Of a stretch of 64,000 bases of DNA, positions 1 to 64,000 are shown piece after piece. The notes beneath the pieces are model-generated. The model ran no database searches and was not told the DNA's origin. It worked only from the letters and a program-made list of their open reading frames with translations. Every line of letters starts with the position of its first letter. The stretch's first letter is position 1. This stretch comes from an uncultured Planctomycetaceae bacterium (lineage in GTDB: Bacteria > Planctomycetota > Planctomycetia > Isosphaerales > Isosphaeraceae), in assembly GCA_963833985.1 (NCBI GenBank), contig CAWIAD010000002.1, forward strand, positions 2,688,001 to 2,752,000. Reading direction: 5' to 3'. A program made the translations under genes and the position numbers.

Positions 1-1313
1 CGACCTGCTCAGGGGGAGCCGCTGGTTCTCGTTCTTGAGCAAGACGATCCCCTGCCGTGCCGCTTGCAGCGCCAGGCTTTGATGGGCCGGCTGATGCACG
101 ATCCGCGCGGCACGTTCAGGATCGACCAGCGGGTTCTCGAAGAGGCCCAATCGCAGCTTTTGCTTGAGGATGCGCCGAACGCTGCGGTCGACAAGGCGCT
201 CGGACACCTTCCCGGCGCGCACGCTGTCGATCAGGTCCCGCATATATCCCGATTCGAACGAGATCCCCACGTCGACACCCGCGGCCAGCGCCATGGCGCC
301 GGCATCCTTTTGCGTGGCTGCCAGACCCTCGTACACGAGTGTGCCGATTCCCCCGCCTTCGGAGAGTACCAGGCCGTCGAAGCCCATCTCGTCATGCAGG
401 ATGCGCGTCAGGAGCCAGTCCGAGGCGTGGGTCGGCACGCCATCGACGGCCGGATACGTGGCCATGACGCCGAGTGCTCCGCCGCGCTGGATTCCCGCCT
501 GCCAGGGAGGGAGGAAGGTTTCGCGCAGGACCCGCTCCGAGACCTCCATGGCTCCGCGCTCCAGGCCGCTCACTGGCTGGCTCTGTCCGGGATAATGGCA
601 AAGCCCCGAGACGACCTTGTCGGCAGCGGCAAGGTTGTCGCCTTGCACCGAGCGGGCGATGGTCTCGGCGATCCGGCGCACAGAAACGGGTCCTCGCTGA
701 ACGCTTCCTGATTGCGTCCCAGGCGAGGATCGCGGATCGGCTCGACGACCAGGGTAAAGATCTGGTGCACGCCAATTGCTCGAGCCTCGAGCGCGGCGGA
801 GGCATAAACCTGGCTGAGCAGATCCATGTCCCAGGTACTTCCCAGTGCTGGGCCCTCCGGGAAGATCGTGGCGCCCGCGCACATCAGGCCGTGCGTTCCT
901 TCTTCCGTCTCCAGCAGGGGAATGCCCAGGCGCGTTTGCTGCCGCGCCAGCTTCTGGAGCCGGTTCAGGAACTCAGCCTGCTGCCGGGGACCCTGGTGCA
1001 GGATCGTGTTCGGCAGCGTGAAGAAACCGCCGCCCGGTCCGAAGCTTGGCACCAGGGTACCCGCCGCGAACTTCTGCACGGCCTCGGTCTTCGCGGCGAT
1101 GTCCTTGCCCAGCCCGGCCTCGTAGACGCAGGGCATGTTCATCTGTCCGACTTTTTCCTCGAGCGTCATGCGGCCGAGCAGATCGTCGATGCGCCGCTGG
1201 ACCGGCTGGCTGGGGTCGCTGGAGAAGGCTGTTCTGGGTTCCTGCCCGAGAGCCAGGCCGCCGGCCAGAACCGGGGTCAGGAGCAGGGTGATGGTGTGGC
1301 GAAGCCGTGTCAT
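1..1313 (-). CDS. Glycoside hydrolase family 3 (beta-glucosidase/xylosidase), secreted; runs off the window start; single frameshift near 676
   Basis: Signal peptide, then MTLEEKVGQM, RLGIPLL..EEGTHG, ATIFP, RDPRLGRNQEAFSEDP. After ~676 the reading continues in another frame (LCHYPGQ...MATYPAVDGVP...GFDGLVLSE...IVLLKN), all GH3 motifs. Confidence 0.9.
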
Positions 1314-1545
1314 GGGCTTTTCTCCTTGGCCCTGGCACACGCTGCGCTCGGTGCGTTCCAGGGCTTCCCGGCACCGTAACAGCTGGTCTGACGGCGTTCA
1401 ATGACCCCGTGCACTGGGGCGTGACTTGTTCGGAGCCGGGCTCTTGAATGTTGGGATGCTCCTGATGCTTGCGCCGGGGCGGATTATAGTGAGGCTGTCC
1501 GTTTCGTTCTTCCCGGTCCCTCCCTGCCGGACGGGAGTCCAGGCT

Positions 1546-4500
1546 ATGGCTCGCAACTCGCGATCAAACACTGGTTTACATGGTATCGCACGGGTACTGC
1601 TGATGGCCTGGATCGCCGCCTGGCCGTCACTCGCGGCTCCCGGGAGCGACCGTCCGCCGCCCATGGATATCGCCCCCTTCGCGCTGCCGAACTGTGCGCC
1701 CGGCGAGATCCGCTTTGAAGAAACGCGCGATATCGTGGCCGTCGATGTGACCCTGGACGGAACGGTTCCGCAGGCAATCGGCCTGTCCTACCTTCAGCAG
1801 CACTGGCCCGGGACCAGGCTCGAGTTCGCCAGCGACCGATCGCAAGCCTGCCAGTTCGGCTGGACCAAGGTCGACGACTGGTTCAACGGGAAGTGGAGGA
1901 GGGCGGCGACCCGGCTGATCGCTGGCCCACCGGGGCATGCGCGCATCGAGTTCGAGCCGCTCACACGCGAGTTTCCGGAGCACCGCGATTACGACGTTCG
2001 TTTCCGGCGGACGCTGGGACTGCGCATCGAGGGCCCAAAGCCTGAGGCGATCCGCCAGGTCCGGGTCTTTACCCGATCGGAACCTGCGCGGACGGTCCTC
2101 CGGGTGACTCTGAACGCGGCTGCACGAACGCCCGGCAAGCTGCTTCGGTTCGAGGGCTACAACGCACGCGTGGAGGCCATTTCTGCTCTGAGCCACTGCC
2201 GGGTGGACGGAGCCGCTCTGGCCTGGGATGGGGCTGGACAGACCGAGTTCCAGATCCGGGTGGCCCATCTGGCTCCCGCCTTTCGCTACAGTGGAGACGA
2301 TGGGCTCGTCGAATTTCACCTGGACGGTGACGCCTTCACGATCTCGCTGCCGGTCCTCAAGGCGCAGGGGCCGATCTGGTTCGCCGAGCAAGGCGTGTTC
2401 ATCGCCGACGCAGCAGACACGACCACCGCAGAGCAGTACATCGCCCGCTCGGCTGGAAAGAAGACGATCGCCCAGCGGGTCCGGGAAATGCCCGAGCAGA
2501 GCTATGCGGGCACCTTCCTGGGCCAGCCGCGGCCGCACAGCGTGGCCTGGAGCCTTGGCTTCAAGAACTGCCGGCAGCGGTTCTGGCAGGATCCCAACGG
2601 AGACATCACCCTCGAGAGCACGACCGTCCGCCAGCTCCCGGCCGCCGATACGGCGCGCTATGCCAATGGCGACCGCGAAGGAGGCGGGCACGGCCGCTTC
2701 TTCTTCGGGCTGGAAGACTGGATCATGCAAGGACGCGGCACAGATCCCGCCCCGGCGCTGGTGTCGCGGCTCCGGGCCCGCAACGACGATATCGAGATCG
2801 AACAGACCAGCCTGGCCGGACCCCTGGATGGCCAGGTGGAATCAAAAGTCATCGCCGGGGACAGGACGCTGGTCTGCCTGGTTCATTTCCGACTCAGCAA
2901 CGCCGGTGCGGAAGTGCGCAGGGCCGCTCTGCACGTGGAGTACTCGTCGCGGAGCGGGCGCTCGCCGGGCTTCCACGCCGCAAATCGGCGAGACGGCTCG
3001 CTGAACGACTGGCTCGTGCCCGACTCCCCACGCGAGCCGCTGGCGTACGACGGGGCGTTGCTGCACGGCACCTGGAACGGGCGGCGGGTCTTGCGGGCAC
3101 GCGTGCAGACGGCCATGACCGCCGGCCAGGAAGGGTCGGGCGTCACCTTCTGGCGCGTGCTGGCCCCCGGAGCGAGCGCCGAGCTGGTGCTCAAGATCCC
3201 GTTTGTCGCCCTCGATGAGGCAGCCGAATCCGGCCAGCTCAAGGCGCTCGACTTCGATGCGATGAGAAGCCGGCTCGCGGCCTTCTGGAGGGGTGAAGAG
3301 GCACGCGGCGCACGCGTCTCCACGCCGGTCCCCCAGCTCGATGCCTTGCACCGGGCGCACCTCACTTACGTTCAGATCAGCGATCCCGCCATGCCGGGGG
3401 CGCCGGAGCTTGTGAACACCTCGGTCGGCACCTCGACGTACAGCAATTGCGGCAACGAATCGTGCATGATCAACCAGGAGCTGGACCAGCGGGGCCTCGC
3501 CGACGCGGCGCGCCGCCGGCTGGAAGTCTGGGTGCGATACCAGGGGAGCGAGCCGCTTCTGGGGCGGTTCACGGATCAGCGCGGCGTGCTCCATGGTGCG
3601 GGCGGGTTCTCGTTCTCGGCGTCGTACAATCAGAATCACGGCTGGATCCTCTGGAGGCTGGCCGAGCACGCGCTGTACACGCGGGACCGCGCCTGGTTCA
3701 ACCACGTCAGCCCCACCCTGGTTGAGGCCTGCGACTGGGTCTTCCGCCAGCGCAGGCAGACGATGCAGCCTCTGCCCCATTCGCGTGGCTGGGAGCACGG
3801 CTTTCTGCCGGCCGGTGCGCTGGAGGACGTCGAGGAATACCGCTACTGGCTGACGACGAACACGATGATCTGGCGTGGAGTGGACGCCGCCGCCGGTGCG
3901 CTGGAGGTCTTTGGCCACCCCGAGTCGAAACGCATCCGCCGGGAAGCGCAGCAGTACCGCGCCGACCTGAGGCGCGGCTTCGAGACCATGCGCCGGCACA
4001 CGCCACTGGTGCGCCTCAGGAACGGCCGCTGGGTCCCTGACTATCCGGGGCAGCTCTATCGCCGCGGCCGCGACATCGGCTGGATCCGCGAGACGCTGGA
4101 GGGCTCCGTCTACCTGCTGTTGAGCGGCCTGTACGACCCGCGCGGCCGCGAGGCGCAGTGGATCCTCGACGACTACCAGGACAACCGCTACATGTCGCCC
4201 CCCTACGGCTACGCGATGGTGGATGAAGAAAGCGACTGGTTCAGCCGCGGAGGAATCTCGATCCAGCCCAACCTGCTCGCCGGACTGATGCCGTATCTCG
4301 ATCGAGATGAGCCCGAGGTCTATCTCTGGATGTTCTTCAACGCCTGGTTGGCCTGCTACCGCGAGGAGGTCAACGCCATGGTGGAGCATCCTTATCCCGA
4401 GCTCGGCTATTCGAACACGGCCCATCCCAAGACCAGCGACGAGGCCAACGCCGTCATGTGGCTGCGCTACTTATTTGTTTATGGCAATCGGGATGGCCTG

Positions 4501-4815
4501 TTCCTCGGCCGCGCCATCCCCCGCGCCTGGCTGGGACAGGATCGGCCCATCGGCCTGAGGCGCGTACATACGCCCTGGGGGGAGGCCAGCGTGACGTACT
4601 TCCCGAGCCGCTCGACCGAGATCATCCGGGCCCGGGTCGAGCTGAAGCTCTCGAGCCGTCCGCCCCGGGTCCTGATCCGCTTTCGCCATCCCCGGAACAA
4701 GCCGATCACCGGGGTGACCGTCAACGGCCGCCCGCACGCCGGGTTCGACGCAGTGAGCCAGGACGTGGATCTCTCCGGCCTGGATGGGCCGCTGGAGCTC
4801 CAGGTTCGGTTTTGA
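1546..4815 (+). CDS. Large secreted protein, probable (alpha/alpha)6-barrel glycosidase-like C-terminal half, family unassigned
   Basis: About 1090-aa ORF with signal-peptide-like N-terminus. C-terminal region (NQNHGWILW..AEH..YTRD..W, GFLPAGALED, LFLGRAIPRAW) resembles six-hairpin glycosidases. Start chosen at ATG 1546. Confidence 0.6.
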   Translation: MARNSRSNTGLHGIARVLLMAWIAAWPSLAAPGSDRPPPMDIAPFALPNCAPGEIRFEETRDIVAVDVTLDGTVPQAIGLSYLQQHWPGTRLEFASDRSQACQFGWTKVDDWFNGKWRRAATRLIAGPPGHARIEFEPLTREFPEHRDYDVRFRRTLGLRIEGPKPEAIRQVRVFTRSEPARTVLRVTLNAAARTPGKLLRFEGYNARVEAISALSHCRVDGAALAWDGAGQTEFQIRVAHLAPAFRYSGDDGLVEFHLDGDAFTISLPVLKAQGPIWFAEQGVFIADAADTTTAEQYIARSAGKKTIAQRVREMPEQSYAGTFLGQPRPHSVAWSLGFKNCRQRFWQDPNGDITLESTTVRQLPAADTARYANGDREGGGHGRFFFGLEDWIMQGRGTDPAPALVSRLRARNDDIEIEQTSLAGPLDGQVESKVIAGDRTLVCLVHFRLSNAGAEVRRAALHVEYSSRSGRSPGFHAANRRDGSLNDWLVPDSPREPLAYDGALLHGTWNGRRVLRARVQTAMTAGQEGSGVTFWRVLAPGASAELVLKIPFVALDEAAESGQLKALDFDAMRSRLAAFWRGEEARGARVSTPVPQLDALHRAHLTYVQISDPAMPGAPELVNTSVGTSTYSNCGNESCMINQELDQRGLADAARRRLEVWVRYQGSEPLLGRFTDQRGVLHGAGGFSFSASYNQNHGWILWRLAEHALYTRDRAWFNHVSPTLVEACDWVFRQRRQTMQPLPHSRGWEHGFLPAGALEDVEEYRYWLTTNTMIWRGVDAAAGALEVFGHPESKRIRREAQQYRADLRRGFETMRRHTPLVRLRNGRWVPDYPGQLYRRGRDIGWIRETLEGSVYLLLSGLYDPRGREAQWILDDYQDNRYMSPPYGYAMVDEESDWFSRGGISIQPNLLAGLMPYLDRDEPEVYLWMFFNAWLACYREEVNAMVEHPYPELGYSNTAHPKTSDEANAVMWLRYLFVYGNRDGLFLGRAIPRAWLGQDRPIGLRRVHTPWGEASVTYFPSRSTEIIRARVELKLSSRPPRVLIRFRHPRNKPITGVTVNGRPHAGFDAVSQDVDLSGLDGPLELQVRF

Positions 4816-4956
4816 GGTTTCCCGGGCAAATGGCGGAGCGGCCGACTTACTCGGGGCGCCGGCGCGGTTATGATGGCGGCAGACTGCGCCGGGATGGGCC
4901 GGCTCCGTCCGAGCCAGGTCCAGGGCTCTTTCCTTCTGTCCTTGAGGGCTCTTCTG

Positions 4957-6168
4957 ATGCGACAGCCAGAGACAAGCCGCCGCCGGTTTCTCGAGACGGC
5001 CGGAGCGGCGATCGCCTTTCCTTACGTCATCACGTCCTCCGCGCTGGGGGCGGGTGCCAGGCCGGCCGCGAGCGAGCGCATCGTCATGGCCACCATCGGC
5101 TGCGGCGGGCAGGGCACCGGCGACATGCAGGGGTTCCTGGGATTTCCCCAGGTGCAGATGGTCGCCGTCTGCGACGTGGTGGCCAGCCATCGCGAAAACG
5201 CCAAACGCATTGTCAACGACCATTACCACAACCAGGACTGCAAGGACTATAACGACTTTCGCGAGGTCCTGGCGCGGCCCGAGATCGACGCGGTGCTCAT
5301 CGGCACTCCCGACCACTGGCACGCCCTGATCACGATCGAGGCCTGTAAGCACGGCAAGGACGTCTACTGCGAGAAGCCGGAGTGCCTGACCATCAAGGAA
5401 GGCCGGGCCATGGTCCAGGCAGTCCAGCGCTACGGGCGCGTCTTCTCCGGAGGCAGCCAGCGCGTGCTGGGCGATTACGGCGACTGGCCGCGCATGGTGC
5501 GCGGCGGTGCGCTCGGTGAAATCAAGGAAATCTTCGTGGATTGCTGGGGACCCTCGGGAGACTGCTACCTCGAGCCGCAGTCCATTCCGCCGGGCGTCGA
5601 CTGGGAGATGTGGCTTGGCCCCGCGCCTGCGCGGCCGTTCCACGACAGCCTGATCAACGGCGGCTTCCGTCCGTTCCGCGATTATTCGGGCGGCGGCATG
5701 ACCGACTGGGGCGCCCACCGCTTCGGCGCGGCGATGTTCGCCGCCGGGCTGCACAAGACGGGCCCCGTCGAGATCATTCCGCCCGACGGCAAGGACCACA
5801 AGCTGCTGACTTACGTCTTCGCCAGCGGCACGCGGATGTACCACGGCGGCACGTCCGACATCACCTACAAGGGCACCGAGGGCGAGCTGCCCGGCAAGCA
5901 CCGCACCACCACCGCGCGGGTGGACATGGAAGGCTACAGGGGCGAAGGCGGCATCTTCGGCGATTTCTTGCACTGCGTGAAGACCCGCGAGCTGCCGTTC
6001 CGCAACATCGAGGTCGCCCATCGCGCCACGACGGTCTGCCACCTGGGCAACATCGCCTACTGGCTGAAGCGGCCGCTCAGGTGGGACCCGGCCGCCGAGC
6101 AGATCATCGGTGATCCCGAGGCCAATCGCTGGCTCGACCGTCCCAAGCGCGAACCCTGGACCCTCTGA
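4957..6168 (+). CDS. Gfo/Idh/MocA family oxidoreductase with Tat signal
   Basis: SRRRFL twin-arginine motif, IGCGGQG, DAVLIGTPDHWHA, KDVYCEKP, WLGPAP, DYSGGGMTDWGAH. Confidence 0.9.
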   Translation: MRQPETSRRRFLETAGAAIAFPYVITSSALGAGARPAASERIVMATIGCGGQGTGDMQGFLGFPQVQMVAVCDVVASHRENAKRIVNDHYHNQDCKDYNDFREVLARPEIDAVLIGTPDHWHALITIEACKHGKDVYCEKPECLTIKEGRAMVQAVQRYGRVFSGGSQRVLGDYGDWPRMVRGGALGEIKEIFVDCWGPSGDCYLEPQSIPPGVDWEMWLGPAPARPFHDSLINGGFRPFRDYSGGGMTDWGAHRFGAAMFAAGLHKTGPVEIIPPDGKDHKLLTYVFASGTRMYHGGTSDITYKGTEGELPGKHRTTTARVDMEGYRGEGGIFGDFLHCVKTRELPFRNIEVAHRATTVCHLGNIAYWLKRPLRWDPAAEQIIGDPEANRWLDRPKREPWTL

Positions 6169-6197
6169 TCCGAGGCGACACAAGGAGCACATGCAAG

Positions 6198-8248
6198 ATG
6201 AACATCCGACGATGGACAATGATCGCGGCTGCGTGCCTCTTCAGCCTGGCGGCGGCACGAGCCGACGATGCCGATCTGAAGCAGACCTTCGCAAAGCTTC
6301 TGCCGTCGATGGACCAGGAAGCGGCGCAGCAGCAGTGGCAAGACATCTGCTGGAACGCCGGCGCACCCGGCCACGAGGCCAGGCGGAGCGAGGCGTGCAA
6401 GCTGATGGCCGACAAGCTCGGCCCGGGCACGCCGGTCGCCGCGCGCGTCTGGCTGCTCAAGCAGCTCGAGCGCATCGGCAGGGGCGAGTGCGTCGCTGAG
6501 GTGGCCGCGATCGTGAACGACGGCGAAAAGCTGGTGCGCGATGCCGCCATCCGGGCGCTCGCCAATAACCCGGACCCGGCCGCCGGAGACCGGCTGGCGC
6601 GGCCTTCAAGGACTCGGCCGATCCCATGCAGCGGGTTGCGCTGGCCAACGCGCTGGGCTTCCGCGCCGAGCCATCGAGCGTGGACGTCCTGGTGCACTCC
6701 GGACTGGAACGCGGCCACGATGCGACAGTCCTGGTGGCGTCGGCCCGTGCGCTCGGCAAGATCGCCACACCCGAGGCCATCGCCGGGCTACAGCAGGCAC
6801 TGGAACGCACGCATGGCCCGGTACGGCTTCAGGTGGGCGACGCCCTGGCGAAGTGCTGCCTGAAACTGTGTGCCGAGGGCAAGACGGCCGAGGCCAGGGA
6901 AATTGCGCTCCGGCTCTACCATCTTGACCAGCCGACCAAGCTCGCCGGGCTGGAGGGATTGCTCCACAGCCGAGGCGAGGACGTGGCCATGACGATTCTC
7001 CGTGCCCTGGCGAACAATGATGCCCTGGAGAGGAGCGCGGCGGTGGGCTTTGTTGGCCAGGTCGGCAGCGACGCGGTGAAGCAGCTGGCCGCGGGACTCA
7101 CCGAATTGCCGGCGGCCGGCAAGATTGCCCTGCTGCAAGCCCTGGGCGCGCGCCGCGATCGTGCGGCCTTGCCCGCCGTGGCCGCGGCCGCGGCCAGCGA
7201 CGACCCCGCGGTGAAGGCTGCCGCGCTCGCGGCCCTGGGCGGCCTCGGCGACCGCTCGACGGTGCCCCTGCTCGTACAGGCCATCGAAAAAGGCGGCGAT
7301 GCGGCGAACTCCGCCCGGCACAGCCTGGAGACCATCTTCGCCGACGGCGTCGACCAGGCGCTCGTCGAGACAATGAAGCAAACCGGCGACCGCGGCCGCA
7401 GGGCGCTCTTCATCGAGATTCTCGACCAGCGCCGGGCCGTCGCGGCCGTGCCCGCATTTCTCGAGGAGCTGGCCAGCGACGACGGCAACGTCCGCCGCAA
7501 GGCCATCTCGGCGCTCGGCAATGTGGCGGGGCCCGAAGACGCGGCAAGCCTGATCCGCGCACTGCTGAAGATCCGCGATGCCGGCGAGCGCGACGAGGCG
7601 GGACGCGCCGTCGCCGCTGTCTGCGGCCGCATGGTCGACGACAGCCAGCAAGCCGACCCGGTCCTGACGGCGTACGGCAACGTGTCCGGCGAGGACCAGC
7701 TTTTGCTCTTGCCGGTGCTGGGCCGGATCGGCGGCAAGAAGGTCCTGGCGGTCGTCCGCGAGGCCGTGGCCAGCAGTGATCCGAAGCGCCGGGAGAGCGG
7801 CCAGCAGGCCCTCTTCCACTGGCCCGACTCCACCGTGGCTGACGACCTGGCGAACCTGGCCGAACAGGCTCGGGACGACGCGCTGAAGGTCCGGGCCATC
7901 CACGAGCTGGCGCGCGTCGTCATCCTGCCGGGCGACCGCAGTGACGACGCCCGGCTGGCCTTCCTGGCCAGGGCCATGAAGCAGGCCACTCGCAATGAGG
8001 ACCGGCGAATGATCCTGGACAAGGTGCGCGAGATTCACACGCTGCCGGCCGTCCGCTTCGCTGCCGGGTTCCTCGACCAGCCCCGGCTTGCCAGCCAGGC
8101 CTGCGCCACGGTTGCGGACCTGCTGCATCACGACGAGGTCCGCAACGCAAACCGGGCAGAGGTGAACAAGATCATCGACCAGGTGGTCGCGGCCAGCAAG
8201 GACAAGAGCCTCGTGGAGCGAGTGAAGAGCTTCAAGGCCGCTCAGTAA
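6198..8248 (+). CDS. Secreted HEAT-repeat protein (frameshift near 6600)
   Basis: ORFs 6198-6863 and 6626-8248 overlap in different frames. Signal peptide and repeated 'VRxAAIxALG' helical motifs; translationally follows the Gfo/Idh/MocA gene. Confidence 0.8.
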
Positions 8249-8289
8249 CCGCAGCGACGCGTGGCGAGTGGACCGCTTAGCTCGGCGCT

Positions 8290-8335
8290 GCGGTCCGCTT
8301 CGCTCCGCTCCACTCGACTCGACTCCACTCCACTC
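8290..8335. repeat. Degenerate 5-nt tandem repeat (CTCCG/CTCGA/CTCCA) between convergent genes
   Basis: gcggtccgcttcgctccgctccactcgactcgactccactccactc between the HEAT gene stop (8248) and the tsaD stop (8350). Confidence 0.6.
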
Positions 8336-8349
8336 ATTCGCCAGACGCT

Positions 8350-9450
8350 TCACGAACGTCCGGGCCGGACCAGACCGGCCGTGACATCCATATCAAGAGC
8401 CCCGACCTGGCCCGCGCCCAGCTTGGCCAGGGCGATGCCGGCCATGGCGGCGTTGTCCGTGCACAGTGCCAGCGGCGGGATGAACAGCTCCACTCCTTGC
8501 TGGCGCGCCAGCTCCGAGATGCGCTCGCGGAACCGCGCGTTCGCGGCCACGCCGCCCCCGACGCCCAGCCGGCTCGCGCCCGTCTTCACGAGTGCCTGTC
8601 GGGTCTTGGCCACGAGCACGTCGACCACGGCTTCCTGGAAGCTCGCCGCGAGGTCGGCCACCTGCGTGGGCGTGGGCCGCACCGCCCCGCGCTCCTCGTT
8701 CGGTCCGCGCAGGGCGTAGAGCACGGCGGTCTTCAAGCCCGAGAAGCTGAAGGCCAGGCGCTCGTCGTGCAGGAACGATCGGGGGAAGGCAAAAGCCCGC
8801 GGATTGCCGGACCGCGCAGCGCGTTCGATCTCGGGCCCGCCGGGGTATCCCAGCTCCAGCAGGCTGGCCACCTTGTCGAACGCCTCGCCGGCCGCGTCGT
8901 CGAGCGTTCCGCCCAGGAGCTCGCAGTCCAGGGGGCCGCGGCAAAGGAACAGGCTGGTGTGTCCGCCGGAGACCACCAGGCCGACGCAGGGGTAGACGTC
9001 ACGATCGGGGCTGGCAAGCTGGCAGGCGTAGAGATGGGCTTCCAGGTGATCGATGGCCACCAGCGGCACGCCCAGCACGAGCGCCAGGGTCTTCGCCGCG
9101 GTGAGTCCCACCACCAGGGCACCGACCAGGCCGGGCCGAGTCGCGACGGCAATCATCTCCAGGTCGTCGAGCAGGACGCCGGCCTGCCGGAGGGCCTCAT
9201 CGATGATCGGCAAGACCTGCCGCACGTGGGCCCGCGAGGCGATCTCCGGTACCACGCCGCCGAACCGCTGGTGCAGGCTGACCTGCGAGGCGACCACGCT
9301 GGAAAGGATGCGGGGCACGCCCGAGGCCGGCGGCCGAGGCCCTTCCAGCACCGCCGCACCGGTCTCATCGCAGGTCGTCTCGATGGCCAGGAAGATCAGT
9401 CGCGAGGGATCTTTTCGGGATCCAGCCTGCGGCTGCGGGTCCCGGTTCAC
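8350..9450 (-). CDS. tsaD: tRNA N6-adenosine threonylcarbamoyltransferase TsaD
   Basis: LAIETTCDET, GGVVPEIASRAH, HLEAH, LVVSGGHT, DDAAGEAFDKVA, FSFSGLKTAV, CTDNAAM. Confidence 0.97.
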   Translation of the reverse strand: MNRDPQPQAGSRKDPSRLIFLAIETTCDETGAAVLEGPRPPASGVPRILSSVVASQVSLHQRFGGVVPEIASRAHVRQVLPIIDEALRQAGVLLDDLEMIAVATRPGLVGALVVGLTAAKTLALVLGVPLVAIDHLEAHLYACQLASPDRDVYPCVGLVVSGGHTSLFLCRGPLDCELLGGTLDDAAGEAFDKVASLLELGYPGGPEIERAARSGNPRAFAFPRSFLHDERLAFSFSGLKTAVLYALRGPNEERGAVRPTPTQVADLAASFQEAVVDVLVAKTRQALVKTGASRLGVGGGVAANARFRERISELARQQGVELFIPPLALCTDNAAMAGIALAKLGAGQVGALDMDVTAGLVRPGRS

Positions 9451-10976
9451 GCCGCCTTGGCTTTCTGCCCCTCGGCGATCTTCGCCTTGATCACCTCGAG
9501 GGCCTTGTCCAGCACCTTGTCCACGAACGGCCCGGATACGCCCCGCAGCGAGCGGAGCCGGGACCGCGAGGTCCCCTTCTCGGGCTCCTTATCCTTATCC
9601 TTGCTCTGGTCCTTCTCGTGGTCGTCTGGCCGGGCCTTCTCCGTATCCTTGGGCTTCTCGTTGTTCTTGGCCTTGTCCTTGTCCTGGTCCTGGTCCTTGC
9701 CGTCGCCGGGGGCCTTGTCGGCTTCGGCTCTGGTCGCGGGGGCGTGGGGATGGCCCTTGGCGGCGGACTGCAAATCGCGACCGCGGCGACCCGCGAACCA
9801 GCGGACATACTCACTGGGGTTCAGCTTCACCTCCATGCCCGGGTTGGGAGAGACGCCCCACTTGTCGGTGGTCTTGGAGTCGCGGAAGCGGTGAATGTTG
9901 TCGCCGTTGGGCCGGTGATAGCTGGCCACCGTCAGCTTCAGCACGCTGCTGCCGTCTTCCAGTTCCAGGATGTTCTGCACCGAGCCCTTGCCGTAGGAGC
10001 GCTGGCCAATGATCGTGGCCCGCTTGTTGTCTTGCAGGGCGGCCGAGACGATCTCCGAGGCCGAGGCCGAGTTCTGGTTGATGAGTACGACCATGGGCAG
10101 CTCCTCGTAAGGGCTGTCCTTCTGGGCAAGGTACGACTTGGGAATGGTGTTCCGCCCCTCGGTGCTGACGACCTTGCCGCGCTCCAGGAACATGTCCGAA
10201 ACCTCGACCGCGGCGCTCAAGAGGCCGCCGGGGTTGTCGCGGAGGTCGAGGATCAGGCCCTTGACGTCCTCTCCCTTGAGCTGTTCCAGGGCCTTGCGCA
10301 GCTCGTCGGCCGTGTTCTGGAGGAAGCTGGAGATGCGCACGTAGCCGATCTTCTTGTCCTTGTCGATCAGGAACTCCCACTCGTCGTTGGGGCCGCGGTG
10401 GTCGCCCAGCACGCTGGGGACCTCGATGATGGCCCGGCGGATGGTCACCGTCTCGGGCTGCTCGGTCCCTTCGTGAAGCACGTTCAGCTTGACGTCGGTA
10501 CCGGGCCGTCCGGTGAGCACGTCGACGGCCTTGTCCGGCCCCATCCCCTCGGTCGAGGTGCCGTCGATGTCCATGATCTGGTCGCCGGCGAGCACTCCGG
10601 CCTCGTAGGCGGGCGTCCCCACCATCGGGGCGATCACCCGCAGGCGATTGGTCTCCGGATCGACGCCCACCTGGATGCCGATACCGCCGAACTTGCCCTC
10701 GATCTGCTTGCGGAACTGCTTCCATTCGCTGGTATTGATGAAAGAGGAGTGCTGGTCCAGGCTCTGGAGCATTCCCTCCAGTGCGCTCTCCAGCAGCTCG
10801 CGGCGTGACACGGGACGGACATAATTGGCCTCGACCTTCTCGACGGCGTCCACGAAGAGGCCGTAGAGCTCAAGCATCTCGTCCTTCGGCTTGGCTCCCT
10901 GCGTCGCCTGCCAGCAGCACAGGCATAGCGCCACGATCATGGATACGGCGAGAACGTTCCGTCTTGGCATCGACAC
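9447..10976 (-). CDS. ctpA: S41 family carboxyl-terminal processing protease
   Basis: FGGIGI PDZ loop, LILDLRDNPGGLL, SASASEIV, SYGKGSVQ; 4-bp overlap with tsaD; K/D-rich C-terminal insert. Confidence 0.92.
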   Translation of the reverse strand: MSMPRRNVLAVSMIVALCLCCWQATQGAKPKDEMLELYGLFVDAVEKVEANYVRPVSRRELLESALEGMLQSLDQHSSFINTSEWKQFRKQIEGKFGGIGIQVGVDPETNRLRVIAPMVGTPAYEAGVLAGDQIMDIDGTSTEGMGPDKAVDVLTGRPGTDVKLNVLHEGTEQPETVTIRRAIIEVPSVLGDHRGPNDEWEFLIDKDKKIGYVRISSFLQNTADELRKALEQLKGEDVKGLILDLRDNPGGLLSAAVEVSDMFLERGKVVSTEGRNTIPKSYLAQKDSPYEELPMVVLINQNSASASEIVSAALQDNKRATIIGQRSYGKGSVQNILELEDGSSVLKLTVASYHRPNGDNIHRFRDSKTTDKWGVSPNPGMEVKLNPSEYVRWFAGRRGRDLQSAAKGHPHAPATRAEADKAPGDGKDQDQDKDKAKNNEKPKDTEKARPDDHEKDQSKDKDKEPEKGTSRSRLRSLRGVSGPFVDKVLDKALEVIKAKIAEGQKAKAA

Positions 10977-11196
10977 GTCCCTTTCCTCTGTTTCCCGGAG
11001 TCACCGCGGAGACCGGTCTTGCCCGCAGCGGAGTTATGCCCGGCTGTTCAGCTTGCGGGAACCAGCGAATCTTGCTAACTGGAAGTCTAGTCGAAACCCC
11101 GCGGCAGTGGCAAGCGCCCTGCTGGCGGTCCATCCCCTGACGCTCAGGTAACGGCCGGTCGACCCGACGAACCCGGGTCCGCGATAAGATCCTCTC

Positions 11197-11787
11197 ATGC
11201 GCATCATCGCCGGGGAATACGGTGGCCGGAAGATCCTCGCTCCGCTCTCGGAGACCACTCGGCCAATCACCGACCGGGCCAAGCAATCGCTGTTCGACAC
11301 GCTCGGCGAGCGAGTCGACGGGGCCGTCGTCCTGGACGCGTTCGCGGGCACCGGCTCGATGGGGCTGGAGTGCCTGTCTCGAGGCGCGCGCCGGGTGGTC
11401 TTCATCGAGCGCGACCGCAGCGCCGTGGCGCTGCTGCGCAAGAACATCGCCGCGCTGGACGTCGCAGCGCGCAGCCTGGTGCTGCCCGTTGACGCGTACC
11501 GGGCCCTCCGCCAGGCCGTGCAGGTGCGCGAGGACTTCGAACCGTTCGGGCTTGCCTTCGTGGACCCTCCCTACGCCCACACCGAACCCGGCCCCGACCT
11601 GGCGCGGCTGACACGTTTGCTCGCGGAGCTGGCCGCATCCGCCCTTGCCCCCGACGGCCTGATCAGCCTGCGGCATCCCACCGCGGTCTCGGTCCAGGCG
11701 ATCGTCCCCGGCGAACTCCAGATCATCCGCGAGCTGACCTACGGCTCGATGCGTGTGAGCTGGCTGGCGCGGGATGCCGAGGATTGA
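11197..11787 (+). CDS. rsmD: 16S rRNA (guanine966-N2)-methyltransferase RsmD
   Basis: MRIIAGEYGGR, TRPITDRAKQSLF, VLDAFAGTGSMGLECLSRGA, FVDPPY. Confidence 0.93.
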   Translation: MRIIAGEYGGRKILAPLSETTRPITDRAKQSLFDTLGERVDGAVVLDAFAGTGSMGLECLSRGARRVVFIERDRSAVALLRKNIAALDVAARSLVLPVDAYRALRQAVQVREDFEPFGLAFVDPPYAHTEPGPDLARLTRLLAELAASALAPDGLISLRHPTAVSVQAIVPGELQIIRELTYGSMRVSWLARDAED

Positions 11788-11949
11788 GCCAGGGTCGCAG
11801 CGGGTACGCGGCGATTCGATCCAGAGCGCACGCGTGCCGGCCGCGAGTGCGGAAGCCTCGCGTGCTCCGGATCGCCACCAGGCTCCTCGGCACCGCGCCC
11901 CACGCACGCTCATTGGCCCGACCGTGAAGGCTCAGGTCAAGCCGTGGCG

Positions 11950-14056
11950 TCACGTCTTGCTTGAACCCAGTGCGGAGGCCACCGCTTCCACGCCCACAAC
12001 CGGGTCCAGGCAGGTCGAATTCTCGCAGATGTAGGTTGTGGTCCGGCTCTCACGGCTGGGCCGGTCGGCCAGCAGCGGGATCCGCTCGAGCAGGGTCCCG
12101 TCCTGGCCCGCGGCTGCGGGTGCGACCACTGCGCCTGGCTGGAAGCGGGCATGGACTGTCTCCAGGACCTTGCGGAACTCGTCCGGGTCCACACCGGCAA
12201 TGACGGCGATCTCGCGCCGGGGTGACAGCTCGAAATCCAGGGCGATCAGGCTCTGGCCGGCGGCCGCCGGAGCGTTCTTGATCACAGCCTTGACGGCTTC
12301 GAGCGCGGCCAGGCCGGAACCCCGCAGGTCCTCGCGGCCGGTCAGGGCGCCAAGCCGCAGCAGGGCCGTCGCGGCCATGGCATTGCCCGAGGGCGTCGCG
12401 TTGTCGAACAGGTCCTTCGTCCGCGCGATCAAGGCCTCATGGCTCTTCCCGGTGTAGAAGAAGCCACCGCGCTCGGCGTCGGCGAACTCGTCCATCATGA
12501 CCCCTGCCAGGTCGATGGCGGCCTCGATCCAGCGCGGCTCTCCCGAGGCCTCGTATAGCCGGGTCAGACCGTCAATGAAGTTCGCATAGTCGTCCAGGTA
12601 AGCGTTCAGCCGGGCCTGGCCATCCTTGAAGGTGTGCAGTAAACGGCCGTCCGGGGCGCGCAGCCGGTCGAGGATGAAGCCCGCGGCGCGCGCGGCCGCA
12701 TCGAGATAGCGTGGGGCCGCCAGCGCACGGCCCGCGACGGCCAGGGCCGCGATCGCCAGGCCGTTCCACGAGACCAGCACCTTCGTGTCCTTGTGGGGAG
12801 GAATGCGCTGGTCGCGCACGGCCAATAGCTGCGCGCGGCTGTCGGCCAGCTCAGCCGCCAGGTCGTCCTCGGTGCGCGACAGGAGCTTGGCCGCCTGGTC
12901 GATGGGCCGGGGCAGGTTGAGGATGTTCTGGCCCTCCCAGTTACCCGCCTCGGTCACGTCGTAAACGTAGCAGAAGGTCTTGCCGCGATCCGCACCCAGG
13001 ACGTCCCGGATCTGGCTTTGCGACCAGACGTAGTACTTCCCTTCCACGCCCTCGCTGTCGGCGTCCTCGGTGGCGTAGAAGCCGCCTTCGGGCGCGGTCA
13101 TCCGTTCCAGCAAGTAATCGAGTGTTTCCCGCGCCACCTGGTCCCAGCGCCAGGCCGGTGTGCTGGAAGGCCTCGACGTAGGCGGACGCAAGCAGCGCAT
13201 TGTCGTAGAGCATCTTCTCGAAATGAGGCACGAGCCAGCGTTCGTCGGTGGAGTAGCGCGCGAAGCCGCCGCCCAGGTGGTCGTAGATGCCTCCGCGGGC
13301 CATCTTGTCGAGCGTGAGCGTGACCGCGTGCAGCGCCTGGTCGTCTCCTTTGCGGGCGGCCTGGCGCAAGAGCACCTTCAGGTCCATGGGATGCGGGAAC
13401 TTGGGTGCCGAGCCGAACCCGCCGTGAAGCGCGTCGAAATTCTTGACCAGCGACCGGGCCGCCTGGTCGAGCTGGCCGGCGTGAAGCGGCTGCTCGCTCC
13501 CGGCCGCCAGCTCGCCCATGGTCCGCAGCCGCCCGGTCATGTCCGCGGCCGCGTCCAGGATCTCGTCCCGGCGCTCGTCCCAGGCCTTGTGCACGCTCAG
13601 GAGCACGCGTGGAAAGCCCGGCATGCCGCGGGCATCCGACGGCGGAAAATAGGTGCCTCCGTAGAACGGCTCGAGTCCGGGCGTGAGGAACACGGACATC
13701 GGCCAGCCGCCGTGCCCGGTCATCGCCTGCACCGCGTTCATGTAAATCTGGTCCAGGTCGGGCCGCTCCTCGCGATCCACCTTGATATTCACGAAGTGCG
13801 CGTTCATGATTGCCGCGATGTCCGCATTCTCGAAGCTTTCCCGCTCCATGACATGGCACCAGTGGCACGCCGAGTAGCCGATGGACAGGAAGATCGGCTT
13901 GTTCTCGCTCCGGGCGCGCTCGATCGCCTCCGGGCCCCAGGGATGCCAGTCCACCGGGTTGTGTGCGTGTTGCAGCAGGTACGGGCTCGTCTCGCCGGCG
14001 AGCCGGTTGGCCGGCCGGTCAGCCGGATGCAAGGCGTTCGTGTGCGTCGTTGCCAT
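11950..14056 (-). CDS. Thioredoxin-domain protein YyaL/SSP411 family (frameshift near 13155)
   Basis: [56 protein letters not shown] in the 5' [35 protein letters not shown] in the 3' ORF. Confidence 0.92.
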
Positions 14057-14383
14057 GGCAATCGTTCTCCTCGCGAGCGGGTGTGGCATGATCGGGAGCC
14101 GGCAGTGCATTGTAGAAAGGTTGGCCCGTGCGTCCATGAGCTGTCTGCCGGCGCCGCGGTCCACCGAGCACTACGCGACGGCAGCCGCTCCGCACGCACA
14201 CCGCGGCCCGCTCCGCGGTGCTGGCCAGAGAATCCTTCTCCTCCACCCGCCTGTGGATTGGCGACTGATTTCGGATCGCCAAGAACGGTGGCACTACCTG
14301 ACGAACGAATTGCTCCAGCAACTCGATCGTGGGCGGACCGTCGAGAACTGCTTGTCGTACCAGAACGTCGGTCTATGCGGGGG

Positions 14384-14548
14384 CTCCTCAAATGAGACGT
14401 CTCGCTTCACGCTGAGCCTATGGGAAGAACAGATTCGCGAAGGATCACCTGTTTTAGCGGTAGGGTGTGTCGAGCGCAGCGACGACGCACCGGTGTGGAA
14501 TCCGGAGCGGTGAACCGGTGCGTCGTCGCTGCGCTGGGTGCACCATAC
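14384..14548 (+). repeat. Unit copy 1: 76-bp leader + 89-bp inverted GTAG-REP doublet
   Basis: Ungapped alignment with 16897-17061 and 18629-18793; doublet 14460-14548 starts GTAGGGTGTGTCGAGCGCAGCGACGACGCACCG. Confidence 0.9.
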
Positions 14549-14550
14549 AG

Positions 14551-14780
14551 TCGGGCACATCTGGCTCCATCCGACTCGGTTCATGAGCGCCAGCGTGCAG
14601 CGTAACCGGCCCTTCGGCGGTGAGGACTGGGTCCACCAGACCAAAGTCGCGCCGGGACTGGTCTCCTCGCTCACCCTTCACGGCAATCCAGTCCGAAGGC
14701 CGTCCCGAAGGAGCTGGTTGACCACGCGTCACTTCCCCTGTCATCCAACCAGCCGGCGTGCCTCGAGAGGTCCCCCCCTC
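14551..14780 (+). pseudogene. Relic of the 3' end of a REP-associated/IS200-like (RAYT) transposase, copy 1
   Basis: Translates to SVQRNRPFGGEDWVHQTKVAPGLVSSL, resembling the 'SVxRGRPFGSEDWVxxTAxxLGLESTL' C-terminus I recall from planctomycete Y1 transposases. Closely similar to 17064-17300. Confidence 0.6.
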
Positions 14781-14878
14781 GGCTCCGTGCGTTGTCTTAT
14801 TCTCCGTTGCTATCGGAACCCGGCTGTGACCAATGCGAACGGTCTACACCGCACGGAAACGAGCGCTCTGTTCGCTAA

Positions 14879-16231
14879 GGCGAGCGGCAGGTCTTAGTTT
14901 CCCTGCTGCTCGGTGATTCTCGGTTTGATAGTGATGTCATACTTCGGCAGGGTCGCCGATCTTTCCAATCGAGCTTCGTACTGCTTCATCTCCTTGGCGG
15001 CGACTCGAACGCCATCGGGATACTCGCCGTGGAGGCGTTTCACGATCGGGTGCCGGCGCTTCCAGGTCATTCGTAGGGCGCATTGCAGGACCACCTTCAG
15101 GCAGTTCAGTAACACGCCGTTCCATTTCTTCTCCAGGGCCGACCAGCAGCGTTCAATCGGGTTGTATTTGCTGTGGTAGGGGGGATAGTACACCAACCGA
15201 ATCTCCAACCCCGACCAGTCGGCAAACTGGACCATCCGTTTCAGGAACTGGGTCCGCCGACCGGAGTTCTTGGGGCCGTTGTCCAGATAGATCACCAGGC
15301 GCTTGACATGCCCGAAGCCTGACCGGACCTGCAGCCACCACATGCGGAGCGCATCGGCCCAAGCGTCGCTGGTCTCGCGCGATCCGAACAGGAGCATCAA
15401 TACCCCGGTCACCCGCATCACGATGCCGAAAGGGACCAGCTTCTCCTTGGCTGGCGGATCGTGATCCCATCCCTTGGCCACTTGACCGTCGGCGGCGGTC
15501 CTGGTTTTTCCCCCCACGAGCGTAATCGCCCAATCCCACCTTCGCCTTGGTGTCCATGGAGATCTCCAGCGCCTCAGGATCGTCCCGAGCCTGTTGCTGC
15601 ACCTCCTTCACGTTGGCGAAGATCGCGTCGGTCTCCTTGGTCTTCTTCAGCGGCCTGCCCTTCTGAATCCGCTTGAGGCGGAAGTTCATGCGGTTGAGGA
15701 TGTCCCGCATGGTGCGCTCGCTGGGCAACGCGTCTCGGGGATAGCCCTTGTCAATCAAGGCTCCTCGCACCTCCGCCGCCGACAGGTTCATGTACCGTCG
15801 CGACGACTTCAGTTCCGGATCGGCGTAGGTATGGGGCTCGACGATCGCACGGATGTCCGCAGCCAGTTGCGGGTCCTTCTCTTCGCTGCGCAGCCGACCT
15901 CTCGCGACGAAATTCTCGAGACAGCGTATCCCTTGACGGGCCTCGTGCAGTCCTTTCAGGACCGTTTCTCGTCCCCAGCCGAAGCGTCGTTCAGCTTGGC
16001 GGGCGCTGCCTTCACAGAGTTCCGTGGCCACCTCGGCCATGAACAATCGGCGCTGGTATCCGGTCAGCCGTCTGGCTCCCGAACAGATCAAGGCGTCGAG
16101 GCACTCAGTGGATCCTTCCATGACGGTTCCCCTCCCTGGTGTACAGACGGCAACAGGCCAGGCTCTAGCCTTGCATCATCTCACAGAACGGGGAAGCTCA
16201 ATTCCGGGTAGATCTCGACGTGCCGGTCGCC
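14879..16231 (-). mobile_element. ISAzo13-family insertion sequence (1353 bp)
   Basis: Imperfect TIRs GGCGAGCGGCAGGTC (14879-14893) and GACGTGCCGGTCGCC (16217-16231), 13/15 match; 3-bp direct repeat TAA at 14876-14878 and 16232-16234. Confidence 0.88.
14894..16121 (-). CDS. ISAzo13-family DDE transposase in two ORFs joined at a G6A5 run (15505-15515)
   Basis: ORF1 RRLFMAEVA..WGRETV..ISMDTKAKV; ORF2 GWDHD..YLDNGP.NSGRRTQF..YYPPYHSKYNPIERCW. Confidence 0.92.
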
Positions 16232-16546
16232 TAAGGACGACAAATGAGCCAGGCAGGCGGTCCTCATGATGCCGCAGCAAGTGACGAACTCGCGCCAGCT
16301 TGGAGTGGCTGTCCGCGGGGTTCATGAGGAGCAGGACGATCCCATAGGCAGGGTGTTTCAGACGCACGACCAGTTCGCCGAAGTCTTTGTCTTCGGTCAG
16401 GAGTACCCGCTCTTGGTCGGCCGCCAGCTTCAACACCGTCTCGTCAGCCGCACCCGGAGCAATCTCCTTGACGTACAGAACGTCCACGCCGCTGTGACGC
16501 AGGCCATCCACCAGCAGAGCATCACAACATTCATCCGCGACGAACT

Positions 16547-16783
16547 TCACAGAGCCTCACCCGATGCGACCACAATGTCTTCATTCGCCAGGTGATCCGC
16601 GGCGAAGGCTGCCGCCGCCCGTATGTCTTCCTCTCTCAGGTGAGGATGGTGGACGAGGATTTGTTCGTCCGTCATCCCCTCGGCCAGTTTACGCAGGATC
16701 AGTTCCACCGTGATGCGCGTTCCCTTGATCACGGGTTTGCCGAACATGACCTTGGGGTCCACGCTGATGCGCTCATGAATCAT
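16547..16783 (-). CDS. DUF433 antitoxin
   Basis: RISVDPKVMFGKPVIKGTRITVELIL..LAEG.T..QIL..HPHL..EDIRAA; 4-bp overlap with the DUF5615 gene. Confidence 0.93.
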   Translation of the reverse strand: MIHERISVDPKVMFGKPVIKGTRITVELILRKLAEGMTDEQILVHHPHLREEDIRAAAAFAADHLANEDIVVASGEAL

Positions 16784-16896
16784 GGGGCCGTTCTCCCGCC
16801 TGGAGGAAACACCATCTGGCAGTTCTCTATACATTGTACCGCGGGGGCCGAAAGCCGGTAGCGTCCCGCGCGATAAGGGCGAAAAGTAAGGTAGGG

Positions 16897-17061
16897 CCCC
16901 GCAAAGGGCACGTTGCTCTTCATACTGAGCCTCTGGGAATAACATATTAACAACGCATCTTATTTATTGATGGTAGGGTGTGTCAAGCGCAGCGACGACG
17001 CACCGTTGGTGAATCCTGTGCCGTGAATCGGTGCGTCGTCGCTGCGCTTGACACACCCTAC
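16897..17061 (+). repeat. Unit copy 2: 76-bp leader + 89-bp inverted GTAG-REP doublet
   Basis: Arms 16973-17005 and 17029-17061 are perfect 33-bp reverse complements. Confidence 0.92.
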
Positions 17062-17063
17062 GC

Positions 17064-17320
17064 TCGGGCACTTCTGGCTCCATCCGACTCGGTTCATGAG
17101 CGCGAGCGTGCAGCGTAACAGGCCCTTCGGCGGTGAGGACTGGGTCCACCAGACGGCAGTCGCGCCGGGACTGGTCTCCTCGCTCACCAGCCCGGGGAAT
17201 CCGGTCCAGGACGCCTCTCCGAAGGATCTGGTTGATCACGGGTCGCTTCCCATGCTATCCAACATGCCGGCACGACTCACGATGTCCCCCTGGAATCCCT
17301 CGTCCCCCCTGGAATCCCTC
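17064..17320 (+). pseudogene. RAYT-like transposase 3' relic, copy 2, ending in TGTCCCCC with a short tandem duplication
   Basis: SVQRNRPFGGEDWVHQTAVAPGLVSSLTSPGNP; GTCCCCC(C)TGGAATCCCTC occurs twice at ~17284-17320. Confidence 0.6.
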
Positions 17321-17383
17321 GCAGTGAAGCATATCGCTCCCTGCTCCGGTTTGTCTTGCGCCCGAAACTTGCTATAGGAAGTC

Positions 17384-18527
17384 ATGGCGAAAAAACGTAC
17401 AGCCACTGGCCCGGCCCCCGTCCGGAGCGACAGCAGCACCTATGATGCCGTCCTGGCCAGCGTCACCGCGCTGCTGGAAGCCGCCCGCCATGCCGCGGCC
17501 CGCAGCGTCAACTCCGTCATCACGACCACGTACTGGGAGATCGGCAGGCGCATCGTCGAGGAGGAGCAACGCGGGCACGAGCGCGCCGCGTACGGCGCGC
17601 GGCTCATCGACCGCTTGTCCGATGACCTCATCCAGCGCTTCGGCCGCGGCTTCAGCAGGGTCAACCTCAAACAGATGCGAAGATTCTACCTGGAATGGAG
17701 CGCCCCCAAGATTGGTCAGACAGCGTCTGCCGAATTCGCAGGGGTCGTGCCCTTGCCGTCAGCGTCAGTCCACCCGCTGTTTTCCGCTCTCCTGGTCCCA
17801 CTATGTCAGGTTGCTCTCGGTGGAGAAGCACCCGGCCCGCCTCTTCTACGAGGCCGAAGCCTTGCGCGGCGGATGGACCGTCCGCCAGCTTGACCGCTAG
17901 ATTGGCACCCAGTTCTACGAGCGCACCCTGCTCTCCCGCGACAAGGCTGCCGTGCTCACGAAGGGGCAGAGGCCCAAGCCCGAAGATGCCTTGACCCCCG
18001 AGGAAGAAATCAAGGATCCCTTCCTGCTCGAATTCCTCGATCTGAAAGACGAATATTCCGAGAGCGATCTTGAAGACGCCCTGATCCGCCACCTGGAATC
18101 CTTCCTGCTGGAATTGGGCGATGATTTCGCCTTCGTCGGACGTCAGCGCCGCCTACGCATTGACGACGAGTGGTATCGCGTCGATCTTGTATTCTTCCAT
18201 CGCCGCCTGCGCTGCCTCGTTCTCATCGACTTGAAACTCGGTAAGCTCACGCCAGGCGACGCCGGCCAAATGCACCTCTACTTATCCTACGCCCGCGAGC
18301 ACTGGACCCGCCCCGACGAGAGTCCCCCGGTCGGATTGATTCTTTGTGCCGAGCACCACGCAGGGGTGGCCAGATATGCCCTCGAAGGGTTGCCCAACAA
18401 GGTGCTGGCGGCGCGGTACCGTACTGCCCTGCCGAGCGAGGAAACGCTGGCCGCAGAGGTCGAACGCACGCGCAAGATGCTGGAGGCACGCCCCAAACGC
18501 GCCTCCAAAAAACCAAGGGAGCGCTGA
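17384..18527 (+). pseudogene. yhcG: YhcG/DUF1016 PD-(D/E)XK nuclease-domain protein, frameshift near 17765 and in-frame TAG at 17898-17900
   Basis: YWEIGRRIVEEEQ.G..RA.YG, GRGFS..NL..MR.FY, LSWSHY, WTVRQLDR*I, IKDPFLLEFL, FLLELG..FAFVGRQ, DLVFFHRRLRCLVLIDLK. Confidence 0.88.
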
Positions 18528-18628
18528 TCGTCCCCACGTGGTTGACCGGGTCGCAGACGATCTATGTGTTCGCCGCCGTGCCCGAGCCGCCGATCGTCCG
18601 CGAGATCGACGTGTCGCGGTTACCCAGT

Positions 18629-18879
18629 CCCCGCAAAGAACTCGTTGCGCTTCATGCTGAGCCAATGGGAATAACTGGTTAACGAAGCATCACCTGTATT
18701 GTTGGTAGGCTGTGCCCAGCGCAGCGACGTCGCACCGGTGGGGAAACCAGGGCCGTGAATCGGTGTGTCGTCGCTGCGCTCGACACACCCTACGAGCCAG
18801 CATCGGTGCCTCGTCGCTGCGCTCGACACGACCTGCGAGCCAGAATCGGTGCGTCGTCGCTGCGCTCGACGCGCCCTAC
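18629..18879 (+). repeat. Unit copy 3 (leader + REP doublet 18705-18793) followed by two further tandem REP arms
   Basis: Extra CGGTGC.TCGTCGCTGCGCTCGAC.CG.CCT.C arms at 18804-18836 and 18847-18879. Confidence 0.9.
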
Positions 18880-19055
18880 GGGCTGACAGGATGGCTGCCG
18901 TGGGTGAGCCACACGTCAAGCAGGGCCAGATCGTTTTTTCTGCGTTGAGGGATGAACAGTAGGATTCGCGCCCGGGCGCTGCCATCATGAGAAGAATTCG
19001 CCACGCCCCACCGCGAGCCCGCTTATCAAACCGGCTCGCGCGATGGAGACCCGCC

Positions 19056-21518
19056 ATGATCCGCGCAAAGAGATTCCCAGCCGCTCTTCCCGTCGCCCTG
19101 ATGATCGCCTGCTCGTCGCACGCGGCAGAGGAGGGCGGCCCTGGCCCAGGCCCGCCAGCGCCTGGCCGGGTTGGAGCGGCCTGCAAGCTTGTGGTGCACG
19201 CCACGGAAGCGGCCGGGAACCTCCTCAAGGACAGTGCCTGGAAGCCGCTGGAGCAGGGCTACGAGCGGCGGGGAAACGAGTTCGTCTGCGCCAGTGGCAA
19301 GGCGGAGCGGTCGCGCCGCGGGGCGATCCAGCGCGTGGTGCTGAACCAGAGAACTCCCCAGCCAATCGTCGCCAGTGCCTGGAGCCAGGCGGAGGGAGTG
19401 AGCGGCACGATGGACCCGGGGTACGCAATCTACCTCGACCTCGTATTTGACGACGGCAGCGAGCTATGGGGCCAGCTCGCCGGGTTTCGTACCGGCACGC
19501 ACGACTGGCAACGTGAGGAAGTGGTCGTGTTCCCGGAGAAGCCGATCCGGTCCGTCGACGTCAACCTACTGTTCCGCGAGCACGCGGGAACGGCGTCGTT
19601 CCGCGACCCCGCGCTCCGACCGCTCGACGCCCAGGGCCAGTCCATCCTCTTTGACGGCGTGCCGGTGGTTCCCCAGGGTCCGGCGGTGGAAGGGTTCCAG
19701 GTGCGCGACGTGGCGGCAAACGGCGATTTCGTCCGCATCGCGAATGAGGCGCTGGGGCTGCGGCTGGAGGTCCGCTCCACCGGCCAGGAGCAGGCCACCG
19801 TATTCGACGTCACGGTGCGTGAGACGACAGGCAAGGACCGGGCCGTGACGCTGCTGTATGCGATTCCCGTCCCGCCGCAGGGCCTGAGCTGGCTGGACGA
19901 CCCGCGACGATCGACCACCGTCGCGCCGAAGCGGGAGTACGCGCACACCGTGCCCTTTCGCGCGGGTGCCGGCGGGCGGATGTCGAGCTATCCGCTGGGC
20001 GCCGTGGCATGCCCGGGGGGCCAGGGTGGGGAGGGCCTGAGTTTGGGCCTGGGCCTGGGCATCGACATGGCCCATCCGGCGTTCTACCGGGTGGGCTACA
20101 ACGCGGGAACCGGTGAGCTCTGGATCGCCTACGACCTGGGCCTGGCCCCCGAGAAGCCCGAGGCGCACCTACGTTTCTGCCGGTTTTCGTTCGCGCCGGA
20201 GTGGGGCTTCCGTGCGGCGCTCGAAGCCTATTACCACCTTTTCCCCGACGCCTTCCGCAGGCGGATCGACGGGCAGGGGCTGTGGATGCCCTTCGCCAGG
20301 ATCAGCCAGGTGAAGGGCTGGGAGGATTTCGGGTTCCGCTTCAAGGAGGGCGATGGCGAGACCGCCTGGGACGACGAGCACGGCATCCTCACGTTCCATT
20401 ACACCGAGCCACTGACCTGGTGGATGCCCATGCCCTCCGCGATGCCCCGCACAATCGAGGCCGCCCTGAGCGAGGCCCGCCGCCTGGCCGGCCTGGGAAA
20501 TCGCGAGGCCAGGGCCCTGCTCAGCAGCGGATACCACAACGCCGACGGTGCGCCTGTGGCCCTGTTTCGTGACGAGCCCTGGAACCACGGAGCGGTCTGG
20601 AGCATGAATTCGAGCCCGGGCATCTCCGGCCCGGTCAACGACTTTCAGGTGAAGTGGAGCCCGGCTATCCGCGACCGGCTCTACGGGCCGGGCCACAAGG
20701 GAGTGCTCGACGGCGAATACATCGATTCGAGCGAGGGCTACGTGACCGACGAGCTGGACTTCCGCCGCGAACACTTCGCTGCGGCCGGGACCCCGCTGGT
20801 CTTCAGCCTGGGCACGCACCGGCCGGCGGTCTTCCGCGGCCTGATCGCTTTCGGGTACATCCGGGCCATCGCGGACGACAGGCACGCCGCCGGCAAGCTG
20901 ATGATGGCCAACGCCACGCCCGACCGCCTCTGCTGGCTGGCGCCTCTGGTGGACGTGCTGGGCACCGAGATCGACTGGAACCCCCGGGGCAAGTGGCGGC
21001 CCATGGATGACGCCCAGTTGCTCTACCGCCGCGCTCTCTGCCGCACGAAGCCTTATTGTTTTCTCATGAACACCAATTTCAGCAAGCTGCCGCACGATCT
21101 GGTGGAACGCTACATGAAGCGTGCGCTGGCTTACGGTTTCTTCCCGGGCTTCTTCAGCGAGAACGCGTCGGAGGGCCACTACTTCAGTCAGCCCGTGCTC
21201 TACGACCGCGACCGGCCGCTCTTCCGCAAGTACGTGCCGCTCTGCAAGCTCGTTGCCGAGGCCGGCTGGGAGCCGGTGACCGGCGCGCGCTCGAGCGACG
21301 AGCACGTTCACCTGGAACGCTTCGGCACCACCGGAACCCGCTACCTGACGGTCTTCAATGACAGCCGCCAGCCGCGCACCGCAACGCTCACCCTGGAGCT
21401 GAAGGCGGCGGAGAGCGGCCGCGAGCTGGTGCGCGGAAACGCGGTCTCCTGGTCCGGCGGCAAGACCCGGATCACGCTCGACGGCGAGGACGTGGCCGTG
21501 CTCGAGCTGCGGCCCTGA
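19056..21518 (+). CDS. Secreted hypothetical protein, CBM-like N-terminus and probable glycosidase-like barrel
   Basis: Signal peptide; GTHDWQ.. jelly-roll-like motif; DGEYIDS, LMMAN, DVLGTE acidic motifs in the C-terminal half. Confidence 0.55.
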   Translation: MIRAKRFPAALPVALMIACSSHAAEEGGPGPGPPAPGRVGAACKLVVHATEAAGNLLKDSAWKPLEQGYERRGNEFVCASGKAERSRRGAIQRVVLNQRTPQPIVASAWSQAEGVSGTMDPGYAIYLDLVFDDGSELWGQLAGFRTGTHDWQREEVVVFPEKPIRSVDVNLLFREHAGTASFRDPALRPLDAQGQSILFDGVPVVPQGPAVEGFQVRDVAANGDFVRIANEALGLRLEVRSTGQEQATVFDVTVRETTGKDRAVTLLYAIPVPPQGLSWLDDPRRSTTVAPKREYAHTVPFRAGAGGRMSSYPLGAVACPGGQGGEGLSLGLGLGIDMAHPAFYRVGYNAGTGELWIAYDLGLAPEKPEAHLRFCRFSFAPEWGFRAALEAYYHLFPDAFRRRIDGQGLWMPFARISQVKGWEDFGFRFKEGDGETAWDDEHGILTFHYTEPLTWWMPMPSAMPRTIEAALSEARRLAGLGNREARALLSSGYHNADGAPVALFRDEPWNHGAVWSMNSSPGISGPVNDFQVKWSPAIRDRLYGPGHKGVLDGEYIDSSEGYVTDELDFRREHFAAAGTPLVFSLGTHRPAVFRGLIAFGYIRAIADDRHAAGKLMMANATPDRLCWLAPLVDVLGTEIDWNPRGKWRPMDDAQLLYRRALCRTKPYCFLMNTNFSKLPHDLVERYMKRALAYGFFPGFFSENASEGHYFSQPVLYDRDRPLFRKYVPLCKLVAEAGWEPVTGARSSDEHVHLERFGTTGTRYLTVFNDSRQPRTATLTLELKAAESGRELVRGNAVSWSGGKTRITLDGEDVAVLELRP

Positions 21519-21682
21519 TACGATCGCGGGCGGCTGGCTCGTGCCCACCTTGGCGGAGCTGGGCTCGTCCCATTGGTGCGCGATCGTTCTGCGTCGGATG
21601 GCAAGACCTCTCTTCTGGCCCATGGTTTGCATGTCCTGGAGGAAGCCGAAGCAGGGGGGGCCGACGGGCCAGGAGTTACTTG

Positions 21683-22605
21683 ATGGCGATGACATCGGAC
21701 GTCGGGACAGGGCGGGTCTTCGTGATCGTGAACGCAAAATCCGGCAATTCCGCGCCCGATGAGGTGCGTGAAAGGCTGGCGTCGTGCGGCGCAAGGTGAA
21801 GGGGCGTGCCAGATCCACGAGCCCGCCGAGGGTGAGGATATCCTGACGATCGTACGCGAAGCCGTGGCGCAGGGGTTCGATACGGTCGCGGCGGCCGGTG
21901 GCGACGGGACGGTCTCGGCGGTGGCCAACGGGCTCATCGGCAGCCGGGCGCGGCTGGGAATCATCCCGCTCGGGACCGCGAACGTGCTGGCGCGAGCTGG
22001 GGATTCCGCTCGCACTGCAAGACGCCTGTGCGCTACTGAATGGACCGCATCGGATCGTACGCATCGACGCCATGAAAGTGAAGGAGAGTCACTACTTCAC
22101 GCAGATTGGCATCGGTGTGGATGCGGTCATGATCCGGGATACCAAGGTGGAGCACAAGCGCCTTTTGGGTAACATGGCCTACGTCTGGACGGCGGCGACG
22201 AGGTTCGTCGGCTTTCAGCCGCACCGGTTCTCGATTGCGTCGGACGAGGAGCGCACGCGGCCGAGGGCCGTGCAGGTGATCCTCGCCAACAGCGGCAGCC
22301 TGGGCACTTCCGGGCTGCGGTGGGGGCCGGACGTCCGGATTGATGACGGTGAGATCGATGTGTGCATCCTGCGCGCGCAAACCATGCTGGATTTCCTCAG
22401 CGCCGGCTGGAGCGTGATCCGCAGCCGGCACCATGAAGACCGCAACATCCAGATCTTGAAGGCCAGGCGCGCGGTGGCCATCCACGCCGACCGGCCTCTG
22501 GCGGTGCAGGGCGATGGCGAGGTCATCGGCGAGACGCCCCTGGAGGTCCAGGTGGTGCCGGAGGCACTCAGCGTCATCGTTCCCGCAGAGCAGCCGGCCG
22601 CCTGA
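21683..22605 (+). CDS. Diacylglycerol/lipid kinase family protein (two frameshifts, ~21790 and ~21995)
   Basis: VIVNAKSG, AAGGDGTVSAVANGL, LGIIPLGTANVLAR, GIGVDA, VQGDGE across three frames. Confidence 0.88.
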
Positions 22606-22685
22606 GGGCCGAATCAACGCCGGGCGCAAGGTCCCTGCCTCGCGCCTGCATCAGGATGATAAAGACCTTTTGCGGAACCCGCTTC

Positions 22686-23600
22686 ATGAAGATCGTGCAT
22701 CTTTCGGATGTTCACGTCTGGCGTTACACGCTGGACCCGCGGCAGCTCTTCGGCAGGCGGGCGCTGGGGATGATGGAATTGCTCATGGGCCGCGCCCGGC
22801 GGTTCCAGCTCGATCGCCTGGCGGCCGTGGTCGATCGGGTGGCGGGGCTGGCGCCCGACCATCTTCTGATCACCGGGGACCTGACGACCACGGCCTTGCC
22901 CGCCGAGTTCCGCGACGCGGCGCGGCTTCTGGGACCGCTGCTGACGGACCCGGCCAGGGTGACCGTGGTGCCTGGCAATCATGATCGGGCGACGGGCCGC
23001 TCGTTCCGCACCAGGCGGTTCGAGGGGAGCTTCGGCGCATTCATGCCGGCACCGGAGTTCCCCTGGCTGCGCCGGCTGGATGGAGACATCGGCATCATCG
23101 GGCTGGATCCCGCGCGCACCCGGTTCTCGCCGCGGGGCCGGCTGCCGGCGGATCAGCTCGCGGCCGCTCAGGCACTGACGGCGCACCCGGACCAGCGGCC
23201 CAGGGTGCTGATCATAGCCTGCCATTACCCTGTGACGGCGCCTGTGCGGTACCAGCGTGAGCTCCATCACAAGCGGATCGACAACGACCGGGCCATCATC
23301 GCCTGGCTGGCCGGCATCGGCCCGCACATCTACTGCTGCGGCCACGTGCACGCGGCCTGGGCCTTTCAGCCCCCTTCCTTGCCGAACCAGGTCTGCCTGT
23401 GCGCGGGAGCCCCCCTGATGCGCGACCCGACCGGTCTGCGGCTTCCCGGGTTCCTGGAGCTGGAGCTCGACGGCGAACGGCTCTCGGTGGTCCATCACGC
23501 CTGGGCAGGCACCGAGTGGACCACCGTGCCGATGCTCCAGGATCTGAACCTCGGCGCGCTCGATGAGACCCCGATCGCGGAGGAAGCCAGAACGCATTGA
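22686..23600 (+). CDS. Calcineurin-like metallophosphoesterase
   Basis: HLSDVH, ITGDLT, VPGNHD, CHYP, CGHVH. Confidence 0.9.
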   Translation: MKIVHLSDVHVWRYTLDPRQLFGRRALGMMELLMGRARRFQLDRLAAVVDRVAGLAPDHLLITGDLTTTALPAEFRDAARLLGPLLTDPARVTVVPGNHDRATGRSFRTRRFEGSFGAFMPAPEFPWLRRLDGDIGIIGLDPARTRFSPRGRLPADQLAAAQALTAHPDQRPRVLIIACHYPVTAPVRYQRELHHKRIDNDRAIIAWLAGIGPHIYCCGHVHAAWAFQPPSLPNQVCLCAGAPLMRDPTGLRLPGFLELELDGERLSVVHHAWAGTEWTTVPMLQDLNLGALDETPIAEEARTH

Positions 23601-23621
23601 AGCCGGCCGTTCGAGCAGCCT

Positions 23622-24500
23622 TCATCGACGCTTCCCGCTCCGCCGCCCGCCCGGCTTGACAGCCACGACCACATGGTTCATGCAGGTGATCGTCAGGTCC
23701 GGAGCAGACAGCAGGAACATCCGTGAGCGGGGGCTGGCCAGGCGGCGGAAGAGGGTGCGCAGGCTGGGCTCCAGGTGAGGTCGTGTCCGGCGCTCGAGGT
23801 CTTTCAGGTAGGCAGTGAAGAAGGCACGCGCCGGGCGGTCAAGGGGTGCTTGCCGGGTGAAGACCACCCCGCGCGCCTGGCACCGCCGCAGCCCGGCGGC
23901 GCGGAAGAGCCGGCAGAGGTCGCGGCCGACGTAGTATTTTCGAGGCCGCTCGGAACTTTCCACGAACGAGGCCAGCTCGGCTTGCCGCAGCGCGAGCTCG
24001 ATCTCGACCGGCCAGGGGAAGACCACATGGTGCAGCTCATCGTTCTCAAGCACGGCCACGTGGCCGCCCGGCCGCACTGTCCGGGCCATTTGCCGCAGGG
24101 CTTGCACCGGGTCGGGCAGGCTGTACAGGCTTTGCGCGCACCAGGCCAGGTCGACGCCGCCGTCCGCCAGCGGCAGGTTCCGGATGTCGGCCTGCACAAA
24201 TCGGACCGCAGCCGCGGACCTGGCACGACGCAGTCCCTGCCGCGCGTGTGCGAGGAACGCCGGCGAGATGTCCAGGGCCACGACTTCACCCTCCGCACCC
24301 ACGCGGTCCGCCAGCCACCCAGAATAGGAACCGTCGCCGCAGGCGAAGTCGAGCACGCGCCGGGCGCGATCCAGCGGCAGCTCGTCGATGATGGCCTTCA
24401 GCTCCGGCGCGAATGCCTGATGGTAGGCGGCCATCATGCCCGCATAGGCAGGTAGTCTGGGCTGCGCCGGTTGCTTCTGCGCCGTGGCCAAGGTCCGCAT
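23622..24500 (-). CDS. Class I SAM-dependent methyltransferase
   Basis: VLDFACGDG, VVALDIS, ADIRNLPL, RTVRPGGHV. Confidence 0.88.
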   Translation of the reverse strand: MRTLATAQKQPAQPRLPAYAGMMAAYHQAFAPELKAIIDELPLDRARRVLDFACGDGSYSGWLADRVGAEGEVVALDISPAFLAHARQGLRRARSAAAVRFVQADIRNLPLADGGVDLAWCAQSLYSLPDPVQALRQMARTVRPGGHVAVLENDELHHVVFPWPVEIELALRQAELASFVESSERPRKYYVGRDLCRLFRAAGLRRCQARGVVFTRQAPLDRPARAFFTAYLKDLERRTRPHLEPSLRTLFRRLASPRSRMFLLSAPDLTITCMNHVVVAVKPGGRRSGKRR

Positions 24501-24753
24501 CTCCGACGGTTCGGTCTGCCGCCGTACCGGGCGGGCTCGTATCACGTGGAGGACGCGGCAGGCCGCGCGTGAGACTTCAGCAAGCGGCGTGCCAGGCCCT
24601 TGCGGCGCGCGGCGATGGCGCGGCGTGGTGGAACCGCCCGCAAGGCGCCGCAGCGCGGAGAATCCCGAACGGCGTGCCGACGCGGAACGCGGAACCGAAC
24701 TCTCTGCCCTGGCCGCTGCCGGCTCGCCGGAGCCGCCGTGGCGTGGCTCCCGC

Positions 24754-25296
24754 TCAGGTGCGCTGCTCCTGGGTCCGGACCAGCCTCTGGTACTCCTTCT
24801 CGGTGATGATGTCGCGGGTGCTCTCCAGACGGTCGAAAAAGACGATGCCCTGGAGGTGGTCCTGTTCGTGCTGGAAGATGCGGGCCACGAAATCGTCGAG
24901 CTCGCGGTCGATCGCCGGGCCGTCAGGCGTGTGGTAACGCACGCGGATGTGGCGATGGCGCGGGACATCGCCGCGCATTCCGGGGATGCTCAGGCAGCCT
25001 TCCCAGCCCCTGACCATCTCGGTCGAGGACTCGAGGATCTCGGGGTTGATCATGACCTGCGGCGCCATCTCAGGCGCGTCGGGGTAACGGGCGCTGGGAC
25101 GCGAGGCGACGATGAAGATCGCGTGCGAGGCGTGAACCTGCGGCGCGGCGATGCCCACGCCCTCGGCCTCGCGGAGCGTCACGAGCATGTCATCGATCAG
25201 CGTCCTCAGCTCGGCGGTCAAGGGCAGCCGCACCGGGGCAGCCACAAGGCGCAGGACGGGATGCCCAAGCTGAGCAATCTGGCGGAGAATCGGCAT
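24754..25296 (-). CDS. def: Peptide deformylase
   Basis: GVGIAAPQV, EGCLSIPG, ARIFQHEQDHLQG. Confidence 0.96.
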   Translation of the reverse strand: MPILRQIAQLGHPVLRLVAAPVRLPLTAELRTLIDDMLVTLREAEGVGIAAPQVHASHAIFIVASRPSARYPDAPEMAPQVMINPEILESSTEMVRGWEGCLSIPGMRGDVPRHRHIRVRYHTPDGPAIDRELDDFVARIFQHEQDHLQGIVFFDRLESTRDIITEKEYQRLVRTQEQRT

Positions 25297-25538
25297 GGGG
25301 ACGCCCCGGAAACAAAGGGATCGCGATCGTGTAACGGTCGATCGCCGCAGGGGACGGTTCAATGGCGAAGGACCCGATCGTTGCACATCCTCGCGTGCTC
25401 GCCAAGCTCTCCTCTTCCATCCATCCGGGATGGCACGCCGCAGAGGTAGGCAGACGGCCGCCATGGGAGTTATCATCACGGATCGGCATTTGCCCAGGCC
25501 CGGTGCCATCGCACCAGCGTACGAGGAGAGCAGCAACG

Positions 25539-26933
25539 ATGTTGAAGAGACGATCGATCCGCCGGTCCCTGGTTTCAAATCGTCGCCGCACCACCCGCCC
25601 CCTCATGCCGGAGCCATTGCCTCTGGAAGCGCGGCTGGTCCTGTCCACGACCCCGGAGGTCACCCTGCTCTCGGCGACCACGCACGACGCGCAGAGCCTG
25701 TCCATCACCTACCAGGTGCAGGGCACAGCACCGTTCGAGATCACGGCGTTCCGGTCGCCGAACGCAAGTTACGACGGCTTGACGGATCCGAAAGATGTGA
25801 TCATCGATACCGCGACGGTTGATCCCGGTGCCAACCCCAGCTCGGACACCCTTGGCCTGGGCACGCCGCTGGCCATCGATCCTTCGCGGCCCTACGTCTG
25901 GGTCGTGGCCTCTCCCACGGGTCCCGGAGGCACAAGCAGTCCGTACAGCGAAACGGAATTCCACATCTTCACGATGGGAGTGGTGACGCATGGCTTCGAG
26001 TACACCGCCGCCGATGCGAACTGGGTGGACACGATGGCCCAGTCGCTCAAGAGCGACGGCTACAACGCGGTGATCCCGTTCAAGTGGACCGCCTTCAGCA
26101 GCTTGCCCATCAAGGGTATGACGGTGCTTGCCGGCGAGCTGATGGCCCATGACATCCTGGTCACCGCGGCGCAGCAGCTTGCCCCGCAGATGACGCCCAA
26201 CGACGTGGTCGCACTGCACATGATCGGCCACAGCCGCGGGTCCGCCGTGATCAGCCAGGCGAGCCTCGATCTGCAAAACTTCGTGGGCACGCATCCCGCC
26301 TGGAGCCCGCTCCTGGCCGGACCCTGGAAGATGACCTTCCTCGACCCACATCCGGCGCACAACATCCCCGGCAAGACCTTCTACGACGCGGCGCCGACGC
26401 CGCTGGGCAAGCTGGCGACGGGAATCTACACGGCCTTTCAGGCCCTGGCACAGGACCCGTCGGTCGTGGTCCCCAGCGGCGTGGACTGGGCCGAGGTCTA
26501 CTACCAGCACACACCCGTCTCCCAGGCCGCGGACGCCACTGAGCAGACCTTCATCTCCTGGGGAGAAATCCCCGTCTATCCCCAGAGTACGTCCACCACC
26601 GTCGAGTACGCCGACCTCACGGGCACCGTCTTCGGCCACTACGCGGTGCACGACTGGTACCAGCAGAACGTCGTGCCGTTGCTCTCCGGCAACCCGGGGT
26701 TCGTGACGCCGCCGGGAACAGGCCCGCAGACGATCGCATCCCCGGGCGCCTCATCCGCCGTGGCGAGGGGCGACTCCTCGGCATTGCTTGCCGGCGCCGC
26801 AGGCCAGCCCGCACGCGTGAAGCTCGGCGTCAGGGCCCTGGGAATCGAGTTGCGGCTGACAGCCCTGTTCAAGAGGCTCGGAACGATGAAGACCCCCCGG
26901 GCCCCAGCGCTGGGCGGGAGTCATCGTTCTTGA
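25539..26933 (+). CDS. Extracellular alpha/beta-hydrolase-fold protein with planctomycete-type N-terminal motif
   Basis: R-rich N-terminus with LEARLVLS; VVTHGF, HMIGHSRG nucleophile elbow, TFLDPHP, late His (GHYAVHDWY). Confidence 0.65.
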   Translation: MLKRRSIRRSLVSNRRRTTRPLMPEPLPLEARLVLSTTPEVTLLSATTHDAQSLSITYQVQGTAPFEITAFRSPNASYDGLTDPKDVIIDTATVDPGANPSSDTLGLGTPLAIDPSRPYVWVVASPTGPGGTSSPYSETEFHIFTMGVVTHGFEYTAADANWVDTMAQSLKSDGYNAVIPFKWTAFSSLPIKGMTVLAGELMAHDILVTAAQQLAPQMTPNDVVALHMIGHSRGSAVISQASLDLQNFVGTHPAWSPLLAGPWKMTFLDPHPAHNIPGKTFYDAAPTPLGKLATGIYTAFQALAQDPSVVVPSGVDWAEVYYQHTPVSQAADATEQTFISWGEIPVYPQSTSTTVEYADLTGTVFGHYAVHDWYQQNVVPLLSGNPGFVTPPGTGPQTIASPGASSAVARGDSSALLAGAAGQPARVKLGVRALGIELRLTALFKRLGTMKTPRAPALGGSHRS

Positions 26934-27011
26934 GCTGAACTGAGCGGGGAGCCGCCACGGCTGTAGGTGAAGCATCAGCCAGCTCCGGGGCAGGAAGGGC
27001 TGCGGCCTGGC

Positions 27012-27690
27012 TCACGGTACGCCCATGAAGAAAAGCACGACCGCGACGACCGCTCCGGCGACCGCCACGGCCAGGCCAGGCGTCCGGCGCAGCTTGAGGT
27101 AGAACAGGAGGATGAGTCCCGAGAGTGAGATAAGCGTGAGCACGATGGCCGAGGCATCGACGAGGATGGACCAGACCGGTCCCGTGTCGCGGCCCTTGTG
27201 CAGGTCGTTGAGTACCGCGATGACGCCGTGGAACGTTTGCGACAGGGTGTAATGCCCGGAGTCGCGGTCAATGAAGGCGTCGGCAGCGTACCCCGGGCCT
27301 TTGAAGGCAACCACGCACTCGGCCTCGTCCACCCGGAAATCGGCCAGGGCGCCCCGGATGCCGTGCGTTCTCCTCAGGAACTCGACGACCTCCAGCTTGT
27401 TCACCTGGGACGAGGCCTCGGCGGCGGACTCGGAGTTCGCTTCCGCGGCCGGCGGCTCTCCGCGCAGCCAGCGCGCATTGACGCTCCCCTCGGACTGCGT
27501 GGTCCGCTCGGCCTCGCCGAAGAACCAGTCCGGGTGGTTGAGCGTGATGCCGGTGGCGCTGAAGAAGAGCACCACGGCCAGACCGAACATCGACACGTAA
27601 ATATGAAGCCAGCGGGCCAGCTTGGCGAAGCGGATGGCCAGCCTGCGGCTCAGGGGTCGGCGAGTCACCGGGAACACCTCGTGCGTTGTA
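27012..27690 (-). CDS. PepSY-associated TM helix protein (5' boundary uncertain; in frame with the upstream DUF2271 region)
   Basis: RWLHIYVSM..FFSATGITLNHPDW, FKGPGYAA, LNDLHKGRDTG..WSILVD. Confidence 0.85.
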
Positions 27691-27699
27691 CTTCGTTTC

Positions 27700-29295
27700 A
27701 GGTCACCTGGAGGCCTGGGGGGAGCTGCCGCCTTGCGGCGATAGGAGAGCGTGGCGGACTTGATCTCAAGATTGCCCGGGAGCGGCTCGTCGAATGGCTG
27801 GGCGCCGAGAGTCACTGTCTTGCGGATGTTCTGGTAGGTCCCGTGCTCGCGCGCCGCGTCGATGAGGATGGTGTACTCGCCTTGCGGGAGCAGCTTGCCA
27901 TGGTCGTCCTTGCCGTCCCAGACCACCTTGTACTTGCCCGGCGGGCGAGTGGGTCGGGCCGTGGAGAAGATGAGGTCCTTCTTCTCGACGTGCTTGCGCT
28001 CCTGGTCGGCGCGATACCAGCGCTTCAGGTCGGGGAGCCACTGGAAGGGGCCCGCCCCGCCCTGCGACACCCAGAGCGTGAGGTTGCGCACAGGGTAGCC
28101 GTCCTTGTTCTCCACCCAGATGGCGACGTAGGGCCGGCGGTAGCGGCGTCCCTGGCCGTCGGGCTGGTTGATCTCGAAATCGACCTGGAGCTCGAAGTCC
28201 CGGCCCCACAGGGCGGCATTGCCCGGTGCCGCCGGTGCGGGGCTGGAAGATGGCGGCTGTCCGGCGCTGGCCGGCATGCCCGGCGGCGGCGCGGACGCCA
28301 GCTCGTACCGGCTCCAGCCCGCGCTGCGGAGGACCCGCCGCCCGGCCGTGATGATCAGACATTCCACTCCGCGGAGGGAGCGGACCAGCCGCAGGCTCTC
28401 CTCCGGATCGAGCACGTTGCAGATGGTGGCCAGGGCATCGGCGTCGATCGACCGGGGCGCGACCACCGTGGCACTCGAGACGGCAGCAACGGGCATGCCG
28501 GAGCGTGGGTCAATGATGTGAGAATACCACTCAGAACCAATGCGAAAGCCGCGCTGGGAGCTGCCGCTGGTGGAGACGGCGCGGTCCTTGACTTGCAGAA
28601 TCGCCAGCGGCTCGGCCGATTCGGAGTCGGCCCAGGGAGCGGCGATGCCGAGGCTGCGCGGGGCGTCGCCGCGAACGCAGAGATCGCCGCCCACGTTCAG
28701 GAGCAGCCCGTGCACGTCCTGGCCGGCGGCCATGCCGGCGTTCGCGGCCCGATCGACGATGTAGCCCTTGGCAATGGCATTCAGGCTGAGCGGGCAGTCC
28801 GAGAGTCGCAGGACGGCATGTTCTCCGGCGATCCTCCATGCCGGCTGCGCCAGCAGGCTGCGCCGCGGCCAGTTCCGGGTCCGCCGGCAGCCGCCCGGCG
28901 CGTTCGGCCCGGGCCCAGAGGTGGGACAGCAGCTCGACCCGCGGATCGAACGCCCCGGCGCTGCGCTGCCGCCACGATTCGGCGGCGGAGAGGACCTCGA
29001 AAAGCTCCGCGGAGACCGCCGCCGTCTTCCTGGGCGCCGCCTGCCAGCGGCGGAATTCGCTCACGTCATCGTAACCGCTGAAGACAAGCGAGAGCCGGTC
29101 GATCTCAGCGAGAACACGTTCCTCGGCACGCCGCGCCGCGGGTTCATCGTCCGCGAGCACGCGCAGCTCCAGCGCGGTGCCCAGCACGTTCTCGTGGTAG
29201 AACGCAAAGTCGCGAACGTCACGGGCAAGACCGAGGCTCGAGCTGCAATTCCAGGCACACAGTCCCACGAGGATCACCCGTCCGATCCGGTGCAT
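27700..29295 (-). CDS. apbE: FAD:protein FMN transferase (ApbE)-DUF2271 fusion, frameshifted around 28800-28865
   Basis: ENVLGT, SGYDDVSEF, GAFDP, LNAIAKGYIVD, LNVGGDL, VSTSG, SHIIDPRSG, ADALAT; then RPYVAIWVE..WLPDLKRW..TRPPGKY..WDGKDD..AAREHG. Confidence 0.85.
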
Positions 29296-29546
29296 GATGT
29301 CATTCCCGTTCCAGATGATTTCCGCATTCGCAGCCCCGCAGGCTTCCGGCGGTGCGGTTTCCGGGGCACCCGATCATGTTATCAAAGCACCCATTCCGCC
29401 GCGAAGAGAAGGACTCTCGGCGCACCGAGACATCCGTGGCAGGCGCGGCGAATGCACGCTGGACCGTGCGTCAAAGCGGAGACGAAGAGGGTGGAGCGGC
29501 AGAGCAGGGCAGAGCAATGCCGCCCCGGGATGCACTGACCGGGCGA

Positions 29547-29885
29547 TCAGAACAGCTTCCCGCCGAGGTGCACGAACTCGATGGCCAGGTACGAGATGAC
29601 CGCGGCCAGGAACAGGACCGCCATCGCACCGCAGTAGATCGCGACCGCGGCGATCCTGCCCAGCCGCTGCTCGAGCCGGCTCGCGGCATGCCAGCCGAGC
29701 CAGCAGACCAACCCGTACGTCGCGTACCCGCCCGAGGCGATCGAGATCAGCCAGGGATCATGCCGGCACCAGCTCTGCACGTCCACGATCGCGACCGCCA
29801 CAAAGGCCACCAGGATGGCCATCTGCCAGCACCGGAACTGGACCAGTGACGATGGCCCACGCTCGGGAAATGCATGCGTCGGCAT
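29547..29885 (-). CDS. Small membrane protein (about 3 TM segments)
   Basis: Hydrophobic C-terminal 112 aa of the long antisense ORF, with own ATG at 29885. Confidence 0.6.
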   Translation of the reverse strand: MPTHAFPERGPSSLVQFRCWQMAILVAFVAVAIVDVQSWCRHDPWLISIASGGYATYGLVCWLGWHAASRLEQRLGRIAAVAIYCGAMAVLFLAAVISYLAIEFVHLGGKLF

Positions 29886-30206
29886 GGCTCGCCCCCCTGA
29901 GATCGCGAACGAGGCACTGATACTGTTACAATTGTCGGACGCAAGGGCTCTCGTTGCAAGGGCTGGTTCCCGGAGTGTGATGGCAGCCGTGCCGGAATTC
30001 CTGCCGGATGGTGGCGAGGGGTTGGTCAGCAAGTTAGCATGAGGCCAGTGGTTCGCCGGCCCTGTCGCTGCGTCCGGGCGCGGATCGTTCCCCACCGCAC
30101 GGGGTCCTCTCGATGGGCGAGAGGTTTTATCCATGGACCGAGCAGGCGCGCGCGCCGCTTCGTGGTCTCGGCCGTCACTCCGTTCTTTTGTGGAAGGGGC
30201 CTCCCC

Positions 30207-32813
30207 ATGGTGCGCCTTTGTCTGGTTTCTCTGGTCATTCTCGTGATTGGCTCGGTAAGCCGGAATTCCTGTGCCAGCGGGTCGAAAGCGAAGCTTGTTC
30301 CCGCGGCGATCGTCGCGGCACATGACGCCACGTTCACCGAGCGGCTCGCGGCCCGGGAAATCCGCCGTTACGTGTATCTTCGGTCCGGGCGCTTGTTGCC
30401 CCTCCTCGAACAGCCGGAAGCGGGCAAGAGCGGCCTGGTCGTCGTCGGCAGCAAGCAGAATGCCCTGGTTCGAGCATTGCTCGAACAGCGGATCCCGCGG
30501 GATGCCGCACTGGGCCTCGCCAGTACGCAGGATCTGGGACCGGAGCAATATGTGTTGACATATGCGTCCTGGAACGGGCGGCAGGTCTTGCTGGTTGCCG
30601 GCGGCGACCCCGTGGGCACACTCTACGGGGCCTATCGTCTGGCCGAACGTCTGGGTGTGCGATTCTCTCTGCACGGCGATGTCGTCCCCGATCGCCGCAT
30701 CGGTCCTGAGTTGCCTGCACTGTGCGAGCGGGGCAAGCCGCTCTTCGCGGTCCGGGGCATCCAGCCCTTCCATGATTTCCCCGAAGGACCGGACTGGTGG
30801 AACCTCGACGCCTACAAGGCTTACATCGGCCAGCTTCCCAAGCTGGGCATGAACTTCCTCGGCCTGCACACCTATCCCGAGGGAGGCGTGGGGCCGGAGC
30901 CGCTGACCTGGATTGGCACACCCGGCGAGATCGCTCAGGGCGGGCGCGTGCGGGCCAGCTACCCGGCCCGGCACTTCACCACCCTGAGCGGGACCTGGGG
31001 CTACGCGCCCATGAAGACCGGCGATTACCTGTTCGGCGCGGCGGAGCTGTTCGATCGCGACGACTTCGGTGCTGACTACATGAAGGGGATGACGCCCTGG
31101 CCGCACTCGCCTGACGCCGAGAACGAGCTCTTCGACCGCATGGGCCGCCTGCTCGACGCAGCGTTCGGCGAGGCGCGCGCGCTGGGCGTGAAGACGTGCC
31201 TGGGCACCGAGACACCGCTTGTCATCCCCGCGCGAGTGCAGGCCCGGTTGAAGCAGGCGGGGAAGAACCCCGCGGCCCCGGCTGTTGTTCAGGAGCTGTA
31301 CGAGGGGATATTCCGGCGCATCGGGCAGACGCACCCGCTGGACTATTACTGGCTCTGGACGCCCGAATCCTGGACCTGGAGCGCGGTCAGCCAGTCCCAG
31401 ATCGACGCCACGCTCGCCGACCTCCGCGCGGCGGTCGCCGCCCACGGCAAGGTCCGTCCCCGGTTCACGCTGGCCACCTGCGGCTGGGTGCTCGGACCGC
31501 CCCAGCAACCGGCCCTGTTCGACCACTTCCTGCCGCCGGAGATGCCCATGAGCTGCATCAACCGCCAGGTGGGGAACACGCCGGTCGAGCCGGGATTCGC
31601 GCAGGTCAGCGGCCGACCGAAGTGGGCGATTCCCTGGCTCGAAGACGACCCCGGTTTGACCTCGATCCAGCTCTGGGCAGGGCGAATGCGGAAGGACGCG
31701 GCCAATGCGCTGGAGTACGGCTGCACGGGCCTGGTGGGCATTCACTGGCGGACCCGAGTGCTGGGCCCCACCGTGGCCGCCCTCGCCGCGGCCGCCTGGG
31801 AGGCACCGCGCGTGGCGAAGAGCACTGGCACTGCGGCCCCAGGTTCCCGTAACGCGGGCCAGGCCACACCCCGCTACCTTCCGGCTGACGACCTGTTCAC
31901 CGACTGGGCCGAGATCCAGTTTGGCGCCGAGGTGGGCCGCCCGGCGGCGGCGCTCTTCAGCCGGCTCGATTGCCACATGACCAGGCCGATCGACTGGACG
32001 AACGGCCCGGGCGGCATCAAGCCCGATTCCCGTCCCTGGGAAAAGGTCCAGGACGAGTATGCGTTCATCGACGACCTCGCCACCCTGCGGCCGCAGGTTC
32101 GAGGCGCCGGGAACCTGGAGCGGTTCGACTACTGGCTGAATAGCTTCCTCTACCTGAAGCAAACTGCCCGGGTGAACGGCATCTGGTACCGGCTGGACGA
32201 GACGCTGGCCCGGATGAGAGCCGAGAAGAACCCGGAGACGCGGCGGACGCTGGCGGTTGACCGGGCGCTGCCGGTTTACATGGAGCTGCTCGCTGCCCTG
32301 GCCGACCTGCACCGGTATCTGCTGGCCACGGTCTCCACTCCCGGAGAACTCGGTACGGTCGCCAACTGGCAGCAGCACAACGTGCCAGAGCTTGTGCACA
32401 AGCCCGCGCGGGAGCTGGCGCAGGCCCTGAGCGTCAACGGCGGCAGCGCCGCTTTGCCCGCTGCTGCCCTCCCGACACGGTCATACCAGGGGGCGCCGCG
32501 GCTCATCGTCCCGGTGGCTCGCACCACGATGACTGCCGGCGAGCCACTGGATTTGAGCGTGATCGTGCTCGGGGCCCGGCCTGCTCACGGTGTCGTGGCA
32601 TGGCGCCGGCTCGGCGATCGAGACGTGAAGTTCCAGGAAGTGCCGCTGTCCCACGAGGCCCGTGGTGTCTGGGCCGTCTCGCTGCCGACGGAAGCCACGC
32701 GTGATGATTTCGAGTACTTCGTCGAGGTCTCGCCCGTCGGCGGGCCGGTGCTCCGCTTTCCGGCCACTGCCCCCGAGCTGAACCAGACGGTGGTCGTCAC
32801 GCACCCCGGATGA
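30207..32813 (+). CDS. Secreted glycoside hydrolase-like protein (GH20/GH67-type N-terminal domain + barrel), family unassigned
   Basis: LAAREIRRY, LGPEQYVL, IAGGD-like 'VAGGDPVGTLYGAY', RGIQPFHDFPEGPDWW, LGMNFLGLHTY, DYYWLWTPE. Confidence 0.65.
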   Translation: MVRLCLVSLVILVIGSVSRNSCASGSKAKLVPAAIVAAHDATFTERLAAREIRRYVYLRSGRLLPLLEQPEAGKSGLVVVGSKQNALVRALLEQRIPRDAALGLASTQDLGPEQYVLTYASWNGRQVLLVAGGDPVGTLYGAYRLAERLGVRFSLHGDVVPDRRIGPELPALCERGKPLFAVRGIQPFHDFPEGPDWWNLDAYKAYIGQLPKLGMNFLGLHTYPEGGVGPEPLTWIGTPGEIAQGGRVRASYPARHFTTLSGTWGYAPMKTGDYLFGAAELFDRDDFGADYMKGMTPWPHSPDAENELFDRMGRLLDAAFGEARALGVKTCLGTETPLVIPARVQARLKQAGKNPAAPAVVQELYEGIFRRIGQTHPLDYYWLWTPESWTWSAVSQSQIDATLADLRAAVAAHGKVRPRFTLATCGWVLGPPQQPALFDHFLPPEMPMSCINRQVGNTPVEPGFAQVSGRPKWAIPWLEDDPGLTSIQLWAGRMRKDAANALEYGCTGLVGIHWRTRVLGPTVAALAAAAWEAPRVAKSTGTAAPGSRNAGQATPRYLPADDLFTDWAEIQFGAEVGRPAAALFSRLDCHMTRPIDWTNGPGGIKPDSRPWEKVQDEYAFIDDLATLRPQVRGAGNLERFDYWLNSFLYLKQTARVNGIWYRLDETLARMRAEKNPETRRTLAVDRALPVYMELLAALADLHRYLLATVSTPGELGTVANWQQHNVPELVHKPARELAQALSVNGGSAALPAAALPTRSYQGAPRLIVPVARTTMTAGEPLDLSVIVLGARPAHGVVAWRRLGDRDVKFQEVPLSHEARGVWAVSLPTEATRDDFEYFVEVSPVGGPVLRFPATAPELNQTVVVTHPG

Positions 32814-32883
32814 GCTCAGGACGAGTTGACCACTCGAGCCGCGCGGTCCGGCCGGCTTGTCTGGAGCCTTGCCGGCCCCTCGA

Positions 32884-33837
32884 TCAGGCCTGGCGCGGTT
32901 TGCGCCGCAGGACCGCCGCGGCCGCCAGCCCGAGAGTCCAGCAGGCCAGGGTGGCAGGCTCGGGAACTGGCTTGCCATCGAGCAACTGAGCACCCTGGAT
33001 GTTGGTCAAGGCCGCGCTGCCGTTGGAAGCAAGGGCCGCCTGAAGAGCCTGGGCCGCACCCTGGCTGAAGGCGGAGCCGGGGCTGACCATCATTGACCAG
33101 TTGGCGTTCCGGGCGTCGATGTAGTTTCCGGTCTGGTCGTAATTCTCGCCCACGCCGAAGGCAAGCATGAGCTCGTGGGAGATGTTGTGTGCGACGATCC
33201 ATTGCAGCTGGTCGAGGCTCTGGGCCGATTTGGCTTCCTGATCGATGAAGCTGAATCCGCTGCCGCCCACCTGGGTCATGCCGATAACCCCGGGCGTCGT
33301 GTTGCTGGTGGTGCCGGAAACAAGGCTCAGCGTGTGCAGCGCGGGGGCGGTGGAGTTCAGTGTCAGGTTGATGGGCACGCCGCTTTGCTGGAATGTCTGC
33401 TCCACCCGCTGGAGGACCACGTTATCGAAGCTGGAGATCTGCTGGGCCGTGGGCTGGCCGCCGAAGAGACCGGTGATCTGGGGGCTGGTGTACCAGGGCT
33501 GTGAATTACCTGTGGTGATCACGCTTGCCAGCGGGTAAGGACCCGTGCCCAGGTTCAGATTCGCGTTGGCGATGGGAACGGGCGAGGGCGCGAGCAAGGC
33601 CGCGGACGTTAATGGAACGGCGCTCGGCGGCAAGACGTTGGTGTTTGTGCTGGCAGGGGCGTAGAACGAGGTCGCGAAGGAGCTTGCCGAAGTATTATTT
33701 GCGGCCATGCTGGCATAGGACGGCGACCACCACCACCACGCGCCTGAAGTTGAGTTCACCGGTGCCGCGGTGGCCGAGGGAGCCACCATGCCGGCGATGA
33801 GCACGCTCAAGGCGACGTACTTGAAGGCGGTCATCAC
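32884..33837 (-). CDS. PEP-CTERM sorting-domain protein with degenerate zincin-like motif
   Basis: Signal peptide; C-terminal VPEPATLACWTLGLAAAAVLRRK; AHNISHELMLAFG. Confidence 0.85.
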   Translation of the reverse strand: MMTAFKYVALSVLIAGMVAPSATAAPVNSTSGAWWWWSPSYASMAANNTSASSFATSFYAPASTNTNVLPPSAVPLTSAALLAPSPVPIANANLNLGTGPYPLASVITTGNSQPWYTSPQITGLFGGQPTAQQISSFDNVVLQRVEQTFQQSGVPINLTLNSTAPALHTLSLVSGTTSNTTPGVIGMTQVGGSGFSFIDQEAKSAQSLDQLQWIVAHNISHELMLAFGVGENYDQTGNYIDARNANWSMMVSPGSAFSQGAAQALQAALASNGSAALTNIQGAQLLDGKPVPEPATLACWTLGLAAAAVLRRKPRQA

Positions 33838-34051
33838 GAACCTCCTGTTCGCTCAACCTCGAGCGGCCGTCCTGGCTGCCCAAAGACGATTACCCCGATT
33901 TCGTTTCGATAAGCGACACCTTATTTGCACTGACCTGCGGCTCGGAGTGCAGACCAAGCGTCCGTTGCGGCTTGTGATCTGGTTCGCCCAGTCACTTCGG
34001 CGTTACCGGAGGCGAGAATCACGATCCGGAGCAGGCGGCGACGTCAAAGTT

Positions 34052-34067
34052 AGCAACTGACGTGCCA
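34052..34067 (-). promoter_or_regulatory. Sigma-54 (-24/-12) promoter for the PEP-CTERM gene
   Basis: Minus strand reads TGGCACGTCAGTTGCT, an exact match to TGGCACG-N4-TTGCW, about 215 bp upstream of the gene in the correct orientation. Confidence 0.8.
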
Positions 34068-34868
34068 ATCTCTGGACGAAAGTCCGCCACGGTCGTAACA
34101 CACGGGGCCGCACCGGGGTACAAGGAGAAGTGGCCGGTACACCCGGCCCACGTCGCGCTCTCGCCCACCCTGCGTGCGGCACGCTCGATTTTGCTGAAAA
34201 AACCGAGAATTCACGCATTCTTTGCCAGGTCGGCGGCGGTGCGACCATCATTGACTTACCGGATGAGGGGCAAGCTCCAGGGGCCGTGACAAGGTCTCAG
34301 ATTTCCAGCCCGGCCGCGTCCTTGAGCGGCAGCCTGGGCCTCGCGCTGTGAGGTCGTCGAGGCAAAAATGACAACGCCCCGAGTAAAAGTTGCAAGAACC
34401 GTACCGTGAGAGCGATTCGGGCCGGCCCGAGCGGCGCACGGTCGCATCCTGGTCCGGCGGCGCCGGGCCGATCTGCCCGATCAATCTCAGCGGTCCTGCG
34501 CCGGGCGGCGCACGGTCACCTCGCTGGGAGTCTCATGCCGGCCCCGGAACGCGCGCTGCTGCTCGTCGAGCAGGTGGCGGCGGTCCAGCGCCCGCACCTG
34601 CGTCGTGGGAATGGTTCCGGCGTAAGTCGAAGGGAGGCTTGTGCCTGGGCGTTGGCGCGAAGGTTGCATGGGCTCGGATCCTTGTTGAAGATCAAAAATG
34701 AATGGCCCGAACGATCGGCGGCGAGGTCTTTCCCGGCAGTGCACCAAGGTCCACAATGTGTGTCGAGCAACCCGTCAGGCGGAACGCTGAACGCGGAGCC
34801 GTCGACTCCGCGGCTGAACCACGATGGCTGGTCAACGGCTGATCCCATTTCGGAACGCGCAGACCTTG

Positions 34869-35578
34869 ATGAGCAAGCACCTGAACTGGAACCTCATTCG
34901 AGGAATCGTCTTCGATGCGGTGGGAACTTTAATCAAACCCGTGCCTTCGGTGGCTGAGGCTTACGCCGTGGCGGCGCGGCGCCAGGGGGTGGACCTGGAC
35001 GTGGGCGAGGTGCGCTGCGCTTCCAGCGTCATTTTCGAGCGGACCTGGTGCAGGCGGACCGCGGCATGCACTCGACCGACGAGGCTACCGAGGTCCTCCG
35101 CTGGCGCCGCATCGTCACCGAGGTCTTGCCCGAAGTCCTTGACCCGGAGCGCGCCTTCGAGGAGCTCTGGCAACATTTCCGCCAACCCGAGTCGTGGCGC
35201 TGCTTTGCCGACGTGGCCCCGGCGCTTGCGGCCATTCACGAGGCCGGTATCGCCGTCTGCGTGGGCTCCAACTTTGACAGCCGGCTGCGCCAGGTGGTCC
35301 TGGGGCTGGACGAGCTGCGGTGGGCCGTGGACGCACTGGTCATTTCGTCGGAAGTGGGCTTCCGCAAGCCTCACGGCCGCTTCTTCGAGGCGGTCTGCCA
35401 GCACCTCGGGCTGCCACCCGGGCGCATCCTGTGCGTGGGGGACGACCTGGAAAACGACGTCCGGGGCGCCTTGGAGGCGGGGCTCTCGGCGTTACTCGTG
35501 GATCGGGGAGGCCAGCAGCCGAACCATTGCCCTGTGGTCCCGGATCTGGCGGCCCTGGCGCGGTCGCGGCTGACCTAG
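34869..35578 (+). CDS. HAD-superfamily hydrolase (frameshift near 35020)
   Basis: IVFDAVGTL, GSNFDSRL, SSEVGFRKP, VGDDLENDVRGA. Confidence 0.9.
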
Positions 35579-35846
35579 ACCTGAAGTTCTACGAGGCATT
35601 TTGACGATGATCCGGTAAGAGGCCGGCCGCGGGGCAGGCGCCGGAGAATTCCGCGCCGTCCTTCCCGCGGGACTCGGCTTGCCTGACTGGATCACTTGGT
35701 TTAGATTCCGGCGCGGCCAGGAAGGCCCTTCGACGAATCGCGAGCACGAGTTCCACCTGATCTCGGCCGGGCTGGACGGAATTGGTTCGCGGGGAGTGGA
35801 AGCCTGGTTCATGTCCGCTCCTTTCAGGGAAGAAAGGAAGTCGCCC

Positions 35847-36977
35847 GTGGTCGCTACGGTCGAACAGCTTGCGGCCCTGGTTCAAGGACGTCTTGTGGGT
35901 GATGGAAGCCTGCCGATCCGCTCCGCACGGCCGGTGGCCGAGGCGGGCCCGGGCGACATCACCTTCATCGAGAGCGAACGCTACGCCAAACTGCTGCGCA
36001 GCTCGCCCGCATCGGCCGCCATCGTGGGACCCCACTTCCGCCAGCAGACGCCCTCCCACAACGAGGACCTGGTGGTCATCGAGGTGGATGACCCCATTTC
36101 CGCGTTCCTGGCGGTCCGCAACCACCTTTCCGGCACGGAGAAAACCCGCTGGTCGGGAATTCATCCGCAAGCTTCTGTGGCATCCACGGCTCAGATCGGT
36201 AAAGACGTGGCGATCTATCCCTTCGTCTATGTCGGCGAGCAGGCCGAGATCGGTGAGGGAACCACGCTCTTCCCGGGTGCGGTTGTGGGAGCCGGTTGCA
36301 AGATCGGGCAGGGATGCACCATCCATCCCAACGCGGTGCTTTACCCGGAAGTCGTGCTTCGCGACCGCGTGGAGATTCATGCCGGCACGGTCCTCGGGGG
36401 CGACGGCTTCGGATACCGCCAGGTGGACGGCCGGCACATCAAGGTTCCCCATAGCGGCGGGCTCGAGGTGGGCAACGATGTGGAGGTCGGCGCGAACTGT
36501 ACCATCGACCGGGCCACCTTCGAGTCAACGCATATCGGCGAGGGAACCAAGATCGATAACCTCGTGATGATTGGCCATAACAACCAGATCGGCCGCCATA
36601 ACCTGCTCTGTGGGCAGGTGGGCATCGCCGGTAGCTGCACCACCGGCGATTACGTGGTGATGGCCGGCCAGGCCGGGATCAAGGACAAGACCCAGATCGG
36701 CGACAACGTGATCGTGGGCGCCCAGGCGGGCGTGCATCGCAACATCCCCAGCGGCCAGCAGGTCCTGGGCTCGCCGGCCATACCGGTGCGCGAACAGCGC
36801 AGGCTGTTTCAGATGATCGCGCGGCTGCCGGAGATGCACCGCCAGCTCCGCGAGCTCGGGGCGCAGATCGATGTGCTCACTGCGGCCCTGGCAAAGGCCA
36901 CCGGGGACGACCATGACGCGCCGGCGGACGACTCCCCGGGCGTGCCGAGCATCCCCAGCGAGGAGCAAGCGGCATGA
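35847..36977 (+). CDS. lpxD: UDP-3-O-(3-hydroxyacyl)glucosamine N-acyltransferase
   Basis: Hexapeptide repeats, GGDGFGY, EVGANCTIDR, TKIDNLVMIGHN; GTG start after AGGAAG. Confidence 0.95.
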   Translation: MVATVEQLAALVQGRLVGDGSLPIRSARPVAEAGPGDITFIESERYAKLLRSSPASAAIVGPHFRQQTPSHNEDLVVIEVDDPISAFLAVRNHLSGTEKTRWSGIHPQASVASTAQIGKDVAIYPFVYVGEQAEIGEGTTLFPGAVVGAGCKIGQGCTIHPNAVLYPEVVLRDRVEIHAGTVLGGDGFGYRQVDGRHIKVPHSGGLEVGNDVEVGANCTIDRATFESTHIGEGTKIDNLVMIGHNNQIGRHNLLCGQVGIAGSCTTGDYVVMAGQAGIKDKTQIGDNVIVGAQAGVHRNIPSGQQVLGSPAIPVREQRRLFQMIARLPEMHRQLRELGAQIDVLTAALAKATGDDHDAPADDSPGVPSIPSEEQAA

Positions 36978-37933
36978 CTCCGCCACTCCTGAGACAGACC
37001 ATTGCCCGGGTCTCCGCGCCGCCGCGGGCGTCAACATCGCGTCACTCCGCCGGCGGCAGGATCCTTCGTTCGGACCGCAGCCCGGCCAGCGGCAACATGG
37101 TCGGACTGATCGCGGGGAGCGGCCGGTTCCCCATCGTCTTCGCCGAGGCGGCCCGGCAGCAGGGGCTCTCGGTCGCCTGCGTCGGCATCAAGTACGAGTA
37201 TCCCCAGGAGCTGCACGCGCTGTGCACCTCGCTGGAGATCGTGGGTGTGGCCAGGCTCGGCAAGATGATCCGCGTTCTCCGCCGGCAGGGCGTCCAGCGG
37301 GTGGTCATGGCGGGCAAGGTGACCAAGAACGTGATCTACACGCCCTGGCGGTTCATCCAGCTCTGGCCCGACCTGCGCACCTTGCAGTGGTGGTATCGCC
37401 GCAGCCGTGCCGACAACCGTGATGATTCTCTCTTGCTCTCGGTGATCGACGAGTTCGGTCGTGACGGGATGACGTTCGCTTCGGCCCTGGATTTTTGCCC
37501 GGAGTTGCTCGTGAAAGAGGGAGTACTCACGCGCCGCGCGCCGACCGCGGCGGAACGTAGCGACATCGAGTTCGGCTGGGTGATGGCCAAGGAGATGGGC
37601 CGGCTCGACGTGGGTCAGTCCGTGGCCGTCAAGGAGAAGGCGACCCTGGCCGTGGAGGCCATCGAGGGGACCGACCGCTGCATCGCCCGCGCCGGCCAGC
37701 TTTGCCGCGCCGGTGGCTGGAGCCTGGTGAAGGTGGCCAAGCCCCAGCAAGACATGCGCTTCGACGTGCCGACCATCGGGGTCACCACGATCGAGAACCT
37801 GCACCGCGCGGGTGCTCGTGTGCTGGCCATCGAGGCCGGCAAGACCATCGTCATCGACCAGCCCGACGTCGTGGCGCTCGCCGACAGGTTCGGCATGTCC
37901 ATCATCGCCTTGCCGGAGGGGTGGAGCGCCTGA
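36974..37933 (+). CDS. lpxI: UDP-2,3-diacylglucosamine hydrolase LpxI
   Basis: GLIAGSGRFP, LDVGQSV, AVEAIEGTD, KPQQDMRFDVPTIG. Confidence 0.93.
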   Translation: MTPPLLRQTIARVSAPPRASTSRHSAGGRILRSDRSPASGNMVGLIAGSGRFPIVFAEAARQQGLSVACVGIKYEYPQELHALCTSLEIVGVARLGKMIRVLRRQGVQRVVMAGKVTKNVIYTPWRFIQLWPDLRTLQWWYRRSRADNRDDSLLLSVIDEFGRDGMTFASALDFCPELLVKEGVLTRRAPTAAERSDIEFGWVMAKEMGRLDVGQSVAVKEKATLAVEAIEGTDRCIARAGQLCRAGGWSLVKVAKPQQDMRFDVPTIGVTTIENLHRAGARVLAIEAGKTIVIDQPDVVALADRFGMSIIALPEGWSA

Positions 37934-38015
37934 GGCGGCCCGCGAGCCGGGCTCGCCGCCAGCGGGATGATGCAGGACGATCCTGACTTCGGCCGGAAGG
38001 GGCTGCTGCGGCGGA

Positions 38016-39035
38016 TCACCACCGCCAGAGCACGGTACCCCAGTTCAATCCCGAGCCGAAGCCGGAGACCAGGAGGTTGTCGCCGCCGTAGACGTTGCCG
38101 AGAGCCAGAACCTCATCCAGAGCGATGGGGATCGAGCCGGCCGAGGTGTTGCCGTATCGCTCCAGGTTCTTGTAAACCTTATCGCGGTGGAAGCCGAGCA
38201 CGTCGCTGGCCGCGTGGATGATGCGCACGTTGGCCTGGTGCGGGATGAACCAGCGGATGTCGCCCACCTTGCAGCCGGCATGGTCCAGGACGGCCAGAGT
38301 GGAGTCGGCCAGGATGCGAACCGCCCACTTGAAGATGGCTCTGCCGTCCATCGTCAGGTAGTGCAGGCCCTGCTCGACGGTTTCCGCCGAAGGAGGAATG
38401 CGGCTGCCGCCGGCGGGCCGGCTGAGCAGGTCGCCGCCCGAGCCATCCGAGCCAAGCTGGTAGGCGATCATCCCCTGATGATCGCTGCCGGGGCCCAGCA
38501 AGACCGCCCCGGCGCCGTCGCCAAAGAGCGGAAAGCTCTTCTGGTCGCCCGGGTTGATCACCCGGCTGTTGCAGTCGCCGCCGATCACCAGGGCGCGCCG
38601 GCTATTGCCCGTGGCCACGAACTGCGAGCCAATCACCAGTGCGAAGACGAAACCGGCACAGGCAGCCTGGATATCAAAGGCCGGGCAGTTCAGCTTGAGG
38701 CGGTCCTGCACCAGGTTCGCCGTGGATGGAAAGGCCATGTCCGGAGTGAACGTGGCCAGCACCAGCAGGTCGACGTCGCCCGGATCGCAATCGGCGGCAC
38801 GCAGACAGCGCAGGGCGGCCTGGGTGCAGAGGTCGCTGGTCGCCTGATGCGGCAAGGCGAACCGGCGTTCGTGAATTCCTGTCCGGTTGACAATCCACTC
38901 CGGGTCGAAGCCCAGCGAATCCTGAAGGTCCAGGTTGCTGACGACGTTCTCCGGAACATAACTTCCCGTACCGAGAATCTGCACGCCGGTCAGCGTACGG
39001 GTCCTCGGAGCGATATGAACCTGGCCATTGCTCAT
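38016..39035 (-). CDS. fabH: Beta-ketoacyl-ACP synthase III
   Basis: GTGSYVP, RTGIHERR, AACAGF, LFGDGAGA, IPHQANVRII, YGNTSAGSIP, GFGSGLNWG. Confidence 0.96.
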   Translation of the reverse strand: MSNGQVHIAPRTRTLTGVQILGTGSYVPENVVSNLDLQDSLGFDPEWIVNRTGIHERRFALPHQATSDLCTQAALRCLRAADCDPGDVDLLVLATFTPDMAFPSTANLVQDRLKLNCPAFDIQAACAGFVFALVIGSQFVATGNSRRALVIGGDCNSRVINPGDQKSFPLFGDGAGAVLLGPGSDHQGMIAYQLGSDGSGGDLLSRPAGGSRIPPSAETVEQGLHYLTMDGRAIFKWAVRILADSTLAVLDHAGCKVGDIRWFIPHQANVRIIHAASDVLGFHRDKVYKNLERYGNTSAGSIPIALDEVLALGNVYGGDNLLVSGFGSGLNWGTVLWRW

Positions 39036-39405
39036 GGGCAACAAGCGACCGTCAGCCATCGGCGCTGGAGCGACGCAACCGTGAGTCCCCGATGGTTCGC
39101 ACATACCGGTTCGAGGACCCCTCCATGGGAACTTCGGGCGGGCTCGATCGCGAGCCGACACCAAGCACAATAGGCCGTCAGTCGGCTGCCTGGGGCAAAG
39201 CTGACCAACGCTCCCGGAACAATGGCAGAGTACTGGATGGATCCGGCAAGACCTTGACTATAATAGGACCATGGCGCAATGACCATAGCAAAGCGGTGGT
39301 GATTCCGGGGCGAAGTTCGCGGCTTTTTCCTGCCGCACGGCACTCCGGACCGGCGGCCTGCGAGCCGCCCCCGTTGCGATCGCACGGCGGTTCGGCCGAG
39401 GATGG

Positions 39406-39864
39406 ATGGAGTCAATGAGCGCGACCGAACACGTCATCCGCCTCCGCCAGGGATGGGAGCTGACCACAAGAGGTCCTCTCGACGAGGCTTCAAGGCGCGT
39501 CAGCCTGCCTCTGCCGGCGGTACCCGGCAACGGCCTTCCGCTCCGCCTCGTCCGCCGCTTCGGATGTCCGCCCTTTGACCCGCGGACCGAATCGCTATGC
39601 CTGCGCCTTCGATCCGTGCCCGGTCTGGCCGGTCTGACGCTCAACGGAGTCGCACTTTCCGGAAGTCCTGACCTGGATTTCAGCCTGGAAATTCCGCTCC
39701 CCGGCCTCAGCCCACGGAACGAGCTGGCCCTGGAGCTTGTGCCCGCGCCAGGCTGCACGGCCGAGAGCCATCCGGATTGGGGAGACGTTGCGCTGGTGGT
39801 CCGCCCGCTGCCGTTGAGCGCACAACCCGTGGTCCCGCCGGCACCTGGCCGCCCTTTCTTCTGA
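39406..39864 (+). CDS. Hypothetical protein (beta-sandwich-like)
   Basis: HVIRLRQGW..RRFGCP..LNGV..RNEL.LE..WGDVALVV; plausible coding ORF between fabH and the membrane protein gene. Confidence 0.55.
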   Translation: MESMSATEHVIRLRQGWELTTRGPLDEASRRVSLPLPAVPGNGLPLRLVRRFGCPPFDPRTESLCLRLRSVPGLAGLTLNGVALSGSPDLDFSLEIPLPGLSPRNELALELVPAPGCTAESHPDWGDVALVVRPLPLSAQPVVPPAPGRPFF

Positions 39865-39987
39865 CTGCCGGCCGCCGGCTGTCCACCTCGAGGCCAAGGC
39901 TTGGCCGGGAACCGCGGCCGCGATACGATGGAGATACGATTCCATAGAGCCTTGACACCAGGCGACTCACCCGGGACGACATGGCGC

Positions 39988-40779
39988 ATGCTCGAATACG
40001 ATCCAGACCAGGTGCGCAGAACCTATCAGCTTTGCCGGATCGGTTTTCTTTTGCTGGCCATCGCGCTGGTCCCGGCATGCCTGCTGATGTTGCTCTCGAT
40101 GGTTGGCCTGCTGGGTGACCCTCAGCTCTTCAACCGCATTGCCGAGTCGCCCTGGAACCAGTGGGTCTCCACGATCAGCGTCTGGGGCAGCCTGGTGGGG
40201 ACGATGCTGCTCTGGGGCCGCTGGGAGCATAAGAGCTGGCAGCGCAGGACCGGTCTGCTGCTGGTCATGTGCATCGTCGACCTGGTGGTCTGGTTCATCG
40301 ATCGCGGCGAGAACCAGCCGCCCGGGCAGGGGAACTGGTTCCGTTCCAACCTGGGCCAGGCCCTCGGCTGGGCGGAGTTCGCCCTCATCGCCAGCCTCTC
40401 CGGCGACTACCTGGTGCACATGGGCCTCACCCAGGCGGACGACTCGGCGCGGTCCACCCGTTCCCTTTCCGCTACCGGCGCGGTCGTCTGGCTGCTCATG
40501 TTCTGCGAGCTGACCCACTGGGACGCCGGCTGGCCCTTGCGGCGCCGAAATCTGAACATGCATAGCTGGCTGCTGTTTGTCGGCTCGGAGCTGATCTGGA
40601 CGATCACCCTCATCCAGGTGACCGCGCTGGTGGTTGCCTCGTTGCGGCAATCCAACCGCACGCTGGCCGAGATGGAGACCGAGTACCAGGACCACGAGCT
40701 ACTGCGGTTCCACTCCGATTCCCCGGACCAGAGTGCCCTGGTGAAGGCTCAGCCGAAGTCGTTCGGTCCGGAGGTCTGA
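39988..40779 (+). CDS. Hypothetical integral membrane protein
   Basis: About six hydrophobic segments. Confidence 0.7.
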   Translation: MLEYDPDQVRRTYQLCRIGFLLLAIALVPACLLMLLSMVGLLGDPQLFNRIAESPWNQWVSTISVWGSLVGTMLLWGRWEHKSWQRRTGLLLVMCIVDLVVWFIDRGENQPPGQGNWFRSNLGQALGWAEFALIASLSGDYLVHMGLTQADDSARSTRSLSATGAVVWLLMFCELTHWDAGWPLRRRNLNMHSWLLFVGSELIWTITLIQVTALVVASLRQSNRTLAEMETEYQDHELLRFHSDSPDQSALVKAQPKSFGPEV

Positions 40780-40872
40780 GCGGTTCTCGTTTGTGCTTCG
40801 CAGATCCAGGGCCCGGCATGGCATGACCTGGCTTTTCCGGCTTTTCCGCCGAGCGAGCCAGCGTTCCGTGGC

Positions 40873-41844
40873 TCAGCACTCGATGTCGGCAGCAGCGACG
40901 GGCTCGGCTGCGGTGGGTCGTAGCTCGCGGAGCGAACGGGGCAGGGGGAAGTGGACGTTCTCTTCGCGCACGAACGCTTCCTCGATGGTCGCGCCGTGGT
41001 GGTTTACGAGATACTCGATGCACTGGCCCACCACCTCCTCGGGCGCCGAGGCTCCCGCGGTGATGAGCACCGTGTCCACGCCCTCGAACCAGTGGGACTG
41101 GATGTCCGAGACTCCATCAACCAGGTGGGCGGGGATGCCCATCGAGGCGGCAATCTCCGCCAGCCTGCGGCTGTTCGAGCTGTTCTGGCTGCCCAGCACC
41201 AGAACCAGGTCGGCACGCGCCGCCAGCTCGCGAACGGCCTCCTGGCGATTCTGGGTGGCGTAGCAGATGTCGTCCTTGGGAGGGTTGGCGATCTGCGGGA
41301 ACTTTTCTCTCAGCGCCGCGATCACCAGGTTCGCGTCGTCAACGCTGAGGGTTGTCTGGGTAAGATAGGCGACCTTCATCGGGTCTGCGACTTCGAGGTG
41401 CCAGACATCCTCGGCGGTCTCGACAAGCACCATCCGCTCGGGTGCTTCGCCCATGGTGCCGATCACCTCGTCGTGCCCCTCGTGACCGATGAGGACGATG
41501 GTGTACCCCTCGCGGGCGTACTTGATGGCTTCCAGGTGCACCTTGGTGACCAGCGGGCAGGTGGCGTCGATGGCGAGCAACTGCCGGCGACGTGCCTGAT
41601 CGCGGATCTGGGGCGAGACGCCATGGGCGCTGTAGAGAAGAGGCGATCCCTCAGGAACCTCCTCGAGCGACTCGACGAACACGGTCCCGCGCTTCTTGAA
41701 GCGGTCAACCACATACTTGTTATGGACGATCTCGTGGTACACGTAGACCGGAGCCCCAAAGTAATCGAGCACGCGTTCAAGGCACTCGATTGCCATGTTC
41801 ACGCCCGCGCAGAATCCGCGGGGATTGGCCAGGATAATCTTCAT
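40873..41844 (-). CDS. ispH: 4-hydroxy-3-methylbut-2-enyl diphosphate reductase
   Basis: PRGFCAGV, HEIVHN, SAHGV, DATCPLVTKVH, DICYATQNRQ, NSSNS, TAGASAPE. Confidence 0.98.
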   Translation of the reverse strand: MKIILANPRGFCAGVNMAIECLERVLDYFGAPVYVYHEIVHNKYVVDRFKKRGTVFVESLEEVPEGSPLLYSAHGVSPQIRDQARRRQLLAIDATCPLVTKVHLEAIKYAREGYTIVLIGHEGHDEVIGTMGEAPERMVLVETAEDVWHLEVADPMKVAYLTQTTLSVDDANLVIAALREKFPQIANPPKDDICYATQNRQEAVRELAARADLVLVLGSQNSSNSRRLAEIAASMGIPAHLVDGVSDIQSHWFEGVDTVLITAGASAPEEVVGQCIEYLVNHHGATIEEAFVREENVHFPLPRSLRELRPTAAEPVAAADIEC

Positions 41845-42069
41845 GATGCGCCGGTTCCTCGGGAACTAGAAAAGGACCCAAGTATCCTAGGCTGCAAGCC
41901 GGCTCAGGGGAAGCGAGGATCGCGCGCGTCCCGGCGCCGGCACCTGGCGTCCCGGGGGCCGCATTTCCTATCCTTGACTCTCTGACCTTTCGTTGATTCG
42001 CTGAACACGAGACGAGATCGCGTGGTCTCTGAAGCCGCAACGTTAGGCGGACAAAACGCGAAGGAGGCA

Positions 42070-42441
42070 ATGATGAATGAACTGCACCCCATAGACCGGG
42101 CCATCGCGGCACATGCCCGGTGGAAGTCCAACCTTCGGCTGGCGATCCAGACCGGCAAGAGCGAGTCGACCGTCGAGCAGGCCCATCGCGACGATGCATG
42201 CGCCCTGGGACACTGGCTGATTGATCGCCCGCAACATGAAAAGCACGGCGAGCACTTCCGCAACGTCCACGACCTGCACTCACGGTTTCACCGGGAAGCC
42301 GCGCACGTGCTGGAACTGGCCCTGGCCGGCAAACGCACGGAGGCCACCGCTGCCATGGCCATCGACGGGTCCTTCACGGCCGTCTCCGTCAAGCTGACGG
42401 CTGCCCTCACGGCCTGGAAGAAGGTCCTCGACCCGAAGTAA
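42070..42441 (+). CDS. Stand-alone CZB (chemoreceptor zinc-binding) domain protein
   Basis: AHARWK, CALGHWL, HSRFH give the 3His-1Cys ligand pattern; AGGAGG RBS. Confidence 0.88.
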   Translation: MMNELHPIDRAIAAHARWKSNLRLAIQTGKSESTVEQAHRDDACALGHWLIDRPQHEKHGEHFRNVHDLHSRFHREAAHVLELALAGKRTEATAAMAIDGSFTAVSVKLTAALTAWKKVLDPK

Positions 42442-42554
42442 GCCGCGCTCGTGGGACAAAACTCCGTTCTTCTCGACTCCCTTACCGCCGTGGGACAGGA
42501 CTCCGTTCTCGTTGACTCCTCCTCCGAAGGTCCTCGACCCGGAGTGAGCCGCGC
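42420..42554 (+). repeat. 29-bp direct repeat of the CZB gene end enclosing two tandem GTGGGACA units
   Basis: 42420-42448 vs 42526-42554 (27/29); inner units ~42450-42480 and ~42489-42519. Confidence 0.85.
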
Positions 42555-42843
42555 CGGCACACTTGTGATAGCCGCCTTCAAGTCTTGGCGAAACTTGCCT
42601 CGAAATTGCGCGCTTCGCCGGGTCAATCTGCGTGATCCTTGGTAGCCGGACCTGAAACGACAGCCTCGAACGGAACGAGCGGACCGCGAGAGCCCGCCGC
42701 TTGCCGACGGATCGCTCGCCAGACACTCAGGATCGCTCAGGTAACAACACAACTCGAACTGACTGCGCCGGCCCATCGCTCAGCATCATCACGGGCGTTG
42801 CGAGCGGGCAGGCCTTGACCACCAGGTTCCTGGAGACCCAGAG

Positions 42844-44325
42844 ATGCAACGCTGGCTGAAGCCACTCCATGAGATCATCGCGAGCCATCGCAACCTGCGC
42901 CCACGGAAGCCACGCGCATCGAAGCGCATCGACCTTTCGTGCGACGCACTCGAAGATCGAGTGACGCCATCGCATTTCGCCGCGGTTCACCATCTTGCCG
43001 TGGTGCACGTGCATGCAGCCGCCAATGTACATCATGTCGCCCGACATACGACGAACACGACCACAAGTCACACAACGTCCAAGACCGGCCTTCCCGTCAC
43101 GTCGGCCGCGGCCACGACGCCGCACTCTGCGCCCGCCACATCGGCGACCATCACGACGATCACCAGCCAGCCCGCCACAGCGAGCCTGCCTTCCCCGCCG
43201 AGCACGACCTCGGGCACATCGACGACCACCGGAACGTCCCCGGGCAATCAGGAATCCGAGGGAGGGGCCGAGCATGGCGCGGCGAATTCCGCGCTTTCGA
43301 CGGCCATTCAAACCCTTCAGAGCGACATCCAGACGATCCAGCTTGCGTCGGGAACCACGGTCGGCGAGCAGACGGCGCTACGGGTTGCTTACCAGAAGCT
43401 GGCCTCCGACGGGCTCTACCCGAGCAGCCATGCGTCGCTCTCGTCGTTCGAGAATACCCTGGTGACAACGAACGCCACCACTCCGGGCAGCCTGACCGGT
43501 AACACGACGCTTTTGACCCAGTTCCAGACCCTGTACACGCCCAGCACCGGAACGCTCTCCACCCAGCAGACGGCCGATGTGACCGCGGCGTACAACGCGC
43601 TGGCAGCCGCGGTGACCTCCGCCGGCATCACTGCCTCGGACGTCACGACAGTCAACACCGACTGGTCGGCCGTGCTGGCGGCCGCCGGCAGCACCAGTAC
43701 CGCGACCTATCCGTATTTCTCACTCGTGACCGGGCAGGGAATAGGTGACAGGGGCGGATTCGGGTTCGGCCCTGGTTTCGGGTTCGACCGCGGGTTCGGG
43801 TTCGGCGATGAAGGGATGGTCTCCTCGACGTTCTCCACCGCGATGCAGACGCTTCAGAGCGACGTCCAGACGATCCAGCTTGCGTCGGGAACCACGGTCG
43901 GCGAGCAGACGGCACTGCGGGTTGCGTTCCAGAAGCTGGCCTCCGACGGGCTCTACCCGAGCAGCCATGCGTCGCTCTCGTCGTTCGAGAATACCCTGGT
44001 GACAACGAACGCCACCACTCCGGGCAGCCTGACCGGTAACACGACGCTTTTGACCCGGTTCCAGACCCTGTACACGCCCAGCTCCGGAACGCTCTCCACC
44101 CAGCAGACGGCCGATGTGACCGCGGCGTACAACGCGCTGGCAGCCGCGGTGACCTCCGCCGGCATCACTGCCTCGGACGTCACGACAGTCAACGCCGACT
44201 GGTCGGCCGTGCTGGCGGCCGCCGGCAGCACCAGCACGGCGACCTATCCCTACTTCACGTTGGTGACCGGGGAAGGCCATGGCGACGTCTTCGGGCCGGG
44301 CATGGGCATGAATGGGGCCTGCTGA
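42844..44325 (+). CDS. Thr/Ser-rich extracellular protein with planctomycete N-terminal motif and a duplicated ~140-aa domain
   Basis: ALEDRVTPS motif; near-identical repeats 43315-43733 and 43852-44270. Confidence 0.8.
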   Translation: MQRWLKPLHEIIASHRNLRPRKPRASKRIDLSCDALEDRVTPSHFAAVHHLAVVHVHAAANVHHVARHTTNTTTSHTTSKTGLPVTSAAATTPHSAPATSATITTITSQPATASLPSPPSTTSGTSTTTGTSPGNQESEGGAEHGAANSALSTAIQTLQSDIQTIQLASGTTVGEQTALRVAYQKLASDGLYPSSHASLSSFENTLVTTNATTPGSLTGNTTLLTQFQTLYTPSTGTLSTQQTADVTAAYNALAAAVTSAGITASDVTTVNTDWSAVLAAAGSTSTATYPYFSLVTGQGIGDRGGFGFGPGFGFDRGFGFGDEGMVSSTFSTAMQTLQSDVQTIQLASGTTVGEQTALRVAFQKLASDGLYPSSHASLSSFENTLVTTNATTPGSLTGNTTLLTRFQTLYTPSSGTLSTQQTADVTAAYNALAAAVTSAGITASDVTTVNADWSAVLAAAGSTSTATYPYFTLVTGEGHGDVFGPGMGMNGAC

Positions 44326-44381
44326 AGAGGGATGAGCTTGCTTGCCCGCGTGGGACCCGTCTGATCCGTGAGCCCGCCCGC

Positions 44382-45425
44382 TCAGTGGGCCGGGTCCCAC
44401 TTCTTCCTCCAGCGCGCGTATTCCGCGGCCACTCCCTCGCCCCAGCGGCCATACCAGGCATATCCATTCCGGCGCTCGGCTTCAATCCGGCTCAGATCGT
44501 ACTGGATCACGCCGTCGCGGCCACAGAAGATCGGCCGGTTGGAGCCGATCTCGTAAAACCGGGCCCAGAGCGCGGGTGCGTCCTTGTCGGCCACGATGAC
44601 CCTGTCGCCATTGCGGACCTCCTGGCGTATTCCCGGCATCTCCGCCGAGCGGAACCACCGCGCTGCGGCATGGACGGCCTGCTGGATCTCGGGCCCCGGC
44701 TGATCCAGGCTCATCAGCAGCCGCACGATCCCCGCGCTCTCGGCGCTGGTCAATGCGGGCGGCTCGAAGGCACGTCCCCAGCGCGGTTCCAGCGTCGTCT
44801 CGTCGTGCTGCGCGCACCAGATCGTTGGAGCGCCCTTGACCTTGATCTGGCAGCTGAGTATGCACTGAATGCCCGAGTCGAAGGCCCGGCGCGCCTGCTG
44901 CCGCGAGGCCCCGTCCAGGAACGAGAACCTGGGTGAGCGCTGTACGTCGCGGAGGAATTCGAGGATGTTCACCATGGCGTCATCATTGAATGTGATGTGC
45001 CGGTGATAGCCCTTGCCCGGAGGGTCAAACTGGGGCCAGCCTCCGCAGGGATACTGAGCCTTCAGTACGTGCGTGAGGCCCTTCAGAAAGGCATCGCGGT
45101 TCTGGTCCATGCGCGTGGCCTGGAAGGCGCGTGCCAGGAATCGCAGCTCGCGGAAGGTAGCCCCGTTGTCGAAAGTGCCCTGAAGCTGGCTGCGGTCTCC
45201 CGTGAATGGTCGAGACGCCGTATCGATGTTCTTCGGCCAGCTTCCCCGGTCGGACTGGAAGGAACGGATGTTCGAGGCGACCTGAATGCCTGCGGGGCTG
45301 CGGAACCATTCGTCGGGTTTGTCCAGCAGTTCGTTCCACGGCCCGTCGGCGGCCCGCGTGGAAAGCCAGGTCGTGCCCACGGTCAGCAGAAATGCTGCCG
45401 TGCGGGTGATCTTCGATGGCAGCAT
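44382..45425 (-). CDS. pelA: Pectate lyase, PL10 (PelA-type)
   Basis: GSWPKN, TFDNGAT, AQYPCGGWPQF, ITFNDDAM, WCAQHD, WARFYE, ERRNGYAWY. Confidence 0.92.
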   Translation of the reverse strand: MLPSKITRTAAFLLTVGTTWLSTRAADGPWNELLDKPDEWFRSPAGIQVASNIRSFQSDRGSWPKNIDTASRPFTGDRSQLQGTFDNGATFRELRFLARAFQATRMDQNRDAFLKGLTHVLKAQYPCGGWPQFDPPGKGYHRHITFNDDAMVNILEFLRDVQRSPRFSFLDGASRQQARRAFDSGIQCILSCQIKVKGAPTIWCAQHDETTLEPRWGRAFEPPALTSAESAGIVRLLMSLDQPGPEIQQAVHAAARWFRSAEMPGIRQEVRNGDRVIVADKDAPALWARFYEIGSNRPIFCGRDGVIQYDLSRIEAERRNGYAWYGRWGEGVAAEYARWRKKWDPAH

Positions 45426-45808
45426 CCAGCATCTCCTTTCCCGTATGGTCCTCAGTCTCGGTCTCGGTCTCAGCCTCAGGACCCCGCTCCATTCGCCCTG
45501 CTTTCGACCTTGGGAAACCTCATGTGTCCAGAGAAAGCGGAGAGGAAGTAAGGGAAAAGGCACAGGCCGTGCAACCTCGAAGTATCGGCCCGAGTTCTCG
45601 CGGTCCGTCTGCTACCCTCCGCGCTGGGGCTCTCGCAGCGCCGCGGTGGATGCCTGCGCAGGCGTGAGCCCTGGAAAGCGGCAAGCTTGAATTTGAGACG
45701 GTTTGGCCTATTGACGATTGTAAATGGTATCCTAATCTGAGCGGGCAGCGCGCGCTTGGCGCTCATTTCGTTCTCGATTCCGATCACGGACCTCGAAAGG
45801 GTTACCGC

Positions 45809-47329
45809 ATGTTCGACCCATCTGCACGCAGACCCGTAACGGCTGGCGCGAGCCTGCTGTTATGGGCGGGGATTTGCCTTGGCGCGAGTTTGCCGGCTCA
45901 TGCCCAGGAGGCCTGGGACGCCGTGTTTTTGAAGGGCCACAAGATCGGGTACGTCCACACATTCATCGAGAAGCTCACGGAGAAAGGCCGGCCGCTCTAC
46001 CGTGTTCGCCAGGACCAGGTCTACACGTTCGCCCGGCTCGAGGACACCGTCACCATGAGCATGATGTACGGGACGATCGAGACTCCGGACGGCGAAGTCC
46101 TCCGGCTTGATACCCGCACGCTCACCAGCGACAACGAGATCCGGGTTTTCGGTGACGCCGTCAAGGGCCAGATGAAGCTGATCATGGAAGGGACCAAGCA
46201 GTCTCAGCATGTGACCATCCCCTGGGGCAAGGACATCCGCGGGCCGTACGCCGCCGAGCAAAGCATGGCCAGGAAGCCGATGGAGGAAAATGAGACCCGC
46301 AAGATCAAGATGTACATTCCCGACCTCAATCGCGTGGTCGATTTCGCCTTCAAGGCCGGCCCCATGGAGGAAGTGCCGCTTGGCGACGGCTCGCGCCGGC
46401 AGCTCCGCAAGGTCACCCAGACGGCGACGCTCGACGGCAAGCCGCAGCCCGTGCTCGACGCGGTGCTCTGGGCCGATTCCAGCGGCCAGGTGCTGAAGCT
46501 CGAGACCGACATGATGGGCGGCATCGTGATGTACCGTACCACCAAGGAAGGCGCGATCGACCTGGCCTCGCGCGGCAGCGCCAGGCTTGACGAGATCCGC
46601 AGCACCATGATCACGCTCAACAAGCTCATCCCCGACCCGCGCAAGACCCGCTACGTCCAGTACCGCATCAGCCTGAAGGATGCCGATCCCAAGCAGATCT
46701 TTCCGTCAGACGGGCGCCAGACGATCCTGCCCGGCGGCGAGAAGAACTCGGTCACGCTCAACGTCTTCTCCGCCGGTCCCGGCGACGGCGCGGCCGGCCC
46801 CGCCACGGTCGAGGAGAAGTATCTCCGGCCCAACGGAATCATCACCAGCGAGGACGATCGGGTCAAATCCCTCGCCAGACGCGTCATCGGCAACCGGCAA
46901 AACCCCTGGGATCAGGCGGTGGAAATCGAGCACTGGGTCTTCGAGAACATCCGCGACAAGAACTTCGCGACCGCTTTTGCCCCGGCCGACGAGGTCGCGC
47001 GGAACCTGACCGGAGACTGCTCGGAGCATGCCGTGCTGGCCGCGGCCATGTCACGTGCCGCCGGCATCCCGTCGCGCCTCGCCGTGGGACTGCTCTACGT
47101 GGATAACACCAAGCAGAAGCTCCAGGGCTTCGGTTACCACGTCTGGCACGAGGTCTACGTCAACCAGCGCTGGGTGGCGCTTGACGCGTCCTGGGACCAG
47201 TCCGTGGTGGACGCAACCCATATCAAACTTGCCGACACCAGCATGGAAGGCGTCGCCCCGTTCGAGGCCTTCCTGCCGATCGCCCGCATCCAGGGCAAGG
47301 TGGAGATCGAGCCGATCGAGTATCGGTGA
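45809..47329 (+). CDS. Secreted transglutaminase-like domain protein
   Basis: GDCSEHAVL, GIPSR, YHVWHEVY, WVALDAS (Cys-His-Asp triad). Confidence 0.9.
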   Translation: MFDPSARRPVTAGASLLLWAGICLGASLPAHAQEAWDAVFLKGHKIGYVHTFIEKLTEKGRPLYRVRQDQVYTFARLEDTVTMSMMYGTIETPDGEVLRLDTRTLTSDNEIRVFGDAVKGQMKLIMEGTKQSQHVTIPWGKDIRGPYAAEQSMARKPMEENETRKIKMYIPDLNRVVDFAFKAGPMEEVPLGDGSRRQLRKVTQTATLDGKPQPVLDAVLWADSSGQVLKLETDMMGGIVMYRTTKEGAIDLASRGSARLDEIRSTMITLNKLIPDPRKTRYVQYRISLKDADPKQIFPSDGRQTILPGGEKNSVTLNVFSAGPGDGAAGPATVEEKYLRPNGIITSEDDRVKSLARRVIGNRQNPWDQAVEIEHWVFENIRDKNFATAFAPADEVARNLTGDCSEHAVLAAAMSRAAGIPSRLAVGLLYVDNTKQKLQGFGYHVWHEVYVNQRWVALDASWDQSVVDATHIKLADTSMEGVAPFEAFLPIARIQGKVEIEPIEYR

Positions 47330-47332
47330 GAA

Positions 47333-47810
<478 letters not shown>

Positions 47811-47913
47811 TTTTCCCCTCATCGCCCTTGCCGGCCGCGGGAGCGGGCCGTAGACTGAGGCAAGAAAACCTGTCCATTCGTCGCTATGACTCGCCGCGAA
47901 GGACGTCAATGTC

Positions 47914-49372
47914 ATGGAACGGCACCTCGCGCTCCGCCTGGCCCCGGTGGCCATCACCGTTCTGGCCGTCGTGCCATTGCCCGCGGCATACGGTCAACAA
48001 AGAAACCGTCCTGGTGCCGAAGCCCGAATGAGTGCTCCGGCCATGGAGCGTCGCGGCCAGCCCGACGCCGTGGTCCAGGGCGCCCTGCGCGCAACCCCTA
48101 CACGGCGCCTTATCCCATCTCGGCGCTCTGGCGGAACGGTAGGCTGGTGCTGGCGGGCCGGGTCGGCACGAAGGTCATTCACGATATGGCCGTTCGTACC
48201 GTGATCGACCTGGGCTATCCGCTCCGTGACGACCTGGTCATCGACACCGCACTGGCTCACCAGGTGGCGATGGCACAGACGGCGATGGCGCAGGCGGCCT
48301 GGGCCGGCGGGGCGGCTTCGGGGGCTCCCGTGGCCGGTGGAGTGGTCGGAGCGTCCGCGCCCTATGTCGTCTATCCGCCTCCGCTTTTCGGCCGAGTCGA
48401 CGATCCGTTCTTCGGGTTCGAGCCTCCGCTGGTGTCGTTCCCGCCCTGGGCGACCTCCGGCAATCCGGATCCGCGCCTGAACCGCGTGGGGCTGATGGCC
48501 CCCGGGGCCACGCCAGGTGCAAATGGACCAGCGCGGCCGGCCCAGGAAGGAGCAGCCCAGGGGCCGATCAAGGGCCGCTTGCAGCTCACCGTGGACATGG
48601 CGGGTCAGGTTCACCTGAGCGGTGAAGTGGCCAGCGAACAGGACAAGCAACTGATCGAGGAGGAAGCCAGGAACACTCCGGGAGTGAGTCATGTGTACAG
48701 CGAGCTTCGGGTCGCCGCGGCACCGGGTTCCGAGCTCCCACCGCCGCCACCGCAGCCAGTCCTCGTTCCCGACCAGCAGCAACCGCTCGCTGCGCCCGCC
48801 GGGCATCAGGAACCGCCGGCTCCGCCCCGGCCCGCGCCGCAGCGCCGGTGCAGGACCCCCAATCTCGCTCCAACCCGCCGCAGCCGCTGAAGCCGGACCT
48901 GTCCATGGCGCGCGATGCTCAGAAGCTCACGAGGCGCGTCGCCGAGGCGCTTGCGCGTCGCGGCCCGCTGGCTGACCAGGCGATCGCGGTGCAATCGCAT
49001 GAGGACATCGTGACACTTTCGGGGAACGTCACCTCGGCCTACGAGGCGATGCTCGCCTACCGCACCGTCGAGCAGACGCCTGGCGTGCGCGAGGTCGTCG
49101 ACCAGTTGCAGTTCCAGGTTCCCGACGAGGACCATCCCAATCCACTCCGTCAGCAAGGCCGTCCCGAAGACCTGGAGCCGTACCTGATCTCACAGGTCCG
49201 CCGCCACGTGGGCGACCTGGCGCACATCGATCGGCTCAAGGTGCGCGGGGATCGCCTGGAAATCGAGGGGACCATCTCCGACGGCCAGGATGCCGGCCGG
49301 TTGAAGGCGATCCTGCGTTCGATGCCCCTGCTGCGCGATTTTCATCTCGATGCGACCTTTCGTCCCGAATGA
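47914..49372 (+). CDS. Multi-BON-domain secreted protein (frameshifts near 48095 and 48850)
   Basis: Signal peptide; LVLAGRV, VHLSGEV...TPGVSHVYSEL, VTLSGNV...TPGVREVVDQL, LEIEGTI. Confidence 0.8.
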
Positions 49373-49396
49373 CGCGCCCGCGGAATCGGAGCGGGC
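49237..49396 (+). repeat. 160-bp direct repeat, left copy (3' end of BON gene + downstream hairpin)
   Basis: Matches 50864-51023 with a few substitutions. Confidence 0.93.
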
Positions 49397-49559
49397 GATC
49401 TCTCGACTTCATTTCGACTATATGTCCATAGCCTTGTTTTTACCTGTTGGGTTTACCTCGGTGACCAGTTGAACTCTCCGCGATTTCGTTCCCTGACTTC
49501 AAAGCCGAGATCGAGGGCAACGCGTTATCGCCCACACCGGGCGAGAAAGCCTCCTCAAC

Positions 49560-50117
49560 TCAGGCGGGATCAGTTTGAAACGGCTCGGCCCCGATTGGTG
49601 GCAACTGGAGCTTGCGGATGACGCTTATCGAGAGGAAGAGGTGGTTCGGATCGTCGATCAAGGGGATGAAGCCGAACCTCAGGTAGAACTGGCGGGCCGC
49701 ATCATCAATGGCATGAACCTCCACTGCCCGAACGCCGACATGCTCAGCGAGGTGCTGTGCACGCCGTAATGCGTCGATCAGAAGCAGAGAGCCGAGACCT
49801 TGGCCTTGAGCCGAGCGGTCTACAGCCAGTCGTCCGAGGAGCACGACGGGGACATCCAGCCGGGGCAGCCCCTTCGCCTCATCGGCAGGGAGGGCCTTGT
49901 AAGTGACATGGTGGTTCGAGATGGCGTAGTAACCGACCACGATCTGGTCAGCAGACCTCGTGGCGACGTAGGTACGAGCCAGGTCTCGCTTCTCGAACTG
50001 GCTGGCTCTCTGCTTCAACCAGTCGGTCAAGATCGGGTTCCCGCAGTCGAACACCCTGCGATCGTGGCTTGACCCGAGCCGTTCGATCGTCCAGTCCTTG
50101 CTCGGTGGCTCAGCCAA
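49560..50117 (-). CDS. GNAT-family acetyltransferase toxin (AtaT/TacT-like)
   Basis: HDRRVFDCGN..L..WL, VVGYY, PVVLLGRLAVD..QGQGLG..LLIDAL, AIDD.A..FY..FGF; likely TTG start overlapping the antitoxin stop. Confidence 0.92.
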   Translation of the reverse strand: MAEPPSKDWTIERLGSSHDRRVFDCGNPILTDWLKQRASQFEKRDLARTYVATRSADQIVVGYYAISNHHVTYKALPADEAKGLPRLDVPVVLLGRLAVDRSAQGQGLGSLLLIDALRRAQHLAEHVGVRAVEVHAIDDAARQFYLRFGFIPLIDDPNHLFLSISVIRKLQLPPIGAEPFQTDPA

Positions 50118-50388
50118 GAGTCTTCTTGTACCTCTTGGCGGCTCTGACGAGTGCGGCATTGGGCCGAGTTTCAGCGTCGTCCAGGAGGGCGATAAAGCGG
50201 TCCCGATCACGGTCGCTCAGCGTCGTCACATTCCGCTGCTCGATGACCGAACGGGCCTGCTGGACGAGCGTGCTGACGGCAAAGTCGCTCACCGACTGCC
50301 CGAGGGATACGGCAGCTTCCTCGATCACTTCCTTGAGGTCGGCAGGGAGCCGGAAGTTCAGTCGGGCATCCCTTGCTCCGGTTGCCAT
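50110..50388 (-). CDS. DUF1778 (RHH) antitoxin (AtaR/TacA-like)
   Basis: RLNFRL...K..IEEAA...GQSVSDF...LSDRDRDRF..LLD....PN.AL. Confidence 0.93.
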   Translation of the reverse strand: MATGARDARLNFRLPADLKEVIEEAAVSLGQSVSDFAVSTLVQQARSVIEQRNVTTLSDRDRDRFIALLDDAETRPNAALVRAAKRYKKTLG

Positions 50389-50723
50389 GTTTCACCTCGG
50401 TCTCGCGCCGTCGTATAAGCGGACTTCCACACGATCATTTTAACGCGTCGTGTGGCAATCTGCCACCCACAGGAGAGAGAGAGTGTGTGGAGAGAGGGCG
50501 AGTAGAGAGGGGACAGTCAATGCGGTCGACTGGTGGAACACCCGCAAGATCAGATCGCCGACCTTTGCGCCGTAGACTCACCTCGACGGTGCGGTGCGCA
50601 GGCTCTCTGTCCATTCGGTCGCTTGTGATAACCTTCGCGCGCCGCGAGGGTCAGGTCGCGCGCGAAGGTCCGACCCCGCCTCAACCCGCGTGGGGCATTC
50701 CGCCGCCCGGGCGGGATGAAACT

Positions 50724-50854
50724 CGCCGGGCCTGGTCTGCTCGCTCACCATCCCGGGGAATCCAGTCGAAGAGGCCGTGCCGAAGGAAGTCGGTTGATGA
50801 CGGGTCGCCCCCCCTCTCATCCAACCTGCCGGCGTGCTTCACCATGTCCCCCTC
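50724..50854 (+). pseudogene. Third, shorter copy of the RAYT-like 3' relic, ending TGTCCCCCTC
   Basis: cgccgggcctggtctgctcgctcaccatcccggggaatccagtc...tccaacctgccggc...atgtccccct aligns with 17163-17291 and 14650-14779. Confidence 0.7.
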
Positions 50855-50863
50855 AAGTCTCCC

Positions 50864-51023
50864 CAAGGCACGCGGGGATCGCCTGGAAATCGAGGGGACC
50901 ATCTCCGACGGCCAGGATGCCGGTCGGTTGAAGGCGATCCTGCGTTCGATGCCCCTGCTGCGCGACTTTCATCTCGATGCGACATTTCGTCCCGAATGAC
51001 GCGCCCGCCGGATCGGAGCGGGC
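50864..51023 (+). repeat. 160-bp direct repeat, right copy
   Basis: Encodes the same RGDRLEIEGTIS...DATFRPE* as the BON gene end. Confidence 0.93.
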
Positions 51024-51158
51024 TCTCGCTCCTCGTGTCGAGGTCCGCAGAGCCGTGCTGGCCGGTCTGAAGGTGGGGCGTTATAATCGACGCTTTGCCG
51101 AGAATGGGGCGGCCGCTCGGAGGACGACCGCGCAGCCCGCTGGAGAGGAGTGTGGAGG

Positions 51159-51878
51159 ATGAGGCGCTTGATCGTGCCGGTCCTGTTTATGGGCCTGATG
51201 CTCGGACTGGCGGTTGCCGGCCTTGTGTCGTTGCGGGCCCAGAGCGGCACCCAGGGTGCCGTGGCGGACCCCGCTCACTCGCCCCGCGAACCGTCCGGTG
51301 CGAATCCGCGGACGCAATCCGCGTCGATCCAGGAATCGCTCCTGAAGCCGTTCGCGTTTCGATTTGCCCGGCCCACACCCCTGGCCGACGTGGTCCAGAT
51401 GCTCAATCGCGAGCTGGGATCACCCGTGGTCCTGGACCGCGCAGCGCTCGACCGCCTTGACGTCAAACCCGACGACACGGTCCAGCTCGAGCTGCACGGC
51501 GTCCGGCTCAAGACCGGCCTCAAGCTGCTGCTCGATCAGCTCGGGCTGACTTACAAGGTGGTGGCCGAGGATAACCTGCTGATCCTCACCGACAGGCAAG
51601 GCTCTGAGGACCCGATCGAGCGGGTGATGGCCGAGGTCCACGAGCTGCACCGCGATATCCATGACATCCAGGACGCCCTCGACGAGGTACGGGAGCTCAT
51701 GGGGCTCGCGGACGAGGAAGGGGCGAAGGTGCGGAAGCCGACGATCATCGAGGAGCTGCCCGAAAAGCCGGAGGGGAACGGGCCTGTACTCCGCCCGCCT
51801 TCGAAGCCGCCCACGCAATCTGATCCGGCGCCCAGGCCCTCGGCCGCACCTGTCCCGCGCCCGCGCACTCGCCTGTGA
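51159..51878 (+). CDS. Exported protein with STN/secretin-N-like domain and coiled coil
   Basis: N-terminal TM; TPLADVV..L.....VVLDRAAL...V.LEL.GV.L...L.LLL.QLGLTY.V....LLILT. Confidence 0.65.
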   Translation: MRRLIVPVLFMGLMLGLAVAGLVSLRAQSGTQGAVADPAHSPREPSGANPRTQSASIQESLLKPFAFRFARPTPLADVVQMLNRELGSPVVLDRAALDRLDVKPDDTVQLELHGVRLKTGLKLLLDQLGLTYKVVAEDNLLILTDRQGSEDPIERVMAEVHELHRDIHDIQDALDEVRELMGLADEEGAKVRKPTIIEELPEKPEGNGPVLRPPSKPPTQSDPAPRPSAAPVPRPRTRL

Positions 51879-53218
51879 AGCAAGCGGCCGCCATTCCCCG
51901 GGACCTCGACCAGCATGCAGCCAGGGAGCAAGACGAGCAGCGGGAACGGCGGCCCACCGCCCGGTGGCTCTGCCGGCGGTCGCGACGACGAACCGCAGCC
52001 AACGGGGCTGGACCCGCGATCTCCGCGCCGCGCACTCGCCGGGGTGCCCTGGCCAGGGGGCGGAACTGGCTCACCGAGCCGCGGACCACCGTGCTGATCG
52101 TGCTGGGCGGCGTGGTCCTGGTGGGCGGAGCCCAGAGGCTGCGCCAGGCGTGGAAGGCCAGGCGGGCCGTGCACCGCCTGGGTGAGCCGGACCTCAGCCC
52201 GCCGGAGGTCGAAGCGGCCGCGGCGCACGGCCGCTCCTGCCTTCCCGAGTTGTTCCGGATCCTCGGCGAGACGCCCGCGCACTCGCCACTGCACGATGCG
52301 GCCGGCCGTGCCATCGCCGCGCTCTGGACCCAGGACCAGCTCATCGCCGAGGAGGAACAGGCCCTGGTCCGCCGCGGGTTCGTCGCCGAGTGGTACGCAC
52401 GCCGGCGCTATCCTCGAGACATCGCCAGCGAGATTCCCATCCGGGCAAGTTACGGGCTGCCGTTTCTGAGGGGGGAAGGGCCGGGCATCACGCCGGAAAA
52501 CCTGGAATGGTCGCACCGGGTCACGGGCGCCCGGCGTGCGGCGCTCGAGGAGTTCTCGGCCTGGGCGCCGGGCCCGGGGCAGGTGCAGTTCTCACTGGTT
52601 CCCGCCGACTTTGACAGCAACGGCCCGCACCGCCTGACGCTGCAAGCGCGCGTGCGCACCCGCGGCCTGACCGACGCATGGCAGCTCGAGTTGCCCCATC
52701 TGCCGTTCAGCTTCGAGTTCGACCCCCGGCTCAAGGTTCGCTCGCTGCTGGCCCTGCCGGACGCGGAGCGCGCCCTGACCCTGGCGCGCGCGGTGCGCCT
52801 GGAGCCCATCGCTGTGCCGGCCACCGACGCCTCGCGGTTCTTGTCGATCGGGGGCGAGATGCTCGTGCGCAATCCGCCCGAGATCGTGATTGCGACGCCC
52901 CTGCCGTGCGACCTGGCACACCGGGTCTTCCTGGAATTCGAGCCGCCCGCCGGCCGCGTCCCGGCAGGGCTTGTGCTCCTCAGCGGGCAGGGCGAGGGCC
53001 GGGGCCAGCAACAGCCCGGCTCCGGAGAACCCCGGCGCTGGGCGATCGGCCCCGTCGAGCCGGCCGCTCCGGCTCTCAGCATCCAGCCGGGGAGCCTGCG
53101 CCTGCGCGCCTGTCTGGAGCCGGATCCGGATCGGGGCTGGACGGATCCCGACATCCGCTCGATCTGGCCGGGCGCCATCGAGACCGGCTGGGTCACGGTC
53201 GAGATCGTCCGTCGCTGA
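51875..53218 (+). CDS. Hypothetical membrane-anchored protein
   Basis: 447-aa ORF with one hydrophobic segment, 4-bp overlap with the upstream gene; start uncertain. Confidence 0.6.
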   Translation: MKQAAAIPRDLDQHAAREQDEQRERRPTARWLCRRSRRRTAANGAGPAISAPRTRRGALARGRNWLTEPRTTVLIVLGGVVLVGGAQRLRQAWKARRAVHRLGEPDLSPPEVEAAAAHGRSCLPELFRILGETPAHSPLHDAAGRAIAALWTQDQLIAEEEQALVRRGFVAEWYARRRYPRDIASEIPIRASYGLPFLRGEGPGITPENLEWSHRVTGARRAALEEFSAWAPGPGQVQFSLVPADFDSNGPHRLTLQARVRTRGLTDAWQLELPHLPFSFEFDPRLKVRSLLALPDAERALTLARAVRLEPIAVPATDASRFLSIGGEMLVRNPPEIVIATPLPCDLAHRVFLEFEPPAGRVPAGLVLLSGQGEGRGQQQPGSGEPRRWAIGPVEPAAPALSIQPGSLRLRACLEPDPDRGWTDPDIRSIWPGAIETGWVTVEIVRR

Positions 53219-53254
53219 GCCGAGCCGAGCCGGGCCGGGTCGGGCCATGCCACC

Positions 53255-54340
53255 TCAGGTATCGCGGCCGTTTACCAGGCGGGCGGCGACGCGGACGGCT
53301 TCAATGAGGCTGGACGGGTCCGCGATCCCCTTCCAGGCGATGTCGAACGCCGTGCCATGCGCCACGCTGGTGCGGACGATGGGCAAGCCAAGCGTGACGT
53401 TGACCGCGCGGCGAAACCCGGCCGTCTTGAGCGCGATGTGCCCCTGGTCGTGGTACATGGCCACCACGGCGTCGAAGGCCCCCGCGAGGGCGTGGTGGTA
53501 GAGCGTGTCGTTGGGAAACGGGCCGTGCACGTCGAATCCCTGGGCGCAGGTCTCCTCGACGGCAGGCCGGATGATGCGGATCTCCTCGTCGCCGAAAAGC
53601 CCGTTCTCTCCGGCGTGCGGATTGAGCGACGACACTGCCACGCGTGGACGGCGCCCCCCTGTGAGCGGCCGCATGGCGCGGTCGGCCAGCCGGATCTTCG
53701 CCGCGACGGCGTCGGTCGAGAGCAGGGCAAAGACCTGCCGCAGGGCCACGTGCAGTGTCACGTGGACCACCCCGAGCCCGGGACGGCGCTCGCCAGAGCC
53801 GGGGTCGGGAAACCGATCCGGATTGGCCGCGAGGTAGAGCATCATGGCGTGATCGGCCACACCGCAGCGCTCGGCGAGGATCTCCGTGTGACCGGGATGC
53901 GGCACGCCGGCGAGCCGGAGCGATTCCTTGGTCAAGGGCAGCGTGGTGACGGCGTCGATGGTGCCCGCGCGCGCCATATCGATGGCGGCGATCAGGAACG
54001 CGTGGGCCGCGGCGCCCGCGCGGGCGTCTACCTGCCCGGGCGGCACCTCGCTGAGCGGGCCAAGGTCCCGGATCGCGTCCGGCTCGATGCAAGGGATGAG
54101 GTCGCCCGCCGGCTCGGCGTTCCCGGAATCAGGCACGCACTTCACCCGGGCCGGGCTGCCCACCAGGGCGAGCGCCCGCCGCAGCACCTCGGCATCGCCA
54201 ATGACCAGCGGCCGGCAGAGCGCGTGCAGTGCGGGGTCGTTCCAGCCCAGGGCGATGACCTCCGGCCCGATGCCGGCCACGTCCCCCATGGTCAGGGCAA
54301 TGCGCGGTAGGTTGCTGTCTCGAGTCGGAGAAAGAGCCAT
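53255..54340 (-). CDS. pdxA: 4-hydroxythreonine-4-phosphate dehydrogenase
   Basis: TMGDVAGIGPE, PGHTE, LNPHAGENGLFG.EE, AMYHDQGHI, VNVTLGLPIVRTSVAHGTAFDIA. Confidence 0.96.
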   Translation of the reverse strand: MALSPTRDSNLPRIALTMGDVAGIGPEVIALGWNDPALHALCRPLVIGDAEVLRRALALVGSPARVKCVPDSGNAEPAGDLIPCIEPDAIRDLGPLSEVPPGQVDARAGAAAHAFLIAAIDMARAGTIDAVTTLPLTKESLRLAGVPHPGHTEILAERCGVADHAMMLYLAANPDRFPDPGSGERRPGLGVVHVTLHVALRQVFALLSTDAVAAKIRLADRAMRPLTGGRRPRVAVSSLNPHAGENGLFGDEEIRIIRPAVEETCAQGFDVHGPFPNDTLYHHALAGAFDAVVAMYHDQGHIALKTAGFRRAVNVTLGLPIVRTSVAHGTAFDIAWKGIADPSSLIEAVRVAARLVNGRDT

Positions 54341-54432
54341 GTAGGTTGCTGTCTCGAGTCGAAGAAGAAGCGATGCTGGTTCACGAAACACCTTGGTGGA
54401 TCATCGGCCGTCGCGGCACACATTCTTCGAGG

Positions 54433-54820
54433 GTAAGCATCTGAGAGCTCCTCTCCAGCGACGGCCAGGCGCTGATCGCCGGGGTCATCGGACGTCTGGA
54501 ACAACGGATCGCCGACCTCGAAGCGCGGCTCAATACCAGCTCCACCAGCTCCTCGGGACCTTCTTGCGTGTGCCGGGTGAGGGCCTGTCGAACAATGTGG
54601 CGGAGCGCGCCTTGAGGCATGCGGTGCTCTGGCGCAAGACCGGTGGCGGAACCGAGTGCGATTCGGCGAGCCTGTTCGGTGAGCGGATGCTGTTGGTGGT
54701 GGCGACCTGCCGCCAGCGGAACCGCAACGCGTTGGACTTCCTCATCGCCTGCCATGAGGCCCACCTGTCTGGCCATCCTGCTCCCTCATCGTTACCCAGA
54801 GAGGCCGCTGGAAGCGCTAC
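54433..54820 (+). mobile_element. Internally deleted IS66-family remnant
   Basis: LEQRIADLEARLNTSSTSSS (N-terminal coiled-coil/DUF6444-like) lies directly against SNNVAERALRHAVLWRK..GT....ERML.VVATCRQ (IS66 C-terminus); tentative ends GTAAGC... and ...GCTAC. Confidence 0.75.
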
Positions 54821-54842
54821 TGCTGACCTCGGGCCGCGGTCG

Positions 54843-56654
54843 TTATTTCTTGCCAGGGAATTCGACCAGCGTCCGCCGCATGGCGTCGGGCGGCCTGGGT
54901 GCGAAAACCCGGCCGCCGAGACTGTTGATGATGTGGGTGATCTCGCTGCCGGACCGGCCGTCCAGCCAGACGGTCGTGAGGTCTCGAAACCTGACACCGG
55001 GGACGGCGGGAGCCTCGACGGCGCTCTGGAGCTTCACGGCCGCGTCGCGGAAATAGCAATACACCCCCACGCCCCAGGCATCGTGGCTGGTCACGCCGTC
55101 GGCGACCTTGTACGAGGCGAAGCCGTTACTTTTGCCGCTCATCCAGGACGCTTGATCCGGTACGTCATAAGGAATCTCCGACTGGTACATGTAGACGCGG
55201 CCGCCGTTGCCGTTCCAGAGCGTCTGGTACTCCTCGTGGTGCTCGTTGAACAGGCCGTAGATGGTCACGTCGTTGCCGTTGACGACCAGGCCGTTCTTCG
55301 TCGGGTTGGTCGTCCACGCGGCGCCGGTGCCGTGGTCCGCACGCCAGATCCAGATCTGGTCCGCCACAACATGGTTGCTGTTGATCTGGATGCCCACGTC
55401 GTTCCTGCCCGCCGCAGGTCCGCCGGTACGCACCGTCAGGTCGTAGAGGAAGGTGGGGTTGGCCGAATGATCGGCCTTGCTGTCCGCGGGTCCAACCTCC
55501 AGCAGCGTCGACGATCTGACCGCCCCCGCGTCGAGAATCAGCCCGGCGATCTTCACACCGTCCACGTCGGCCACCGAGAGAATCGGCAGGCCTTTTTTCG
55601 GAATCAGCGACGGCACGCCGAGACCGAGCAGAATGGTATCGGCCCTGGTGATCCGCAGGGTGTCGTCGAGCGCATAAACCCCGGGCGTGAACAGGATGTG
55701 CTGGCCTTTGGCCAGTGCGGCATTGATCCTTTCGGCCGTTGCCTCTTTGGGCCGGGCGATGTAGAAGCGGTCGATGGGAATCGATTCGCCGGGAGTTGGG
55801 CCGTCGAGCCAGCTAACGCCCCGGGCGTCGGTCTGGAGCGTCGGAACGAAGACGCGGTATGCGCCGGAGCCGTCGAGGAAGAGGTAAGGCTTTTCCCGAA
55901 TCACGGGCGTCTTGTCCACCACCGTGTAGGCCGGGTTCGGGAACGTGCCCTGGGGGGTGTTGATGCAGCCAACGAACACCATGTTCCACACGGCGTTGCT
56001 CCACTCGGACCATTTGCTGTTGCGCGAAAGCCATTGCTGCTGCGAGGCGGGGACGACCTTGCCGTCCACGACCGAGTCCGCCAGGAACCCACCGCTGGCG
56101 TAGCCCACGTTGCCTTTCGGGCCCCAGTCGAACAGTTGAAGCTCGCCCTTGACGTGCAGGCGGCGCAGGGGGGCAGCCTGGGAGACCGCAATGCGCGTGA
56201 CGCCTCTGGTGGTCTTGTAGGGCACGTTGGACGACGGCGTGACGGCGAAGTTCTCCAGCGTCCGCCAGAAGTTGTTCAGCGCGTTGCCGTTGGGATCCCA
56301 CTTGGCGTTCACAGTCAGAGCGCCGTCGATGTGTACGTCGTCGGGGTTTTGCCCCAGGCCGGCCACATGGGTGTAGAAGCCGACGTTGAAGTTGATCTTG
56401 TACTTGCCCGGCTTGAAGAGCAGTGCATAGCGTTCGGAGCCGAACTGGTTCTTCTCCATTTTCGAGAAGATGTCGTTCGCAGTTTTCTCGACTTCGGCGG
56501 CGGGCATCTCTGGGTCGAACACGAACACGTTCGGGCCGAAGAGGGTGGCATTGGCACTGGAGGGCGGTGCGCCGAAGGCGGCAACCGGGACCGCAGCGCA
56601 GAGGACAGCGAGGGCGGGCAAAGCCAGGGGGATGAAACGTGCTCGCGAGAACAT
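54843..56654 (-). CDS. Secreted GH55-like exo-beta-1,3-glucanase
   Basis: ALLFKPG.Y, VGFYT.VAGLG, NNFWRTLEN, AVSQAAPLRR, SGGFLADS, SQQQW, WIWRADH, GLFNEH, YQSEIPYD. Confidence 0.75.
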   Translation of the reverse strand: MFSRARFIPLALPALAVLCAAVPVAAFGAPPSSANATLFGPNVFVFDPEMPAAEVEKTANDIFSKMEKNQFGSERYALLFKPGKYKINFNVGFYTHVAGLGQNPDDVHIDGALTVNAKWDPNGNALNNFWRTLENFAVTPSSNVPYKTTRGVTRIAVSQAAPLRRLHVKGELQLFDWGPKGNVGYASGGFLADSVVDGKVVPASQQQWLSRNSKWSEWSNAVWNMVFVGCINTPQGTFPNPAYTVVDKTPVIREKPYLFLDGSGAYRVFVPTLQTDARGVSWLDGPTPGESIPIDRFYIARPKEATAERINAALAKGQHILFTPGVYALDDTLRITRADTILLGLGVPSLIPKKGLPILSVADVDGVKIAGLILDAGAVRSSTLLEVGPADSKADHSANPTFLYDLTVRTGGPAAGRNDVGIQINSNHVVADQIWIWRADHGTGAAWTTNPTKNGLVVNGNDVTIYGLFNEHHEEYQTLWNGNGGRVYMYQSEIPYDVPDQASWMSGKSNGFASYKVADGVTSHDAWGVGVYCYFRDAAVKLQSAVEAPAVPGVRFRDLTTVWLDGRSGSEITHIINSLGGRVFAPRPPDAMRRTLVEFPGKK

Positions 56655-57084
56655 TCTGTGCGCTCCATGAAGGCTGGACGCTGCTTCCCGGCATACCCGG
56701 TGGAGGATCTGGCTTCCGGAACAGCCCGAATCGGTGACCGTCAGTATAGGGGCTCTGCTGCTTCCGGGCTATCCCGGCTCGTGAACGATTGCCTTCGAGG
56801 AAGCCGCCCCGTCTGTCCAGCCAGCCCGTGGCCCCACCGATGGCGAAACGCGCTTCGTGCCTGGCGCCGCGTGTTGGCGGCGTCGGCCCGAACCGCTATG
56901 ATAACTACGTTCCGCTCACCGGTTTCCCCGTGTCTTTCCCGGGTGGTCGATCGCGCTGGACGATGATCGGGCGTGCGAGGTACGGGCCGTCCCGGGCACC
57001 GCGCACCGGGCCGTTCCAGGTGTCGCCTGGCTTTCGTCTGCTCCCCTCCGGGACCGCTTTTTTCTCTCTAGAGATGGCAGGGCC

Positions 57085-58877
57085 ATGCTCAATCAAGCGA
57101 TCAAGGATGCCGTCCTCACGCGAGTCTTGCCCGGAGTTCGAACCCCGGCGCAGTACATCGGCGGGGAGCTGAACAGCATTGCGAAGGACCATCGCAGCGC
57201 GCGCGGAACGGTTTGCCTGGCGTTTCCCGACACCTATGCACTGGGCATGAGCCACCACGGGCTCCAGGTGCTCTACAGCCTCATGAACGCGAGCGGCTGG
57301 GCCTGCGAGCGGGTCTTCACGCCCCTGCCGGATTTCGAGGCCGGTCTCCGCGAGCACGATCTGCCGCTGTACGGTCTGGAGACGTTCACGCCGCTCTGCC
57401 ATTTCGACGTGCTCGGCTTCTCGCTCCAGTACGAGGTCTGCTACACCAACGTGCTGACGATGCTGGACCTGGGCCGGATCACGCTGCACGCCGAGGACCG
57501 CGGGCCGGACGAGACGCTGGTGATCGCGGGCGGACCGGGCGGTCAGAACCCGGAGCTGCTCGCGCCGTATGTGGACCTCTTCGTGATGGGCGACGGCGAG
57601 CCCAGCCTGCCTGTCGTGTGCGGCCTCTGGTGCGAGATGAAAGGCTCGGGGCTTTCTCGGGACGAGAAGCTGCGCGCATCGCCGGCAGCGTGTCTTGGGC
57701 CTATGTGCCGCGGTTCTACGAGCCGATCTATGCGGAGGACGGCACGATCGTCGAGATCCGCCGGCTGCGCGACGACGTCCCTGAGGGAATTCGCCCGTGC
57801 GTGATCGCGGACCTGGAGGGAACGCCCTTGCCCACGCGGCCGGTGGTCCCTTTCGTCGAGACCGCGCACGACCGCATCGCCATCGAGATCATGCGCGGCT
57901 GCCCGTGGCAGTGCCGCTTCTGCCAGAGCACCGTCATCAAGCGGCCCCTGCGCTACCGCACGGTGGAGACCATCGTCCAGGCCGCGCTCGAGAGTTATTA
58001 CAGCACCGGCTACGATGAGATCAGCCTGCTGTCTCTCTCCACCAGCGACTATCCCCACTTCGAAGAGCTGGTCACGCGGATGAGCGAGGTGTTCACTCCG
58101 CTGGACGTGAAGATCTCGCTTCCCAGCCTGCGCATCACCGAGACCTTGAAGAAGATTCCGGCGCTGTTGCAGGAAGGACGCCGCAGCGGGCTGACCCTGG
58201 CCCCCGAGGTGGCGCGTGACGACATGCGCGAGCAGATCCGCAAGCCGATCAACAATGAAGACCTCTACGAGGGCTGCGCCGAGGCGTTTCGCAGGGGCTG
58301 GCGCAAGGTGAAGCTGTACTTCATGTGCGGCTTGCCCGGCGAGCGCACGGCCGATCTCGACGGCATCATCGACATGGCCGAGACCATCGCGCGGATTGGC
58401 AAGGAGGTCACCGGACGGTTTGCCGAGGTCACGGCCGCCGTCTCGAACTTCGTCCCCAAACCGCACACGCCCTACCAGTGGAACGGGATGAAGCCGCGCG
58501 ATTACTTCCAGTGGGCGCACCGCTACCTGCGCGCGCGGGTCCGGCTCCGCTCGGTGACGGTCAAGGTGCACGACATCGAGCGCAGCCTGCTCGAGGGTAT
58601 CTTGACCCGCGGCGACCGCCGCGTGGCCTTGGCGATCGAGGAGGCCTGGAGGCGCGGGGCCCGGCTCGACGGCTGGTCCGAGCATTTCGACGCGCAGCTC
58701 TGGTGGCAAACCTTCGAGGACCTGGGCATCGATGTGGCGTTCTACAGCCAGCGCGAGCGCCCCGTCGACGAGGTCCTGCCCTGGGATCATATCCACATCA
58801 AGTACGGCCGTGATTACCTGGCCAAGGAGCAAGGCCTCGCGGTGGTGCAGCTCGAGTCCATGGCAGGCGCGGGGTGA
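57085..58877 (+). CDS. B12-binding radical SAM protein, TIGR03960-like (frameshift near 57675)
   Basis: PAQYIGGELN, LAFPDTY.LGMSH.G, EIMRGCPWQCRFCQ (CxxxCxxC), LTLAPE, KLYFMCGLP, FVPKPHTP. Confidence 0.9.
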
Positions 58878-58908
58878 GAGCGAGCAAGCGGGACGAGCAG
58901 GCCGTGCG

Positions 58909-59721
58909 TCAGCCCCTGGCGGCCACGGCCGCCTGCTCTGGGACGGCCTCGAAATACAGGACGGCGTAGCTCGCCCGGACCCGGCCGCCGGGCAAGGCGC
59001 ACACGGCGCTGTCGCGCTCGGCCAGCCGCCTCAGCTCTCCGCGCGTGAGCAAGGCGGAGGATGCAGCGAGCGGCCCTCCCGTGAACCCCAGTTCCTTGAT
59101 CTCCCGGAACAGGCCGCGGGTGCTGTCGTGCTCGGTATGCAGCGTTTCCTGACGGGAGCCGAGGACGCGGAACCCCGCCCGACGCAGGCCCTCCAGCGTC
59201 ATCGCCACGGGCGGCAGCCGGTCGCGCGGGGGCTTGTGCGGCGCGATCTCGGCGCGGAGGCGGTGCAGCTCCCCGAGCGTCCCTTCCACCATCAGGGAGC
59301 AGAGCAGCCGGCCCGACGGCTTGATCAGCGTGGCCAGGTGCACGAACAGCGAATCCAGCGGCTGCATCCACTGGAGCGACGAGCTGCTGGCGATCAGGTC
59401 GTAGACCGCCCCCGCGCGATGCGCGCGGGCGTCGTTGACGAGCCAGCGCACACGGACGCCGGCATTCAGCGTGCGCCGGGCTTGCTCGATCATCGCGGCC
59501 GAGAGGTCGATGGCGTCGATCTGGGCGTGCGGATGCCGCTCCAGCAGGCCGCCGGTGAGGAAGCCAGTGCCGCAGCCGAGCTCGAGAATGCGCCCGGCCG
59601 GAATCGGCGCGCTCGCGTACTCCAGGAGCGTGCGCGCCACGGCCCGCTGGAGGCCGGCCCGGCCGTGATAGACCGGCGCCGCACGGGAAAAGTGAAGCTC
59701 CGTGGATCGGTTGTCGCTCAT
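58909..59721 (-). CDS. bioC: Malonyl-ACP O-methyltransferase BioC-like
   Basis: FSRAA..Y...A.LQ, ILELGCGTG, SSLQW, GTLGEL; last gene of the bio operon. Confidence 0.85.
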   Translation of the reverse strand: MSDNRSTELHFSRAAPVYHGRAGLQRAVARTLLEYASAPIPAGRILELGCGTGFLTGGLLERHPHAQIDAIDLSAAMIEQARRTLNAGVRVRWLVNDARAHRAGAVYDLIASSSSLQWMQPLDSLFVHLATLIKPSGRLLCSLMVEGTLGELHRLRAEIAPHKPPRDRLPPVAMTLEGLRRAGFRVLGSRQETLHTEHDSTRGLFREIKELGFTGGPLAASSALLTRGELRRLAERDSAVCALPGGRVRASYAVLYFEAVPEQAAVAARG

Positions 59722-60515
59722 GCCCGAAGACAGTCCGCGGTCAAGAATTGCCGGATGGCCGGAGCCACCAGCTCCGGCGCGGTGGCGGGCAGGCTGTGGC
59801 CGGCATCCGGTATCAGAAGCAGCTTGCTGCCGGAGATCTCCGCCTGAAGCAGACGGCTCGCCTTCCACGAGAGCACCCGGTCCTCGCGGCCGTGGAGGAT
59901 GAGCAGGGGCTGATGGACCTCCGCCAGCCGCGGCGCAGGTCGAAGGCCTGAATGTATTCCAGACCGTGGATCAGGCGAGCAGGATCGCAGGCCAGGGCGT
60001 GGCGAAGATCGGTCGCCAGGCGAGCTTCCGCTCCCCCCGGCGCATGCACGAGCGACAGGAAGCTCCGCAGCGTCTCCACAGGGTCGCGCCTCAGCCCGTC
60101 GATCAGCGCGCGCACCGGATCCGCCGGCGTCCGGCGGCGATCTCCGGCCGGCGGACAGAACTGCGCAGGAGGCAATCAGCACGAGCCCGGCCACCCGGTC
60201 TGGAAAGTGGAGGGCCGTTTCCAGGGCCGCCATGCCTCCCATGGACCAGCCGATGAGCAGGGACGGACGGCCATCCCGCGCGAGCTCGGACGCCAGGGCG
60301 GCCGCATTCGCGGAGGGCGCGCCCGGGCCGGCGAAGGCTGGCTTGCCGCAGGGCGCGCGAGGCAGCGCATCGACCGAGATTGTTCTCGCAATCGCCGCGT
60401 CTCCGCTGGCCGCGCGCGGGACGGATCCGCGGCAGAGGGCCTGCGCCAGCGGCTCCAGGGCCTGCGCGCTCTGGGCCCAGCCGGCAATCAGGATGACGCG
60501 CGCCGGGCCGTTCAC
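59718..60515 (-). CDS. bioH: Pimeloyl-ACP methyl ester esterase BioH-like (compensating frameshifts likely ~60170 and ~59935)
   Basis: IAGWA, IGWSMGG, LILHGREDRV, DAGH; lies between bioF and bioC. Confidence 0.78.
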   Translation of the reverse strand: MNGPARVILIAGWAQSAQALEPLAQALCRGSVPRAASGDAAIARTISVDALPRAPCGKPAFAGPGAPSANAAALASELARDGRPSLLIGWSMGGMAALETALHFPDRVAGLVLIASCAVLSAGRRSPPDAGGSGARADRRAEARPCGDAAELPVARACAGGSGSSPGDRSSPRPGLRSCSPDPRSGIHSGLRPAPRLAEVHQPLLILHGREDRVLSWKASRLLQAEISGSKLLLIPDAGHSLPATAPELVAPAIRQFLTADCLRA

Positions 60516-61696
60516 AGAACTCCCTCCTCGCGGGCGGCCTCGGCGATCAGGCCGGCGGCCCGATCGAGGTCACCCGCGCTGTGCGCCAGCGTCACCGAGA
60601 GCCGCAGCCGGGCGGTGCCCCGCGGCACGGTCGGCTCGCGGATGGCCATGGCGAGGATGCCCCTGGACCTCAGCCGCGCCGAGAGCCCCAGCGCGCGGGT
60701 ATTGTCGCCGATGAGGAGAGGAACGATCTGCGTGCCGGAGCTCATGACGTTCAGTCCGTGCTCGCGCAGCCGGCCGCGGAACCGGTCGGCGCGTGCCAGC
60801 AGGGACGGCCCCAGCCCGGGCTCGGCCTGGAGGATCTCCAGCGCCGCCAGGGCCGCGGCCGCGCTGGCGGGCGGCAAGGCGGTACTGTAGATGAACATGC
60901 GCGACCGGTTCACCAGCAAGTTCCGCAGGTCGTAGGACCCGGCCACGAACCCGCCGTAGCTTCCCAGCGCCTTGCTCAGCGTGGCCGTGCAGGCGTTCAC
61001 CCGCGAGCCGAGCCCGTACGCCGGCACCAGTCCGGCGCCCCCTGGCCCGAAAACCCCCAGCGCATGGGCCTCGTCCACGAGCAGCATGGCCTCGTGGCGG
61101 GCGGCTGCCTCGCACAGGGATTCCAGCGGTGCCATATCTCCGTCCATGCTGAAGACCGACTCGGTGGCCACCAGGAACCGCGCGCCCGGCGCTCGGCAGG
61201 CTGCGGCCCGGGCCATCATGCGAGCCAGCTCGTCCACGTCGTTATGCGCGAAGCGGTATAGCCGGGCGCGGCTGAGCACGATCCCATCGATGATGGTCGC
61301 ATGAACGAGCCGGTCCGCGAAGACGACGTCGTTGCGGCCCAGCAGCGAGCAGAGTACGCCCAGGTTCGCCAGGCAGCCGGAGCCGTACACGATCGCGGAC
61401 GGGCGGTCGAGGAAGGCGGCCAGCTTCTCCTCGATCTCGGCATGGCAGTCGAGTGTGCCCGTCACCAGCCGCGAGGCGCGGGCTCCGGCACCGTAGCGGT
61501 CCAGGGCCGCGGCGGCGCGGGCTCGCACACGGGGGTCGCCTGAGAGGTTCAAGTAGTCGTTGCAGGAGAAGTTAAGGTGCTCGCGGCCGCCCAGGGAAAA
61601 CTTGCCACCCGCCTGCGGCAGCACGTTCAGTTCGCGCCGCAGTCCGTCGGCGCGCAACTGGTCTAGTAGCGGCGCGATCCAGCTTTCATTATCCAT
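60512..61696 (-). CDS. bioF: 8-amino-7-oxononanoate synthase
   Basis: NFSCNDYLNL, ASRLVTG, ESVFSMDGD, VDEAHALG, TLSKALG, PTVPRGTARLR. Confidence 0.95.
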   Translation of the reverse strand: MDNESWIAPLLDQLRADGLRRELNVLPQAGGKFSLGGREHLNFSCNDYLNLSGDPRVRARAAAALDRYGAGARASRLVTGTLDCHAEIEEKLAAFLDRPSAIVYGSGCLANLGVLCSLLGRNDVVFADRLVHATIIDGIVLSRARLYRFAHNDVDELARMMARAAACRAPGARFLVATESVFSMDGDMAPLESLCEAAARHEAMLLVDEAHALGVFGPGGAGLVPAYGLGSRVNACTATLSKALGSYGGFVAGSYDLRNLLVNRSRMFIYSTALPPASAAAALAALEILQAEPGLGPSLLARADRFRGRLREHGLNVMSSGTQIVPLLIGDNTRALGLSARLRSRGILAMAIREPTVPRGTARLRLSVTLAHSAGDLDRAAGLIAEAAREEGVL

Positions 61697-62723
61697 CGAC
61701 GCTCTCGAGCACCGCTTCGAAGCCAAGGTCCTGGATCATCCGGTAATCCTCGTCCGGGGGCTGGCCCTTGGTGGTCAGGTAATCGCCCACGAAGACGGAA
61801 TTGGCCACGTAGAGCCCGAGCGGTTGCAGGCTTCCCAGCCGCAGCTCCCGCCCCGCGCCGATACGCAGCTCGCACTTCGGGTTCGCCAGCCGGAACAGGC
61901 ACAGGACGCGCAGGCAGTGACGCGGGCTCACCTCGGGCCGCTCGGCCAGTGGAGTGCCGGCAATGGGGATGAGGAAGTTCACGGGGACCGACTCGGCCTG
62001 CAAGGCACCGAGCTGCAAGGCAAGCTCGACGATGTCGGCGTCATTCTCGCCCATGCCGATGATTCCGCCGGAGCACATCTCCAGGCCCGCGGCGCGCACC
62101 GCCTGGAGTGTCTCCACGCGGTCGTCATAGGTGTGCGTGGTGCAGATGCTGGGGTAGAACCGGCGGCTGGTGTTCAGGTTGTGGTTCACCCGGTCGACGC
62201 CGCAGGCTTTCAACCGGTGAGCTTGCTCGGGCGTGAGCAGCCCCAGCGAGACGCAGACCTCCATGCCGGGATGGTCCGTCTTGATCCGGGGAACGACCGC
62301 GTCCAGGCACTTCAGCTCCGTTTCCGTGGGGCCGCGCCGCGCCGTGACGATGCAGTATGTGCCGGCCTGGCGCTCGGCCGCCCGCTGGGCCCCGGCCAGC
62401 ACCTCCTCCGGATCGAGCATCCCATAGCGGGCGATGTCCGAGCTGGCTGTGCCCGACTGCGAGCAGTAGGAACAATCCTCGGCACACCGGCCGCTCTTGG
62501 CATTGAGCAGGAAGTTCAGGTGCACCTTGTTGCCGTGCCAGTGCTGGCGCACGCGATAGGCCGCGGCCAGCAGATCGAGCAGCTCCTCGTCGGCCGAGCC
62601 CAGGATCGCCTGCCCCTCGTCTTCCGTGAGCTGGTGGCCGCCGAGCACCCGCGACGCCAGTTCCTGCCAGTAGCCAGGCGGGCGAGCCGCAACCCGCGAC
62701 CGTTCTTCAAGCACGCTTTGCAT
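61689..62723 (-). CDS. bioB: Biotin synthase
   Basis: NAKSGRCAEDCSYCSQS, NHNLNTS, CSGGIIGMGE, SVPVNFL. Confidence 0.97.
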   Translation of the reverse strand: MQSVLEERSRVAARPPGYWQELASRVLGGHQLTEDEGQAILGSADEELLDLLAAAYRVRQHWHGNKVHLNFLLNAKSGRCAEDCSYCSQSGTASSDIARYGMLDPEEVLAGAQRAAERQAGTYCIVTARRGPTETELKCLDAVVPRIKTDHPGMEVCVSLGLLTPEQAHRLKACGVDRVNHNLNTSRRFYPSICTTHTYDDRVETLQAVRAAGLEMCSGGIIGMGENDADIVELALQLGALQAESVPVNFLIPIAGTPLAERPEVSPRHCLRVLCLFRLANPKCELRIGAGRELRLGSLQPLGLYVANSVFVGDYLTTKGQPPDEDYRMIQDLGFEAVLESVDG

Positions 62724-62948
62724 GGATTCATCCTGCAATCTTCGGACGAGCACATCTTCGTGGCACGTATTCGCCGTACCACCACCGTGCAGCGATTGCC
62801 CCGGAACCCTCCGGAGCCAACCAGATATGGGTCCCATGGTACGAAGTTTCGGCCCTGGCGCGGAGAGAATCCCGCGACCGCATGAGGGCCTGGTCCGGCA
62901 GCATCATCGGCCGCCCGGCTTATCTCCGGTCAAGTCCCGGCCTGGCCC

Positions 62949-63527
62949 TCACACGGTGCCTTGGCTCTGCGGCAGCAGCTCGAGCAAGGGGATCTGGCCA
63001 ATAAACTGGCCGTCGATCACGAGGTCGACAACCTCGGTCTCGCGGAGTGTCCGCGTTGCCAGGTAGCGTCCGCCGCAGGGCTGCTCGTGGATCTCAACCT
63101 GCCGCCTCGGAAGGTTGACGATCCAGCAGGCGGGAACGCCACCTGCCGCGCACACGCCGGCCAGCTTCCGGTCTGTCGCGGCGCTCGTGCGCGTGACCTC
63201 GACCACCAGGGCGACATCGCCGGCACCCGGATTGCGGTCGGGATAATCCTCAGGCTGGCCGCGCACGACCGACGCATCCGGCTCAGGCTCGCTCCTGCTG
63301 CCGGGAACGCCGACTGGTTCTTCTTTGTTCGCGTGCCAGCCACCCGGCAGTCGTCGCTCGATAGCCTCCAGCGTCTTCCGGGTGGCGATCCGGTGGCCCG
63401 GTCCAATGACATCCTTCTCCACGATCCTGCCGCGGATCAGCTCGAAGCGGTTCGTTTCGGGCAGAATACCTTTCCGCACCATTTTTTCGTAAGTCTCGAC
63501 CGAGAGACCCTTGATGCCGGTGCTCAT
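62949..63527 (-). CDS. Uma2/DUF820 family endonuclease-like protein
   Basis: FELIRGRIV, SEPEPD, LVVEV, GVPACWIVNL. Confidence 0.85.
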   Translation of the reverse strand: MSTGIKGLSVETYEKMVRKGILPETNRFELIRGRIVEKDVIGPGHRIATRKTLEAIERRLPGGWHANKEEPVGVPGSRSEPEPDASVVRGQPEDYPDRNPGAGDVALVVEVTRTSAATDRKLAGVCAAGGVPACWIVNLPRRQVEIHEQPCGGRYLATRTLRETEVVDLVIDGQFIGQIPLLELLPQSQGTV

Positions 63528-63706
63528 CGCGCATGGCCCTCGTAACGATTCCATCATCCTACAGTGAGGTCGACCCGGAAAGTTTCGGCCGGAGGTTCGT
63601 GATCCGATACGAAACGCCCTCCCAGAACGACTGTGGCGGACACCAGAACCGGTGGCAGGTTCCAGGAGCTGGTTCCAATCTCCGCCCGCCAAGGCGAGCT
63701 GTGCCC

Positions 63707-64000
63707 TCAAGCACCGGGAAAGCATTGAAGGTGGAACTGGACCGGCTTGCTGGAGCCGTTCTTGAGCATGAAGTAGGTGCTGCCTGCGGGAAGTGTCACC
63801 TTGCCTTCGTATGTCGGCCCCGGGAAATCTGCGGTGAACAGCACGTCCGCGCGGTTGATCGCCTTCATATCTTTGGCCATGAGGGACTTGAATGCCGCGC
63901 CGGTGAGGATTGTCACGCTGAACGGGCCCTGCGACTCGACCCGGTAGGAGATCGTGCCGGGACCTCGGGCGATCGCTTCCCGGTTCCATTCCATACCAGG
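63707..64000 (-). CDS. Hypothetical protein, 3' part only (truncated by window end)
   Basis: Open frame with protein-like composition ending at the stop 63707-63709. Confidence 0.5.
   Translation of the reverse strand, partial: PGMEWNREAIARGPGTISYRVESQGPFSVTILTGAAFKSLMAKDMKAINRADVLFTADFPGPTYEGKVTLPAGSTYFMLKNGSSKPVQFHLQCFPGA

Follow-up and report, generated by a model that had tools for sequence, protein, structure and literature searches.

Two accessory inserts stacked between three diverged repeat copies in a planctomycete genome, probably acquired by successive single crossovers

This study examined a locus in a 64,000-nucleotide stretch of DNA (the window) from an uncultured Planctomycetaceae bacterium. 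Our reading, to which we give a probability of about 0.62, is that two accessory inserts, stacked at the locus and bounded by three diverged copies of a repeat unit, were brought in by two successive integrase-free single-crossover integrations of donor circles. The three repeats are likely the scars of two insertions, each leaving behind a long stretch copied from the landing site, and the locus is best read as a variant of a type of event described for restriction systems, insertion with long target duplication. It is one ordinary example of a pattern of repeat-flanked toxin–antitoxin (TA) loci.

Results

The locus contains the following features:

14384..14548, + strand: unit copy 1, a 76-nt non-coding leader plus an 89-nt GTAG REP doublet (REPIN); the most diverged copy
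14549..14780, + strand: relic 1, C-terminal coding tail plus TIR-like right end of a TIRYT-type Y1 transposase
14878..16233, − strand: ISAzo13-family IS (PF07592), recent and multi-copy; ends approximate
16176..16550, − strand: DUF5615 (PIN-like) toxin gene; ORF stop now within the IS
16547..16783, − strand: DUF433 antitoxin gene
16897..17061, + strand: unit copy 2, leader plus REPIN with perfect 33-bp arms
17062..17290, + strand: relic 2, TIRYT tail plus TIR-like end
17384..18527, + strand: yhcG, DUF1016_N plus YhcG_C PD-(D/E)XK nuclease
18528..18628, − strand: internal fragment of an RHS/YD-repeat gene, the ragged end of insert 2
18629..18793, + strand: unit copy 3, with no relic after it
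18802..18879, − strand: two more REP arms in tandem, 43-nt period

As an earlier note on this DNA had described, the unit occurs in three direct copies without gaps, starting at 14384, 16897 and 18629, with 126, 129 and 137 pairwise matches over 165 nt (76–83%) and copy-to-copy spacings of 2513 and 1732 nt; the cargo differs between the two intervals (DUF433 plus DUF5615, then DUF1016_N plus YhcG_C). The beginning given there for copy 1, CCCCGCAAAG, was wrong, and this copy starts CTCCTCAAAT. The 76-nt leader taken by itself shows 50, 56 and 59 matches out of 76 between copies (binomial p 1e-13 to 1e-21). The left ends of all three copies coincide within about 3 nt, and no convincing homology was found upstream of this boundary. 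Each copy is closed by the 89-nt head-to-head doublet, which folds as a single long hairpin (z −4 to −14) with GTAG...CTAC ends.

Two identities were rejected for the leader. It is not a coding relic, as first suggested by eye, because its variable sites show no codon bias (10/11/10 by codon position) and blastx found nothing. An RNA was rejected given the absence of an Rfam family at gathering score, hairpin-like miRNA models being the sole matches, and of a folding signal, the leaders folding no better than shuffled sequences.

The length of 1157 bp calculated earlier for the first interval minus the IS holds (2513 − 1356 = 1157), since the element, at about 14878–16233, is recent and has further copies at 99–100% identity (at least nine among the matches listed). 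It interrupts the DUF5615 toxin gene within ~10 codons of the gene's end. In the assembly, yhcG is broken by a frame change and an in-frame TAG. RHS genes from two distant loci match the RHS fragment at up to 85% identity, and insert 2, which ends in this fragment, is not a clean gene-plus-site cassette.

The proposed comparison of the interval from yyaL to position 19056 showed the locus to be an insertion: two relatives (G010 and G013) have the site without insert, and three others (G001, G002 and G011) carry unrelated inserts there, which marks a hot spot. The unit as a whole is absent from the compared relatives at this locus. As the earlier note read it, the site acquired different accessory cargo stepwise.

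Copies 1 and 2 run on into relics of about 230 nt that are 85% identical. The transposase relic noticed earlier is thus present, but REP-flanked RAYTs are not what it resembles: in blastx it aligns with the C-terminal end of a Y1 enzyme flanked by TIRs (C2:6400696; 42% over 45 aa, E 1e-6), and its 3' end, read on the opposite strand, has a GGGGWSAS-like motif (7 of 8 positions in relic 2). Judged from these features, the relic is a TIRYT (subclass 2.1) remnant and not that of a REP-flanked RAYT, a subclass assignment that follows the TIR motif and the absence of REPs, not a tree. In the accessible parts of the relevant reports, TIRtrons/TIRYT of subclass 2.1 correspond to RAYT group 1 (PMC3733652; PMC6006769), and those of PMC6006769 report no REPs found with TIR-flanked Y1 enzymes. 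The likeness lies in the relic C-terminus and the GGGGWSAS-like end; the difference is that here only a tail is present, without a catalytic domain. The codon changes between relics 1 and 2 (3 synonymous, 4 non-synonymous) carry no codon signal. Matches to the relic profile occurred in 75 of 121 family genomes.

Of 54 TA/yhcG loci genome-wide, the present one counted, 19 are flanked by direct repeats of 63–406 bp; among 260 control genes matched for size, the number is 4 (p 8e-13). When only repeats with no more than three genome copies are counted, these figures become 14/54 and 2/260. Repeats at C1:168597 and C2:146839 may be paralogue fragments, yet were counted. The 19 repeats are mutually unrelated, save three that have dispersed-repeat pieces in common. 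Four other loci have at least three repeat copies, formed from unrelated DNA, with different cargo in each interval:

L172: three-copy array, kinase tail
L174: three-copy array, Y1-transposase tail
L175: three-copy array, dispersed repeat
dprA-tail array: at least three spare copies

The same multi-copy layout can be built from quite different sequences, which argues against the earlier idea of a dedicated docking unit. The window holds a second instance:

49237..51031: 168-bp direct repeats (49237-49404 and 50864-51031), 94% identical

These repeats duplicate the 3' end of a host gene and enclose a GNAT/TacA pair together with a relic tail, without REP or leader; the gene end is single-copy in 8 of 9 relatives, the eight that cover the segment. 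Foreign broken genes form insert ends elsewhere too, as the RHS fragment does at the present locus: at L180 it is the start of hsdM, and at L064 a fabF tail is fused to an unrelated N-terminus. The layout recurs in G001 (L092; 106 bp, 96%), an assembly of 3 contigs and 99% completeness. In relatives, 3 of 40 DUF433 loci have such repeats versus 0 of 55 control windows (p about 0.07), and the weakness of this pattern counts against the single-crossover reading.

Where repeats overlap a host gene, the live and spare copies give a dN/dS of 0.33 (95% CI 0.24–0.44; 12 loci, 659 codons), with 0.11 for dprA and 0.18 for the kinase, against about 0.55 that we expect for neutral decay of a local duplicate. 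These mostly synonymous differences suggest that the spare copy likely derives from the donor's working gene. At 4 of the 12 coding loci, pN/pS was 0.55–1.7, and when codons were counted against a value of 44% synonymous, the result was marginal (80/157, p 0.047).

The arms of the unit belong to a family of 133 arms at 66 loci with 15 doublets, and the GTAG-tagged inverted arms, the hairpin and the dispersal in the genome identify them as REPINs. The genome-wide check called for in the earlier note showed no TA enrichment of the REP loci: a TA gene lies within 2.5 kb of 6 of 66 (three of them the present locus) versus 178 of 3786 intergenic gaps, which argues against an integron-like array on dedicated, attC-like sites serviced by a RAYT. 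Searches of limited sensitivity in 120 other genomes of the family did not recover the unit. In blastn against 121 genomes, run for the leader with five candidates scored per genome, the matches were confined to REP and two short relic pieces, and an exact pattern had no match in metagenome and genome contigs. Seven weak non-self matches from a sequence-only model (E 4.5e-4 to 0.01) were rejected, all lying inside ABC-transporter-like or other coding genes. An apparent empty cassette at C2:4771723 (relic, partial leader, REP) was also discarded, as it resembles copy 1 only (p 0.0015), not copies 2 or 3.

Discussion

In the single-crossover reading, a cargo circle would form in a related donor through an illegitimate or transposase-made junction and would then enter the cell, whose genome contains ComEC and DprA genes. 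The circle, with its cargo and its own unit copy, would cross over once with the resident copy by host homologous recombination; each such event would leave host genes whole and add one repeat, and TA addiction would disfavour cells that lose the insert by loop-out. The REPIN and the flank captured with it would act as portable homology, not as a recognition site, and the best reading is that the homology at this locus happened to be of this kind. The 5' flanks that recur between REP loci (25 of 66) and the fourth leader near a REP arm (C2:6101136) speak for this. Evidence against single crossover is the common left boundary of all three copies, as independent random junctions would rarely coincide; since the copies start at one point, one has to suppose that a mobile unit with a fixed end already existed. 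The lack of codon signal in leader and relics also counts against it, and donor origin here is hypothetical; because the present unit is non-coding, divergence under purifying selection was shown at other loci only. Neither a circle nor an empty site in the same species was observed.

We consider it rather unlikely that the REPIN and captured flanks were duplicated in place, with TA, yhcG, RHS and IS landing between the copies independently by illegitimate recombination, or that identical target duplications arose at insertion and diverged later. Such local amplification would account for the common left boundary, and in this genome REPs have often been duplicated together with their flanks (25 of 66 REP loci have a 5' flank in common with another). 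The hot-spot nature of the site fits as well, and the accessible part of PMC3733652 reports REP clusters reiterated with flanking DNA. However, the strong TA enrichment of REP-less repeats would be left unaccounted for, and dN/dS at the coding repeats is well under the neutral value.

It appears improbable that the unit is a dedicated docking site at which a Y1 HUH enzyme in trans (a REP-flanked RAYT or a TIRYT) excises or inserts cargo by cutting single strands at the foot of the REPIN or at the TIR. Equally doubtful is the fuller version, in which domesticated Y1 HUH transposases would nick REPIN feet or TIRs in trans, freeing cargo circles that re-dock at leader-REPIN units. Of the two repeat lengths, the 165-bp one does stop at the REPIN foot and the ~395-bp one close to the TIR-like end. 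The junction at 50852–50864 lies ~12 nt past a relic end, and both yhcG copies of the genome adjoin relic ends. Moreover, 6 of 12 relic matches lie within 2.5 kb of a TA gene, or 4 of 10 when counted by independent loci, the TA gene of one having been added after inspection. The suggested search for intact Y1 genes found both REP-flanked and TIR-flanked kinds in the genome, and tandem TIRYT copies flank cargo in relatives, for example Phd/PIN in L153. Against this, a REP arm of this family was flagged in the repeat at only 2 of the 19 repeat-flanked loci (none at 17), the repeat lacks the relic at 18, and REP loci are not TA-enriched. Relic and REP fall in different enzyme subclasses, and RAYT servicing of the unit was not upheld, as the relic groups with TIR-flanked enzymes. 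Furthermore, neither the searches of limited sensitivity in the 120 other family genomes nor an exact-pattern search of two collections recovered the unit, and cargo ends are ragged. If the Y1 reading were true, the locus would be an integron-like array that captures TA genes without an integrase and in which REPINs and TIRYT ends serve as entry points that can be programmed.

The attC core boxes are a feature of integron sites, and the hairpins here have no such boxes. For IntI (TIGR02249), none of 14 matches in the genome (96% complete) was above cut-off, and the best ORF lacked model positions 179–233. The likeness to integrons and super-integrons, as given in the accessible part of PMC2654758, is a repeat array separating TA-rich cargo; here there is no IntI, no site common to the arrays, and the cargo ends are not clean.

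An assembly artefact, with strain haplotypes joined end to end in a long-read metagenome assembly, is very improbable. In its favour, conserved genes such as yyaL contain frameshifts that suggest read errors, repeat-flanked loci are far commoner here than in relatives, and no public run with this strain was found; against it, the copies are 17–24% apart with distinct flanks, and G001 has the same layout. Among 22 public runs, 20 contained 7–16% of the words; in four, coverage was mainly the IS and yyaL of other organisms, with nothing spanning the locus. For a few repeats at 98–99% identity, an artefact is possible.

Insertion with long target duplication of restriction-modification genes is the subject of Furuta, Abe and Kobayashi (2010; PMC2853133) and, reportedly, of Nobusato (2000). 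In the accessible part of PMC2853133, integrase-free accessory genes lie between direct repeats that are long (tens to ~400 bp), variable and particular to each locus, and relatives have empty sites, as here. The present insert is shorter than 20 kb, with direct repeats longer than 30 bp and, the later ISAzo13 element set aside, no integrase inside. For the 49237/50864 locus, relatives have an empty site with a single copy; at the present locus, relatives lack the unit altogether. The definition in that part of PMC2853133 needs restriction and modification cargo, in contrast to the type II TA and yhcG nuclease here. Events are also stacked into arrays of at least three copies, and the copies are 76–98% identical, with a synonymous-biased divergence that suggests a copy brought in from a donor and not a true duplication.

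In rhs/cdiA orphan arrays (terminal displacement) and IS26-type translocatable units, serial single crossovers leave one spare homologous segment per insert; here, TA cargo is anchored at the ends of housekeeping genes or at intergenic repeats. A ParDE-like TA of Microcystis has 152-bp direct repeats with an inverted repeat inside, like the ~150-bp ones here, but is a single case with identical repeats and no mechanism given in the accessible text (PMC7935541). The literature covered, with few subscription papers and no supplements, held no genome-wide account for TA systems or planctomycetes.

These findings bear on how chromosomal TA and restriction modules move without integrase or transposase. 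The low dN/dS suggests that the "duplicated target" is in fact a donor's allele, so that long target duplication becomes a testable single-crossover model, which would account for integron-looking arrays without an integron. Caution is needed, as such arrays are easily taken for new site-specific systems.

With REP/REPIN-RAYT systems and REP clusters (PMC3733652; PMC5581495; PMC6006769), the locus shares GTAG arms, head-to-head doublets and a conserved spacer length, and the genome shares the dispersed family and REP-flanked RAYT genes. Gene cargo is not described in the accessible parts of these reports, and here the REPIN is one of many repeat-forming sequences. The REPs flanking the RAYT-like genes at C1:530064 and C2:1566525 are related but different variants, and a fourth leader lies at C2:6101136, ~120 nt from a REP arm.

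The repeat unit and its cargo

In the source genome (10.2 Mb in two contigs, C1 and C2; 96% complete), where the window spans C2:2688001–2752000, we confirmed three ungapped direct copies of a 165-nt unit, each a 76-nt leader followed by an 89-nt GTAG REP doublet, and the different cargo per interval that the earlier note had described (window coordinates):

14384: unit copy 1, continuing directly into a 230-nt transposase relic
Interval 1: ISAzo13-family IS and DUF433/DUF5615 toxin–antitoxin (TA) genes
16897: unit copy 2, continuing directly into a relic 85% identical to the first
Interval 2: yhcG (broken), followed by a 100-nt piece of an RHS gene
18629: unit copy 3

The copies have a common left boundary and share 126, 129 and 137 matches per 165 pairwise, the similarity of the leader alone being far above chance; in folding, long hairpins were formed by the REP doublets and none by the leaders. 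The RHS piece runs from the yhcG stop exactly up to copy 3. Since the copies are 17–24% apart and their flanks are distinct, they are not a collapse artefact; none of the sequencing runs searched contained this strain. Nearby, yyaL (11950–14058) is frameshift-split in this genome and whole in the relatives G001 and G002; an assembly error is the probable cause, and this affects how the breaks in yhcG are read too.

The downstream gene was found in 7 of 14 genus genomes. Among the five relatives with upstream DNA, the site is empty (about 250 nt) in two and occupied in the other three by unrelated inserts that lack leader, REP and relic. The island was inserted at a hot spot. The inserts at this divergent intergenic site, on relatives' stretches L036, L037 and L038, are unrelated; by eye, they contain PadR-like/glyoxalase-like genes, a DUF1559-like pair, and kinase, ECF-like and DUF1559-like genes, and the site is a hot spot across the genus.

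Repeat-flanked TA loci

A genome scan for direct repeats 0.35–7 kb apart revealed that many surround TA genes. Among 54 TA loci assembled from Pfam matches (those less than 1.2 kb apart merged; DUF5615, Phd and ParE entered only if the partner was not yet in the list), 19, including this locus, had flanking repeats (63–406 bp, 76–99% identity), compared with 4 of 260 controls drawn randomly from 1163 small genes (p 8e-13), two of these four being antitoxin-like by eye. The repeats of the 19 loci are mutually unrelated, save three with dispersed-repeat pieces. Arrays of at least three copies with cargo differing per interval are made from the tail of a kinase gene, that of a Y1 transposase, a dispersed repeat and the dprA tail. 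Examples of repeat-flanked TA loci and such arrays are:

Window 49237–51031: 3' end of a host gene present as two 168-bp repeats, which enclose a GNAT/TacA TA pair and the relic of a TIR-flanked Y1 transposase (TIRYT)
C1:1162700–1169315: dprA, then at least three spare 3'-end copies (79–85%) with different genes between; dN/dS 0.11
C1:2696317–2698905 (L172:1818–4406): 213-bp kinase-gene tail three times, a different TA-like pair per interval, without REP

In the first, the junction lies about 12 nt beyond the relic's TIR-like end, and the TA pair has 75–78% homologues at other loci of the relatives G002, G005 and G006. At an insertion junction on another stretch (L064:3265–3744), an unrelated N-terminus, kinase-start-like by eye, is fused in frame to a duplicated fabF tail.

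In relatives, 40 of 181 DUF433 matches, picked on strong score and long contig, gave a weak signal (3/40 against 0/55 control windows), with one clean case in G001 (stretch L092). Short-read assemblies may break at such repeats, and the source genome may also be unusual.

Proposed origin

Where a repeat copy lies inside a host gene, the full gene is usually followed by the cargo and then a 3' fragment, or else a 5' fragment and the cargo precede the full gene, C2:146276 being an exception. A single crossover would yield such layouts and leave the host gene whole. For a spare copy that arose by local duplication and decays neutrally, we would expect dN/dS near 0.55; the values were 0.33 (0.24–0.44) for 12 accessory loci, 0.11 (0.07–0.17) for three dprA tails and 0.18 (0.10–0.31) for two kinase tails, after exclusion of one locus with both copies in paralogues and of two whose cargo is not TA-like, and pN/pS reached at least 0.55 at 4 of the 12. 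These lower ratios indicate that the spare copy likely evolved within a working gene of another lineage. Circles closed by an illegitimate junction would be consistent with inserts that end in broken foreign genes. The genome carries DNA-uptake-related genes, ComEC (split into two frames) and DprA, whose presence is common and merely permissive.

As the unit is non-coding, the integration model can be extended to this locus by analogy: two integrations at a REPIN-plus-flank unit would give three copies, using 165 bp of homology in one event and about 395 bp in the other. To explain the common left boundary, the unit must have existed beforehand with one end fixed. This has some support from a fourth, weak leader homologue, which has E 3.6e-5 and lies about 120 nt from a REP arm at C2:6101136, beside the three blastn copies, and from the 25 of 66 REP loci whose 5' flank matches that of another REP locus over 50 nt or more. 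This flank sharing also indicates that copying of REP with flank is routine here.

In its workings the locus resembles insertion with long target duplication (PMC2853133; PMC3874152); PMC2853133 describes restriction-modification cargo, with repeats up to ~420 bp and no other mobile element, whereas the cargo here is TA. One TA between 152-bp repeats is reported for Microcystis (PMC7935541), and no circles are reported from E. coli REP regions in 10.1101/2024.07.17.603846. REP/REPIN-RAYT systems (PMC5581495) and integrons (PMC2654758) were also compared.

Y1 enzymes and REP sequences

The earlier note's idea of a docking site serviced by a Y1 enzyme is kept alive by two findings: both repeat ends (165 bp and about 395 bp) fall at Y1 recognition ends, and relics occur close to TA genes more often than expected by chance, in small numbers. 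We nevertheless consider it improbable. Its proposal of the REP unit as a TA-cargo site is not supported, as REP loci show no TA enrichment: 6 of 66 are near TA genes (three of the six at this locus), compared with 178 of 3786 gaps. The locus is a real feature, and an integron analogue is not supported on present evidence, with no integron integrase above cut-off in the genome (0/14 matches) and a REP arm flagged in 2 of the 19 repeats (relic in one).

The relic resembles a TIR-flanked Y1 enzyme rather than a REP-flanked RAYT: its best intact match is the TIR-flanked Y1 gene at C2:6400696 (E 1e-6), and its end resembles GGGGWSAS, the TIRYT end motif (PMC3733652, section 16). For subclass 2.1 genes, adjacent REPs were not found, according to PMC6006769. 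The relic has 12 matches in the genome, 8 of them already in the training set of that search.

The REP family comprises 133 arms at 66 loci, 15 being head-to-head doublets resembling those of the unit, and REP-flanked RAYT-like genes with related variants lie at C1:530064 and C2:1566525. No copy of the leader was found in 120 further family genomes within the limits of the searches used, and its exact pattern had no match in two collections within the limits of that method.

At window 47333–47800, six copies of a related GTAG REP variant (35-nt arm) form a tandem cluster. Further, two distant loci (C1:880349–880813 and C2:3081372–3081832) carry a ~430-bp segment flanked by two outward-facing REP arms, its ends matching between the loci; this is possibly a REP-bounded mini-element. 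At C2:6398157–6402563 (L044), an N-terminal piece of a second yhcG is caught with a relic end on either side; an intact TIRYT lies 2 kb away, and a Phd/PIN pair follows it. Each of the three intact TIRYT-type enzymes is no more than ~1.5 kb from a TA gene. In relatives (L152–L160, L166), TIR-flanked Y1 elements are often tandem direct copies enclosing cargo in a composite-transposon-like layout, with Phd/PIN as cargo in L153. A ~350-aa Y1-like transposase, scoring just below the PF01797 cut-off, is present in more than 10 copies on C1 and C2.
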